The notes beneath the pieces are model-generated. The model saw nothing but the letters and a program-made list of their open reading frames with translations. It made no database searches and was not told the origin of the DNA. DNA of 64,000 nucleotides from Macrostomum lignano (lineage: Eukaryota), in assembly GCA_002269645.1 (NCBI GenBank), contig NIVC01000939.1:1-64000 (forward strand). The letters are read 5' to 3'. A program made the position numbers and the translations under genes. Shown in pieces: positions 1-64,000 of the stretch. Each line of letters starts with the position of its first letter. Within the stretch, counting starts at the first letter, position 1.

Positions 1-1
1 C

Positions 2-359
2 AGCCAGCTAGCACTAAAGAAAGGTGGTGAAGCCATGTGCCACGCTGCATTTGTACCTGAGAATAATTCATTCGTGAGAGAGTACTTGCACTACCTGAAA
101 AGCTGTCAGTCAGCCAGCCCTAGCAACTCGGTTCCGTGGTCCCTACCAGTTGTTCTCCAACGGCAACACAGCTTTCGCATTCGATCTCACGCCTGAGGGA
201 GCGGCCCTGTGGTACGGACAGAAGGAGGGCAATTTGCGGCTGGAGATTCGCTTCCGACAGGCCCTGGAGGAGCCTGTATCTCTGATTGTTATGTGCCTGT
301 ATGACTCACTGATTGAGGTCACGAAGCACAGGGAGATTCTGCTAGATTTTCCATCCTAG
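2..359 (+). CDS. Major capsid protein, C-terminal part (Polinton/adintovirus double jelly-roll type); one frameshift near 138-140
   Basis: FVREYLHYL...F.NGNTAFAFDLTPE...W...KEGNLRLEIRF..AL..PVSLIV..YDSLIEV...REILLDF resembles the Polinton MCP C-terminus; 5' part is outside the window. Confidence 0.8.
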
Positions 360-382
360 GAGTACGCTGGCGCAACGCTAAT

Positions 383-905
383 ATGGATGCTTTTCAACTG
401 CTTAACTGGCTAAAAGCTTTTTGCCACAAATAACTGTTTAATTATTGTCTTGAATTCAATAAATAAAACATCTTATGCTTTAAACTTTATTCAGCGAGCA
501 ACTCTCAAAAGAAATTTATCTCGATGTAAGTTTATTTTCTTTCTGCTTCAGTACAGCTCATCCTTCGGTCACTGGGTGGTTTGTTATGCTGATAAGGAGA
601 ATTCCATAGAACTCTTTAACTCTCTGGGCTGGGACTCCAGCACTTTAGAGATCATTCACAGAGCACTGAAATCCTTTTGGTATTCTCCATTCTACTTACG
701 TAGCAATGTGAATCGAATTCAGAGCTGTGACTCTGCTAAATGCGGTTTGTTCTGTCTCTTGTTTGCCTATCAAAAGTTTCGTTTCAAGCGCTCGTTTGAG
801 TGGGTTCTGCGGCACCTCCATGCAAATCAGCAGAGCCACTTGAATGAAAGAATTCTGCAAAGGTTTGAGAGTTGCTTAAGAAAAAGAAATTTAATTAGAC
901 TTTAA
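383..905 (+). CDS. Adenain/Ulp1-like cysteine maturation protease; N-terminus frameshifted
   Basis: GHWVVCY (His), ELFNSLG (usual FDS reads FNS), IQS.DS.KCGLFC (Gln, Cys); located between MCP and ATPase. Confidence 0.8.
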
Positions 906-930
906 AAATCAAGATTTAGCTCAACAGGCG

Positions 931-1582
931 ATGGAAAACACGTGAGCGGATAAACTGTTATGATGTGCGCCTGCGACAGGGAAGCTGCATGATTGTCAGC
1001 GGGCCTACAAATGCAGGAAAGACAACCTTCGTGAAACATCTGATACAATACAAGGATGTCATGTTTGATGTGAAGCCTGGGAGAGTTCTGTGGTACTACG
1101 GGATTTCACAAGCAGCACACTCTGAGCTCAGCAGTCTCGGCGTGCACCTGCAGCAGGGATTTCCCAGCAGTATCGAGACCGCACTGAGACCAATGACCTG
1201 GTTGTATTTGATGACCTGATTGAAGAAACTTCCAATTCTGCTGCAATGCGAAATGTTTTCACTGGAATTGCCCATCATTTGCCCTGCTTTCTGGTTATGC
1301 TCACCCAAAATGTATTTTTTAAAGGGAAGGAGTTGCGAACAATGAGTCTGAATGCGATGTACTTTGTGATCATGAAGAACCCCAGAGACCAGCTGCAGAT
1401 TGCAGCGCTGGGCAGGCAGTGCTTTGCTGAGAAGCCCGGCTTTCTGCTGTCAGTGTTCAAGCACGTGACATCGCACGGCAGGGGAGCCTACCTGCTCCTG
1501 GATTTTCACCCTTCCACCCCTGATGAGCTGCGGGTCCGGGCTCGAATCCTGCCCAATCAGCGACCCACCTGTTTACACTTAA
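931..1582 (+). CDS. DNA packaging ATPase (FtsK/HerA, A32-like), split by frameshifts
   Basis: Walker A GPTNAGKT (965-1219 frame); Walker B DLVVFDDL restored across a frameshift near 1187; TQN, SLNA.Y.V.MKNPRD.LQI, GAYLLLDFHP in the 1246 frame; likely end PVYT* near 1582. Confidence 0.85.
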
Positions 1583-1629
1583 GAATAACAGCCGAGATTT
1601 TGCCATTTTTTCTATATTCTGCAACACAA

Positions 1630-1944
1630 ATGATAATGGAAACTTTGACTCACATGAAAGTTTGTTTGATGTTCTCGCGTCACCGAAATATTCCATCAGC
1701 TTTAAACGTCTGTTGATCAGAGCGGGTCCAAAAGCCGTACGTGAATTTCTCATTGAGGCCTGCTACAACCTATTGCAAAACACTCTGTCGTTCTCACTCA
1801 CAAAAGGCAGCGCTGGTGAAGCAAAAGCAAATAATCCGCAAAATTTCTACACATAGAAGAACTGCGGATCTGCTAAATACGGGTTTTATCAAAATTCTCT
1901 ACATTCTAATAAAGCTAGTGAAGAAAAAGAAGCAAAATGAATAA
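1630..1944 (+). CDS. Small basic conserved Polinton/adintovirus protein, frameshifted
   Basis: LIEACYNLLQN.L.(S)..QKAALVKQKQIIRKIS pattern recalled from the small core-like protein of such elements; spread over ORFs 1662-1856 and 1741-1944. Confidence 0.5.
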
Positions 1945-2659
1945 GTTCTCAGAAATGGTTCTGATCCCCAAGTCAGAGTACGACATGCTCACACAGAATT
2001 TGAAGCCAGTCGAGTCTGAAATGGACACTGCTGTGAGATATGCGCAGAGGAAATGCAATGATATTTTGCTTGCCGAGGATTGCCCAGACGATGTGAAAGC
2101 TGCCATGTACCATGATGCGATGAAGAGTTTGCTGGTCAAGCGCAAGCGGACTGGAAAGGATGGTGCGGTACCTGCGAGTGATGCAAAGATGCTGAAAACA
2201 GATATTGCACCAAGCAGCTGGGGGGAAAAGATCACCCAATCCGTGCCGCAGAAGTTTAAAGCGAGAGCCCGCAGTCTATGGGCCATCCTATCTGGCAATC
2301 CCTCTCTGATTCAGGTGTCCGAAAATGGCGAGGCGCAAATTTCTGGGAAGACAATACCCTCCTCAAACATCCTGGATTTGTTTCACAGTGCGGTGAGGGA
2401 TTCGAAATGTGCCAGCGAGCCGGTAGGCTGGAGTGAGTTTGTCTCATTGCTTCAAGACAAAAAGCTTAACATCCCAGCTTCGGCTATAGGAAAGTCAGTA
2501 AGGCAGCTAATTTCTAAACCGGCTGTTTCTCCAGAGGCCACCCCTGCACATCATACAGTTAAGGGATTCGGGAGTGGGAGAGCCTGGCTACACCTGAGCA
2601 GGAAAAAAAACTATTTAAGAAGGGGAACTGAGTCGGCTTCCCGACATCTTGCGTCTTGA
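1937..2659 (+). CDS. Conserved uncharacterised Polinton/adintovirus protein (240 aa)
   Basis: MVLIP start; VPQKFKARARSL...I.V...GE..I.G..IPSSNILDL...VR...P.GW.EF...L...NIP.SAIG pattern recalled from Polinton ORFs. Confidence 0.6.
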   Translation: MNKFSEMVLIPKSEYDMLTQNLKPVESEMDTAVRYAQRKCNDILLAEDCPDDVKAAMYHDAMKSLLVKRKRTGKDGAVPASDAKMLKTDIAPSSWGEKITQSVPQKFKARARSLWAILSGNPSLIQVSENGEAQISGKTIPSSNILDLFHSAVRDSKCASEPVGWSEFVSLLQDKKLNIPASAIGKSVRQLISKPAVSPEATPAHHTVKGFGSGRAWLHLSRKKNYLRRGTESASRHLAS

Positions 2660-2671
2660 AACCATCCGATC

Positions 2672-3130
2672 ATGAACTATATTGACTTCCAAGGCTTCCC
2701 ACGCGAGAGATCGAGCAGAGATTTCGTTGTGAAGGAGCTGGCCATTGCCCAAGTCCGGGCTGGCAGTTACCATATCACTCATCACGTGTACGCCTCTCCG
2801 TTCTCATGGGACAGAATCTCACCTGAGATGCAAGTACATTACAGAAAGCTCTCAAAGAATTTGCATCATTTCAAGTGGACAGATGGATCCCGACCGTACA
2901 TGCATTTGGCTAATGACATTCTAAACATTGCTTACGGTCCCACCTGGACAAGCGGGGTGAAAAAGTCCATCTTTCTGACTGAGCTGCTTGGCAGACAGGT
3001 GTACAACCTAGAGGATCTGGGATCACCTTTGATTCAAGCATCTGATACTGGTTGTGCAGTGAAAAATGTATTACTGTACTACAACTGGCTGAAACCGAAG
3101 TTCTGTATCAACTTAAGAAGCGAGGTGTGC
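2672..3130 (+). CDS. Putative DEDD/DnaQ-like exonuclease-fold protein of Polinton-like elements (ORF reads on to 3517)
   Basis: IDFQGF...FVVKELA...H...SP..W...HHFKW.DG...Y...K..FL..L...VYNLEDLG.P...CAVKNV.LY.NWL; the recognisable family pattern ends near 3090. Confidence 0.5.
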
Positions 3131-3185
3131 CCGCACCACTCAAAAGCTCGCAAAGACAGCACCACTGACAGAAAGGACTCTCTAA

Positions 3186-3749
3186 ATGAGTACACCTGCG
3201 ACAGCCCTGCGAGTGACCAATCTGGTCGGCGGCGTGGATCTGAGACTTGCTGGAGACAGGGGTGCCCAGTTGCCTCTGCGGGAACTGGCTCTCAGCATGG
3301 CTCATGTCATCTATCGCCCCGTCTGGCCCCGAGTGCTTATCAAGAGGATGCGGAGTCCCAGAGTGACTCTATTGCTCTATCCGACTGGACAACTGAGTAT
3401 CTGTGGCGCCCGGAGCTACTCGGCCTCAGTCAGGGCCGCTCGTCGCTTCGTGGCTATGCTGCATCGCAGAGTGCCTGCTCAACTGCTGCCTCATCAAACT
3501 GTGCATGTGCGGATTAAAACTATTACTGCGCATGGGAAAATTGACTTGTGCAGAGCACTTCCCCTCGCTAATCTTGTAAACACTTTACCAAGTGCTCAAT
3601 ATGAGCCAGAATCATTTTCTGCTTTGATCTGCAAACTAAGCTTCTGCAAATGCCTGCTTTTTCACAATGGCTCATTCGTTCTCAGTGGTGCAAAAACAAT
3701 GAGCATGCTAATTTCCGACTTTTCCTTGCTTGTCCGTTTTCTGTGCTAA
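3186..3749 (+). CDS. TATA-box-binding protein (TBP)-like, full two-repeat core, 187 aa, intact
   Basis: Aligns by eye with the TBP core: TNLVGGVDL~QNIVSTVNL, YRPVWPRVL~YNPKRFAAV, RSPRVTLLLYPTGQLSICGARS~[22 protein letters not shown], AARRF~AARKY, YEPESFSAL~YEPELFPGL, LLFHNGSFVLSGAK~LIFVSGKVVLTGAK. Confidence 0.88.
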   Translation: MSTPATALRVTNLVGGVDLRLAGDRGAQLPLRELALSMAHVIYRPVWPRVLIKRMRSPRVTLLLYPTGQLSICGARSYSASVRAARRFVAMLHRRVPAQLLPHQTVHVRIKTITAHGKIDLCRALPLANLVNTLPSAQYEPESFSALICKLSFCKCLLFHNGSFVLSGAKTMSMLISDFSLLVRFLC

Positions 3750-3770
3750 TAATAACCATATGTTTCAACA

Positions 3771-3780
3771 ATTAAATAAA
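3771..3780 (+). terminator. Overlapping polyadenylation signals ATTAAA/AATAAA ending the plus-strand viral cassette
   Basis: ATTAAATAAA about 20 nt after the TBP-like stop codon. Confidence 0.45.
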
Positions 3781-4464
3781 AAGACGACAGCTGAACAAAA
3801 ATATAATAATCTTGCATGCATATACCACGTATTAAGATGCGTGCATTTTAATCAATATACCTGAAAATCAGACTTCGATCGACTTTTTCTTTATTTTCAT
3901 AACTGAAATCGCAATATTAGTTTGAGTATAGAAAATTTAATCAGACCACAACCAACTCAAGAAAAAAAGCACACCCATCACTCAGATTATGCACTGCTAA
4001 GACAAAAAAACGAACAAGAACTAGCAGAAATGAAAAAGGAAGCCAATATTTTTCAGATAATCATTGGATAATGGTTACAAAAAATATGAGTAGCAAAGCT
4101 AGCAAAGATAAAAAAGGACAGTAACTCAGTTCATTCAATTGTGCAAAAATTCAAGGATAGTAAAAAAGAGGAAAGCCAGACCAATATGCCGCAAATTATT
4201 CCAACATGGCTTTCACAAGTTCGTATTGAAATAAATCTGGAACAACTCAACTCGAAAATGTTACGCTCAGTTAGTTGCTTAGAGACTACAAATATGTAAC
4301 TAACTGAATTGGCTCTATTCGTTCCAGCATTGTCATTATCATCATCATCCATCATTATCATCATCATCATCATTCAGATTAATTAAACCACTGAAACAAT
4401 TCATGGAGTACATAAGTAAAAGTCAATAAATTTCAACGCCAAGGTTACACAGATGTGCAAAGCA

Positions 4465-7400
4465 TCACTCTAAGCAGTCCGCTGTCCTTTTCGGACTACC
4501 CCTGATTAACAGCTGAAAGTGGCCGAACGGAAGACTTGAATTCGAGCCAGTCCACGCTCGCTTGTCCTCCCAGATACTGAGAGCGAGCTTACGTTGCTCA
4601 ATGGTGAAAACGCGATGTTTCTCACTTCCAATTCGACGAACAGTGAGCGACAGCTTTGAAGCCCCCTTGAAAATCTTGACGTAGTCGTCGTGGGAGACTT
4701 CATTCTTCAGCACGCTTCGTTGGATGCCTTTTGCTTTTGCTTTGCATGCCGCCGAGCTTTCAGCGAGGAAAGAATAGAGCTTGGGCCTTAGCAGCACCCA
4801 CTCAATCTGTTGCAGTCCACCAGCTTCATCTTTAATGCAGCCTAGCTTGGCCTTTAGCCGATTCGAGAAGAGAGGATGATTAGTGAAAAATTGGAGGTGT
4901 CCAAGAGGCCTTCGGCATGCAGGATTGGCAGCACTTCTCTCTGCAAACTAAGGTTCTCTAAGCTCAAAAACAACGAGTCTGTATCGCCACCGCAAACTCG
5001 AACTCTTGCTCCATCACGGAATTCTAGCATGGGTTTTATTTTGTCATAGTAAAGTCGATACATGATGATCTTGGAGCGATCTAGAACACACTGCCCCATG
5101 AAAATTGGCGATCAAGAGTTACTTCGCGCTTTTGAAGCTCAAAGATGCTGAGTGACGGCGTAATGATTGTGAATGATGCGACATTTGGTTGAGAAGAAAC
5201 AGTCTTGGCTTTTTTCTTGTCACTGCACACTCTGATGTCCCGCCGCTTGCGCACGTTCTCCATTGTTTTGCCAAACAGGGAGTTATTTTTCAGTTTATAG
5301 AAATCCTTCTCGAAATCATTTTTCGCCATAGAGCGCTTCTCGCTATTCATCTTAATGTAGTCCGCGAAGACAGGTTCTTGCCTGAATTCGATCATCCTGT
5401 GGAGCCCATGCAACTTCATTCCGTGCGATAGATAGAATCGGAGAGCAGACGAGTGCAGTACATAGGAAAACTTGTTGTGGCATGTGAGCATTAATTTTTG
5501 TACTCCACGGTAGCGCGCAACGGTAGGATTCTCAGTCGTGTTCGCGTCGGGCTGCTGCTGCTGATGATGCTGAGAATGATCATTGTCATGTTGAAGCAGT
5601 ACCCATAATTCTCGCATGTACTGCGGAAATTCTTCAAAATTCGGACACCTTTTCTCTGGGGCGAATGGAAGATCCTCCGTTGCCGTGTGGATTTCGGCTG
5701 GGTAGAGCAAATCCGCTTCGACAAGGTAGCCGATTGGAGCGTCATCATCCAGGGAAAGAAAGCGGCACTCGGACCATGAGCAGAGCTCCTCTTGACTGAG
5801 CCAGCGAAAGCCACCAACAGGTAGGGGCATTGTGAGCGCATGACCGTAAAGATTATTAGCATCAACAGCCAGTAAACTCCTACCTGCTGGTTCATTATCA
5901 TCATCGCTACTTTCGCTCTGGACATGATGTACATTGACAAAAGACATTCCACCCGAATTCCTTTTTCAAACATTTTATACATCTCGAGGTCAGTTAGCAG
6001 TTCGATCTTGACTTGAGAAGACTTTAGTGCAGAAGCGAATGATAGGCCTGGAGTTGACACAAAATGCACCGGATCTAGCTTGTCTTCCTGCAAACTCAGC
6101 CTTCGAAACCCTCAAAGATATCTGCTAGTTGCCTGATGTCCAGCTCCAAGTAGCAGAGCATGTAATCGCGCAATGTTGTAGATTCGAATTCAGTCCAGGC
6201 CTTCTGCGCATGCCGATACTCCGCCTCGGTACAGTGGCTGTTGGTGAGTCGGTTAAAAAAGCTTTCTACTTTTGGTAGTTGGCGATCATCAAGCACATTC
6301 AAATTCGAGAGATAATCATAAGGGAAAACTCCCTTACTAAACAGTACATCGCTTGAAAGATTTGGATACTTTGATCGCATCGCATTAGTGATGGGACAGT
6401 TGTCCTCCGGCAAGTTCTTAATAAGTTGAGATAGACTGCTGTGTAGGAATTGCAGTGAGTCGATGAATTGTAGCGTGAAAAACAGGGGCTTTTTTACGCC
6501 ATCTTTCTCATACTCATCAATCTGGAACTCGACCCTCATGGAGAGGTACGACTCGGCAGTTTGGGGGATGACGCTCACCCTCCAACCAGTCATGTCACCC
6601 AGCGCAGTTGAGAAAATCAAATGCAGGTCATATCCGCGAAGATTGTGGAAAACTATTGGCAAAAATCGCCGTTTTAGCCGAGCAAGCTTGTTACACGAAG
6701 CGCAGGCAGCACCCTTGTATTCACCGCTGAGGTGGTCGTGATCCCAGTGCTTGTCAGAAGATGAAATAAACACTGCATTGCATAAATAGCACTGTGGGGC
6801 ATCTTGAAAGCTGCGCCTGTTGTCATCTCTGTTTCTGTCAGCAATCTGATGACTAAACTCGGTATTCCAACCATAAACTTCACGAGCAAGACGTTCGAGT
6901 GAGGCCAAAAACTGTTTCACGACAGAATTCGGATTGGGTCCGCTGCAGAGGAAAACATCCTCACTCGGCCTCAGAATTTTGCTGCTCATACCCTCTCTTG
7001 GAATAACAATGTAGCCAGCAGCTACAGGTACATGCTCAGTTAACTTGGTGACAGTAACTTCTCTTTCAGACTCCACTGGTTCACGTGGGGTGTTCAGAGC
7101 TTCAAAATCTGCGTAGACAACAAATGGGGGACTGATTGTCTTTTCCCAAGCCATGAACTGCATTGTGTTGCTACTTGCATCAGGCATGCGCTCCATAATG
7201 GCTGGTTTCAGTTGAGGATTGCAGCTGTCTCGATGCTGCTCCAACTCTTCCTGGGATCGAAACGGAGAAATGCACTTCTCACACCATTTGCGATTCCTCA
7301 GACCTTTTTTGCTGTTCAGGAGCCGGTCCAGGTTCGAAACTGCACACCAGTGTCCAGTCCCACAATTCTCATCACCACCACCATCATCATCAGCATCATC

Positions 7401-8218
7401 GGTGCTGGAGTTGCGAAGCAAGAGTAGAGGAATAACCTTGCGAGAGGCACAAATCCCAGGAAGAGGCTGGCGAATGACATAGGCCTCATCATCTTCCCAG
7501 CTAAAAACTGTGAAACAGATTTCGGAATTATTTTCCTCTATAACGTCTAAATCGGAAATTGCGACTGGTAGTGCGATGCCGCTCAGATCGATTTCATCCA
7601 ACCATCTGCTGTAAGTTGTAGTCGATGGCAAGACTTCATCACACCAGGATCTCTGATGTGCAGGTAAGCGAGACAGGCAAACAGAAAGCAATTGTTTCCA
7701 TCGCTCGGTGGGTTGATTATGGCCTTCTTAACCGCCAGCTGATTGGGCAAAGTAAAATTCGCGCATCGTCCACGATAGTAGCGAATGCGATCAGTGAGGG
7801 CAGAGCACAGATCAAAATAGTTGATTTGCTCAACTATCCAACCGCTCCCATTTGAATTGTAGGCATCAATCTTGCGTTCCAACTCAGAAAACTGCTGCAA
7901 CCACCACAATTCAAAATCTCTTAGATCAGAGAGAAGCTCAAGACCGCATGCGATCCACTTATCTTCTGCATTGACTACCGCAGCTTCCTTGATTCTCACC
8001 ATTCTGATGTTGAACTTGAGCTGCGCTCGAATAGAATTATTCTCGGATGAATCGAATCTCATCTCAACAGCCTGTAGCACTGCAAACTTCGTTGATGATA
8101 AAAAATGAAATGGCTCGAGATCTCTTGATGCTGGAGTGAAGCGTCTGACCTGCAGCGTGTCATCATGCGCACTAGCGTGAATAGCCGAGCTGAATTGAAT
8201 GCCTGCATGAATTAGCAT
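4465..8218 (-). CDS. polB: Protein-primed family B DNA polymerase with N-terminal extension, C2H2-like finger and endonuclease-VII-like domain; split by 5 single-base frameshifts
   Basis: GSGW..LP..L..KKAIIN; ExoI YADFE; C..C...DHDHLSGEYKGAAC..CN; ExoII FHNLRGYD; KGVFPYDY; motif A DANNLYG; motif B KLKNNSLFGKTMEN; motif C GDTDS; C-terminal PKLYS/KAKGI/EDKR/LPFGH. Confidence 0.93.
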
Positions 8219-8303
8219 GTTGTTGGATGTACGCGTTTCACTCGACAGTTAAAATTTATAAATCATATTCCTAATTCCACCTCATTATGGTGCGGGAATT
8301 GGT

Positions 8304-8706
8304 TAATCGGAATCAGTGAATCGGGAATCGGCGAATCGGGAATCGGTGAATCGCTAATCAGTGAATCAGGAATCGGGAATCAGTGAATCGGTGAATCGGT
8401 GAATCGGGAATCAGTGAATCGGTGAATCGGGAATCAGTGAATCGGTGAATCGGGAATCAGTGAATCGGTGAATCGGTGAATCGGTGAATCGGGAATCGGT
8501 GAATCCGTGAATCGGGAATCGGTGAATCGCTAATCAGTGAATCAGGAATCGGGAATCAGTGAATCGGTGAATCGGTGAATCGGTGAATCGGTGAATCGGG
8601 AATCAGTGAATCGGTGAATCGGGAATCAGTGAATCTGTGAATCGGTGAATCGGGAATCGGTGAATCCGTTAATCGGGAATCGGTGAATCGGCGAATCAGG
8701 AATCGG
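8304..8706. repeat. Tandem array of 7-8 bp units (GTGAATCG / GGAATCG) upstream of polB
   Basis: Directly visible, about 400 bp. Confidence 0.9.
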
Positions 8707-9492
8707 GTTTTATGACTACTTTTTCTTGTACTTATAGAGGGAAGAGTCTACTTTACTGGCTTTACTAATCACATTGGATTGACTCACTGGTTGGTTCGAT
8801 TTCGATAGCAAAATTGGTAGACTCAAGCGGCCGATCACTTGCTGATGATGATGATGAAGTGTCTCTCGAAGAAGCCATCTCGGTTCGGTTGATGACACTG
8901 CTTAGAGCATTTTCGATGAGAATTAGATGAGGAAATTTGCTGAAATACATATTTGTGAAATTATTTTTTCTTGCAAAAGTAAATTCAAATCCCTAATTTG
9001 TGGATATACGCTCGTATTAAGTGTACATATTTTCGAAAGTTGTACTTCGGGTCTTGTCGTTACGTGTCAAATTTCGGGGTCTAATAAAGGTTCTAATAAA
9101 AGGGTTTAATAAAAGGGTCTTATAAAACGAATTCTAAAAATATTTCAAAATAACTCAAAGCTGCAAACTTTTCCAAAATTCAGCGCTTCATTGCGCTTTA
9201 AAATTTATATTTTAAAAATGCAATGATACGCTACATTATTAGAAGCACAAGTTAAAGAAGGAGATTGCAAACCCAAACAGAATCAAACCCAATCTGCATT
9301 CACACCCAAGCACAGCTTGATCAACGCGCACTGCCTGCATAAATATGAACTTTAAAAATAGCAATAAGATGTTGAAAAGAAAAATAAATATTATTCACTT
9401 TTGCAATATACGGATAATCATCTCGCAATTTAATTCAACACAGAATGTTTGCTAATTTAATATTTAACGACTGGTACATTAGAATTATTAGT

Positions 9493-10493
9493 TTAGAATT
9501 GAGAATTGCTCAGGCGAATACGGAAAGCCCCTCCCAAGTCAATCCAATATTCACCCGTAACACTGCTGGGCAGAACCAGCTGGATGCAGAGAGGTGCTGG
9601 CTGCTGCACTTCATTAGCGGCCGCAGGCTGAACCTCAGTCGGTGGTGGCGGTGGTGCAGGCGCAGGGCCTGAGTCCATATCGCGAATCAGGTCAGACAGG
9701 CTGACTTCGGCCGCAGGCTGAACCTCAGTCGGTGGTGGTGGTGGTGGAGGCGCAGGGCCTGAGTCCATATCGCGAATCAGGTCAGACAGGCTGACTTCGG
9801 CCGCAGGCTGAACCTCAGTCGGTGGTGGTGGTGGTGGAGGCACAGGGCCTGAGTCCATATCGCGAATCACGTCGGACAGGCTGACTTCTGCCAGCATTCT
9901 GGCACGCTCCATATTTTTTCCGGGAACAGGGATTGCACGCCGCTGCTGCTGCTGTTGCATTTCTTGCTGCTCCTGTGCTTCAGGCTCACCATCGAGGTTC
10001 TCGAAGAAAGCGGTGTCCAGCTCATTCAGCTCGAAGTCAGGGGTGCCACCTCCATCAGCAGCATCAAGCAGGGGAGCTCCGACATCACCGTCGAGTAGAG
10101 CAGCAGAAGCAGCAGCAGGCTGGGCGTTGGGCTGGTCACCAGTGTTCGTTACTCGGCCGCATAAGCTCGTGATAACTTGACTCAAAGTGCTCACCGGCTC
10201 TCGAATGCGTTCTGCCGCCCTGTTGCGTTCCTCTTGACGTGCAACTTCCAGAGCAGTAGTGCGTGCCTGCTCGCGGTCTTCAGCAGAGCTCCAATTAACA
10301 GTCGAATGATTTTTATGCCTTTTGATTTGGCCTCTAACGGTGAAGAGCTCAACGGACTGGCATTCATGGCATAGTAGCCATCGGTGACACTGCAGCCTTC
10401 ATTCGCTACATGGTGCTTTAGTCCACCGAGCATACTAATATTGCAGGCGACACACACCTCATGAACGTAGGATGGGCACCGAGAATGGCTCAT
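9493..10493 (-). CDS. Unknown viral protein (~333 aa if ORFs 10191-10493 and 9493-10194 are joined); Cys/His N-terminus, acidic and Gln segments, three 30-aa Pro-rich repeats
   Basis: The two ORFs overlap by GTGA and join if one G is restored. The 90-bp repeat encodes EVSLSDLIRDMDSGPAPPPPPPPTEVQPAA. Confidence 0.55.
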
Positions 10494-11072
10494 GGTTTAA
10501 AATTTAATCAAGGGGTTTTTTGTGAAAATTTGAAATTTCGAAGTCCGTTTAAATCTCAACAAAATATATTTTAATGGCTCAGTAGAATTTTTCAGTCCTT
10601 ATATTCAAATCACCAGGCAATATCGCCTATATGTACACATACAGATATGTTTACACGTTACATATGTGTATGCACTAATTATTTTCTTACCGTTATTGAG
10701 CAATAATAATAATAAAACTGATAACATTCCCCCCGTCCCGTGCATCAGTTAGTTTTAAAGACCTCCACCCCAGACCTGCACCCCACTTCCCCGCGGCCAA
10801 ATCAGCAGTATCAAGAAAAACAATAACAAGGCAATAAACGGCGCTTTGCGAGCTCACTTTCACAACAAATTCAGTCCAGTTTGCGAGACTCGTACTAAAG
10901 TGCGGAGGAACTCATGAACATAGGCCTATGTATTCCCACTGCCAACAAAGTTTAAATATTGTGGAGATCGGAAGCCAGGTTCGCCCAATTTTCAATTAAC
11001 TATGGTTAATGTACGCTAGAGGAGTTTTTTACTATTTTAGAGTCAGTTTTGGGCTTCCCAGGAACTTATGCT

Positions 11073-11608
11073 GCTTTCCCCTGCGGCAGAGTCCACCAAT
11101 CCATTTACATAGAGCTCTATTCGGCTTTTTTCATTGAAGATCGAGTAGTAGGAAAATGAAAAGCGTCAAATTTTTCTATTCTATTTTTGTCTAATTAGAT
11201 TAATTACTTCTCAAAGGATAAAAACATTTTCATTTAAAATCTAGAAACTAGTATTCTTTTGAAATGTTTGAAATGTTATTTCAAATTCGTCCTTTCGTTT
11301 CTATAGAAATACGATAAAAGATCGAGAAAATTTCTCGAACCGAATTCCAGAATCGGATCGCGGTTTTGGAACCGACTATGAAAACGGAACAGACAATATG
11401 AAAAGCTTCGAACCGATTCTGGTCCTGGAATCGGTCATATGAAAAGCCCGTATATTTCGCTCTCCGACCCCCCCCCCCATGGAAATTCCGTGGCTTTCCC
11501 TGCGGCAGAGTCCACCAATGCATTTACATAGGCGCTATGTTTACACACATAGGCCCGTGGTTTTCCCACGGAAATTCCTGCGGCAGAGTCCACATTTCCC
11601 CTACTACT
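11073..11608. repeat. Putative right terminal inverted repeat region with internal direct repeats
   Basis: GCTTTCCC(C)TGCGGCAGAGTCCACCAAT.CATTTACATAG at 11073-11112 and 11493-11531, partial copy at 11575-11597; terminal CTACTACT at 11601-11608. The partner TIR is not in the window. Confidence 0.6.
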
Positions 11609-11631
11609 CTTGTGCTATATTTGCATTTCAG

Positions 11632-12581
11632 AGGCTCTTTTGAACGAGTTGTCTTTAAAATCTTCGAAACGGTGTCCGGCCAGGACTCCTGCGGTGACGC
11701 TTCGCAGGGGAAAAATCTGGCATTCTTCGCGTTGCTTGACACGACCTGGAGCTGCATCTCGAGCACGCCAGTGCTGCACGCCACCTTCACCCATCCGAAA
11801 TCTTTATACAGCTTTAATGGAAGCACCGGCGTGTCTAGCATGGCTCTGTGGACAAAGACTTACCTGAACACTGACAACATGCCGACGACCACAGACGAGA
11901 GCTGCATCGAAGCCAACATACTAAAACTGAACACAACGATTGTTACTGCTAACAACTATTCAAAGATGTCGGCGAGCCCGTGTCCCGACAGCACTGACCA
12001 GGCCGAGCCCTCCTGGCTGTCCGGCGCCGGCAGCTGCGATCCCGGCTGGATGCAGATGGGCGAATTCTGCTTCCAGATGACCGCAATGGCGACCACCTAC
12101 GATGAAGCCCGGCTGTTCTGCAACCACTTCAATGCGACCCTGGCGGCGCCTCAGAACTACTCGCAAGTCAGGAGTTTCTACACAGCCTGGACAAGATTTT
12201 ACAGTTTCAACAGAGACCAGCAGCAGACTTCGAGCTATAACGGCCCAGGCTTTTGGGTTGGCGTGGCTGACAGAACTTCGACAAATCAGCTGGACACCGC
12301 GAGCGGATCCGCTGTCAACTACAGCTCGCTAATCTGCGGAATTCCGGTGGAGAAGCTCGGCATTCGCAAATTTGACAGCTCAGTTAACTGCCTCGAGGTT
12401 TTTACAAATACTTACAATGGAGACAAAGAAGCTGATTTTTTGAAAACTTCAAACTGCTATGATTACTCTCGGTACTTTTCGACTGTACCTTCAATGTTAT
12501 ATATAGATCAATATGCCTATCGATTGCAAGACTGCAAAAAGCAGCTAGCCGGAGTATTCTGCGAGAAGCCAATTAATAAAG
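11632..12581 (+). CDS. Paralog 1 large exon: end of discoidin-like region plus C-type-lectin-like domain
   Basis: [15 protein letters not shown]...[17 protein letters not shown]...FWVGV...NCLEV...C...FCEK; homologous to 51290-52245. Confidence 0.85.
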
Positions 12582-15500
12582 GTAATTACGGACAGCGGTT
12601 TCAGAAGAGATGTTTATTCGCCTATGCCTCTTATAAATTGCAGTTCTGCACGGCTGCTACAAGCTGCACTGGTCGCTCATTCCTGACATGCAACAGCCGG
12701 AACTCGACCCCCAGCTGCACCTGCGTCAGTGCTTGGCTACCTGTAGCTGGAAAACCGCGCAGCTGGCGGCCTTGAGTCCCTACCGGTGCTACTGCATCGA
12801 TTTCTCTGAGCTGATGAACCCCGCCATCGCCGTGCAGCTTCCCAGCGAGACTTGTTCGCGCACATGCAGCGGCAATCGGTACCAGACCTGCGGCGGCAGC
12901 TCGACTTTAGTTGACACGGACATTGTGTCCGTCTATCGAGTGGGTGAGCTGATCTCCGAGTCATTGCGGATCCTGCTCGTCCTGCAATTTTAGCATTTTA
13001 TTGTAATTTTCTTTTACCCTCTACGGCAAGTTATTGATAGCATGGGCCTGTGAGGCCGTCTCCCGAGACACTAAAACTTCAGCTCAAATTTTTCGAGTTG
13101 AAGGCGAGGGTTTTTTCCTTCGATGTATTTCAAATGTATGTTACACTGTTACAGGGTGATCGACCTTAGATGTATTTCAAATGTATGTTACACCGTTACA
13201 GGGTGTTCGACCTTAGATGTATTTCAAATGTATGTTACACCGTTACAGGGTGTTCGACCTTAGATGTATTTCAAATGTATGTTACACCGTTACAGGGTGT
13301 TCGACCTTAGATGTATTTCAAATGTATGTTACACTGTTACAGGGTGTTCGATCTTAGATGTATTTCAAATGTATGTTACACTGTTACAGGGTGATCGACC
13401 TTAGATGTATTTCAAATGTATGTTACACCGTTACAGGGTGTTCGACCTTAGATGTATTTCAAATGTATGTTACACTGTTACAGGGTGTTCGATCTTAGAT
13501 GTATTTCAAATGTATGTTACACTGTTACAGGGTGTTCGACCTTAGATGTATTTCAAATGTATGTTACACTGTTACAGGGTGTTCGATCTTAGATGTATTT
13601 CAAATGTATGTTACACTGTTACAGGGTGTTCGACCTTAGATGTATTTCAAATGTATGTTACACTGTTACAGGGTGTTCGACCTTAGATGTATTTCAAATG
13701 TATGTTACACCGTTACAGGGTGTTCGACCTTAGATGTATTTCAAATGTATGTTACACTGTTACAGGGTGTTCGACCTTAGATGTATTTCAAATGCTACAC
13801 ATTTATGAAATTCTGCCCTGCACAAATATGATTTTCAAGTTCCCCTTTCCTGCTAATGAGCTCACCAATTCTATTAATTCACCCGCTGGCTCTTCCAGAC
13901 CCGGCTTATCAAGACATTTCCGCCAGCTCATGCATGGAGATTTTCCTCAAGGGTTTCTACCTGTCCGGATACTATCTGATCAACGGCCAACATCAGTATT
14001 GCTACCTGGCGGGTGAGTGAGAAGGGACTATTAGATTTTGCGATTGTAATACCGTAATACCTGCTTTGATAACTTCGGTATTTCCGATTAAAAGTTCAGA
14101 CTCGGGATTTCATAAACAATTGATGAATCCCCTATATAACTTTTCTTCGATCAAGGAGCTGTCGCTTCCTGCTGTGCAGGGCAGCCAGAATTAATAAACT
14201 GCTCGCCTTCTTTAGGAGCTGTCAAAAGCTTTCTTGGCGCTTGTTCCTTGCTTTTTGCCCCTTGTGAAATCCGCGGTTTCCTTCTTGCTTCTTGTATTTT
14301 TGTATTCCGGTGTCTGGCATTTGCAGTGCGGACCACCGAGTGCGCATTTGCAACATTTGCCTCGCTAGCGGCGTCACCCACACTGCGGATGCACTGGGCT
14401 CTCCTCTTCTAAGCTGGACTGGCCATTTTCGAGACTGCCTTAGAATTTTACACAGATACCTCTAATCTGCTGAGAGTTAGTGGTCATTCCGAGCTAAGGG
14501 TTAGCACCAGACAGCTAACCCTTGGAGATGTCTGATCTCTGTGGAAGATTGTAGTTGGTTCACATGTGTTGGAACCCTTGGCTTGGATGTCTTTTATGTC
14601 AGATTTTTGCGTTTGACATGGCATGGCATGATTTAGACTAGGGTTTTCTAGTCTACTGCAGGCGTACCTGATTGAGTTTTGGTTACTGTCTTGGGGGATT
14701 GGCTGGTTGCGGGTGACGGATGATGAGTCATGCTGCTTTCTAAAACCGTTGGTCAGTTGACTTTCTGGTTAATGCATTGCAACTAACATGGGAATTCTAT
14801 TTTTAGATTCTTTTATTTTAAAGCGCATGCTCACCGTTCAAAAATAAGTAGAATACTCCACACTCTACACAATAGGCTGTTGCCTTCGCGCTTTTTTGCT
14901 CATTTAGTCGTAAATCTGTCAAAAGAAACTTAAATTTACGCTCATAATTTTGCACCGAAGTTCTTGATGGCTTCTCTTGTTTAATTAGCCTGAGAAAAGC
15001 GGCTCAGTTGAGAAGTTTATGAGGCACTTTAAGCCATTTTTTGAGACACCGGAGTCGTTAATAAATTTAAAAATACTTCAAGATAAATGCAAAAAGTCTG
15101 CTTAAGATGGTTTAGCGTCTAAATTTTGTGCGACAAGCGTCTCTACTCGTGATGTCTGTATCTGGCGGTTTACCTGCTCAAAAGCGGCTTAAGTGTAACA
15201 TTTATCGCAAAAAACTTAAAGTGTCACTGGCGTAATGTTGCTATACTCGTATCGTTGCGATGTAGTAACTCCATTGGTTTGAAATGCTTGGACACTAAAA
15301 GTACAGTATGAGGTAGAAGCTCTTTCAACAACGAACTCAAGTTGACGGATGTCCATAGGGCTTTATGAAGGCTCTATGATGAGTAGCTTGAAAGAAAGCT
15401 CAGGCCATATTTTACCTTGGATCCTTATAAGATCCTTATATTTGAGTACCAATACATTGTATTGAGAATCAACGAAATTCTACTGAGTCTGCCGAGAACT

Positions 15501-18081
15501 GCATTAGATTTGTATAGGCAGTGAAACTTGAACTATGTAGTAATTATGTCTTCATTGACTCTTCTGCTTCTGCATCGATGTAATGTTTCAGATAACTCAA
15601 CACGGCTCTGCAACGAGAGCAACAGCTTTGCATACAAGGGCTCGTGCTTCACGTTTTTCCCGGGTGTGGCCACTTTCGAGTCAGCGCAGAGCAGCTGCGC
15701 TCTCAGAGGCGGAAACCTGGCGAGCTTTTCAACTCAGGGGCATCAAAAGTTTTTCCTCACGGTGTTGTCCAGTGAGATTTTTATAGCCGACAGCTTAATG
15801 AGCTGAGCAACGATGCACCAGGTACAGACTAAGCTTCTTTGTTATTTCAGGCATTTACTCGATGACAAACTCGTCCTATTGGTGGCTCGGCTTCACCGAT
15901 CCCAAGAGACAAAATACTCCCATGTGGCTCAACGGGCACGTCTACTCTCTCAGCGAGTTTTCTCCTCAAAGCAACAGGTTCCTGATGTTTCGAAACACAA
16001 CCTTCGAAGTTGTCGATCAACCTGTCTCGATACAATTGGTGGAAAATGATTTTACAACGTCAGAATGGAACTTTACTGTTTATAAAAATGGTTTCTATTA
16101 TGAACTGAAAGAGGAGACGGAGTGGGTTCAACCCGTCGCCAGCTACGTCTGCGAGACCGCCGAGAAGGACCCCGGCTGCCTGAAGATCACCCGCGCTGCA
16201 AACTTCACGCAGCGGTCCAGCTTCATGAGCCTCTCCATGTGCCGCTACCTCTGCTTCTCCGCTGGCTTTGCCTACTCAGCCGTGATGCAGCAGAACTGCT
16301 CCTGCCTCAGCAGCCTCTCGGCGGCTGAGTACGGCATTGAGGACACCAAGCCGCTGGACTACTGCAATGCGCGGTGTCCGGGAAATCCCGACCAGTTCTG
16401 CGGCCGGTCAGATGAGCAGTACTACTCTGTCCACAGCACAGGTGAGTGCAGTTTCATCTCAACCGGTTTTGCTCCTTCGCGGCATGCCAGGCATGAGTGC
16501 GCAACCCATTGAATTGCAGAGGAGCTGCCCACCGCTGAAAACTGCTCAGAGCTGTACGCTAACGACATTCACCTGCATTTCCGATACAAACTGTACAATT
16601 CCAGCAGTGAGAGCACTTACTTCATGGACTGCGGATTTACCGGTGAGTTGAAATGCAATTCAGTTCGAATGCAGTTCAGTTAGAATGCAGTTCAGTTAGA
16701 ATGCAGTTCAGTTCGAATGCAGTTCACTTAGAATGCAGTTCAGTTCGAATGCAGTTCAGTTAGAATGCAGTTCAGTTAGAATGCAGTTCACTTAGAATGC
16801 AGTTCAGTTAGAATGCAGTTCACTTAGAATGCAGTTCAGTTAGAATGCAGTTCAGTTCGAATGCAGTTCAGTTAGAATGCAGTTCAGTTAGAATGCAATT
16901 CAGTTAGAATGCAGTTCACTTAGAATGCAGTTCAGTTAGAATGCAGTTCACTTAGAATGCAGTTCAGTTAGAATGCAGTTCACTTAGAATGCAGTTCAGT
17001 TAGAATGCAGTTCACTTAGAATGCAGTTCAGTTAGAATGCAGTTCACTTAGAATGCAGTTCAGTTAGAATGCAGTTCAGTTAGAATGCAGTTCAGTTAGA
17101 ATGCAGTTCAGTTAGAATGCAATTTGAGCATAACAAAGCAACAAACAAAATATTTCAGATCAGAGTGCTTGCGCCGATGGCTTTTACGCTTTCAAAGGCC
17201 TTTGCTACAGCACCTTCTTCAGCAACCTGAGGCTGGAGGAGGGCGCCAGGTTCGAATGCGCGGCCACGAACAGCTTTCTCGTGACGTTTCCCAGCAGGGA
17301 GCATTACGACTTCACAGTGAAGCTGACGACCCTGCTGCCGTATCACAGTGCAAAGAGCCCCAGGTGGCTGCTGGGCTATGAGAAGCTGGACGATGACCTG
17401 TCACAGTCACCAGTGCTCAGCGCAATGGGCGATTTCGTCTACTTTGCCGGCATGCCGGGATTCATAGGGCAGAGCGGCTATGAGAAAGGCAGGTTCGCTC
17501 GCTTCTACATGGTCAACGGCTCTGTCGCTGCCACAAATTCAAGCAGTTTGGAGTTCGCTTCTATTTGCGTTCAGAGCTCAGGTAGCTGTCGCAATTTCAT
17601 CCGCAGTAGAAAGATTTGATCTGCTCAAATCGTTTAGAAGCTGCTGTAAATTGCTTTTAAAGTTTGAGCATCAAGACACTGAGCGTTAGTACTCTCGCAT
17701 TTCACTTCGCCCTCAGTGTTCGCAGCGTGCGGCCCGAGCTCCTCAGCCAGCGTGTCCGTGGGACTGCAGGGCCCGCCCAGCTACCAGATCCCGCAGCAGT
17801 GCCTGCAGCTCTGCCGCTCAGCTGGCTTTGAGTTCGCCGGCCTGCAGCCCGGGAGGTGCAGCTGCGGCTCAGCCCTGCCCAATGGGTCGGCCATCGGCGA
17901 AGTCGGCACCTGCCACCAGAGCCGGTGCCCAGGGATAAAGTTCTCCTACTGCGGATCCGACACCAGAGTGGCCTGGTACCACACTGGTGAGCCATGTACT
18001 TGAGCTTAGTTTTACTCACTCACTACTAACTTACTTGCTTGCTTGCTTTTTTGCTTGCTTACTTACTTACTTTCTTACTTG

Positions 18082-18124
<43 letters not shown>

Positions 18125-18129
18125 GCTTG

Positions 18130-18176
<47 letters not shown>

Positions 18177-18177
18177 G

Positions 18178-18256
<79 letters not shown>

Positions 18257-18320
18257 GCTTGCTTACTTACTTACTTACTTACTACTTACTTACTTACTTA
18301 CTTACTTACTTGCTTACTTG

Positions 18321-18391
<71 letters not shown>

Positions 18392-18392
18392 G

Positions 18393-18456
<64 letters not shown>

Positions 18457-21400
18457 TTCACTTACTTAATTTCAGACTACAAGCGGTTCCGAATTGCGTC
18501 ATCTTGTCAGGATTTGCACAGTATGTTTATCAACGAAGCCGCAACTTACAAGCTGCAGATGAGGGATTCAATGGAGTCGTACGATGCGATTTGCTTCTCA
18601 GAGAGGTGAGCCTGAAACGAGTAGTGATATCGTATGTGCCACCAAGTTCTTGTGTCGTACACGAAAATACTGTCGTGTTGTCCTTTTGCAGCTCAAACGT
18701 CACTGTAACCAAGACCCGAAATGACAAAGTCGAGGTGACTTTTGATGAGCCCGTCATTATTCCGGGCGTCACCATAACTGGTAAGGCCGTCTGTTCCAAT
18801 CCTTATTTCTAATCAGCAAGACAATGAGAACTATCTGAGAACTAACTAACCAAAAGAGAATTATTTAGTACCGGCCCTCACTAGCAAATCTCCCAGACTC
18901 CATCATCTTGAGGCTGGTCTGGGGGACCCAGCGTACAGGGTGTTAGAGCCAAATTTAGACTTTTATTAATAAAAAAGAGGGAAAGCTTGCACTGGACGCA
19001 TTCGAGTGGTAGCCAAAAGCTGTTTTATAGGCAAGTCTATAAGATTTTAAGGTACAGCTGTCATTCAACATACCCGTACCGCTTCTAGCTGCAATAATGG
19101 CCTCAAGACGTGGCCAGAATTGCTGACATGCCTTGGTAACCTGATCCGATGATAAATCAAAATCTACCATCTTCTTAGCGATAGAGGCTTTTAGGCACGA
19201 AACATTTGAGTGCCTGGTGGCTTCGTTGGTCTGTAGCTCAAGTACGCCCCAAATGTAGTAGTTGAGAGGGTTTGCATCTGGACTGGACAGGAGCTAAATC
19301 TCCTTTAGCCAGAGCATATCAAGGTTCACCTCCATCTAGTCCTGGACAATCCTGGCTACGTGCACTGGTGCGCTGCCTTGTTGAAAGACACATGGTCTTC
19401 CTGTTGCCACCTGGTCAATCCATGGCTTCACCACATCTCGAAGGACCTTTAAATACACCTCCTTGTTCACATTTCGCGTGAACCTTCTCTTGACGTCTTT
19501 TAACAAATGCAGGAGTCTATAAGAAGTTTGGCACCTGCTTCCGGTGCTTCCTGTAAGCACTCCGCTCCTCCCTTTTCTCCTCAAACTGTGTGGCAACGTG
19601 GTAAAATATTGCCCTGGGCAGCCATGTCACTTAAATGATCTCTGCAAGGCTGTTCCCGGCGTGGAGCAGGAACAGGATGAATATGCATTGATCTCGCTCA
19701 TTGAACACTGGTTGGCTGCATAATGCCATTTCACTGTATGTGAATGCAACGAATGTTGGTAAAGTTTTGTGTAAAGCAGCAGCTTCATTGGGCTAAAATT
19801 ATGTAAATAGTGATTAGGTTTTGGTTTGTCTCAATTTGGCTCTGACACCCTGTACAGTAGGGTTGGCATTACACGCAGCTGGTTTTGAACTGGAATTTGC
19901 GAGACACGGGAGACAAAGAGTACAGAAATCTGCAAAGCTGAGTCACTTTTACTGCAGCTCCTCGTGGTGCTGCTGAACCGAAAAGTACGTCCTAGAAAAT
20001 CCAGAATTCAAGCGCACACTTTATATTGACTTAGCTTGACTTAGCTGCAGGGGGCTCCGTGCGTCCGGAAACAGCGGGGAGGCGTCGATACCCATTCCGC
20101 TAACCCCTGGCGACCACTGGCAGCTGGTGCTGCGCTCAAGGTGGTGGTGTCGCGCAGGGAGTTCCTGAGGTGCCGGTGTCCGCAGCGCCGTCCCTCTCCG
20201 GAGAGTCCAGGAGGTGGATTGTCGCTTGCCCGGTAGCCCTTAGGTAGCGGACGAGCTGGCAGAGATTCTCGGGCCTGAAAACGTCGGAGAGGTCCGGGTT
20301 TGGGCCGAGGTAGGTGAGCCTGTCCTGAGTAAAGGCGGGGCATTCACAGATGAAGTGCTCCGCATTCTCGACACCGGAGAGGCAGAAAGGGCATTCCTCA
20401 CTGCGGATTTTTCCTCCTCACTGCGATGCCACCTCCAGGGAAAAAGGTGGCGAGCATGGTGGCGAGCCATGACCCGAGAGGGCAATGCTCACCGCCCTGA
20501 TGTCCCTGCGGTTGAGTCCAAGCAGGGGCCACGGGCAGGGGACCAGTGAAAGAACCGGTCAAGCCAGCCTTGGCCAGGCGATCAGCCAGCTCGTTGCCGG
20601 GGTGGCCCGAGTGCCCGGGGATCCACCTTAGGGACACCTTGTTAGAGGCGCCTAAGCTGCCCGATGCAGTCGAGGACTGTATGCGAGCAGGTGGTGGTGT
20701 GCTCAAGGGCGTGGATCGCCGCTTGACTGTCCGAGTGGAGGGTAATCTCCTTCCCCCAGATGCGCTGATTGTACAGCTACATGGCACAGGAGCTGATGGC
20801 GAGAACTTCGTTCTGGAAATCGATGGAGCAGGTGCCGGTGTGTTGGGAGAAGGTCGCCACAGTTCTCCCTCCATACACGACGCAGTAGCCGTAGCCAGAA
20901 GCGGAGTTGATTTGGGACCCGTCAGTGAAGCAGTGGATTTCATGGGGTTTCCAGTTGTCTCTCGCTTAATAATAATAATAATTACAATAACAATAATAAT
21001 ACTAATTATAGTAATAATATAATAGCTACGAGTGTAATTTCATTGCGATTTTCAGCAAACGATGACTTCAAATCATTTTATCACATTTATTACAACGCGG
21101 AGCGCCAAAAAAAAATTTGGATGCGCCAATACAATATCAAGGTAAGATACCAGCCGCTCTCCCGGTGCGGAAAGCGCACTCTCAGTCTATTCACAATAAC
21201 AAATTCGTCAAATACGCCCGTAGAACAGGTAAATGCAGCCTTTTTCAATGACGGAATTTCACTTCATTTCAGCCCTTCCCGAGACTCGGCACATTCTTCA
21301 CGCCCAGGAATGTGATGTACCAGGCGCCTGTGGTGACGAAGCGCCTGGAAATTGATGTTAGCAAAATTAATATGACATCCAGCTTTAAACTTCTGCCGAT

Positions 21401-24400
21401 GGTTCGGCCATACAGCGCATTCAACGGTGAGAATTCTTTTGCTGTTGCCTTTTCACAATCCGAAATGTTCAGATTGAAACTTCCGCTGTTTGGCTTTTTG
21501 TATTTTTTCTCCTGTTTCTTCTGCGAAAGCACTGCTTCCCAGCCAACTGTCTTTGCCTGGCTCCCCCGGCAACTGAGCCGCAAACTTTATCTCTTTAATT
21601 AATAAAACCTCGCCTCAACCGCAGAGTCGGACTCCTACCTGGGCTGCTACTACATCCAGCACGACCCCAGAGCCGCTGACTCGATTATGCCGCCCCACTC
21701 GACAGCAGCCACTCAGAACGAGTCGGCCTGCATCGAGGCCTGCCGCTCCTGGGAAATTCCGTACGCCATGTTCCAGCGAGCGGCCTTCTCGAGTGAGTTG
21801 CAACTATTTTGAGTCACCATCCTCAACAGTCAGTCGACAGGCAGACGCATTCTGTAGGAGAAAGAAAAGCGGATCTAAGTTTGTCGTCACTTGTTCTTCT
21901 ACGAGTACCTCTCAAAAGGATAGAAGAACCCTTTTGTAGAAGGGGTTGTAGCCTAGTGGTCAGAGCGTCGGGCTTACGACTTGAAGGTCAGAGATTCGAT
22001 TCTCGAACCACTCGGAACAGTTTGTGTCCTTGAGAAAGATACTTTGCATCACTTCAATTCACCCAGCTGTAAAATGGGTACTAGCATTAGCGGGGTGTGT
22101 GTAACGACCGCCAGTCCTTGAATTGAAAAGCCGTACCCAGCCTTCAGATACTCTGCGCAATGGCTGCGGCTGAGCTGTCGGTTGCACATCTAGCTAGGGC
22201 AGGTGTTACTCGTGAGTAGTCAAGCAGAGCTGTGATAGAAATTGCGATAGAATCGGGATTCAACAAGGACAACTTGGTGTTCAGTAAAAATAAATTTGGA
22301 ATAGTGACACTCAATTCTATTTAATTTTGTTTAACTTTATGAGTCTGTCCTATTTATTGAAATTTTATAAGCCTCGTAGTGTGCTCGCTGCATGGTTTAC
22401 TAATAACCGGGGCTGGTGGAGTAGCGTCTGAATCGCGAGCCAAAGTGCCCGGGTTCGATTCCGCACACAGCTGCATTAATTTGGGTCCTGCCTGTGTGCC
22501 TTCTGAATTGCTGAAGAGCTAACATGAAGTTTAACCCGTGTTCTCCCGCAGCTCAAAAGCTGACGAGCCTGGCCTACTGCGGCTCCAACAGTTGGTTCTT
22601 CGTCCCGGAGCTCGGCGGCTGCGTGACCATTCACAAGAATCTGAAAGCGAATACGGCTGACGATCTGATAAATTTTAGTCAAAGTAAATTGGAAACGCAG
22701 GCTGAAAAACTCTGCAAAGAAATCGGCGGGTCAGTGTACGTACAAATTGACGACAAAGTTCCGGCATGGCTCGGTAAGCTCAGATTCACACCGAAGGGTA
22801 AACGCGTTTGAGCAGAAACTCTTCATTTAATTATTGGGTTCAGCTTTGGCTGAGATGAAACCACGGTGTGGAGCAAACCTACTAGCCCCTAAACAAAAGC
22901 ATGAGTAAAAATGAGTAAACATGATTAAGCATAAGTAAGCATGAGTAAGCATGAGTAAGCATGAGTAAGCATGAGTAAGCATGAGTAAGCATGATTGAGC
23001 ATGGATTAAGCATAAGTAAGCATAAGTAAGCATAAGTAAGCATGAGTAAGCATGAGTAAGCATAAGTAAGCATGAGTAAGCATGAGTAAGCATAAGTAAG
23101 CATAAGTAAGCATGAGTAAGCATGAGTAAGCATGAGTAAGCATGAGTAAGCATGAGTAAGCATGAGTAAGCATGAGTAAGCATGAGTAAGCATGAGTAAG
23201 CATGAGTAAGCATGAGTAAGCATGAGTAAGCATGAGTAAGCATGAGTAAGCATGAGTAAGCATGATTAAGCATGATTAAGCATGAGTAAGCATGAGTAAG
23301 CATGAGTAAGCATGAGTAAGCATGATTAAGCATGATTAAGCATGAGTAAGCATGATTAAGCATGAGTAAGCATGACTAAGCATGAGTAAGCATGAGTAAG
23401 CATGAGTAAGCTTTGGTGAACATGAGAGAGCATAAGCAAAACTACTTATTGCTGTAACTTACTTAACATCTGTAATCAGAACAAAAACAATTAATGACTG
23501 CATCGAATATTTTGAGGCATTCAAACTTCATTTGCAAATTTTAGGAGCCCTTCACGAGTTCTACCGCGGACCCTGGGCGTATTTGCTGAAAACAGGTAGT
23601 TACGATGTACTTTAAGGATTAAAGATTGGTAACTAAAGTGCATATAACATTTTAAAACCACACGATTTCAGCTGACGATAAGCTCAGTGTATTTTACAGC
23701 GGCTATGGAGACGCCATCAAAACTGTTTCATACGAAAGTTCAGCCAGCAAACACTTCATTCTCGAGAAAGGAATCCTCCAGGTGTACGCACAAGCGCCGA
23801 TGTCGGTAATTTGCTCCAAAGGTAATAACATAACTGTAACTGTACATGGTTCCATCTCTGTTTTTGTTTAGGGGCTAGTAGGTTTGTTCTTTTCGGCCTT
23901 TGGTACTGTACATTCGGACCTTTGGTACTGTACATTCGGACCTTTGGTACTGTACATTCGGACCTTTGGTACTGTACATTCGGACCTTTGGTACTGTACA
24001 TTCGGACCTTTGGTATTGTACATTCGGGCCTTTGGTACTGTACATTCGGGCCTTTGGTACTGTACATTCGGGCCTTTGGTACTGTACATTCGGACCTTTG
24101 GTACTGTACATTCGGACCTTTGGTACTGTACATTCGGACCTTTGGTACTGTACATTCGGACCTTTGGTACTGTACATTCGGACCTTTGGTACTGTACATT
24201 CGGACCTTTGGTACTGTACATTCGGACCTTTGGTACTGTACATTCGGGCCTTTGGTACTGTACATTCGGACCTTTGGTACTGTACATTCGGGCCTTTGGT
24301 ACTGTACATTCGGACCTTTGGTACTGTACATTCGGACCTTTGGTACTGTACATTCGGACCTTTGGTACTGTACATTCGGACCTTTGGTACTGTACATTCG

Positions 24401-27400
24401 GACCTTTGGTACTGTACATTCGGACCTTTGGTACTGTACATTCGGACCTTTGGTACTGTACATTTGGACCTTTGGTACTGTACATTCGGACCTTTGGTAC
24501 TGTACATTCGGACCTTTGGTACTGTACATTCGGACCTTTGGTACTGTACATTCGGACCCTTAGTGTTGTACATTCGGGCCTTTGGTATTTTACATTCGCA
24601 GTAAATAACGCTGTAAATAATCTTAAAACATCTGATATTTTCAGAGGCATCAAACACAAATTCAACAGTTTTCAATGACACGTTGAGTGGTAAGTCAAAG
24701 CTTTAATGACAAATCGAATTCGGATAACATACTGATGGATAAAATAAAAAAATCTGTCATTATTTCATTTGCATGCTTAGCGGGCGGCATCTGCTACTGC
24801 GCCTTGGACTACACGACCTACGGGAAGGCCACCTCCGATGAGGTCTGCTCGACTCCCTGCAACAGCACCAACAGGCCGCAGTGCCAGGACAGCGTGGCTC
24901 GGGTTCACCGCACCTGGAGTGAGCTGTTCCGACACTGTTTTAATCAGGACACAGCCTTACAGAGATTAAGCTTTATAGTCTTATTCCAATGGTATACGGG
25001 TTGAGGTTGTGGGAGTTGCATTGGCGCAACCTGTGGTACTAATGGACCCATAGCCAAAGAGGCGGGAGTTGTATTTAGCTCGATTGCGTGCATATTCCTC
25101 CGATATCCATAAATTTATTAATAATCAGGAACTCACACAATTTTCCCTGACTTTTGCATCGTCGGGCAGTGGGCACGAGAATTTCCCATAGGAGGTCTTC
25201 CCGCGGGAGGTTTTCCAGTCTGAATTTCAAGTCAAATCCAGTTAGACTACTATACTAGACTAGATTAGACTATATATTAGAACTAGTCTAGACTACACTA
25301 TAGACTAGAATATAATAGACTAGAATAGACTATAATAGACTAAAATAGAATACAATAGCCTGGACTGGAATAGACTAGAACTAAACTTGACTAGACTAGA
25401 TTTCAAATCCGACTGGATTTGACTTGAAATTCCGACTGGAAAACCCCTGCGGGAAGACCTCTCACGGGAAAACCCCTGCGGGAAGACCTCTCGCGGAAAG
25501 ACCTCTCGCGGGAAGACCTCTCGCGGGAAGACCTCTCGCGGGAAGACCTCTCGCGGGAAGACCTCTCGCGGGAAGACCTCTCGCGGGAAGACCTCTCGCG
25601 GGAAGACCTCTCGCGGAAGACCTCTCGCGGGAAGACCTCTCGCGGGAAGACCTCTCGCGGGAAGACCTCTCGCGGAAGACCTCTCGCGGGAAGACCTCTC
25701 GCGGGAAGACCTCTCGCGGGAAGACCTCTCGCGGAAGACCTCTCGCGGGAAAACCTCTCGCGGGAAGACCTCTCGCGGGAAAACCTCGGCGGGAGAAATT
25801 CTCATAAGCCCTAAGTAATTGGCCGTCTTGAGCAAAAAATGGCACAACCTCAGACCGCGACTCCCTACGAGAATCCCAAAACAATCTGGTAGGAATCGAG
25901 CGGGAGAACTTTGGTTAGGCTTGGCAGTCTTTCTGCTTCTCACGTTCAACGCAATTCGACTATTTTTTGCAGACCTGGGCTGCTTCAACACTCCAGTTGT
26001 GCATAACGCGAGCCTGGTGTCCGAGCCGCTGCCCCTCTACCGGGTGGGCAGCCAGCTGGTCTTCAACTGCACCCGCGGCTACGAGTTCCTGCCAGAGTCA
26101 GCGGAAAGCAGAACCTACATATGCGATCAGACTGGCAGCTTTTTGTACTTTGCGGACTCCAGTCTCCACTTTCACAGCACCACAGACGCTTGCATCAGTA
26201 AGTTGCAGACATTGGTGCCAGATCTTAACTGGACGTTCAGCGCTGTCTCTAATTTCTCTAATAAGTCTCTAATTGCTTGAGAACGCATACCTACACTGAT
26301 GTGAGCGCAAGCACACAACCTCTCACTACCTGCTAGTCTTAATTCCATGAAATTTGTTTTTTCAGGCCTTCGATGCCCAGCCCTTCAGCTGCCAGCCAAC
26401 GTGAGCATTGATCGCGAGTTCTTTAACAGCCCCATTGAGCCCGAGAGGCTCTACGATGCGGTTCAGTTGAGAGCTGACGCTGGGTTTTACTTCAACAGCA
26501 GCGGAACTCCGTTTTGGACGGTGTCATGTGCGCTAAACGGAACCGAAAACTCAGTGTACTGGACTCCTATATCTAGGCTTGAGCGTAAGTCTTGTATTTG
26601 CCGGCGCATTGCCTTTTCTTGAAGTCGTGATTGTAGCCAAACACTGATCTCCCTATCCTGGCCTTATTTATACATTATGGTTCATTTATACCTTCGTCAC
26701 TAAGATCGCACCCAGGCAATCAGCAATTATAATGTGAGACGCTTAGCGTGAACAATGATTATTCGTTAATAGGCACCAGGTGCAATCAAAGCTTGAGTGA
26801 CCTCGCCGCTATTCCGCTGCTGCAAGTGGCCTCCGGCACTGGCGGCTCCGCTGGTGACGCCGCGGTGCTGAGGTGCGCGAACTCCTCTCAGCATGACTTT
26901 CCGGCCAGCCCAGGCGTGACGGAGCTGCTCGTCCACTGCCTCCCCAACGGCTCCTGGTCCAACGAATGGCAGTGGAGTTCTGGGTGTAGCGGTGAGTAAG
27001 CCATAGCTGGAAGCGAATGGCACCATTTTTATTGCAATTCTGATTTGTCAAGCTGACCTTCTTCGAAGCCATTGTTTCATAACTCGAAAAAGTTGACAAC
27101 AGAGTCGAACAAAAAACTATAGTCTTTCTTTAAAGCATCGGCTTGCGAACTCCGTCCCGAGAGGCCCGAAACTTCATAGTAGCAATTCGGCCCGCTCAAG
27201 TTTTATGTCTCTTCTCTATTCTCTCCCCTCTCCCCTCTTCTCTATTCTCTCTCCTCTCCCCTCTTCTCTATTCTCTCCCCTTTTCTCTCCCCTCTCCCCT
27301 CTTCCCTCTCATCTCCTCTCATTTTCTCTCTCATTTCTTCTCTCAGTCCATTTCTCATCTAATTTCTCCTCTCCTCTCCTCTTCTCTCTCACCTCTCGCC

Positions 27401-28845
27401 TCTCCGATCCTCTCCCCTCTCCCTATTCCTTCTCCTTTCCTCTCTCATCCGGCCGGCAATCAGCCATGAGCTGGATTTTTTACGGTCGTACCCTGCTTTG
27501 AAGCGAAACTTTGAAGTGAAACCAGTTTTTAATCGGTGTCACTTCAACCCTTCAGTGAAGTCCTGCCCTTCCTTGAGCGATTCAACGCCGATCGAGGTGT
27601 ACACCGTGCAGCGGCACAACGACAGTCTGGACTCACTCTACAACCTGACCGAGAGCTCCACAGTTCTACCGTTCTCCAGTCCCATCAGTTCCGCTCCGGT
27701 GTTCACAGAAGTTCAGCTGAACTGCCCCAGCACGCACAGCCTTCCACCTGGCTCTTCGCCAACGATCCAGTGCCTGCCCAACAAGACCTGGTCCGCGTTT
27801 CAGCTTTGCGTCAGTAAGTGCCACAGTGCCAGACTCAGCTCATAATCTGCTAACGCTTTGATGCACATCTATGCAACTTCATAACTTAAATAATAAGCTA
27901 GACGTTAATTCCTATGCGTAGGATATGCTGGCCAACATATTGCAGTAGCTAATGAATCTGATCAGAACCAAGTCCTGTGTAGTTGACGCACAGTTTCAGT
28001 CTCAGAGCGCCACCTCTCCTTATTTGGCATCTGGTTGATTCTGGATGGCATCAGAGCCCTCGCGTGCACGCGCTTCCTTTCCAGGGCTTGCTTGTCCGCT
28101 GCCGCCGGCACCGCCCGCTGCCCACCGCAGCCACTTCCTCAACCAGCCGGCGGACCCGCAGCTGCGACTCTTCGACAGCGTCTTTTACAAGGCCCGCGAA
28201 GGCTCCTACTTCACCGTGATCAACTCCACCTGGTGGCTCAGCACCTGCCTGCTAAATCAGTCCAGCGGCCTGCCGTATTGGACGGAACTGTTCCCTATGG
28301 AGAGTGAGTACCTGAAACCAATTGGCAAAACGGCAGCTTTGTCTCTACCATTCCGACCATTTCCCTACCTTGCATTTACTCCGCAATCACAGCGGGCCAG
28401 TGCGTCCCGGCCATCGAAGAGCTGCACGCCATCCCGAACATCTCGCTGGCCGGAAATTCTAGCGAGATGAACCAGACCATCAGCGTTCGCTGTCAGGACA
28501 CCGCTTTGCAGGAGTTTCTGGAGGCACCGTCCGTTGTTGAGTTTCGCTCCGTTTGCCAGCTTGATGGGCAGTGGAGCAACTTCAGCCAATGGCGATGGGG
28601 ATGCGGCGGTAAGCGTGGGAGAGCTGCAGTGTTGTTACACCTGGCTTAAGGTTCTTGTAGCCTAGTGGGCAGAGCGTCGGACTCACGACTGAAAGGTCGG
28701 GGGTTCGATTCTCGACACACCCAGAAAAATTTGTTGTGTCCTTGAGCAAGACACTCAACTCTGCATTGCTTCAGTTTACCCAGCTGTAAAATGGGTGCCA
28801 GCGTTAGCTGGGGTAACTGACAGCCGTACGCAGCTTTCAGATTAC

Positions 28846-28877
<32 letters not shown>

Positions 28878-31800
28878 GTTATTGCTATTATTGCTATTAC
28901 CTGGTTTGAAGGAGTTCAAGCTTAAATAATGTATTTTGTCGTCTGTGCATTCTAGAAGCTTTTGTCTTTGAAAAGCAGAACATGTAATGCTGCTGTCTTG
29001 AACCGCTCTCTCCATCTAGGCCGAACCTGTGACGTCATGTCCACCCACGAGAGGGTGTACACCATTGCCGCGATAGACGGGAATGCTCAGCTTGCGGGTT
29101 ACCGCAATATCAGCCTCTCTGCGCTCAACCTGACGCTGCCTGCCGCTGCTGAGCACAATGGGAAGCTGCCCATTGGGACTCGCGTGGGCTTCAGCTGCCC
29201 GAAGGGACTCCGGCTGCCCGTTGGGGCTCCGGACTTTGCCGACTGTGGACGGGACAGGACCTGGAGCTCCTACCACCTGTGCCAGCGTGAGTTGCGTGGT
29301 TAGATTTAGAGAAGGGCAGCCGTCAAAATGAGTTTACTACTATACTAAAAATGAGTTGTCTCTATCAAGGGATCTAGGTATGTGATTAATTTTAGAATAA
29401 CGGCTTAACGGATGTTTATGAAACTTGCAGAATTTTTTCCGTGATTGTACATTATGTGTCATGGCTAAAGAATTACTCAACACTAAAAGGATAAAATATT
29501 CGAAAACATGCAGTTTGCAAAGGAGAGACTAGCAATCTCCCCCCCCCTTGGAGAGGCAACAAAGAATGGAATGTAAATTTTTTAATAAACGACATGTTGT
29601 TTTTGACCTAGTACAGTCGCTATTGGTCCTAAGGAAAATGATGTTTAGAGCAAAAAGCACCAGTCTCAGCCAGCCATCTACCCTAAGATATCTGCATCCC
29701 CTGTGAGCTTTGGCATCAAAGCCTCCCTTAAGCCATGGCGTAACCCCAACTCTCCATTTGATCTACCCTTGGCTTGACCTACCAGCAACTTTCAGTTGAC
29801 CCTTGGCATCTCAGCAACCTCCCCCATGAGTCACAGAATTTCAGCATTCCCTTCACGAGTCTTGACATCTCAGAAATTTCCCCAAGAGCCATTAGCATCT
29901 CAGCGATCCCCGTGAGCTTTGGCGTCTCAGCAGTTCACCCAGTAAGACTTGACAGCAGACAGCATTTCTCCCCAAAGAGTCACAGCATTGTAGCAGACCC
30001 CGAGATTTGACATCTCGAAAATTCCCCCATGTGCCTTTTTATGTTTGACTCGACGCTTCTTTCATAATTGACACGACGCTTCATTTATGGCTCACATGAA
30101 ACTTCGTTAATGGTTGACATGACGCTTCATTTATGGCTCACATGAAACTTCGTTAATGGTTGACACGACGCTTCATTTATGGCTCACATGAAACTTCGTT
30201 AATGGTTGACACGACGCTTCATTTATGGCTCACATGAAACTTCGTTAATGGTTGACATGACGCTTCATTTATGGCTCACATGAAACTTCGTTAATGGTTG
30301 ACATGACGCTTCATTTATGGCTCACATGAAACTTCGTTAATGGTTGACATGACGCTTCATTTATGGCTCACATGAAACTTCGTTAATGGTTGACATGACG
30401 CTTCATTTATGGCTCACATGAAACTTCGTTAATGGTTGACACGACGCTCCATTTATGGCTCACATGAAACTTCGTTAATGGTTGACACGACGCTCCATTT
30501 ATGGCTCACATGAAACTTCGTTAATGATTGACATGACGCTTCATTTATGGCTCACATGAAACTTCGTTAATGATTGACATGACGCTTCATTTATGGCTCA
30601 CATGAAACTTCGTTAATGATTGACATGACGCTTCATTTATGGCTCACATGAAACTTCGTTAATGGTTGACACGACGCTCCATTTATGGCTCACATGAAAC
30701 TTCGTTAATGGTTGACACGACGCTCCATTTATGGCTCACATGAAACTTCGTTAATGATTGACATGACGCTTCATTTATGGCTCACATGAAACTTCGTTAA
30801 TGATTGACATGACGCTTCATTTATGGCTCACATGAAACTTCGTTAATGTTTGCAAACTTTACAGCGCTTTCTCAAATTTCGGAAAGTCATTTTACTTCCT
30901 ATGAAAAGTTTATTAAATACTTCAGTGTTAACTTTTCCATCCTCCACCAACAAGAATTGTGTCAGTTCCCTCACTCTAAATTTACTTTGAAGAACCTGAC
31001 CTGGAGACTGCAGTTGTCGCCCACGCAGATTTATCCAGAAATTTAGCGAAATTTTGCAAATTCCGTTAGATAGATTTGTTTTTTTCCTATCCAAACCCAG
31101 GTTAGGCTTCATTATTTGAGCGAAATTCAGATCAGTTTGTGACACACAACTAAGAAATCTGCATACAGCAGCTGCTTTACTTGGGAGAGTTCGCATCCGG
31201 CCTCGGGTTGGTGCGACATGTAAACATTTATCTTGGCAACTGCAAGCTCTGATATTTAACACCGAACCAGCTGGGGTCAACTAAAACTTTTCCCAGCGCG
31301 GCTTGTTTTTAGAGGATGCCACAAAACTGAGGGTCTAGCTTATACTAAAATTAAAAGTAGTCTTCTCAATCTGATATTCTGCTGATAAGCTCTCCGATAT
31401 TTCGTATGTTTCTGTTTTCTAAGCTGACGTCTTCAACAGTTACACAGATTCATTGCGTGAACGGCACTGGGACCCTGCGAAATGCTGCGGCTCGTGAGGG
31501 GAATTGCTGACATGTCAAGTCTCATGAGGAGATTGCTGACATGTCAAGTCTCATGAGGAGATTGCTGAGATGTCAAGTCTCATGAGGGGATTGCTGAGAT
31601 GCCAAGTCTCATGAGGGGATCGCTGAGATGTCAAGTCTCATGAGGAGATTGCTGAGATGTCAAGTCTCATGAGGAGATTGCTGAGATGTCAAGTCTCATG
31701 AGGAGATTGCTGAGATGTCAAGTCTCATGAGGAGATTGCTGAGATGTCAAGTCTCATGAGGAGATTGCTGAGATGTCAAGTCTCATGAGGAGATTGCTGA

Positions 31801-34800
31801 GATGTCAAGTCTCATGAGGAGATTGCTGAGATGTCAAGTCTCATGAGGAGATTGCTGAGATGTCAAGTCTCATGAGGAGATTGCTGAGATGTCAAGTCTC
31901 ATGAGGAGATTGCTGAGATGTCAAGTCTCATGAGGAGATTGCTGAGATGTCAAGTCTCATGAGGAGATTGCTGAGATGTCAAGTCTCATGAGGAGATTGC
32001 TGAGATGTCAAGTCTCACAAGGGGATTGCTGAGATGTCAAGTCCCATGAGGTGATTGCTGAGATGCCAAGTGTCAATTGGGAGTTGTTGGCAGGCCCAGC
32101 ATCAAAGGGAGAGTAAGGGTTAAGCCATAATTTTAAAGGGAGCCTTTGATGCCAAATCTCTAAAGGGCAGATGTTTTTCTGATTAAAACATCATTTTCCC
32201 TAAAACACTAACAATAGTGACAGTACAAGGCCAAAACCTGCATGCAGTTTATTCAAACATTTTTGTTCCTTTCTTGGTTGCCTCCCCAACGGGTGGGGCG
32301 AAGCAGATTGCTAGTCATCTTCTAAAATTAGGTTTGACAGCAATATATTTATTGCTTCGGGGTTGAAAAGGCGGTTCAGAGGAAAAAGGAAAGGGCTACT
32401 CACAATCAGTGGCGGTGCGTAATGCACCTGCAGTTGGCAAAGTGAGGCAAGCCAACACGAATCGACATGCTGTTTACGCAGCCAGGCTGCAAATTTAATC
32501 AAAACAGCGACTTTTAACTCGCAACAAGGCATTGTGTTTCACCCACTTCTCTGCCACAATGCCTGCGCCAATGTTTTCAGAGCAAGCCAGCTAAAAGAAC
32601 AAAAAAACAGATTTACTTTGACGGATGAAAGCATTTTAAACCCTTGCTTGTATTGACTGGAAGGCTGGCAGGCGACAGAGCTACTCAAGAAGAAGGGCGG
32701 GAAAGTACGTTTCTTGGAAAATTTTGGTCTTTTACCGAAAACAGTTTGCGAAGAATGAAGGCTTTCATTTTTTCAGCACAGAAATTGGTAATGCTTTTCA
32801 TTCTTAGTTCTTAGCTGACTGTGTAACAAAAAGTGTAACAAAATGATAAAAATATATTCATCAAACCAGTGAGACTAGCTGCGCTATTTTTGAAGTAGGA
32901 TGTAAAACTGACATAGAATCATAATTTTCCAAAGGAAATGCTCTACGAATATCTATAGAGCTTTTATAGAGCTTCTATAGAGCTCTTATTTATAGAGTTT
33001 GGGGGTTGTAGCCTAGTGGGGGGTTGTAGCCTAGTGGTGGTTGTAGCCTAGTGGGGGGTTGTAGCCTAGTGGGGGTTGTAGTCTAGTGGGGGTTGTAGTC
33101 TAGTGGGGGGTTGTAGCCTAGTGGGGGGTTGTAGCCTAGTGGTGGTTGTAGCCTAGTGGGGGGTTGTAGCCTAGTGGGGGGTTGTAGTCTAGTGGGGGTT
33201 GTAGTCTAGTGGGGGTTGTAGCCTAGTGGGGGGTTGTAGCCTAGTGGTGGTTGTAGCCTAGTGGGGGGTTGTAGCCTAGTGGTGGTTGTAGCCTAGTGGG
33301 GGGTTGTAGCCTAGTGGGGGGTTGTAGTCTAGTGGGGTTGTAGTCTAGTGGGGGGTTGTAGCCTAGTGGGGGGTTGTAGCCTAGTGGGGGTTGTAGTCTA
33401 GTGGGGAGTTGTAGCCTAGTGGGGGTTGTAGCCTAGTGGGAGTTGTAGTCTAGTGGGGGGTTGTAGCCTAGTGGGGGGTTGTAGCCTAGTGGGGGTTGTA
33501 GTCTAGTGGGGGTTGTAGCCTAGTGGGGTTGTAGTCTAGTGGGAGTTGTAGCCTAGTGGGGGGTTGTAGCCTAGTGAGGGTTGTAGTCTAGTGGTGGGTT
33601 GTAGTCTAGTGGGGGGGGTTGTAGCCTAGTGGGGGTTGTAGCCTAGTGGGGGTTGTAGCCTAGTGGGGGGTTGTAGCCTAGTGGTGGTTGTAGCCTAGTG
33701 GGGGGTTGTAGCCTAGTGGGGGGTTGTAGTCTAGTGGGGGTTGTAGTCTAGTGGGGTTGTAGCCTAGTGGGGGGTTGTAGCCTAGTGGTGGTTGTAGCCT
33801 AGTGGGGGTTGTAGCCTAGTGGGGGGTTGTAGTCTAGTGGGGGTTGTAGTCTAGTGGGGGGTTGTAGCCTAGTGGGGGTTGTAGCCTAGTGGTGGTTGTA
33901 GCCTAGTGGGGGGTTGTAGCCTAGTGGTGGTTGTAGCCTAGTGGGGGTTGTAGCCTAGTGGGGGGTTGTAGTCTAGTGGGGGTTGTAGTCTAGTGGGGGG
34001 TTGTAGCCTAGTGGGGGGTTGTAGCCTAGTGGGGGTTGTAGTCTAGTGGGGAGTTGTAGCCTAGTGGGGGGTTGTAGCCTAGTGGGAGTTGTAGTCTAGT
34101 GGGGGTTGTAGCCTAGTGGGGGTTGTAGCCTAGTGGGGGTTGTAGTCTAGTGGGGGGTTGTAGCCTAGTGGGGGTTGTAGTCTAGTGGGGAGTTGTAGCC
34201 TAGTGGGGGGTTGTAGCCTAGTGAGGGTTGTAGTCTAGTGGTGGGTTGTAGTCTAGTGGGGGGGGTTGTAGCCTAGTGGGGGGTTGTAGCCTAGTGGGGG
34301 TTGTAGCCTAGTGGGGGGTTGTAGACTAGTGGGGGGTTGTAGCCTAGTGGGGGTTGTAGCCTAGTGGGTGGTTGTAGCCTAGTGGGGGTTGTAGCCTAGT
34401 GGGGGGTTGTAGCCTAGTGGGGGGTTGTAGCCTAGTGGGGGTTGTAGCGTAGTGGGGTTGTAGCCTATTGGGGGTTGTAGCCTAGTGGTTAGAGCGTCGG
34501 ACTCACGACTTGAAGGTCGGGGGTTTGATTCCCGATCCCACTGGAACAATTTGTGTCCTTGAGCAAGACACTTAATTCTCTGCATTGCTTCAGTTCACCC
34601 AGCTGTAAAATGGGTACCAGCATTAGCTGGGGTAATTGAGGGTGTGTGTAGCGACCCCCCAGTCCTTGGACTGAACAGCCGTACGCAGCCTTTCGATGCG
34701 CCGCGCAATAGCTGCGGCTGAGCTGTCGGCTGCACATCTGGCCCAATTGGGGCAGGTGTAATAAAAAATAGAGCTTTAAGAAAAGCAAGACATACCAAAA

Positions 34801-35333
34801 TACTCCAGTATGAACACAGGGTCTGTCTCCTATCAAAGGCATTAAAACTTCTGTGCTGAAAAAATGAAAACCTTCATTCTTCGCATTGTATTTCTTCGGT
34901 AAAACCTGTCTCCTAAAAATTTTCCAAGAAACGTACTTTCCTGTCCTACTTGAGAAGTCCTTGATAGGTTTATGCCTACAACAGTAATCCATAGCTTAAT
35001 CCTGAGCTCAAGTCACTGCTTTGGAAAGATTTGCGACTGAGAATGGCTTCTTTCGCATCTTGTTTACTCAAAAAGCGTTCTTCCACAATAAAATTATTTT
35101 TCCTGTAGGCCAGATGTGCCGGCTGCCGCCCTTCGTGCTCGGAGCCTCACTTATGGACTTCAACTTGCTTCAGCCGGCGCTGAAGTACCGCGAGCACGAT
35201 GTGATCCGATACTTGGCGGAGTACGGCCGCCTGTTTGCCGACATCAACAGCACGGAGGCCTACTCAAAGTGTGTCTCTACGGAGGATGAGCTCAACGGCT
35301 ACTGGACTCCCGTGCCGGCCACGTTCATTGCTT
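11632..35333 (+). CDS. Paralog 1: multi-exon mosaic CTL-like/WSC/discoidin-like/Sushi protein gene, 26 internal exons (~2010 aa); 5' exons outside window, 3' end unresolved
   Basis: AG/GT-bounded, frame-consistent exons: 11632-12581, 12644-12943, 13899-14012, 15592-15771, 15851-16441, 16520-16642, 17159-17581, 17717-17986, 18476-18605, 18692-18780, 21056-21141, 21273-21426, 21625-21792, 22552-22773, 23545-23595, 23672-23821, 24645-24689, 24781-24918, 25973-26197, 26366-26584, 26773-26991, 27556-27813, 28085-28303, 28393-28608, 29020-29286, 35109-35333. The first 25 have recognisable counterparts in paralog 2. Confidence 0.85.
13127..13795. repeat. 47-bp minisatellite (~14 copies), intronic
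   Basis: Unit TAGATGTATTTCAAATGTATGTTACAC(T/C)GTTACAGGGTGTTCGACCT, no spacers. Confidence 0.95.
14050..14760 (-). mobile_element. Degenerate non-LTR retrotransposon fragment (RTE-like endonuclease-RT linker)
   Basis: RKPRISQ resembles the KPWIS linker motif, with eroded upstream endonuclease-like residues; contains stops and frameshifts. Confidence 0.3.
15851..16441 (+). CDS. Paralog 1 exon: CTL-like C-terminal half plus WSC domain
   Basis: WWLGFTD..W.NG..YVCE, then GC...[18 protein letters not shown]....CSC...[14 protein letters not shown]. Confidence 0.85.
16652..17122. repeat. 16-bp minisatellite (GAATGCAGTTCAGTTA)n filling an intron
   Basis: Directly visible. Confidence 0.95.
18015..18468. 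repeat. (ACTT)n microsatellite filling an intron
   Basis: Directly visible; source of the spurious LTYL ORFs. Confidence 0.95.
18936..19852 (-). mobile_element. Tc1/mariner deletion derivative, 917 bp
   Basis: TIRs CAGGGTGTTAGAGCCAAATT / AATTTGGCTCTGACACCCTG flanked by TA; transposase remnant [16 protein letters not shown]...FQQ(G)SAPVH and [15 protein letters not shown]. Confidence 0.85.
20026..20965 (-). mobile_element. 5'-truncated non-LTR retrotransposon with RNase H and Cys/His finger, degenerate
   Basis: FTDGS...E...SDSQAA...[21 protein letters not shown]; [18 protein letters not shown]; one stop and a frameshift; short CAAGCTAAGT tail repeat after the stop. Confidence 0.85.
21942..22207 (+). 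mobile_element. tRNA-derived CORE-type SINE, copy 1
   Basis: A box TAGCCTAGTGG, B-box-like GATTCGATTC, core TGTCCTTGAG.AAGA...CACCCAGCTGTAAAATGGG. Confidence 0.8.
22900..23412. repeat. 10-bp minisatellite (CATGAGTAAG)n
   Basis: Directly visible. Confidence 0.95.
23898..24597. repeat. 22-bp minisatellite (TTTGGTACTGTACATTCGGACC)n
   Basis: Directly visible, about 31 copies. Confidence 0.95.
25171..25811. mobile_element. Foldback/MITE-like element with a 15-bp array (GCGGGAAGACCTCTC)n in the right arm and a (CTAGA)-like core
   Basis: 25211-25242 is the reverse complement of 25412-25443 (1 mismatch); outer GAGAATTTC / GAAATTCTC; ends GGGC...GCCC. Confidence 0.7.
27205..27445. repeat. CT-rich low-complexity tract
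   Basis: Directly visible. Confidence 0.85.
28650..28900 (+). mobile_element. CORE-type SINE copy 2 (3' shortened) with (TTA)n tail
   Basis: Same A box, B box and core as the other copies. Confidence 0.8.
30068..30848. repeat. 46-bp minisatellite (~17 copies)
   Basis: Unit GACGCTTCATTTATGGCTCACATGAAACTTCGTTAATGGTTGACAT. Confidence 0.95.
31495..32070. repeat. 29-bp minisatellite (~19 copies)
   Basis: Unit GGAGATTGCTGAGATGTCAAGTCTCATGA. Confidence 0.95.
33001..34469 (+). repeat. G-rich satellite made of the SINE 5' end, (G3-8 TTGTAGCCTAGT)n
   Basis: The unit equals the first ~17-20 nt of the SINE, and the array runs directly into SINE copy 3. Confidence 0.95.
34470..34770 (+). mobile_element. 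CORE-type SINE copy 3 (full length)
   Basis: A box, B box GGTTTGATTCC, core, 3' GGCAGGTGTAATAAAAAA. Confidence 0.85.
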
Positions 35334-35344
35334 GTAAGTGCGGC

Positions 35345-35349
35345 CTGTG

Positions 35350-35380
<31 letters not shown>

Positions 35381-35389
35381 GTGTCTGTG

Positions 35390-35422
<33 letters not shown>
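35345..35422. repeat. (GTCT)n microsatellite
   Basis: Directly visible. Confidence 0.9.
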
Positions 35423-36149
35423 GCATTTCTCGATTTTAAAAGTGCGAATCGCAGATGAACTCCAAAAGACCGCAAAAGACCAAGGGCTCATGAAACGAAC
35501 TGATTAAAGTTGCAACACGAATCAAGTTAAGCGTGGATTCTATCGAAGAGGGAATTTTTCAACACGTGAGTTTCCTTCTATTTACTAAACTAGATTTGGA
35601 CTTTAAGCAGCTTGCATTGCCAACATTTTAACGTATGAACTAGAAGGATTTGCCTGAGCAAAGCGGATCGGTCCTGCAGGTAAGCTAACAGGTGCGGATA
35701 TTAAAAATTACATCCTTGCAATTTACTCACTTTATGAGCGTAGGATAGTGAAAAACATTATTCATTTGGAACTTCAATTGAGTCTGTTTTTGCATTGTGC
35801 GCATTTTTGCTTTCTTTTTGACACTTCCGCTGCAATTACTGTGCAATCATTTCCTTCAGCTTGAATGTAATTCCCGACTTTTATATTTTTGCTATTTTTT
35901 ATAATGCAGTTCGATTCGAGTAGCTGCCAATTGCTGTGCTGCTCATTTATTATCCAATCTGAAATACACTACTCTGGTGATGACGAAAATGTTTTGGTTG
36001 ATGGCTTTGTCAAAATTCATTTTACAGATGGAGGAGCCGTGGCGATTCAATGTTCATCTGAATCAGCAATTGTGGTTTTCATTCCGGCATTGCGAGACGC
36101 AAAATTTATTTTAAAATTATAAGACCCAGAGACTTTTACACTTTTAGAC

Positions 36150-37820
36150 TTTCATCCAATTTCCAAAGTCCCAGAAATCCAATCCCCAAAGTTCCAGAAA
36201 TCCAATCTCCAAAGTCCCAATCTCTGAAGTCCCAGAAATCCAATCCCTAAAGTCCCCAATCCAATCTCCAGAGTCCCAATCTCCAAAGTCCCCAAATCCA
36301 ATCTCCAGAGTCCCAATCTTCAAAGTCCCAATATCCAAAGTCCCAATCTCCAAAGTCCCCAAATCCAATCTCCAGAGTCCCAATCTCCAAAGTTCCCAAA
36401 TCCAATCTCCAGAGTCCCAATCTCCAAAGTCCCCAAATCCAATCTCCAGAGTCTCAATCTCCAAAGTCCCCAAATCCAATCTCCAGAGTCCCAATCTCCA
36501 AAGTTCCCAAATCCAATCTCCAGAGTCCCAATCTCCAAAGTCCCCAAATCCAATCTCCAGAGTCTCAATCTCCAAAGTCCCCAAATCCAATCTCCAGAGT
36601 CCCAATCTCCAAAGTCCCCAAATCCAATCTCCAGAGTCCCAATCTTCAAAGTCCCCGGATCCAATCTCCGAAGCCCTAAATCTCCAGTCCCCGAATCCAA
36701 TCTTCAAAGTCCCAATATCCAAAGTCCCAATCTCCAAAGTCCTCAAATCCAATCTCCAAAGTCCCCGAGTCTAATCTCCAAAGTCCCAATCTCTAAAGTC
36801 CCCAAACCCAATCTCCAAAGTCCCCAAATCCAATCTCTAAAGTCCCCAAACCCAATCTCCAAAGTCCCCAAATCCAATCTCTAAAGTCCCCAAACCCAAT
36901 CTCCAAAGTCCCCAAATCCAATCTCCAGAGTCCCAATCTCCAAAGTCCCAATATCCAAAGTCCCAATCTCCAAAGTCCCAATCTCCAAAGTCCCAATCTC
37001 CAAAGTCCCAATCTCCAAAGTCCCAATCTCCAAAGTCCCAATCTCCAAAGTCCCAATCTCCAAAGTCCCCAAACCCAATCTCCAAAGTCCCCAAATCCAA
37101 TCTCCAAAGTCTCCGAGTCTAATCTCCAAAGTCCCAATCTCCAAAGTCCCCAAATCCAATCTCCAAAGTCCCAATCTCCAAAGTCCCCAAACCCAATCTC
37201 CAAAGTCCCCAAATCCAATCTTTAGAGTCCCAATCTCCAAAGTCCCCAAATCCAATCTCCAGAGTCCCAATCTCCAAAGTCCCCAAATCCAATCTCCAGA
37301 GTCCCAATCTCCAAAGTCCCCAAATCCAATCTCCAGAGTCCCAATCTTCAAAGTCCCCGGATCCAATCTCCAAAGCCCCAAATCTCCAGTCCCCGAATCC
37401 AATCTCCAAAGTCCCCGAATCTAATCTCCAAAGTCCCAATATCCAAAGTCCCAATCTCCAAAGTCCCCAAATCCAATCTCCAAAGTCCCCAAATCCAATC
37501 TCCAAACTCCCCAAATCCAATCTCCAAAGTCCCCAAATCCAATCTCCAAAGTCCCAATCTCCAAAGTCCCCAAACCCAATCTCCAAAGTCCCCAAATCCA
37601 ATCTCCAAAGTCCCAATCTCCAAATTCCCAATCTCCAAAGTTCCCAAATCCAATCTCCAAAGTCCCCGAGTCTAATCTCCAAAGTCCCAATCTCCAAAGT
37701 CCCCAAATCCAATCTCCAAAGTCCCAATCTCCAAATTCCCAATCTCCAAAGTTCCCAAATCCAATCTCCAAAGTCCCCGAGTCTAATCTCCAAAGTCCCA
37801 ATATCCAAAGTCCCAATCTC
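36150..37820. repeat. 1.7-kb satellite of 15/22-bp units (CCAATCTCCAAAGTC[CCCAAAT])
   Basis: Directly visible; source of the spurious GDFGDW ORFs. Confidence 0.95.
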
Positions 37821-38554
37821 GCATGAGGCTGCTCAAGCCTAAGTTGGCGAATTTCGATACTTCAATTAAATGCTTTGAAATGCCAAGCAAGTGAGAAGTG
37901 GTAGCTGGTGCATCCAGAATAGCACCAGTGCAGATGGCAGATGGTCTGCCTCTGCAGAAAATTCGTGTCACCAAACAGTGCGGTCACATCAATCCCTGTA
38001 GAGCCGGCTGCTCTAGTCACAGAGGCACAGAATCTGATGGCATTTAGCAAGAGTACTGTGGAGTCGTTATCTTCTCAAAGTACATGTAGCTCTGCATAAG
38101 GTGAAGGAGGTTCATAAACTTGATAAAGTCTCGCATCACTGGGCGAACAAAAGGACCAACATCTTGACTGGTTGAAGCATGAAATTCGAAATCCTAAGCG
38201 TCTGGAATCACTCAAAATGCCGGAATCCCATCCAGGTGAGGCATTGGACGAGAGTTTCTGGACCCTGCTTAAATGCAGCTCTCTCAAGCGGGAGTTCGGG
38301 ATCCAATCGTACAGCTATCACCTCTCTGAGCCAGTTTCACCTTTCATCAGTACGAGCTGTAGTCATTCATCGCACCTGCCTTTGTTCTGCCGCGATGCCC
38401 TTTGTAAACAAGGCCTTTCTGAAGAGCCGGCGTGGCGTCTCTTAATACAGCCCTCGCTTACGATTGTTTGCTCACCATTCGCAACAGCTGCTGTATGAGA
38501 GCCGTAGAGTTTTCTGCCCAACAGGACGTTTCCCAAGCCAGCTGCCAGGCGCTC

Positions 38555-38595
38555 GCTGATTGGCTGACGCACTCTCTCTTTCCATGAGTATAAAG
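38555..38595 (+). promoter_or_regulatory. Candidate core promoter of paralog 2: inverted CCAAT box plus TATA box
   Basis: CTGATTGGCTG (reverse CAGCCAATCAG, NF-Y consensus) at 38556-38566; TATAAAG at 38589-38595; ATG in ACCGCCATG context at 38696. Confidence 0.6.
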
Positions 38596-38695
38596 ACGTC
38601 AGCGACGCCTTCTGAGGCCGGATTACCGCCAATTCTTCGATTTCCAGTTTCTGTAAAACTAACAGACATTGAGCACTAATCCGGTGAAAACCGCC

Positions 38696-38774
38696 ATGAC
38701 TGACTCCAGTCAGCTCAGCAGGCTGGCATCCGTGCTTCTCATCTTGATGGCCTCCTCGGCTCTAGCTAGCGAAG
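38696..38774 (+). CDS. Paralog 2 first coding exon: signal peptide
   Basis: MTDSSQLSRLASVLLILMASSALA-SE followed by a phase-1 GTAAAC donor. Confidence 0.75.
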
Positions 38775-41700
38775 GTAAACACTGCTAAGCCCGTATCAAA
38801 CTGAGATGTGTATATTTGACTAGCCATTTAAAACGTATAGGCACAAGTGTATTCTCATAGATCTTAAATCCATCAACTCGTGAATGGGCGTTACCTTTCG
38901 ATATGACGCAGTAGCTGGGATACAGGTGGGGTTGTAACGCTATGTTCGAATCCTTGACTTGGGACTATAGAGTATTTCGTGCTAAATGACTGGAACGATA
39001 AATTGAGGCACGTTTTCATAGCAGTGCCTTTGGGTCAGCTGGAAGACATTCTTATTATCTTACATGTGGTTCCTCGTCGGCTGTCGCCAGAAGGTGCTGC
39101 AGTGCCCGCAGACTTCAAACAGTTCCTTGAGTGTCGCTCGGCCTCTCTAATAGCAATTCCAATCTTTCAGAAATCTGGTGCGCCAACATCAGCATCGACT
39201 CATCCAAGCACTTGGCCTTCTTGGCCAAGCACATTGAGATTCTTATGCGGCAGTTTGTCCTAAAATATCAATTCAGATTTTGCTAAATTTTCTGAAGGAA
39301 AACTGCCCAAGCCTGTCATATTTTCTCACGAAACAGCTTGAAAGATTTGTCTCTTTGCTTGTCAGACGTGCAGAAAAGGTTTGATTTTGGCGCAGCAGCC
39401 TGTTTGCCTTGCATTCGCTGAAAAGTTGGCTCACATAGCGTGCAAAAACCAACACTACGCATCGCAAGCCTCATTCATTTCTGTGGACATTGCACAAACA
39501 CGGGCCACAGCTTACTGCCTGATTCACGCAATATCCAATTTTCTTACACGCAATTTCCAATTCGCAATATGCAGTTTTGACTTATCTCTTAAGCAAAAAA
39601 GGACCACTAAAAGTAAAGCGCTGGAGAATGGTCCCTGCTTGAGCTGTATTGGAAAACCCCAGCTATTTGCATTCTTTGACAGTGCTAGTGCTAAGCATAG
39701 GCCCTTAAAATTCAATGGTATTTTTCTGGCGGCATCTGCATAGTGTTCTCATCGCAAACCCGAGGAGTATCGGCGAGCATTGGTGTGCAGCTCTGTTGCT
39801 AGCGACCGTCTGTTTTGAGAAGTTTTGAAGCTGTTTGAGAAAAAAACTCTACTCATCTTGAGACTTTCCGATTCAGCGGCTGAAGAAAAGCTGGTTTTTC
39901 TTCTATCGATTGCTTCTTTTCCCTGAGGAAATTCAACAGAAGGATTAGCTTGATCGGTTTGCTATTTACTGTTGACAGCGTCAAGGAAAAGGAAAAGAAA
40001 CAGCATTCTTAATATGGAGAGGCTGGGCCAGTGGATTCCGTCACCTGCACGCAGTCTTGCGTTGCATGGAAAGAAATTTCTCAGCAGAGTTTGACGCTGC
40101 GAGGCGATGCAAAACACCTGCGGCATTGAAGATAAAATTTCTGAAAATTCGATCAAAACTGCTTGGCAGTGCAAGCGGAATTTTGGAACACTTTTTTCAT
40201 TTCGCAATAAAAAGTACAACTTCGGCAAATAATCGTAGGACTGAAATGTTTTTGCGTCGAAGCCAACACAACTCGTTGCAACGACGTTGTTTCGCACTGC
40301 AACTGATGGTAACAACAGAAGCAGTGCCAGTTAATTGCGGGGCCAATCGCTTAGTTATCTTACTTTTTCAACTCTTGTGTCTGTATTTAAAATTTTAATA
40401 AGTGGCTCAAAAGCAACTGAAGGCACATACTTTTCAAATCTTCCAGTGGCTCCGTGCGCCAAGTTTGTTGTGGATCCAGCTCATCACCTCGTCTACGTGA
40501 GCAGCCCCGACGGATCGCTCAACGCTTCCGGCAGCCAGGTGAACGTCACCTGCCGCTCAGGTGTGGGCGCCTACTTCGCCAATAGCAATGAGCCCAACTG
40601 GCTGCAGCTGGACTGCCGCAACGGCAGCTGGATGCAGACCTTCTTCATCGCCAACGACACCCGGCCAGAAAGGCGGTTTTCCGCTGTTGATCTTGGCGAC
40701 GCTGCGCCCACTCTGCCCAGCTGCATTGGTGAGCGCTTGTTACAGGTTGCTAATATCTTGGAGTCACTTGAACTATAAATGTTGTATTCACAAGTCTCTA
40801 TAGCTACCTTTTACTCAGGAAGATAGTCTAACGCTCCTAAGCAGTTACTCTGGGCCAGTGACGCTCCTAAGCAGTGACTCATGGCCAGTGACGCTCCTAA
40901 GTAGTGATGACTATGGGCCAGTGACGCTCCTAAGTAGTGATGACTATGGGCCAGTGACGCTCCTAAGTAATGACTCTGGGCCAGTGACGCTCCTAAGTAG
41001 TGATGACTCTGGGCCAGTGACGCTCCTAAGTGATGACTCTGGGCCAGTGACGCTCCTAAGTAGTGATGACTCTGGGCCAGTGACGCTCCTAAGTAGTGAT
41101 GACTCTGGGCCAGTGACGCTCCTAAGTAGTGGTGACTCTGGGCCAGTGACGCTCCTAAGTAGTGGTGACTCTGGGCCAGTGACGCTCCTAAGTAGTGGTG
41201 ACTCTGGGCCAGTGACGCTCCTAAGTAGTGGTGACTCTGGGCCAGTGACGCTCCTAAGTAGTGGTGACTCTGGGCCAGTGACGCTCCTAAGTAGTGGTGA
41301 CTCTGGGCCAGTGACGCTCCTAAGTAGTGGTGACTCTGGGCCAGTGACGCTCCTAAGTAGTGGTGACTCTGGGCCAGTGACGCTCCTAAGTAGTGGTGAC
41401 TCTGGACCAGCGACGTGGCTCCAGAATTAGAGACGCTGGAACGCGGACACTCCATAATTAGGGTGAAGAAACATCGGGAACGGACGCGTTGCTATATTAG
41501 CTATATGTTGTATTTTCTGCTTCCGTCCGTGCGGACCGCAGACGGGGTTCGGGTACGGGACTGCCAAAGCTTGCCGGGTGGGATAGGCGAGAGAGTGGCG
41601 AAACCCGAGGCGTACGGACACTTCGAGGTGGAGGTGGAGAGGCTGGGAGCGTACAGACACTCGGCCAGCCCCACGGAGAGAGGGAGATGCAGATGAGGAG

Positions 41701-44700
41701 GCTGTGAGCAGGTAGCCACTCAGCAGCAAAAGCAGAGGTGAGCACGGGTCTGGAGGTGTACAGACACTTCGCAGACCCGAAGGAAGACGGTGGTGAGAGA
41801 GGTGAATAATGGAGACGGGACAAATTAACGAATGCGAACGCTGTCTTACCGTGCGGGTCACTTGTCGCGCTCATGCAGGCGTGGCCTCTAATATTTCGGC
41901 TTGAGTTGACTGTATTTCAAGTTCAGTCTTCACTTTCACCCAAGCACGTGTAGAGCTAGAGTGGTAGAGAGAGAGCAGGGAGGGCGAGGGCCGGGCGAGG
42001 GCCGCGCGCGCACATAAATACTGGGTGAGCACTGAGCAGGGAACTGGGGTGGGCTTAGCCACGCAGGGCTGGGGGTGGGGGCAAAACTCACAGAGTTGAA
42101 GGGCGAGAGGGAGGGCTAGCCAATCAGGTGCCTCCGCGGCGAGACACATGATTGGACTAGCCCACGCGAGAGAGAGAGAGATGAAAATACGCCAGCCAAT
42201 GAAAATGTGGGCTGATGAAAATGAGAACAAAAATGAAAAGCAGCTTTAGACGGAGGGGACAAGCCAGAAAAACCAGTGGCAGGGAGAGGAGGGGCGGAGA
42301 GCGCAGGGGTTGGGGCAAGGGCATTGCGAGGCGCAGCTCACAACATATACACCACTATTCTGTTTCAGTTCACATGTGCGACGCACCTATCGCAGATCAT
42401 TCGCTAATCAAAAACACCATCAGTCTGGGTGTTCTCGGCCACAATGTCTCATACGGCGCCAGCCTGCAGTACCAGTGCCCGCATCTATACGGCCGCAAGT
42501 TATCTGATTCCGGCAGTTTGGTGAACATCGCCCAAATGGTCTGCGGCTTCAATGGCTGGTCGGTGGTGCTGAGTGCTCAGCCAGCGCATGGCCGTGCCGC
42601 TAATGAGGTCAACCTGGGACTCGTGATCCAGCCAAACATCAGCGCGTGTGAAGGTTCGCATTGCTTATTGTTCTCTTGGCCTGGTTTGCAACAATATGCA
42701 CAATCAGGGAGTTTTCCAAACCAGAAAAAATTGCTGAGTTCAAGTCTTATTAAAACGTCTGCTTTTATTTCTAGTAAGGGTTGCAGCCTAGTGGTTAGAG
42801 CGTCGGACTCACGACTTGAAGGTCGGGGGTTCGATTCCAGATCCCACTGGAACAATTTGGGTCCTTGAGCAAGACACTTAACTCTGCATTGCTTCAATTC
42901 AACCAGCTGTAAAATGGGTGCCAGCATTAGCTGGGATAACTGAGGGTGTGTGTGGCGATGCCCCCCCCCCCAGTCATTGGACTGAACAGCCGTACGCAGC
43001 CTTCAGATGTGCTGCGCAATAGCTGCGTCTGAGCTGTCGGTTGCACATCTGCCCATTAGGGGAGGTGTAATAAAAATTATTATTATATTATTATCATTTC
43101 GTAAGCCAACAAAATTAAAAAAACAGTCAAGGCACCCGATTTAGTAATAGTAGCAGTAATATGCTCTTTCAAACACATTTGTCAATAAATTTCGATATAA
43201 AATGAATTCATACTGTCAAAAGTTGACCACTCAGACAATCACAATGAGTTCCTCTTGCACCGATTGCAGCGATAGCCTGCGCTCAGCAGCCAGTCCTAAG
43301 TGATCCCACGCACAACGTGAGCACGCTGACACTCGGCGTGGACGCGAGTAAAAACAATTCTTTTGACAGAAAGATATGCGTGGCCTGCGCCAACAAGTCA
43401 CTGGAATTTTACCAGCCCTACCATCAGAGCTCCAACACGGCCATCCTGAGATGCAATATCAGTTCCGACTGGCGGCCTATCTGGCAGCTGGAGTACATTT
43501 TTAATGAAAAAGCCTCAAAACATATTTTCGGCCCCGATTTGATCAGCTTTCATGAATCCGACACCGTGTCGTTGCCTCCTTGCGTCGGTGAGTTTCTTGC
43601 TGTGGTCGCTTCCAACTAACCTCGCGATCTGTTATGGAGTATAGCAGTATGAACACCATCAGGTATTTTTAATTGATCCAAGGGACCATGTTTCTCTCCG
43701 CGCACAAGCGCACTACAGCAGGGGAATGCGACATCCCCACTTGGGGATAATAGGGGAGTTAAAGGGAATTGGTATGCTTGGATTGACTGCACGGATTGTC
43801 ACAGGTACAGAGAATACAGGGGCTGTTGGGTGGGAAATGGCAGGGAGGCGGCTGTGCCGCGCTCGACTCAAAGGTCAGATCTTCCAAAAAAATTGAATGG
43901 GGCTCTCTGTGGCAATACAGTGGCTCGCAATGGTAGGGAATGGCAGGGAATGGCAGGGAATGGCAAGGAATGGCAGGGGAGTGGCAGGGAATGGCAGTGA
44001 ATGGAATGGAATGACAGGATAGGAATGGCAAGGAATGGCAGGGGAATGGCAGGGAATGGCAGGGAATGGCAAGAAAAGGTAGGGAAGGAATGGCAGCGGA
44101 GTGGCAGGGAATGGCAGGGAATGGAATGGCATGCATCATTACTCCAGTAGCCGCAATGAGCTATTCCTCAATGAATAACGTTGGTTCCCATTGTAGCCAA
44201 AAGCTTTCGAGAGGGGCTTCATTGTAAGCCAGATTGCTTAAATGAGCTGCCAAGTGCCAAAGAGCAACTGCGCTAAAAGTAGAAAAGTCTGTCTTAAACT
44301 TTTCTGCCATTTTCCCGCACCGCCGCATCCCCAGAGCGCATCTGCTGGCTCGGCTACAGAACTCCGGGCTCTCAGTCGCAGCAGATCTCTGCTCCAATGA
44401 GCTCAGGGATGCGGGAAGTTGTCAACAACTACAGAATTCGTTTTCGCTGTATGAGCGGCTACAAGGGCTACAGGTTCAACTTGGAGATTGAAAATGTCTG
44501 TGAGATAAATAGAGACAATGTTACCGGGTAAGAATTTAATAAACTAACAAGCTGTTAGAGCCCAATGACTAACTAAGCGGGCAATTCAAACATAGACATG
44601 CACTCTACGAAATTAAGAAGCATTCTATAATACCCTAGAAGGGGAATACGGACTCACCTACATGTGAATCTACTTTTGGCCCATAGACTGTGACAGTTTG

Positions 44701-47700
44701 AGTTTGCAGCGCTGACATCTCAGGATCAGCGTCATGCCGGTTCTTTGTGCCGGTTTTTCTTAATAAAAGCTGTCATAGTCTACCATAGTCTATGGGCCAA
44801 AAAGTAGATGCTTTGACATTCTATATTTAGCTCGATATTCTCTACAGCTAGCGCTGCAGTTAAGTAAAGTTGGCCGTGGTTAGTACGATGAAACAGCAGA
44901 GAGACTTGTGTCACTCACAATGCGACCGCCTGGGCTCCAGTCCATCCAGCTGCGGTACTATTATAGAATGGGGGTTGCAATCCCCAAAAGTGCCAGCACT
45001 GTCCAGCGCATCCGATGCATTTTGATGTTTTCTTATTTATTCGCAAATAAATGAGTCGGTCTGTTTCCTATTTTACTTTTCAGGGAAGTTTCGAAGTCAT
45101 GGTCTCGGAATAAGGAACTCCAGCCAGGGTTCCATTCCAACACATGTCGCTGTAAGTCTCTGTTAGCCTAAAAACACTACACAAAAGGCTTTCGTAGTTT
45201 GTCTACTGATAAGTAGAAAGTATAGAGTATGGCGCGAAAGCTTGCATGGCGGACAAAGAAATGTCGCCATGCGAGAGTGCAAGTGTAGAATTAGAAGTTT
45301 GGTTGAGCCTAGCTGAAGAAGTCTAGAGTAGGGGTCAGCAAACTTCGGCCCGCGGCTCCCGAAGCCTCTCTGATGTATCCTCTCTCCTCTTCTCTCCTCT
45401 CTCCTCTTCTCTCCTCTCTACTCTTCTCTCCTCTCTCCTCTTCTCTCCTCTCTCCTCTTCTCTCCTCTCTCCTCTTCTCTCCTCTCTCCTCTTCTCTCCT
45501 CTCTCCTCTTCTCTCCTCTCTCCTCTTCTCTCCTCTCTCCTCTTCTCTCCTCTCTCCTCTTCTCTCCTCTCTCCTCTTCTCTCCTCTTTCCTCTTCTCTC
45601 CTCTCTCCTCTTCTCTCCTCTCTACTCTTCTCTCCTCTCTCCTCTTCTCTCCTCTTTCCTCTTCTCTCCTCTCTCCTCTTCTCTCCTCTCTACTCTTCTC
45701 TCCTCTCTCCTCTTCTCTCCTCTCTCCTCTTCTCTCCTCTTTCCTCTTCTCTCCTCTCTCCTCTTCTCTCCTCTCTACTCTTCTCTCCTCTCTTCTCTTC
45801 TCTCCTCTCTCCTCTTCTCTCCTCTCTCTTCTTCTCTCCTCTCTCCTCTTCTCTCCTCTCTACTCTTCTCTCCTCTCTCCTCTTCTCTCCTCTCTCCTCT
45901 TCTCTCCTCTTTCCTCTTCTCTCCTCTCTCCTCTTCTCTCCTCTCTACTCTTCTCTCCTCTCTTCTCTTCTCTCCTCTCTCCTCTTCTCTCCTCTCTCTT
46001 CTTCTCTCCTCTCTCCTCTTCTCTCCTCTCTCCTCTTCTCTCCTCTTTCCTCTTCTCTCCTCTCTCCTCTTCTCTCCTCTCTCCTCCTCTCTCCTCTTTC
46101 CTCTTCTCTCCTCTCTCCTCTTCTCTCCTCTCTCCTCTTCTCTCCTCTCTCCTCTTCTCTCCTCTCTCCTCTTCTCTCCTCTCTCCTCTTCTCTCCTCTC
46201 TCCTCTTCTCTCCTCTCACCTCTTCTTTCCTCTCTACTCTTCTCTCCTCTCTCCTCTTCTCTCCTCTTTCCTCTTCTCTCTTCTCTCCTCTCTCCTCTTC
46301 TCTCCTCTCTCCTCTTCTCTCCTCTCTCCTCTTCTCTCTTCTCACCTCTTCTTTTCTCCACTCTTCTCTCCTCTCTCCTCTTCTCTCCTCTCTCCTCTTC
46401 TCTCCTCTCTCCTCTTCTCTCCTCTCTCCTCTTCTTTCCTCTCTCCTCTTCTCTCCTCTCTCCTCTCCTCTCCTCTCTCCTCTTCTCTCCTCTCTCCTCT
46501 TCTCTCCTCTCTCCTCCTCTCTCCTCTCTCCTCTCCTCTCCTCTCACCTCTTCTTTTCTCTCTACTCTTCTCTCCTCTCTCCTCTTCTCTCCTCTCTCCT
46601 CTTCTCTCCTCTCTCCTCTTCTCTCCTCTCTCCTCTTCTTTCCTCTCTCCTCTTCTCTCCTCTCTCCTCTCCTCTCCTCTCTCCTCTTCTCTCCTCTCTC
46701 CTCTTCTCTCCTCTCTCCTCCTCTCTCCTCTCTCCTCCTCTCTCCTCTTTCCTCTTCTCTCCTCTTATCTCTTCTCTCCTCTTATCTCCTCTCTCCTCTT
46801 CTCTCCTCTCTCCTCTCTTCTCTTCTCTCCTCTTTTCTCCTCTTTCCTCTTCTCTCCTCTCTCCTCTTCTCTCCTCTCTCCTCTTCTCTCCTCTTTTCTC
46901 CTCTTTCCTCTTCTCTCCTCTTTCCTCTTCTCTCTTCTCTCCTCTCTCCTCTTTCCTCTTCTCTCCTCTCTCCTCTTCTCTCCACTCTCCTCTTCTCTCC
47001 TCTCTCCTCTTCTCTCCTCTCTCCTCTTCTCTCCTCTTCTCTCCTCTTCTCTCCTCTCTCCTCTTCTCTCCTCTCTCCTCTTTCCTCTTCTCTCCTCTCT
47101 CCTCTTCTCTCCTCTCTCCTCTTCTCTCCTCTCTCCTCTTCTCTCCTCTTCTCTCCTCTTCTCTCCTCTCTCCTCTTCTCTCCTCTCTCCTCTTCTCTCC
47201 TTTCTCGCCTGTCGTCTCTCCTGTCTTTTCTCATCTCTTATCTCCTCTTTCCTCTTCTGCCTCATCTATTTCTTATCCTTTTCTCTCTCATCTGGCCCGC
47301 AGCCACGAGATACGAGCTAGATCCTGTATTTGGCCCTGAAAGTAAAAAAAAGTTTGCCGACTCCAAGTCTAGAGGGACAGCAACCGGTCCTGCCAGGATC
47401 CCGGGGTTCGATTCCACTTTTGGCTAGCTGACAGCCAGTCAGCACGGCAGTGCCCAAAGCCTTTCTGTGAACCATGCCCAGTGCAGTGCCGTATGCTGTC
47501 ACTGGCGCATGACCAAAACACAGGCCCTGTCTTCTTTCTAGCTAAGTTACCGAACCTGTTTCTACTTTTTCTACAAACCTTCAGACCAGCCGTACTACCG
47601 GGGCTGCTTCTCCTGGTCTGAGATCAATGACAGACTGAATGGCGCGCACTTGAGGCTTGTGGACATCTCCGTGAAGGTGGTGAAGAGCTGCAGAACAAGA

Positions 47701-50700
47701 TGCTTCAAATTAAATTATCTTCTAGTAGCGATCAACTCCACCACCTGCTACTGCTTCACCCCGAACATCACTGGAGTTGCACCGGACACTCAAGACAACG
47801 CCAACGAAACCCTGCCATTCGTGCTTAGCGAGCAGAACCTGGAGCTCAGAAACTTGAAGTGCTTGAGCGAGTGCGCTGATTCGGAGTACTGCGGCGGAGC
47901 GGCCGGTTTCTTCTCTGTCTACGACTCGTTCGGTGAGTTGCACTGCTTGGCACCAGCACCATTCGCTTCTGTGCGGGTGAAAAATGTAGACAAACAGACG
48001 AAACCCGGCTCTCAATATGTTTCTTGTTGCTTGGAAGCCATCATGTAGAAACAAACACTTCAATTGAGTTTTCCCTTGATAAGTTCCAGGCTGCAGAGAG
48101 CGAGACGATAAAAAAATACGCATTTTAAGCACCAAAGATCCAACTCATTCCAACCACCAGAGATCCAGCCCAACCCCAACCTCCAGAGATCCAGCCCAAC
48201 CCCAACCACCAGAGATCCAGCCCAAACCAAACCACCAGAGATCCAGCCCAAACCAAACCACCAGAGATCCAGCCCAACCCAAACCACCAGAGATCCAGCC
48301 CAACCCAAACCACCAGAGATCCAGCCCAACCCCAACCACCAGAGATCCAGCCCAACCCCAACCACCAGAGATCCAGCCCAAACCAAACCACCAGAGATCC
48401 AGCCCAAACCAAACCACCAGAGATCCAGCCCAAACCAAACCACCAGAGATCCAGCCCAACCCAAACCACCAGAGATCCAGCCCAACCCCAACCTCCAGAG
48501 ATCCAGCCCAACCCAAACCACCAGAGATCCAGCCCAACCCCAACCTCCAGAGATCCAGCCCAACCCCAACCTCCAGAGATCCAGCCAACCCCAACCTCCA
48601 GAGATCCAGCCAACCCCAACCTCCAGAGATCCAATCCATCCATGATCACTCAAGGCAATTGCTGAACGACCCTTCACGTAGCGCAGGACGGTGAATAAGG
48701 TGATAGGGTTATAAGGTGATAAGGTAAATAAGGTTAGGGATAAGGTGAAAGGCCTAAATCAGCCCTCCGAGACAAAAGCACCTAAACAAGTATATTTCTA
48801 GAATTCCTTGTACAGAGCGACCAGGGGCTGAACATATAATGAAAAAAACTATATTCCTTTTTGATTTGATTGCAGACGGTTGCTACAAGATCGATCATAT
48901 TCCCATAGAAAAAATTGCCAGTGAAGTTCCCATGGCCCTTCTGAGCTCAGCTGCCTGCAAAGCTTATTGCAAGGGCGTGCCGGACAGCAAGTACGCGGCG
49001 GTGCGCAACACAACTTGCACTTGTTTAAATGATGTCATCAATTCAGCGGAATTCGAGATCAGCTCGGCCTGCGACATTGAGTGCCGGGCGTCCAACGAGT
49101 CCTGCGGCGGCAGCAACAGCAGCTACAATGTCTTCACGCTGGCCACACAAGTGCAGAAGTACAGCTCCTGCAGTGAGTACCGAACTGGCGCCGACATCTA
49201 CGAGAGCAACTTCTACCTGCTGTCTGGGACGCTGAATGCCTCGACTCCTCGTGTCAACGGTACTCTGGCATTCTGCAGCATGATAGGTCTCTGCCATGAT
49301 TGAATAGTCATACTATTGGGACAGAAGCATACGGATTCAATGCTTGAACCATTTCAGACGGCACCCCCTGCAGTCCGGGCTGGTTCGGCTACCGCGGCTC
49401 CTGCTACGCGCCCTACCTGCGCAGCACCGACATGCTGACCTGGGCCGACTCCGCCGAGCTCTGCGCCCGTCAGAACTCCGTTCTGTGGTCGCCAGCCGCG
49501 GACGCCTCCGATTTGGACGTCATGGAGACGACCTTCTTCAAGTGTAGGCCGTGTGAATTTCGATTTATTATCATCTCCGTATATATGATTGTAAATATAG
49601 GAAACGGCCCTCATTTTATACTGATAACAGACCACAAGTACTACTTCCGTGACTTTCCGTTTATGAACATCGGCGTGCAGAGCTGGCTGCCCACGGTGCC
49701 GCAACTTCTGGATGGCAGCGTCATGTCAGTCGAAGGCAACTTTGAAAGCTTTTTAGACTTAGATAGCGCCGATGGGCTGGTGAACAAACAGTGCTTTTAC
49801 TTCGGTGTGGAGGAGAGCAAACAATCGCTGATCTACGGTGAAAAACTCGCCTTTCCTTATCGCTCCTACCGCGCCGGTTGCACCGACTCCACGGCTAGGA
49901 AGTTCTTCTGTGTAAAGCGTAAGATCACGGCAGATATGCACTTTACATGTATCATTGCTTTCGCTGTTCCGGTTGGCCCAGCGGTTCGAAACTTCAGCCC
50001 CATGTGAAAGCATTTGAGTTCTTACTGGCAGAAGCTAAAATCTGCTGGGGTTGCCATTCCTGCAGAGATCCGTACATTAGTAGATATACTAGATACTTTA
50101 TTGTTGTCAATTGATGCACTGGTGCGACTTCCATGTAATCTGTTTCTAGGCTGAAACGACCATCAATTAGCACTATAAGGTTCTTTAAAGGCGAGAACTT
50201 TAATTTTCAGGGAGCCACCACCGGGGCTGCCACAAGTACAGCAGCAGCCTGGCCAACCAGCTCAAGCAGCCCGACAACACATTCAGCTTGCGCACCGGGA
50301 CTCTGCAGGAGTGCCTCAGAACCTGCACCCACCGACTGGCTGACTCGGCGATTGTCGAAGGCGCCTCCTGCACCTGCCTGAGCGACGACGAAATGCTGGA
50401 GAGTTTCCAGCCAATCACAGACCCAGCCGAGATCCAGGCCAACTGCATGAGGCCGTGCGGCACGGGCTCGTTTCAGTACTGCGCTGGGGCCAGCAGTGGC
50501 GGCTACACCTATGTGTACATCATGATGAGTGAGAATGATGGAATTCTTTTAATATTTTATAGGCACTTTTAAACATGACGAGTTATTTTCAATTGCTTTC
50601 TCACAAAAACTTCAGTAAAATCGTGGCATTTAGCCGCGCAAATTCAAAATAACATGCCGGTTTTTCCGGGCGAGAGCGGCAGCACCACAGTGAGCAAGAT

Positions 50701-53700
50701 CATGTACCCCGACACCAACTTTGTAAAGAACTGGACCCAGTATTCTGTCGGAGGCAATTTTAGCTCTGTTAACGACGATGGGGACAATCGCTTGTACGGT
50801 GCACAAAGCCCGCTAGTCCTGTTACCATGGCAACCATTAAAGCTGCTTAACCGACCGAGGCTGAACACTCGAGACGATGTCAACGTAAACTACGTCAACA
50901 AAGCCTGGCTGTGGCTAAACGCTCATTCTGTCACAGATCTGATCAACCTGACATTTTTCAAATCTGATGGAAATGTCGACTGGCTGCTTTTTAACGTGAC
51001 GGGGAGAACGAGGCAGACCGTAAGGTTTCAGCATGATCTGGTTGTCAACACGTCTTTCGGTGTTTTTGACACTTCGGCACTTCACTTGGCGCCATGGGAT
51101 GCGTGAGTGTTGAAGTCATATCGCATTGAGAGACAAACATATTGTGCCTGGCTGATAGGCTGCAAGCAGAATTTTTTGATTTTTAAACATGCTTTTAAAT
51201 TCATTCATTTCTTGATCGTAAATAGCGTAGAGGTGAACTAAATGGTTCTAGTAGTTCCATGCTCATTCTGTAAAAATTTACTATTTTAGAACCCGCGAGC
51301 ATTCCGTGCTGATGATGTATCAAGAAACAGCTGGATCTTCAAGTTGCGGAAGCATGACAGTCACAGACAAGTTGGCTTACTTTACGATTCTCGACACCTC
51401 ATGGACATGCGTTCCAAACACTCCCGTGATTCACTCGACATTCACCGATCCCAAGTCTCTGTACAAATTTACTGGAGACACAGGAGTCTCGAGCATGGCT
51501 GTGTGGACAAATACCTACTTGAACAGCGGTCCCAAGCTGTGGCTTTCGAAATCCAGTTGCGCAGAAGCCAACATACTGAAGTTCAACACCACGAAAGTGG
51601 CCGTTCACGTGCCGACGAATAACAGCTACCGAATCAGCACAGAAGATTGTTCTGGTTGTGTCAACCAATCCGAGCCGTTCTGGCTGTCCGAAAACGCCAG
51701 CTGCAATCAGGGCTGGCTGCAGGTGAACGGTACCTGCTACCTGCTGACTGCCATGGCCACCACCTACGACGAGGCCAGGCTGTTCTGCAACTACTTCAAC
51801 GCGACACTGGCGGTGCCGCACAGCTCCGAGACAGTCGAGGCGGTTCACGCAGCGTCCAGAAGTTTCTACGCATTCACCAGGCTAGGACTCGCCCAGCCGA
51901 ACGAAGGCTGGGGATTTTGGGTCGGGCTGGCCGACCGGACGGCCACCAACCAGCTGGACACTCCGGACGGTTCGTCCGCTTCGTTTGCGCCGATCCTGTG
52001 CGGCCTGCAGGCGGAGCAGCTGAAGTTCCGCAACTTTGGCAGCACCGTGAACTGCTTCGAGGTGTTCACATCAACATCGACTAACAAGTCGTCGCACCTG
52101 GCTACAAACGGCGTGTGTTCCAGCTACACAGCGACTATAGGATACAAAATCTCGGCAGCGGGGTTTCCTACTCACAACGCCTACCGGATGCAGCAATGCG
52201 ATAAGCGCCTAGCAGGCGCATTCTGCGAGAAACCACTCAGTCCAGGTGAGAGGATGCGGTAAAAGTAGGCTATGAAAGTAAAAAACGTTAAATATTTTCC
52301 AACTACGAGTAATTTTTTTCATTCGGTGTAGAATTTTAGCTTTCTAAAAGCTTTTTCCTAACTTGATGATTCCATAGCGAGATACCAGTTCCCTGGCTTC
52401 ATTCACCCTTGTACTGACATTTTCAGTGCTGCTGGGCTGCTTTCGACTGTCAATCTCCAACTTAAATCAGATGCAGTTGGACCCCTGGCTGCACCTGCGC
52501 CAGTGTCTAGCCGCTTGTCTATCTCGAACTCGCGAGTTCGCGGCCCTGAGTCCCGATCGATGCTACTGCGCAAGCCGAGTCGAGTTATTTCAAGGAAGCA
52601 ACTTTCAGCGGCTGTCAAGCAGTGAGTGCTCGAAGACTTGCAAGGGGAATCAGTACCAAACCTGCGGTGGGGTATCTGCGGACATCGTCTCCGTGTACCG
52701 AGTTGGTGAGTAGCCCATTCACGAGACCAAATTTACTGTTATTTGTTAGCCTTAAATACGAATTACATGTAGGTAAAATCTATTATTGTTTTTTTAGATC
52801 CACAGTTGCAAGACATAACCGGAACTTCCTGTTTCGACATCTTCAAGAAAGGATTCTACCTCTCCGACTACTACCTGATCAACAATGAGAGGCAGTATTG
52901 CCACCTGGCTGGTTAGTCAAATAGCTCTTCAATAGCCGTTTTCAAGTATCTTTTTTGATCTGCGATCACCAACAAGAGCCCATCCCAACCCATGAACTGG
53001 CAGACAACTCATCCAGCCAGTGCGGCAACGGCAGCTTCGCATTCAATGGCTCTTGCTTTACCTTTCACAATCGCCCGGCTACGTTTGAGACGGCAAGCCA
53101 GAGCTGCGCCTCCTCGGGCGGACTGCTAGCCAGTTTTGCTACTAAGGAGCGACTGGAGTTTTTAAAGATGACTCTCTCAAGTAGGTTGCTTTAGTGCTTT
53201 GTGGAAATCTTTCATCTTCGGGAATTACAGTACAAGTATGGTTTTTCAAAAAGTTTTCAAAAAAGGTCGCCATCATAGCCGCGCAGCGGCAGAAGCGCGC
53301 CATAAGAGTACACGTTTTGACTTCGGTAGAAACTGCTCAGCATTGACATTATCGCGCAATCAAATGCTTGGCAGAAGCAGTATATGCTCATTCAAGTTGC
53401 TTATTCGCCTTTCACAAAGTACTTGATTGCTCTGTATTTGTACATAGTAGAAAACTTATAGTAAAAGGCTTTGGAAATGAGACCTTTGAGTTTATATACC
53501 GACAAAACAAAAAAGAGTCACGACAAAACAAACAGATGTGCACTCGCTGACGAACTCATCCAACTGGTGGCTCGGCTTCACCGACTCAAAGCAGCTCAAG
53601 ATCCCCACGTGGCTCAACGGACACATCTACTCGGACAGCCAGCTGTTCCCCCATGCTCGGACATTCCTGTTCAATCGCGGCTTGAAATTCTCAATAAAAA

Positions 53701-56700
53701 ATGCGTCTGTCTTGGGCAACTCGACTGGCGACCCCCTGAATGCCGCTACCCTCGCCACCTACGTCTGCGAGACCGCCGAGAAGGACCCGGGCTGCCTGAA
53801 GATGGTCAGCCTTGCAAACTTCACGCACCGGTCCAGCTTCATGAGCCTATCAATGTGCCGCTACCTCTGCTTCTCGGCTGGCTTTGCCTACTCAGCCGTG
53901 ATGCAGCAGAACTGCTCCTGCCTCAGCAGCCTCTCCGCGGCTGAGTACGGCATTGAGGACATCAGGCCGCTGGACTACTGCAATGCGCGGTGTCCGGGAA
54001 ATCCCGACCAGTTCTGCGGCCGGTCAGCTGAGCCATACTTCTCCGTGCACAGCGCAGGTCTGTGTAGAATTTCATTTATACCGTACGTCGAAAACTGGGA
54101 AATGTCTTCTTTGTATTCTGAAATTTTAGAAAACCTGCCTCCCGCCGAGAACTGCTCAGTTCTGTACGCCAACGATATTCACTATCAGTTTCGGTACAAA
54201 CTCTTCAACACCAGCGGCCACAACTACTACTTCATGAACTGCGGCTTCACGGGTATGAACTAATGAAATTATTGCCACGCCAACTTATGAGTTTTCAGAG
54301 AGTTCGAATCTATATCTTGAAAACTATAACTTCCAGACCAGACTGCCTGCTCTGACGGCTGGTACGGCTTCAAGGGCAGCTGCTACCGAACGTTCAACGA
54401 GTCCCTGACTGAGGCGGCGGCCAGCCAGGCCTGTGCGCGGAACAACAGCTTCCTGGTGACTTTCCCGAGCAGCGAGTACTACGAGTTCGTGAAGAGCCTG
54501 ACCACGCTGCTGCCGTACCACGCCAAGTTTCCCAACTGGCTGCTGGGCTACGCAAAGCTGGACGGCTCTCAGGCGCAGTCGCCCGGCATCAGCGCGGTTG
54601 GCGACTTCGCAATGTACACCGGCCGGCCGGGCAGTGCCGGACAGAGCGCCTACTGGAAATCTGCACAATTCTTCATGCGCAACGGGTCGGTGGTCTTTGA
54701 ACCAGCCGCCACTGAATTCGCGCCCGTCTGCATCAGCAGCTCAAGTCAGTTCAGGCGTTGAATTTCATATTTATCACCATTAACGTGCTTTTTGAAGTTT
54801 ATTAGTATCTACTGGAAGTTTTACAAATAAACTTCAGTCATTTTTATACACAACTTTTACCAGATTTTGCTGCCTGCGGCCCGGCCTCGAACAGTTCGAT
54901 GTCGATGCCTCTACCAAGCGAGCAGTACCAGATCCCGCAGCAGTGCCTGCAGCTGTGCCGCTCAGCTGGTCTGCCATATGCCGGCCTGCTGCCTGGGAAC
55001 TGCAGCTGCAGCGGTGCGCTTTCAAATTCCGCTACGGATAGAACTCTGTCTGACTGCTACGTGCAGCAGTGCAGCCATGTGAAGTTTTCCAACTGCGGTT
55101 TCAACAATACCAACTGGGCCTGGTACCGGACGAGTAAGCATTGTTTAACCATCGCTCTAATTCTGTCTTATTTATAGCAAACTTTTGGGCAGCGGAATTT
55201 ATAATAATTAATCTGCCGTTAACTCTGCTTTTTCGCCGACAGATGTTTCACAGTTCCGAATCGCTTCATCCTGCCGGGACTTGCAGGGCATGCTTTTTAT
55301 GCAGCCCAAATCCCACAGCCTGCAAATCAAAGACACTCTGGAGATCTATACTGCTGACTGCTTTTCAGAAAGGTGCGTTTTTATAGTCAGTTGCTAAATA
55401 CCTTATTGCTTATAAGCCCAATCCAAGAATTCCCTTTTAGTATAAGCTACGAAGTCATCCGTGTGTCTGGAACTGAAGCCAGCGTTGAATTTAACCAGTC
55501 AACGATTGTATCTGGATATATTATGAAAGGTTTGTTTTTGCTTCGACAGATTAGTGGTTCCATGTTTTTTCTCACTGGTAGTACTATTATATGATTGCCT
55601 AAAAAATGCTTTTTCGTAGAAGACGACGTCTTCAAGACATTCAAGTACAGCTACAACAACGCTGAGCTTCATTGCAGCGCTTTAGCAAACAATTTTGGAA
55701 ATGAAGTGAGCATCCTGTAGAAACACTTTAGAACAGAACTTTCCAGTGCTTGATAAGTTTGACACAGGTCACTAGAATCTTGAGAACCTGAACTCCGGCC
55801 AACCAAACCAAAACTATTTCAGCGGTACCCTGGTTTTGGCGCATTCTTCACCCCCAAGACGGTGCTGTTCCAGCGGCCTGTGCTGACCAACAACTTCAGG
55901 CTGGTGACAGCTTATTCTGGCTGGCAGTTCAGCTCCAAGCTGCAGTTGAGGCTGATGGCTCAGCCCTACAGCTCGTTCAACGGTTGGTTGAGGAGTTATT
56001 TTAGTCGGATAGATTAAATGCATCGATGCCCTTTGAGTTCAGATTCTCAATAAACAAAACTAGCAACCATATAGGGTATCGAGTGACCTATACCGAGTGA
56101 CTAATAGCAGATAAATATTGAAATCAACAGTGACTGAAGTGTTCTGAAACTCGAATTACTTGTGTTTCTTGTCTCACTGTGTCTCCTATTCCAGTGAGCA
56201 ACTCCTACTTGGGCTGCTACTACCTGCAGTCCGGCCTAACAGCTGCTGATTCGATAATGCCGCACTGGTCTGAGGCGGCCTCTCAAAACGAGTCGGCCTG
56301 CACTAAAGCTTGCAGATCGTGGGGCCTGCCGTACGCCATGTTTCAAATGAAGACGATATCGGGTGAGTCTTTGAGATGGGAATGTGCGGATAAGTAGCTG
56401 TTAAAGTTGAAACTTTGTTGGGTGAGTCTTGAATGTAGAATACAGGAAAATTGTAAGCTAAGGAATTTTATAATTTCAGACAAAGAATCGCAGAATTTGG
56501 CCTACTGCGGATCCAGACACTGGCACTTCAGCCAGCAACTGGGCGGCTGCGTGGCAATCCACAAGAACATCAAGTTCAGGCCAGCCAGTGTGCTGCTGGC
56601 TGACTTCCATCCGGGCAAGCTCGCTACCGAGGCGGCGTCTCTGTGCGGGGAGATCGGAGGCTCCGTGTTGGTGCACAACGACTCAAAGCTGCCCGTCTGG

Positions 56701-59700
56701 CTTAGTGAGCAGATGTCTCTACTGGCACATCTTAATACTGTATAACTTTAGGAGATCTAAGATCTAAATTAAAAACCATAAATGAATCAGGAAGCTGTGT
56801 CTGATGTGGCTTTTGTCGAATATCTTTCTACCTTTGTAGAAAGTTGCAGGTTGTTGTAGCCTAGTGGTTAGAGCGTCGAACTGAAAGGTCAGGAGTTCGA
56901 TTCTTGACCCACTCGGAACAATTTGTGTCCTTGAGCAAGACACTTAACTCTGCATTGCTTCAGCTCACCCAGCTGTAAGCTGGGGTAATTGAGGGTGTGT
57001 GACGACCCCGCAGTCCTTGGACTGAACAGCCGTACGCAGCCTTCAGATGCTCCGCACAATAGCTGCGGCTAATTGTCGGTTGCACATCTGCCCGTTGCGG
57101 CAGTTGTAATCAATAATCAATAATTATTATTCTACTTTTCAGATATCCTTCAAGAATTTCAGCCAAAGCCGTGGGTCTATCTGCTGAATTCAAGTGAGAG
57201 TCTGAAAGCAATTTCTCTCGCAGCCTAACGCACTCAACTCAATGTACAAATATTTTTTCAATGATAATTTCATATTTTCAGCCACGGATTCGCTGGTGGC
57301 GTACTTTAGCGGCCTCGATGGCGCTGTGAAGAAATTTAAAAAAGCCTACAGCGCTGACCATCTGAAAATGCACAACCTTCAGCTGAGCCTTTACGCACGC
57401 TCCGAGTATCCTCTCATTTGCTTTAAAGGTACATTGAAGCTTGGTGGCGGTAGAGCTTGAGCATTAGTTTGCGTTGCAGTAAACTCTACACAAAAGCTTT
57501 TTTCACCGCAAATCAACTTATTTCAGAAGCAAACGCTTCAACGTACAACCAGAGCACAGAAAGCAGCAACGGTGGGTATATTTTCTCGAAGCTCTGAGTG
57601 AAAAATACATATCGATATTGCTGAATGCAACATTTTTCTCCAACCACCGCATCAAGCAGGCAGCTGCTTCTGTACGGTGGACTACACCACCTACGGCAAA
57701 ACCGTCTCGGACGAACTATGCTCAACCCCCTGCTCAATTGCTAATAAACCGCAGTGCCAGGACCATGTAGCTAGAGTTCATCGCACCTGGAGTGAGTCGT
57801 TTTGATTTAGGGTCTGAATGGCTGAGTATCGGACATACATCAATGATTTTCGCTATTCACCTGCAGACCTGGCCTGCTTCAACACGCCATCTGTGCTGAA
57901 CGCCAGCATCGAGTCGGAGCCGCAGCCGCACCACCTAGTTGGCGACAAACTGCTGGCCAACTGCATCTACGGCTTCGAGTTTCTACCTGAGGTCAGGGAC
58001 AACAGGACCTACGTGTGCGACCAGAGCGGCAGCTTTGCCTACGTGCTGAGCTCGGGGCACCGGTTCTACAACACTAGCGATGCGTGTGTTGGTGAGTGCT
58101 GCTTTACCTGAAATACTGCATAGGTCACCTGGTGTTCTGAAAGTTGTAGGCTGAGCAAACTCCTTGACGATTTCAGTAAAGCGCTGCCCAGCTCTCAACA
58201 ACCAAACAAGTCCTTTAACTCTGGAATCAACCTACCTGTATCAGAATAGAACATGGATTGAATCCACGGTTCAGGAATCGTCCGCCCGGTTCCTGTTCGA
58301 CCACTCGGATCCATACAACAATGCAGTCAACGCCACGGCTGTCAAGCGCTGCAGCCAGGGCTTCCTGCCATCAGATGACGTGGAGATGCTGTGCCTGATT
58401 GACAAAACCTGGTTGAATTTTGATGCTCCTTGCACCCGTGAGTTGATTTTTAACTAGTCACATTTCTCATACGAGTACTTGTAGATGAAAGTACTGTAAT
58501 TAAAGTTTTATTAAATTTTTTTTTCAATCAATCAGGAATTGCGTGCCCGGAGCCGGACAACCTGACTGATGCCTGGATTGATCGGGTTGTCGCAAACGCT
58601 GCCCCAATCAATGGTACTCAGGTGCTTGCCTACAGAGACTATGCGGTCTACCGAACGCGGTGGGGCTACGAATTCCCGCCAGTAGACGGCTCGGAGGCTG
58701 CCGGGCTGTCGGAGTGGCGCTCCGTCTGTCAGGCCACCGGCAACTGGAGCTCCGTGCCGCTGCCTCGGAGTGAGTGTCGTTTTGTGCTGAGCTGGCTTCG
58801 TGGAGATGATGTGCCTGATTGACATATGCCGTGCAAATAGTAGCACAACAATGCTGTTATTGCTTGAGCAGCGGCACAGGGTGCATCACTGGGCTGTGTT
58901 GTGTTGAGAAAGTCAGACTGATTTTGGGGTACACACGATCTTAGACCCCTTTGGCCTTCTGACTGGTATATTTATACTTTAGCTGCGACAGATCAATAGT
59001 GCCAACACAGATGTACATAACAGATGTACATATCTGCAAACCAACTATACAACAGGCTGGAGCGCGAACATGGGTCGGGCCATCCACAGAATTCGGGGCG
59101 CCAGCGTTGCTAACAGACAGTTGAAAAAAGACGAGTGCGTGCCTGTCCTCACCGGTAGGGCGTCTGCAGTGCCCGCAGCAGCACCTCCTGTATCGGCTCA
59201 GTGCCGATGATGTCTCCTGCTAAGTGGACTCGCCGGCACAGCAACTGAGGGCCAAGTGGTTGGCCCGCTCATCCTAGATACCATTTTTATTAACTCCGAA
59301 CATTGAGAGCAAACACTAATTTCCACAATTGTCTTTTCTTCGAAATTAATTTTCTACCAAAAACTGGTCTAACTACAGAAATCTACTGCCACCTGAGGAT
59401 CTCCAACCTGACTGCCCTGCCGAACGTCAGCCTGTCGCACTACAACAGCTCCGCTGCTCACAGGTACCTGGACACAGCCGTGATTTCGTGCTCCAACTCA
59501 AGCACTCACGAGTTCGCACTGGCGCCCAGCGTCCTGCAGTTCGACATTCAGTGCAATGCCGATCGGGTGTGGACGAATGAGTCTGTGTGGAGCCGGGGCT
59601 GCAGTCGTGAGTTTCAGAGATTAGAGCTTGTGACTTTGCGAGCATGCTGAGGGAGTTATTGGGAGAGTATCGCGCTTTTGCATCATCGTACCAGACTGGG

Positions 59701-62700
59701 TCTGAAATTGGTGCTGTGAATTTCTATCAGTCGCATTTCTCATTTCCAGTAAAAACCTGCCCGCCGCCCGAAATCGAGTCGGTGCCCTATCAGCTGGTCG
59801 GCGTCAGCACCAACCGCACGGAGTACATTAAGCGGTTGCTCACTCACCCGACCGTTAGCAGCAAAGCTTTCGTGTTCAGCGAGCTGCAGCTCAGCTGCCC
59901 TGAGGGATTCTTTGCACCGGATGAGGCGCCGCGCTCAACTCTCTGCCTGCCGAATGGTACTTGGACTGCGTTCGAAAACTGCTCAAGTGCGTTGTGATTT
60001 AACCTAAATTCAAATGCTATTTCTAGTCTTGCAGATACCAAAGTCAGGATACGAGTGTTGTGCTCAAAAGCAGGTTTTTCCATTGCTTCTGCCTGATTTT
60101 CAACCTCCAGGAAGCAGCTGCGGTGAGCCGCCAGCGGTAGGGAAGGCCAGAATCACTCGAAATGCGTCCAACATTGTGGGAGAGAACTTTCGACTCTACG
60201 ACACGGTCTACTACTTAGCAGATGCGGGCTACCAGTTTTCTGGTGTTGAGCGGCCCTGGCACTTCATCAGCTGCACTTGGAACTCCAGTTTCAATGAGAG
60301 CTTCTGGACTGACCTGCCTCCGGTAGAATGTGAGTGCCGAGTGTATCCTATAAATCGCAATGCGTTTACTGATTAGTGACATGTGACCTGACAGAGTAAC
60401 CTGTGACCTGACTGAGTGACCTGTGACCTGACTGAGTGACCTGTGACCTGACAGAGTAACCTGTGAGCTGGCTGAGTGACCTGTGACCTGACAGAGTAAC
60501 CTGTGAGCTGGCTGAGTGACCTGTGACCTGACAGAGTAACCTGTGACCTGACTGAGTGACCTGTGACCTGACTGAGTGACCTGTGACCTGACTAAGTGAC
60601 CTGTGACCTGACTGAGTGACCTGTGACCTGACTGAGTGACCTGTGACCTGACAGAGTAACCTGTGACCTGACAGAGGGACCTGTGACCTGACTGAGTGAC
60701 CTGTGACCTGACAGAGTAACCTGTGAGCTGACTGAGTGACCTGTGACCTGACAGAGTAACCTGTGAGCTGACTGAGTGACCTGTGACCTGACAGAGTAAC
60801 CTGTGAGCTGGCTGAGTGACCTGTGACCTGACAGAGTAACCTGTGACCTGACAGAGTAACCTGTGACCTGACAGAGTAACCTGTGACCTGACTGAGTGAC
60901 CTGTGACCTGACTGAGTGACCTGTGACCTGACTGAGTGACCTGTGACCTGACTGAGTGACCTGTGACCTGACTGAGTGACCTGTGACCTGACAGAGTAAC
61001 CTGTGACCTGACTGAGTGACATGTGACCTGACAGAGTAACCTGTGAGCTGACTGAGTGACCTGTGACCTGATAGAGTAACCTGTGACCTGACTGAGTGAC
61101 CTGTGACCTGACTTAATGAACTGTGACCTGACCAAATGACCTGTGACCTGACTGAGTGACCTGTGCCACTTAAAAAGTGTAATTTTCGCGCATGAGGCGC
61201 GAGTCGGATGAGTTCAGTTGTCCATGTGAACATTTATTTTGATCCGAGAAAGCATTGTATTTTTAGTAGGTTATAAAATATATCACTCAGAATGCTGCAC
61301 TTCAATCTTTTCACTCATTGCAGTGGGCCGCTGCCCGGCACCTGCCGTCCCACAAGCCGTGTATCAAATGCCAACCTGGAACTCCACCGCCAAGGCAGTC
61401 GAATTCGTGAGGCTCAACGTGAGCCTCTTCGCTTTTTCTTCCAACATTTCGCAGCAATCTTTCTCCAGAAACTTCATTGAGTGCGCACCTGGGCACAAGA
61501 ACCTTGACAGCGTAGATCACATCGAGTGCCAATCAAGCTGGCACTGGAGTCCGACGCCCAACTGCTCTCGTGAGTAGCTATTAATCTGGACGTTAATGAT
61601 AATTCCAGGTGGGTTTTGGGCACCCTGGAACAACGACTCCGGCCACATCGTCCCAAAACCACTGATGGTGTTGTTCTGTCTATTCCGCAGACTCCTGAGT
61701 TCGTATTGCAAATGTTTCATTCTGCAGGTTTGAACTGTCCGGAGCCCCCACAGATGAGCAACGCATCGGTGCAAAGCAGCGTGCTGCAGTCTCCGAACTC
61801 CAGCTGGTTTCTGTACGACTCCGTGATCTACAGAGCGAGTCCCGGCTTCCAGTTTAGTGCGGTGAACAGCACAGAGTGGTTCAGCACCTGTCTTTTGAAG
61901 AGCGACAATGTCACTACCTACTGGAGGGAAGTTGCGCCTCCGAAAAGTAAGGAATTTTTATCATGCAATGTCGGTTGTGCTTAAAGTTTGTAAAATACGC
62001 TGGCCTCGCACCTTACCGTAGGAATTCAGTGTCGTCCAAATCTGAGCGAAATTTTCGATGCAACACTTCTTGATGTCATGAATTCAACGGGAACATTGTA
62101 CTTGGACAGTGCTGTCCTGCGCTGTGCCAACTCATCCCTTCGCGAGTTGAGCGCCAGTCGGGATCACAATGAGCTGCCTACTCAGTGCTTGGCCAACGGT
62201 TCCTGGTCCAATGAGTGGCTGTGGAGCTCTGGGTGTTCCTGTAAGTGTCGTTTTCGGTTATGTACTAAATTTGTACTTAACCTGCCAGCCAGTTGACTTA
62301 CATTTTTGTTTATAGGCCCATGCATTGCACAGTTGCATTAAAAGTGCATGTTGTAAAGTTAGATAGCTAACCCAAAAGCTCGCCCTATTTCCCTTAAGTC
62401 TGGCCCATTCACTGACCTAAAATATAGCAATTTTGTGTACGACGCGTAAAACCATTAAAAAAGCCAGCTAACCCGCATAAAATGCTCAACTTGCTCTCGG
62501 CAGTGAAAACCTGCCCAGGCTTCATTGCAAACCAGGAGGAAGTGTACACGGTTCATCGTCATAACGGCAGCTTGGACTCCATCTACAACCAGACCGTGAG
62601 CGTCAGAGTCACCCCGTTCACCAACTCGAACGTATCGACAGCTCCTGTACTCACGGAAGTGCAGCTGGGGTGCCCAGGCACCCATTTTCTTCCGCCCAGC

Positions 62701-64000
62701 GCGCCCAATAGAACCTGGTGCCAAGAGACCAAGAACTGGTCTAGTTATCAGACCTGCGTCAGTAAGTTTATCTGTTTTGAAATTCAATGCCTAAACTATT
62801 CAAGTACTGTTGTATTGATTTGCTGGTTGACTGATTCGCCCTAGTTAATTGAAATGATGTCTTTTGACTCTGATTCAGTTGGTTTATCTCGCATTATAAT
62901 CTCACTAAACATAACTTTTAGGACTGGCCTGCCCGTCACCGCCGGCCCCGTCCGGTGCCAGCGTCAGCAGCCACTTCCTCAACCAGCCGGCAGACCCGCA
63001 GCTGCGGCTTTTCGACAGCGTCTTCTACGAGGCACTCAGCGGCTCCTACTTTACCGTCATCAACTCTACCTGGTGGCTGAGCACCTGTCTTCTGAATGAG
63101 TCCAGCGGCCTACCCTACTGGACCGAGCTGTTCCCACTGGAGAGTGAGTGAATGACGCACCAAGTGACGTCATTTGTATTCAACGTGTTTTGATACATAC
63201 ATACAAAAATTAAGTTATTAGGTTCAATACTGAAATTGTCCTAAACAGTAACAGTATAGGAACCATTGCTATCGGTCATTGTGTTTGATTTTTAGCGGGC
63301 CAATGCGTTCCCGGAATCGCGGAGCTGTCCGCTCTGCCCGGCATTTCTCTGATCGGAAACTCGAGTGAGCTCAACCGCACAATCGAGATCCGCTGCCTCG
63401 ACGCAGTATCGCAGGAGTTTCTGGACGCGCCATCCGTGACCAAGTTTCACTCCGTGTGCCAGCCTGGAGGACAGTGGAGCAACTTCAGTCGGTGGGAACG
63501 TGGCTGCGGCGGTGAGTCTCGATGTCGGGAGCTTGCAGGGATTGGCCTGGCTGTAGACTTGAAAAATTATGTATTACATATTGCAAAGCAACGCTGCTGC
63601 TTTCTTGTACCGTTGGTTTTAGAAATTAAAAAAATGAAATAAGCCGTTACTTCAAGTATCCAGTAATAAAATCTTACTGGATGCTTAATATTATCCTGTG
63701 CGCAATATTTCAAGAGCTGAAGACCTAGAGCTGGGTACTCATTCTCATTCTTAAACTTTCTAGGACGAACCTGTGACGCCATTTCCGTCCTTGAGCGGGT
63801 CTTTACCATCGCGGAGATCAATGAGAACGCCCAGCTTGCTGGATACCGCAACATCAGCTTGTCCTCGCTTAACTTGACGCTGCCTGCCGCTGCCCAGAAC
63901 GGCAGCAAGCTGCCAGTTGGGACTCGCCTGAGCATCGGCTGCCCTCCCGGACTTCGGTGGCAGAGTGGCGCTCCGGACTCCACCGTGTGCCGACAGGATA
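38696..64000 (+). CDS. Paralog 2: giant secreted/surface mosaic protein (signal peptide, ~4 Sushi-like, WSC/CTL-like/fibrinogen-like/discoidin-like units, 13+ Sushi-like); 43 exons, >3400 aa, runs off the window
   Basis: Exons: 38696-38774, 40447-40728, 42369-42653, 43270-43587, 44335-44527, 45084-45151, 47585-47932, 48876-49286, 49358-49543, 49631-49918, 50211-50528, 50616-51102, 51290-52245, 52427-52705, 52798-52911, 53004-53180, 53536-54057, 54130-54252, 54337-54744, 54864-55133, 55243-55372, 55441-55529, 55620-55705, 55823-55982, 56195-56362, 56480-56704, 57143-57193, 57282-57428, 57527-57571, 57657-57791, 57867-58091, 58177-58437, 58536-58769, 59379-59606, 59750-59986, 60111-60329, 61324-61569, 61728-61946, 62022-62240, 62504-62761, 62922-63143, 63296-63511, 63764-64000+. 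All lengths fit their intron phases. Confidence 0.88.
40835..41410. repeat. 33-bp minisatellite (GGGCCAGTGACGCTCCTAAGTAGTGGTGACTCT)n
   Basis: Directly visible, about 17 copies. Confidence 0.95.
42778..43095 (+). mobile_element. CORE-type SINE copy 4
   Basis: A box, B box GGTTCGATTCC, core, (TTA)-rich tail. Confidence 0.85.
43915..44132. repeat. 10-bp minisatellite (ATGGCAGGGA)n
   Basis: Directly visible. Confidence 0.9.
44668..44809. mobile_element. Small MITE-like hairpin element (142 bp)
   Basis: ATCTACTTTTGGCCCATAGACT (44668-44689) is the exact reverse complement of the sequence ending at 44809. Confidence 0.65.
45329..47366. mobile_element. Non-autonomous hAT (Buster/Charlie-like) element filled with a CT satellite
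   Basis: Perfect 8-bp TSD GTCTAGAG (45321-45328, 47367-47374); TIRs TAGGGGTCAGCAAACT / AGTTTGCCGACTCCAA (13/16); subterminal GGCCCGC motifs. Confidence 0.85.
45375..47290. repeat. 1.9-kb (CTCCTCTTCT/CTCCTCT)-type polypyrimidine satellite
   Basis: Directly visible; source of the spurious 684-aa LSSL and ERRE ORFs. Confidence 0.95.
48140..48640. repeat. 26-bp minisatellite (ACCACCAGAGATCCAGCCCAAACCAA)n
   Basis: Directly visible. Confidence 0.95.
51290..52245 (+). CDS. Paralog 2 large exon with C-type-lectin-like domain
   Basis: CNQGWLQVNGTCYLL...[17 protein letters not shown]...FWVGL...NCFEV...C...FCEK. Confidence 0.85.
56849..57130 (+). mobile_element. CORE-type SINE copy 5
   Basis: A box, B box, core, AAT-rich tail. 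Confidence 0.8.
59050..59275 (-). mobile_element. Degenerate LINE 3' fragment (RTE-like)
   Basis: RRVHLAGDII..EPIQEVLL..LQ.P..GQART resembles the post-RT C-terminus of RTE-type elements. Confidence 0.35.
60378..61167. repeat. 20-bp minisatellite (CTGTGACCTGACTGAGTGAC / ...ACAGAGTAAC)n
   Basis: Directly visible, 10-bp subunits. Confidence 0.95.

What the first reader, a model, noticed from the sequence alone, without database searches (positions are those of the whole stretch)
3186..3749. A Polinton/adintovirus-like element encodes its own full-length, divergent TBP
Seen: an intact, intronless 187-aa ORF ends the capsid-protease-ATPase cassette and aligns over both halves of the TBP saddle. 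All four DNA-intercalating Phe positions remain aromatic (W in RPVWP, Y in LLYPTG, F in PESF, F in LLFHNG). The first Asn (TNLV), the basic AARRF helix and the TFIIB-binding YEPE stirrup are kept, while the second Asn (QNMV) has become KTIT. Established: canonical Polinton genes are pPolB, RVE integrase, ATPase, protease and two capsid proteins; viral TBPs are known from large nucleocytoviruses (e.g. mimiviruses, ASFV); host TBP cores are far more conserved than this ORF; TRF2/TBPL1 loses most of the Phe residues. I am not aware of TBP being described in Polintons. Inference: a long-resident viral TBP that may redirect or compete with host Pol II/III initiation, possibly with altered TATA specificity.
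Basis: partly seen in the sequence, partly recalled or inferred. Interest (0 to 1): 0.92.

Follow-up and report, generated by a model that had tools for sequence, protein, structure and literature searches.

The report
Flatworm Polinton's own TATA-binding protein
A virus-like jumping element of a flatworm carries its own strongly altered copy of the core transcription factor TBP, and its integrase and particle-assembly genes share an unusual TATA-like box, which suggests that the element switches on its own late genes.

Summary
Confirmed, with one correction. Window 3186-3749 is an intact 187-aa TBP (Pfam 2e-21; model pLDDT 92, TM about 0.8 to solved TBPs), 28% identical to host TBP. It lies in a Polinton; protein hits name Macrostomum lignano. 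The first intercalating Phe aligns to Pro, not Trp. The gene is a fixed part of two Polinton families whose TBPs are 38% identical: 122 of 136 listed ATPase loci have a TBP downstream. dN/dS is 0.12-0.39. New here: a box, YWTAAGAA (mostly CTTAAGAA), occurs 5-8 times per structural arm, on the sense strand only (about 0.6 expected). It usually lies 35-75 nt before integrase, penton-like, ATPase, other arm genes and the family-A TBP. PC4-like and polymerase genes mostly have ordinary TATA boxes. Best reading (0.6, inferred): the viral TBP reads this box to drive late transcription, like herpesvirus TBP mimics. Binding and expression are not shown, and host TBP could tolerate the box. Capsid and polymerase arms are swapped at a junction inside the TBP gene. 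In print I found only a 'TBP' label in one MELD-virus figure legend. This scan noted Polinton TBPs in two other genomes (unchecked).

The parts
3186..3749 (+). Polinton-encoded TBP, 187 aa, both saddle repeats. Against yeast numbering: N69 kept, F99->P, F116->Y, V122->S, T124->C, N159->T, V161->T, E186/E188 kept, F190 kept, P191->S, F207 kept (yeast numbers partly recalled, partly)
3112..3119 (+). CTTAAGAA box ending 66 nt before the TBP start; lies inside the upstream ORF
   Evidence: (present in 20 of 20 loci L001-L020, 19 of them near-identical copies)
2612..2621 (+). TATTTAAGAA box 50 nt before the upstream ORF (TATATAAGAA in three copies of the other arm type): TATA-like and box-like at once
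2672..3517 (+). ORF with a conserved N-terminal domain of about 145 aa (DFQGF...VKELA; DEDD-like is my recalled label; Atlas: unnamed arthropod clusters 0.96, Maelstrom 0.86 as a lead only). Its tail overlaps the first 110 TBP codons in another frame
1937..2659 (+). Conserved 240-aa ORF, no family match
1578..1585 (+). CTTAAGAA box before a short conserved ORF (start 39-45 nt downstream in other copies)
920..1575 (+). P-loop packaging-type ATPase, in two frames in this assembly
875..882 (+). CTTAAGAA box before the ATPase (35-51 nt before the start in other copies)
383..905 (+). Adenain-type cysteine protease, frame broken near its start in this assembly
   Evidence: PF00770 E 1e-4
1..359 (+). 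3' end of the putative major capsid gene; the element is cut here by the contig start
   Evidence: capsid identity not confirmed by a tool
3775..3780 (+). AATAAA after the TBP stop
4465..8218 (-). Protein-primed DNA polymerase B with endonuclease-VII-like insert, in several frames in this assembly; TATAAAT about 40 nt before its start
9493..10496 (-). Gene with Cys-rich N-terminus and proline-rich repeats, in two frames; no family match
11475..11608 (.). Right terminal inverted repeat, ending ...CTACTACT

Best explanation
The gene is a working viral TBP that serves as the element's late-gene switch. Shown: it is a selected core gene of two Polinton families, and the integrase, penton-like, ATPase and other structural-arm genes share a conserved sense-strand box YWTAAGAA at TATA-like distance from their starts, while PC4-like and polymerase genes mostly carry ordinary TATA boxes. 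Inferred: host TBP/TFIID first transcribes the early genes and the TBP (family B: TATAAAAG before the TBP; family A: through the TATWTAAG promoter of the overlapping upstream ORF). The viral TBP then binds CTTAAGAA (read as TATA positions 1-8) through a remodelled, more polar saddle. It recruits host TFIIB through the kept E-P-E stirrup, hence Pol II, and turns on integrase and virion-assembly genes. In family A it would also amplify itself through the box before its own start.
For: Fold and stirrup. Purifying selection in the TBP frame: dN/dS 0.12-0.39 in 21 of 21 subfamily pairs; in the overlap pN/pS is 0.12-0.21 in the TBP frame against 2.6-3.9 in the upstream frame. Fixed position: 122 of 136 listed ATPase loci have a TBP 0.8-7 kb downstream. 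Box: 7, 7, 7, 8, 7 and 5 sense copies and 0 antisense in six arms, against 0.39-0.76 expected; TAAGAA, TTAAGAA and CTTAAGAA are the top 6-, 7- and 8-mers in an unbiased ranking over three distant arms; CTTAAGAA 5 against 0.49 and 0.43, 0 of 200 shuffles each; TAAGAA kept at 7 of 7 sites between arms 74% identical, against 21% background. Canonical TATA and no box before PC4-like genes in 4 of 5 copies and before family-B TBP; TATA-like sites before pPolB (window) and the right-end gene (3 copies). Pro191, said to exclude bases other than T at position 1 (PMC1636458, passages), is Ser, Thr or Asn here, and the box mostly starts with C. Precedent for the logic: KSHV ORF24 reads TATTWAA late promoters with a polar interface (10.1101/2025.08.25.672222, passages).
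Against: No binding, transcription-start or timing data. By the co-crystal rules summarised in PMC13566119 (passages) ordinary TBP can structurally accept C1, T2 and G6, and PMC1636458 says wild-type TBP has room for G at position 6, so the box does not strictly need a new TBP and my V122->S/G6 pairing is unproven. The family-A TBP sits behind the box itself, which fits a strict early-to-late order less well. One of five PC4-like genes lacked a clear TATA. No box was seen within 110 nt of the protease or 240-aa ORF starts, nor before the putative MCP start of the window-type arm; two arm sites lie about 105-140 nt from the next start. The first Phe is Pro, so half of the DNA-kinking pair is changed. 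In the whole 64-kb window CTTAAGAA is not enriched (3 against 3.08); the signal is local and strand-specific.
Confidence: 0.6

Rival explanations
1. The box is a promoter read by something else (host TBP/TRF2 or another host factor, or a helper virus's polymerase; TAAG as a baculovirus-type late start motif is recalled), and the viral TBP has another job, such as titrating host TFIIB or other TBP partners or damping host transcription.
For: The box is structurally acceptable to ordinary TBP. The TFIIB stirrup is invariant while DNA-face residues changed. Family A's TBP is very basic (24 K+R against 7 D+E).
Against: Most boxes lie 28-75 nt before the next start, as for a TATA box. The DNA-face changes (N->T, V->T/S, F->Y, V->S/T, T->C) are shared across families 38% identical, which is conserved change, not decay. 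A pure decoy would not need both repeats kept under selection. No helper virus is known to me for this host.
Confidence: 0.25
2. The viral TBP binds the box but represses: it occupies structural-gene promoters non-productively and keeps integrated copies quiet (a latency factor).
For: The family-A TBP has the box before its own start, a layout that also suits negative feedback. Family B has lost the basic helix-2 surface, recalled as a contact for TFIIA and other partners.
Against: The TFIIB-binding acidic stirrup is kept in all family A and B rows aligned, which a repressor would not need. Known viral TBP mimics activate.
Confidence: 0.1
3. A captured host TBP retrocopy riding along without function.
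For: The gene is intronless, but the host TBP and TRF2 cores are also uninterrupted in this genome.
Against: 28% identity to host TBP; AU test rejects a clade with it; dN/dS far below 1 with saturated synonymous sites in the 3' half; 91 of 150 listed matches are full length without a stop (my count).
Confidence: 0.02

Closest known systems
Cellular TBP (Pfam PF00352; human 1cdw, yeast 1ytb, archaeal 1ais)
   Same: Two-repeat saddle over the whole length (TM 0.75-0.85); first Asn, three of four aromatic positions and the acidic TFIIB stirrup are kept.
   Different: Only 24-30% identical; no N-terminal extension; first Phe is Pro, second Asn is Thr, Pro191 is Ser; encoded by a mobile element in many copies.
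Beta/gamma-herpesvirus TBP mimics (KSHV ORF24; 10.1101/2025.08.25.672222, passages read)
   Same: Proposed logic: a virus-encoded TBP fold with a more polar DNA face reads a variant TATA (TATTWAA there, YWTAAGAA here) on late genes using host Pol II.
   Different: ORF24 is a multi-domain protein that binds Pol II itself within a six-protein viral complex. This is a bare 187-aa TBP core with a kept TFIIB stirrup and no such complex evident. No homology beyond the fold was tested.
Polintons / Mavericks / adintoviruses (Starrett et al. 2021, PMC8502044; sections 3.1, 3.2, 3.4 and passages read)
   Same: pPolB of pfam03175 type, rve integrase, ATPase, adenain, TIRs, 6-bp target duplication, 16.8-17.1 kb; exchange of polymerase and virion modules is known (Jeong et al. 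passages; 10.64898/2026.10.13.758929 passages).
   Different: TBP is not among the adintovirus genes described in sections 3.1-3.2. It appears only as a label in the Fig. 5 legend for MELD viruses and related elements (figure not visible to me). A fixed, selected TBP with a matching promoter box and a module junction inside it is not described there.
TBP-like proteins of large nucleocytoplasmic DNA viruses (e.g. Heterosigma akashiwo virus, Terrestrivirus, asfarvirus B263R homologue)
   Same: Virus-encoded TBP fold.
   Different: 7-20% identity and weaker structural scores than cellular TBP. Those viruses bring their own RNA polymerase (recalled); no RNA polymerase gene was seen in these elements. 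They were not in my tree.

Membership tests
TBP family (PF00352) | Two TBP repeats forming the saddle fold | tested here: met
TBP family (PF00352) | Four intercalating Phe | tested here: not met
   P, Y, F, F; W45 is one residue off
TBP family (PF00352) | Two central Asn | tested here: not met
   first kept, second is Thr
TBP family (PF00352) | Acidic C-terminal stirrup for TFIIB | tested here: met
   YEPE in both families; sequence only, binding untested
TBP family (PF00352) | Binds and bends a TATA-type element | not testable with these tools
   needs EMSA/SELEX
TRF2/TBPL1 | Groups with TRF2 and has lost most Phe positions | tested here: not met
   24% identity; p-AU 0.04 against a joint clade; keeps F3 and F4 where host TRF2 has H and F
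Polinton/Maverick | Protein-primed PolB | tested here: met
   PF03175
Polinton/Maverick | rve integrase | tested here: met
   PF00665 plus chromo in family A and B copies; outside the window, which starts inside the element; linked by 99% DNA identity to copy C1321
Polinton/Maverick | Packaging ATPase and adenain protease | tested here: met
   PF00770; ATPase by P-loop matches only, below Pfam cut-offs
Polinton/Maverick | Double and single jelly-roll capsid proteins | tested here: inconclusive
   ORFs of 427 and 269 aa in the expected slots; no Pfam or NCBIfam match; for the 427-aa ORF no PDB match and a single-sequence model at pLDDT 31; labels rest on position, size and recall
Polinton/Maverick | Terminal inverted repeats, AGT termini, 6-bp target-site duplication, 15-20 kb | tested here: met
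   two copies checked: TIRs 413 and 155 bp, AGTAGT ends, 6-bp duplications (one with a 4-nt offset), 16.8 and 17.1 kb; window has the right TIR
Herpesvirus TBP mimic (ORF24 class) | N-terminal Pol II-binding domain and extra C-terminal DNA-binding domain | tested here: not met
   187-aa core only; works-like claim only

The most novel reading that the evidence does not exclude
Animal Polintons form a so far undescribed class of small nuclear DNA viruses with an autonomous early-to-late transcription cascade built on a stand-alone, re-specified TBP and a co-evolved TATA variant, a natural orthogonal TBP-promoter pair. The flatworm TBPs are one branch of a wider unnamed family of compact (about 170-aa) viral TBPs seen in metagenomes, and swapping of the TBP's C-terminal repeat with the polymerase arm tunes it.
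Probability: 0.4. Interest if true: 0.9.

Novelty: new variant of a known kind. Interest (0 to 1): 0.76.

Why it matters
How Polintons time their gene expression, and whether they can run an infection cycle without a helper, is open. A selected viral TBP plus a defined 8-bp box gives a direct, cheap test (binding, reporters, 5' mapping, knock-down) in a tractable laboratory animal. If true, it is a second, much simpler invention of the herpesvirus late-promoter trick. It would also be a natural altered-specificity TBP that shows how one of the most conserved eukaryotic proteins can be re-specified.

Tried and rejected
Looking for the gene outside this genome's elements. Viral-contig scans with the window protein (0 of 10 pattern hits related), with a mixed alignment (7 of 61, distant TBPs at 26-32%, five archaea-like in the tree, no Polinton genes nearby), with the compact-TBP alignment (0 of 19), with P0131 (0 of 10) and with a DNA pattern (0) gave no Polinton context. 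A metagenome pattern scan gave 8 loci, 0 of 8 TBP. So relatives P0002-P0004, P0009, P0020, P0242, P0083 and the compact TBPs have no known context. Expression: no RNA holder on record. Contigs of four runs guessed to be RNA cover parts of the TBP and also most other bins (30, 23, 29 and 26 of 30 bins), show no joints, and cannot separate RNA from DNA; this counts neither for nor against. The capsid model failed (pLDDT 31). Considered and set aside: the box as a poly(A) signal (AATAAA is present after the TBP and the box lies mid-ORF at 3112) or as a splice acceptor (AAG acceptors are rare, recalled; no joints). The tail of the upstream ORF as a selected protein was rejected. Patikoglou et al. 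1999 was not held; I rely on two papers that summarise it. No complex prediction was run: a TBP-TFIIB pair would pass by likeness to solved structures. Earlier-note look-ups by sequence and by place were empty.

Full report
1. Observation. Window 3186-3749 (+) is an uninterrupted 187-codon ORF followed by AATAAA. It matches Pfam TBP in two stretches, E 2.4e-21, and 35 PDB sequences, all TBP or TBP fusions. An AlphaFold model from a 13-row alignment has pLDDT 91.7 and superposes on archaeal, plant, yeast and human TBP with TM 0.75-0.85; viral TBP-like models score lower. Gap-free comparison with host TBP and a 162-row alignment put Pro46, not Trp45, in the first Phe column, so the aromatic set is P/Y/F/F. 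The second Asn is Thr, Val161 is Thr, Val122 is Ser, Thr124 is Cys and Pro191 is Ser (yeast numbers, partly recalled). The E-P-E stirrup is intact.

2. The element. The window starts at a contig end inside the element. On + lie the end of a putative capsid gene, an adenain protease, a P-loop ATPase, a short ORF, a 240-aa ORF, an ORF with a DEDD-like motif (recalled label) and the TBP. On - lie pPolB with an endonuclease-VII-like insert and a Cys-rich gene, and the right TIR is at 11475-11608. Other copies add, on the left, a PC4-domain gene, an rve integrase with chromo domain and two ORFs in the penton and MCP slots. The capsid labels could not be confirmed by a tool. Two copies checked have TIRs, AGTAGT ends and 6-bp duplications and measure 16.8 and 17.1 kb. 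Protein hits at 78-99% are named Macrostomum lignano.

3. A fixed gene of two families. The own-genome search gave 152 matches (150 of 237 candidates scored); by my count 91 of the 150 listed are full length without a stop, in groups at 97-100, 89, 83 and 76-81% identity. A match at 38% (C110) proved to be a second Polinton family with a different layout, but with its TBP again directly after the DEDD-like ORF; it has about 37 loci (split pieces merged by me). After merging pieces, 122 of 136 listed ATPase loci have a TBP 0.8-7 kb downstream on the same strand (121 at 1.3-2.3 kb) and 14 do not. Host TBP and TRF2 each occur three times, so counts overstate the haploid number.

4. Selection and origin. 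Among seven family-A subfamily representatives, Nei-Gojobori dN/dS over codons 1-170 is 0.12-0.39 in all 21 pairs. In the overlap with the upstream ORF the constraint is on the TBP frame (pN/pS 0.12-0.21 against 2.6-3.9, six pairs). Identity to host TBP is 28% and to TRF2 24%. In a 51-row LG+C20 tree (13 long or redundant rows of 64 left out) families A and B and the unplaced proteins P0002-4, P0009, P0020 and P0083 form one branch (99/95). That branch joins seven compact metagenomic TBPs and P0065 (96/89), apart from host TBP and TRF2. Clades with host TBP or TRF2 are rejected at p-AU 0.005 and 0.04. Branches are long, there is no root and no giant-virus TBP was included, so the donor is unresolved. 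Outside this genome the closest relatives are 67-73% (Logan), 51% (JGI) and 60-63% to family B (ENA), all without context.

5. Mosaic. Copies sharing a capsid arm (94-96% DNA identity) carry pPolB arms only about 65% alike, and identity collapses within the TBP gene around codons 105-120. The TBP is the last homologous block before the polymerase arm, so arm exchange resolves inside it (inferred); both halves stay under selection. Polymerase and capsid module swapping as such is known.

6. The promoter box. An earlier scan note (e1-7879962) reported a shared box in another genome's TBP-bearing Polinton; I tested the idea here. Upstream regions show CTTAAGAA or variants (TTTAAGAA, TATAAGAA, CATAAGAA) mostly 35-75 nt before the integrase, penton-like, ATPase, short-ORF, DEDD-like and TBP starts, and about 100 nt before the putative MCP in one arm type and in family B. 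Six arms hold 7, 7, 7, 8, 7 and 5 sense copies, no antisense copy, against 0.39-0.76 expected; beyond the TBP there is 1 in five stretches. TAAGAA, TTAAGAA and CTTAAGAA rank first among all 6-, 7- and 8-mers over three distant arms. Five of the six arms belong to two related types, so the independent samples are about three. TAAGAA is kept at 7 of 7 sites between arms 74% identical, against 21% background, although several sites lie inside coding sequence. In the window all three CTTAAGAA lie on + in the arm (875, 1578, 3112), though the whole-window count is not above chance. PC4-like genes have a canonical TATA and no box in 4 of 5 copies (the fifth has neither), family-B TBP has TATAAAAG, and TATA-like sites precede pPolB in the window and the right-end gene in three copies. 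No box was seen close to the protease or 240-aa ORF starts.

7. Mechanism. Shown: fold, selection, fixed position, box distribution. Inferred: host TBP starts the early genes and the viral TBP; the viral TBP binds the box, recruits TFIIB and Pol II, and drives integrase and assembly genes (0.6). In favour, Pro191 is reported to exclude non-T at position 1 (PMC1636458, passages); it is Ser, Thr or Asn here and the box mostly begins with C. KSHV ORF24 uses the same logic on TATTWAA with a polar interface. Against, ordinary TBP tolerates C1, T2 and G6 structurally (PMC13566119, passages), the family-A TBP lies behind the box itself, and nothing here shows binding or expression: no RNA run is on record and contigs cannot decide. 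Rivals: box read by host or helper factors with the TBP as decoy or antagonist (0.25); repressor (0.1); passenger (0.02).

8. Literature. Ten searches of the held library (listings seen). Those pairing Polinton, Maverick or adintovirus with TBP or TATA-binding terms listed no paper whose title or abstract start concerns a Polinton TBP; I did not open most of them, and of 242, 175 and 43 hits only 40, 15 and 25 were listed. None of the listed papers mentions Macrostomum. The one precedent is Starrett et al. 2021 (PMC8502044: sections 3.1, 3.2, 3.4 and passages; preprint passages), whose Fig. [quoted passage not shown] The figure is not held, and the held supplement, which is cut, has no TBP hit; unseen supplements may bear on this. 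Word searches in four Polinton papers (PMC11131425, 10.1101/2023.08.22.554363, 10.64898/2026.06.19.733378, 10.64898/2026.10.13.758929; main-text passages) found no TATA, TBP or PC4. Repbase and subscription journals were not searchable. Two unchecked notes of this scan describe TBP-bearing Polintons in other genomes; they are leads, not support.

9. Verdict. Real, functional by evolutionary evidence, and a new variant of a known kind: a Polinton with its own TBP as a core gene and a matching candidate late-promoter box. Interest 0.76. The boldest reading not excluded, an autonomous TBP-based cascade spread across animal Polintons, has probability 0.4 and interest 0.9.

Noticed in passing
window 3186-3749 against L024/L025, L036/L037, L028/L029, L038/L039, L026/L027, L030/L031: Module junction inside the TBP gene. 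Copies with the same capsid arm are 87-100% identical in DNA up to codon 105, then 28-87% from codon 120 on. The capsid arm is 94-96% identical while the pPolB arm is about 65%. Each subfamily's TBP is thus a chimera: N-repeat with the capsid arm, C-repeat with the polymerase arm, both selected.
   Followed up: yes
window 2672-3517: The upstream ORF stays open over the first 110 TBP codons (129 in family B) in all 8 copies checked. Synonymous shuffles give P 0.026, 0.017 and 0.0014, though its amino acids are not conserved. Unexplained; it may serve translation of a two-gene mRNA.
   Followed up: partly
L021:2561-3325, L028:1335-2081, L038:2470-3132, L033:1094-1771 (-): Both families also encode a PC4-domain protein (PF02229, E 1e-7 to 8e-5), a second general-transcription-like or ssDNA-binding factor, mostly behind a canonical TATA box.
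   Followed up: partly
P0022, P0030, P0093, P0107, P0111, P0116, P0131, P0162-P0174, P0176: An unnamed family of compact 151-191-aa TBPs with the second Asn changed (Thr in all but one), on contigs of 1-22 kb (one 89 kb). Seven were in the tree and grouped with the Polinton TBPs (96/89 together with P0065; long branches). Context unknown.
   Followed up: partly
window 1-8250: Contigs of four public runs differ from the window copy by single-base indels in several genes that are broken here, so some breaks may be assembly errors or copy variation.
   Followed up: no
G000 C70, C1301, C713; C350, C3513, C3090: Host TBP and TRF2 each appear three times with uninterrupted cores, so the assembly is redundant and element counts overstate the haploid number.
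   Followed up: no
window 11608-12775: The element's right end runs directly into an open frame that looks like a host lectin/WSC-type exon (label recalled, not scanned); the insertion may interrupt that gene.
   Followed up: no
window 8300-8710: Tandem array of short GAATCGG(T/G)-type units between the pPolB promoter and the right-end gene.
   Followed up: no
L030:2-3843, L021:2-2335, L033:2268-4163: Long unrelated ORFs, retroelement-like by eye, lie next to or inside several Polinton copies.
   Followed up: no
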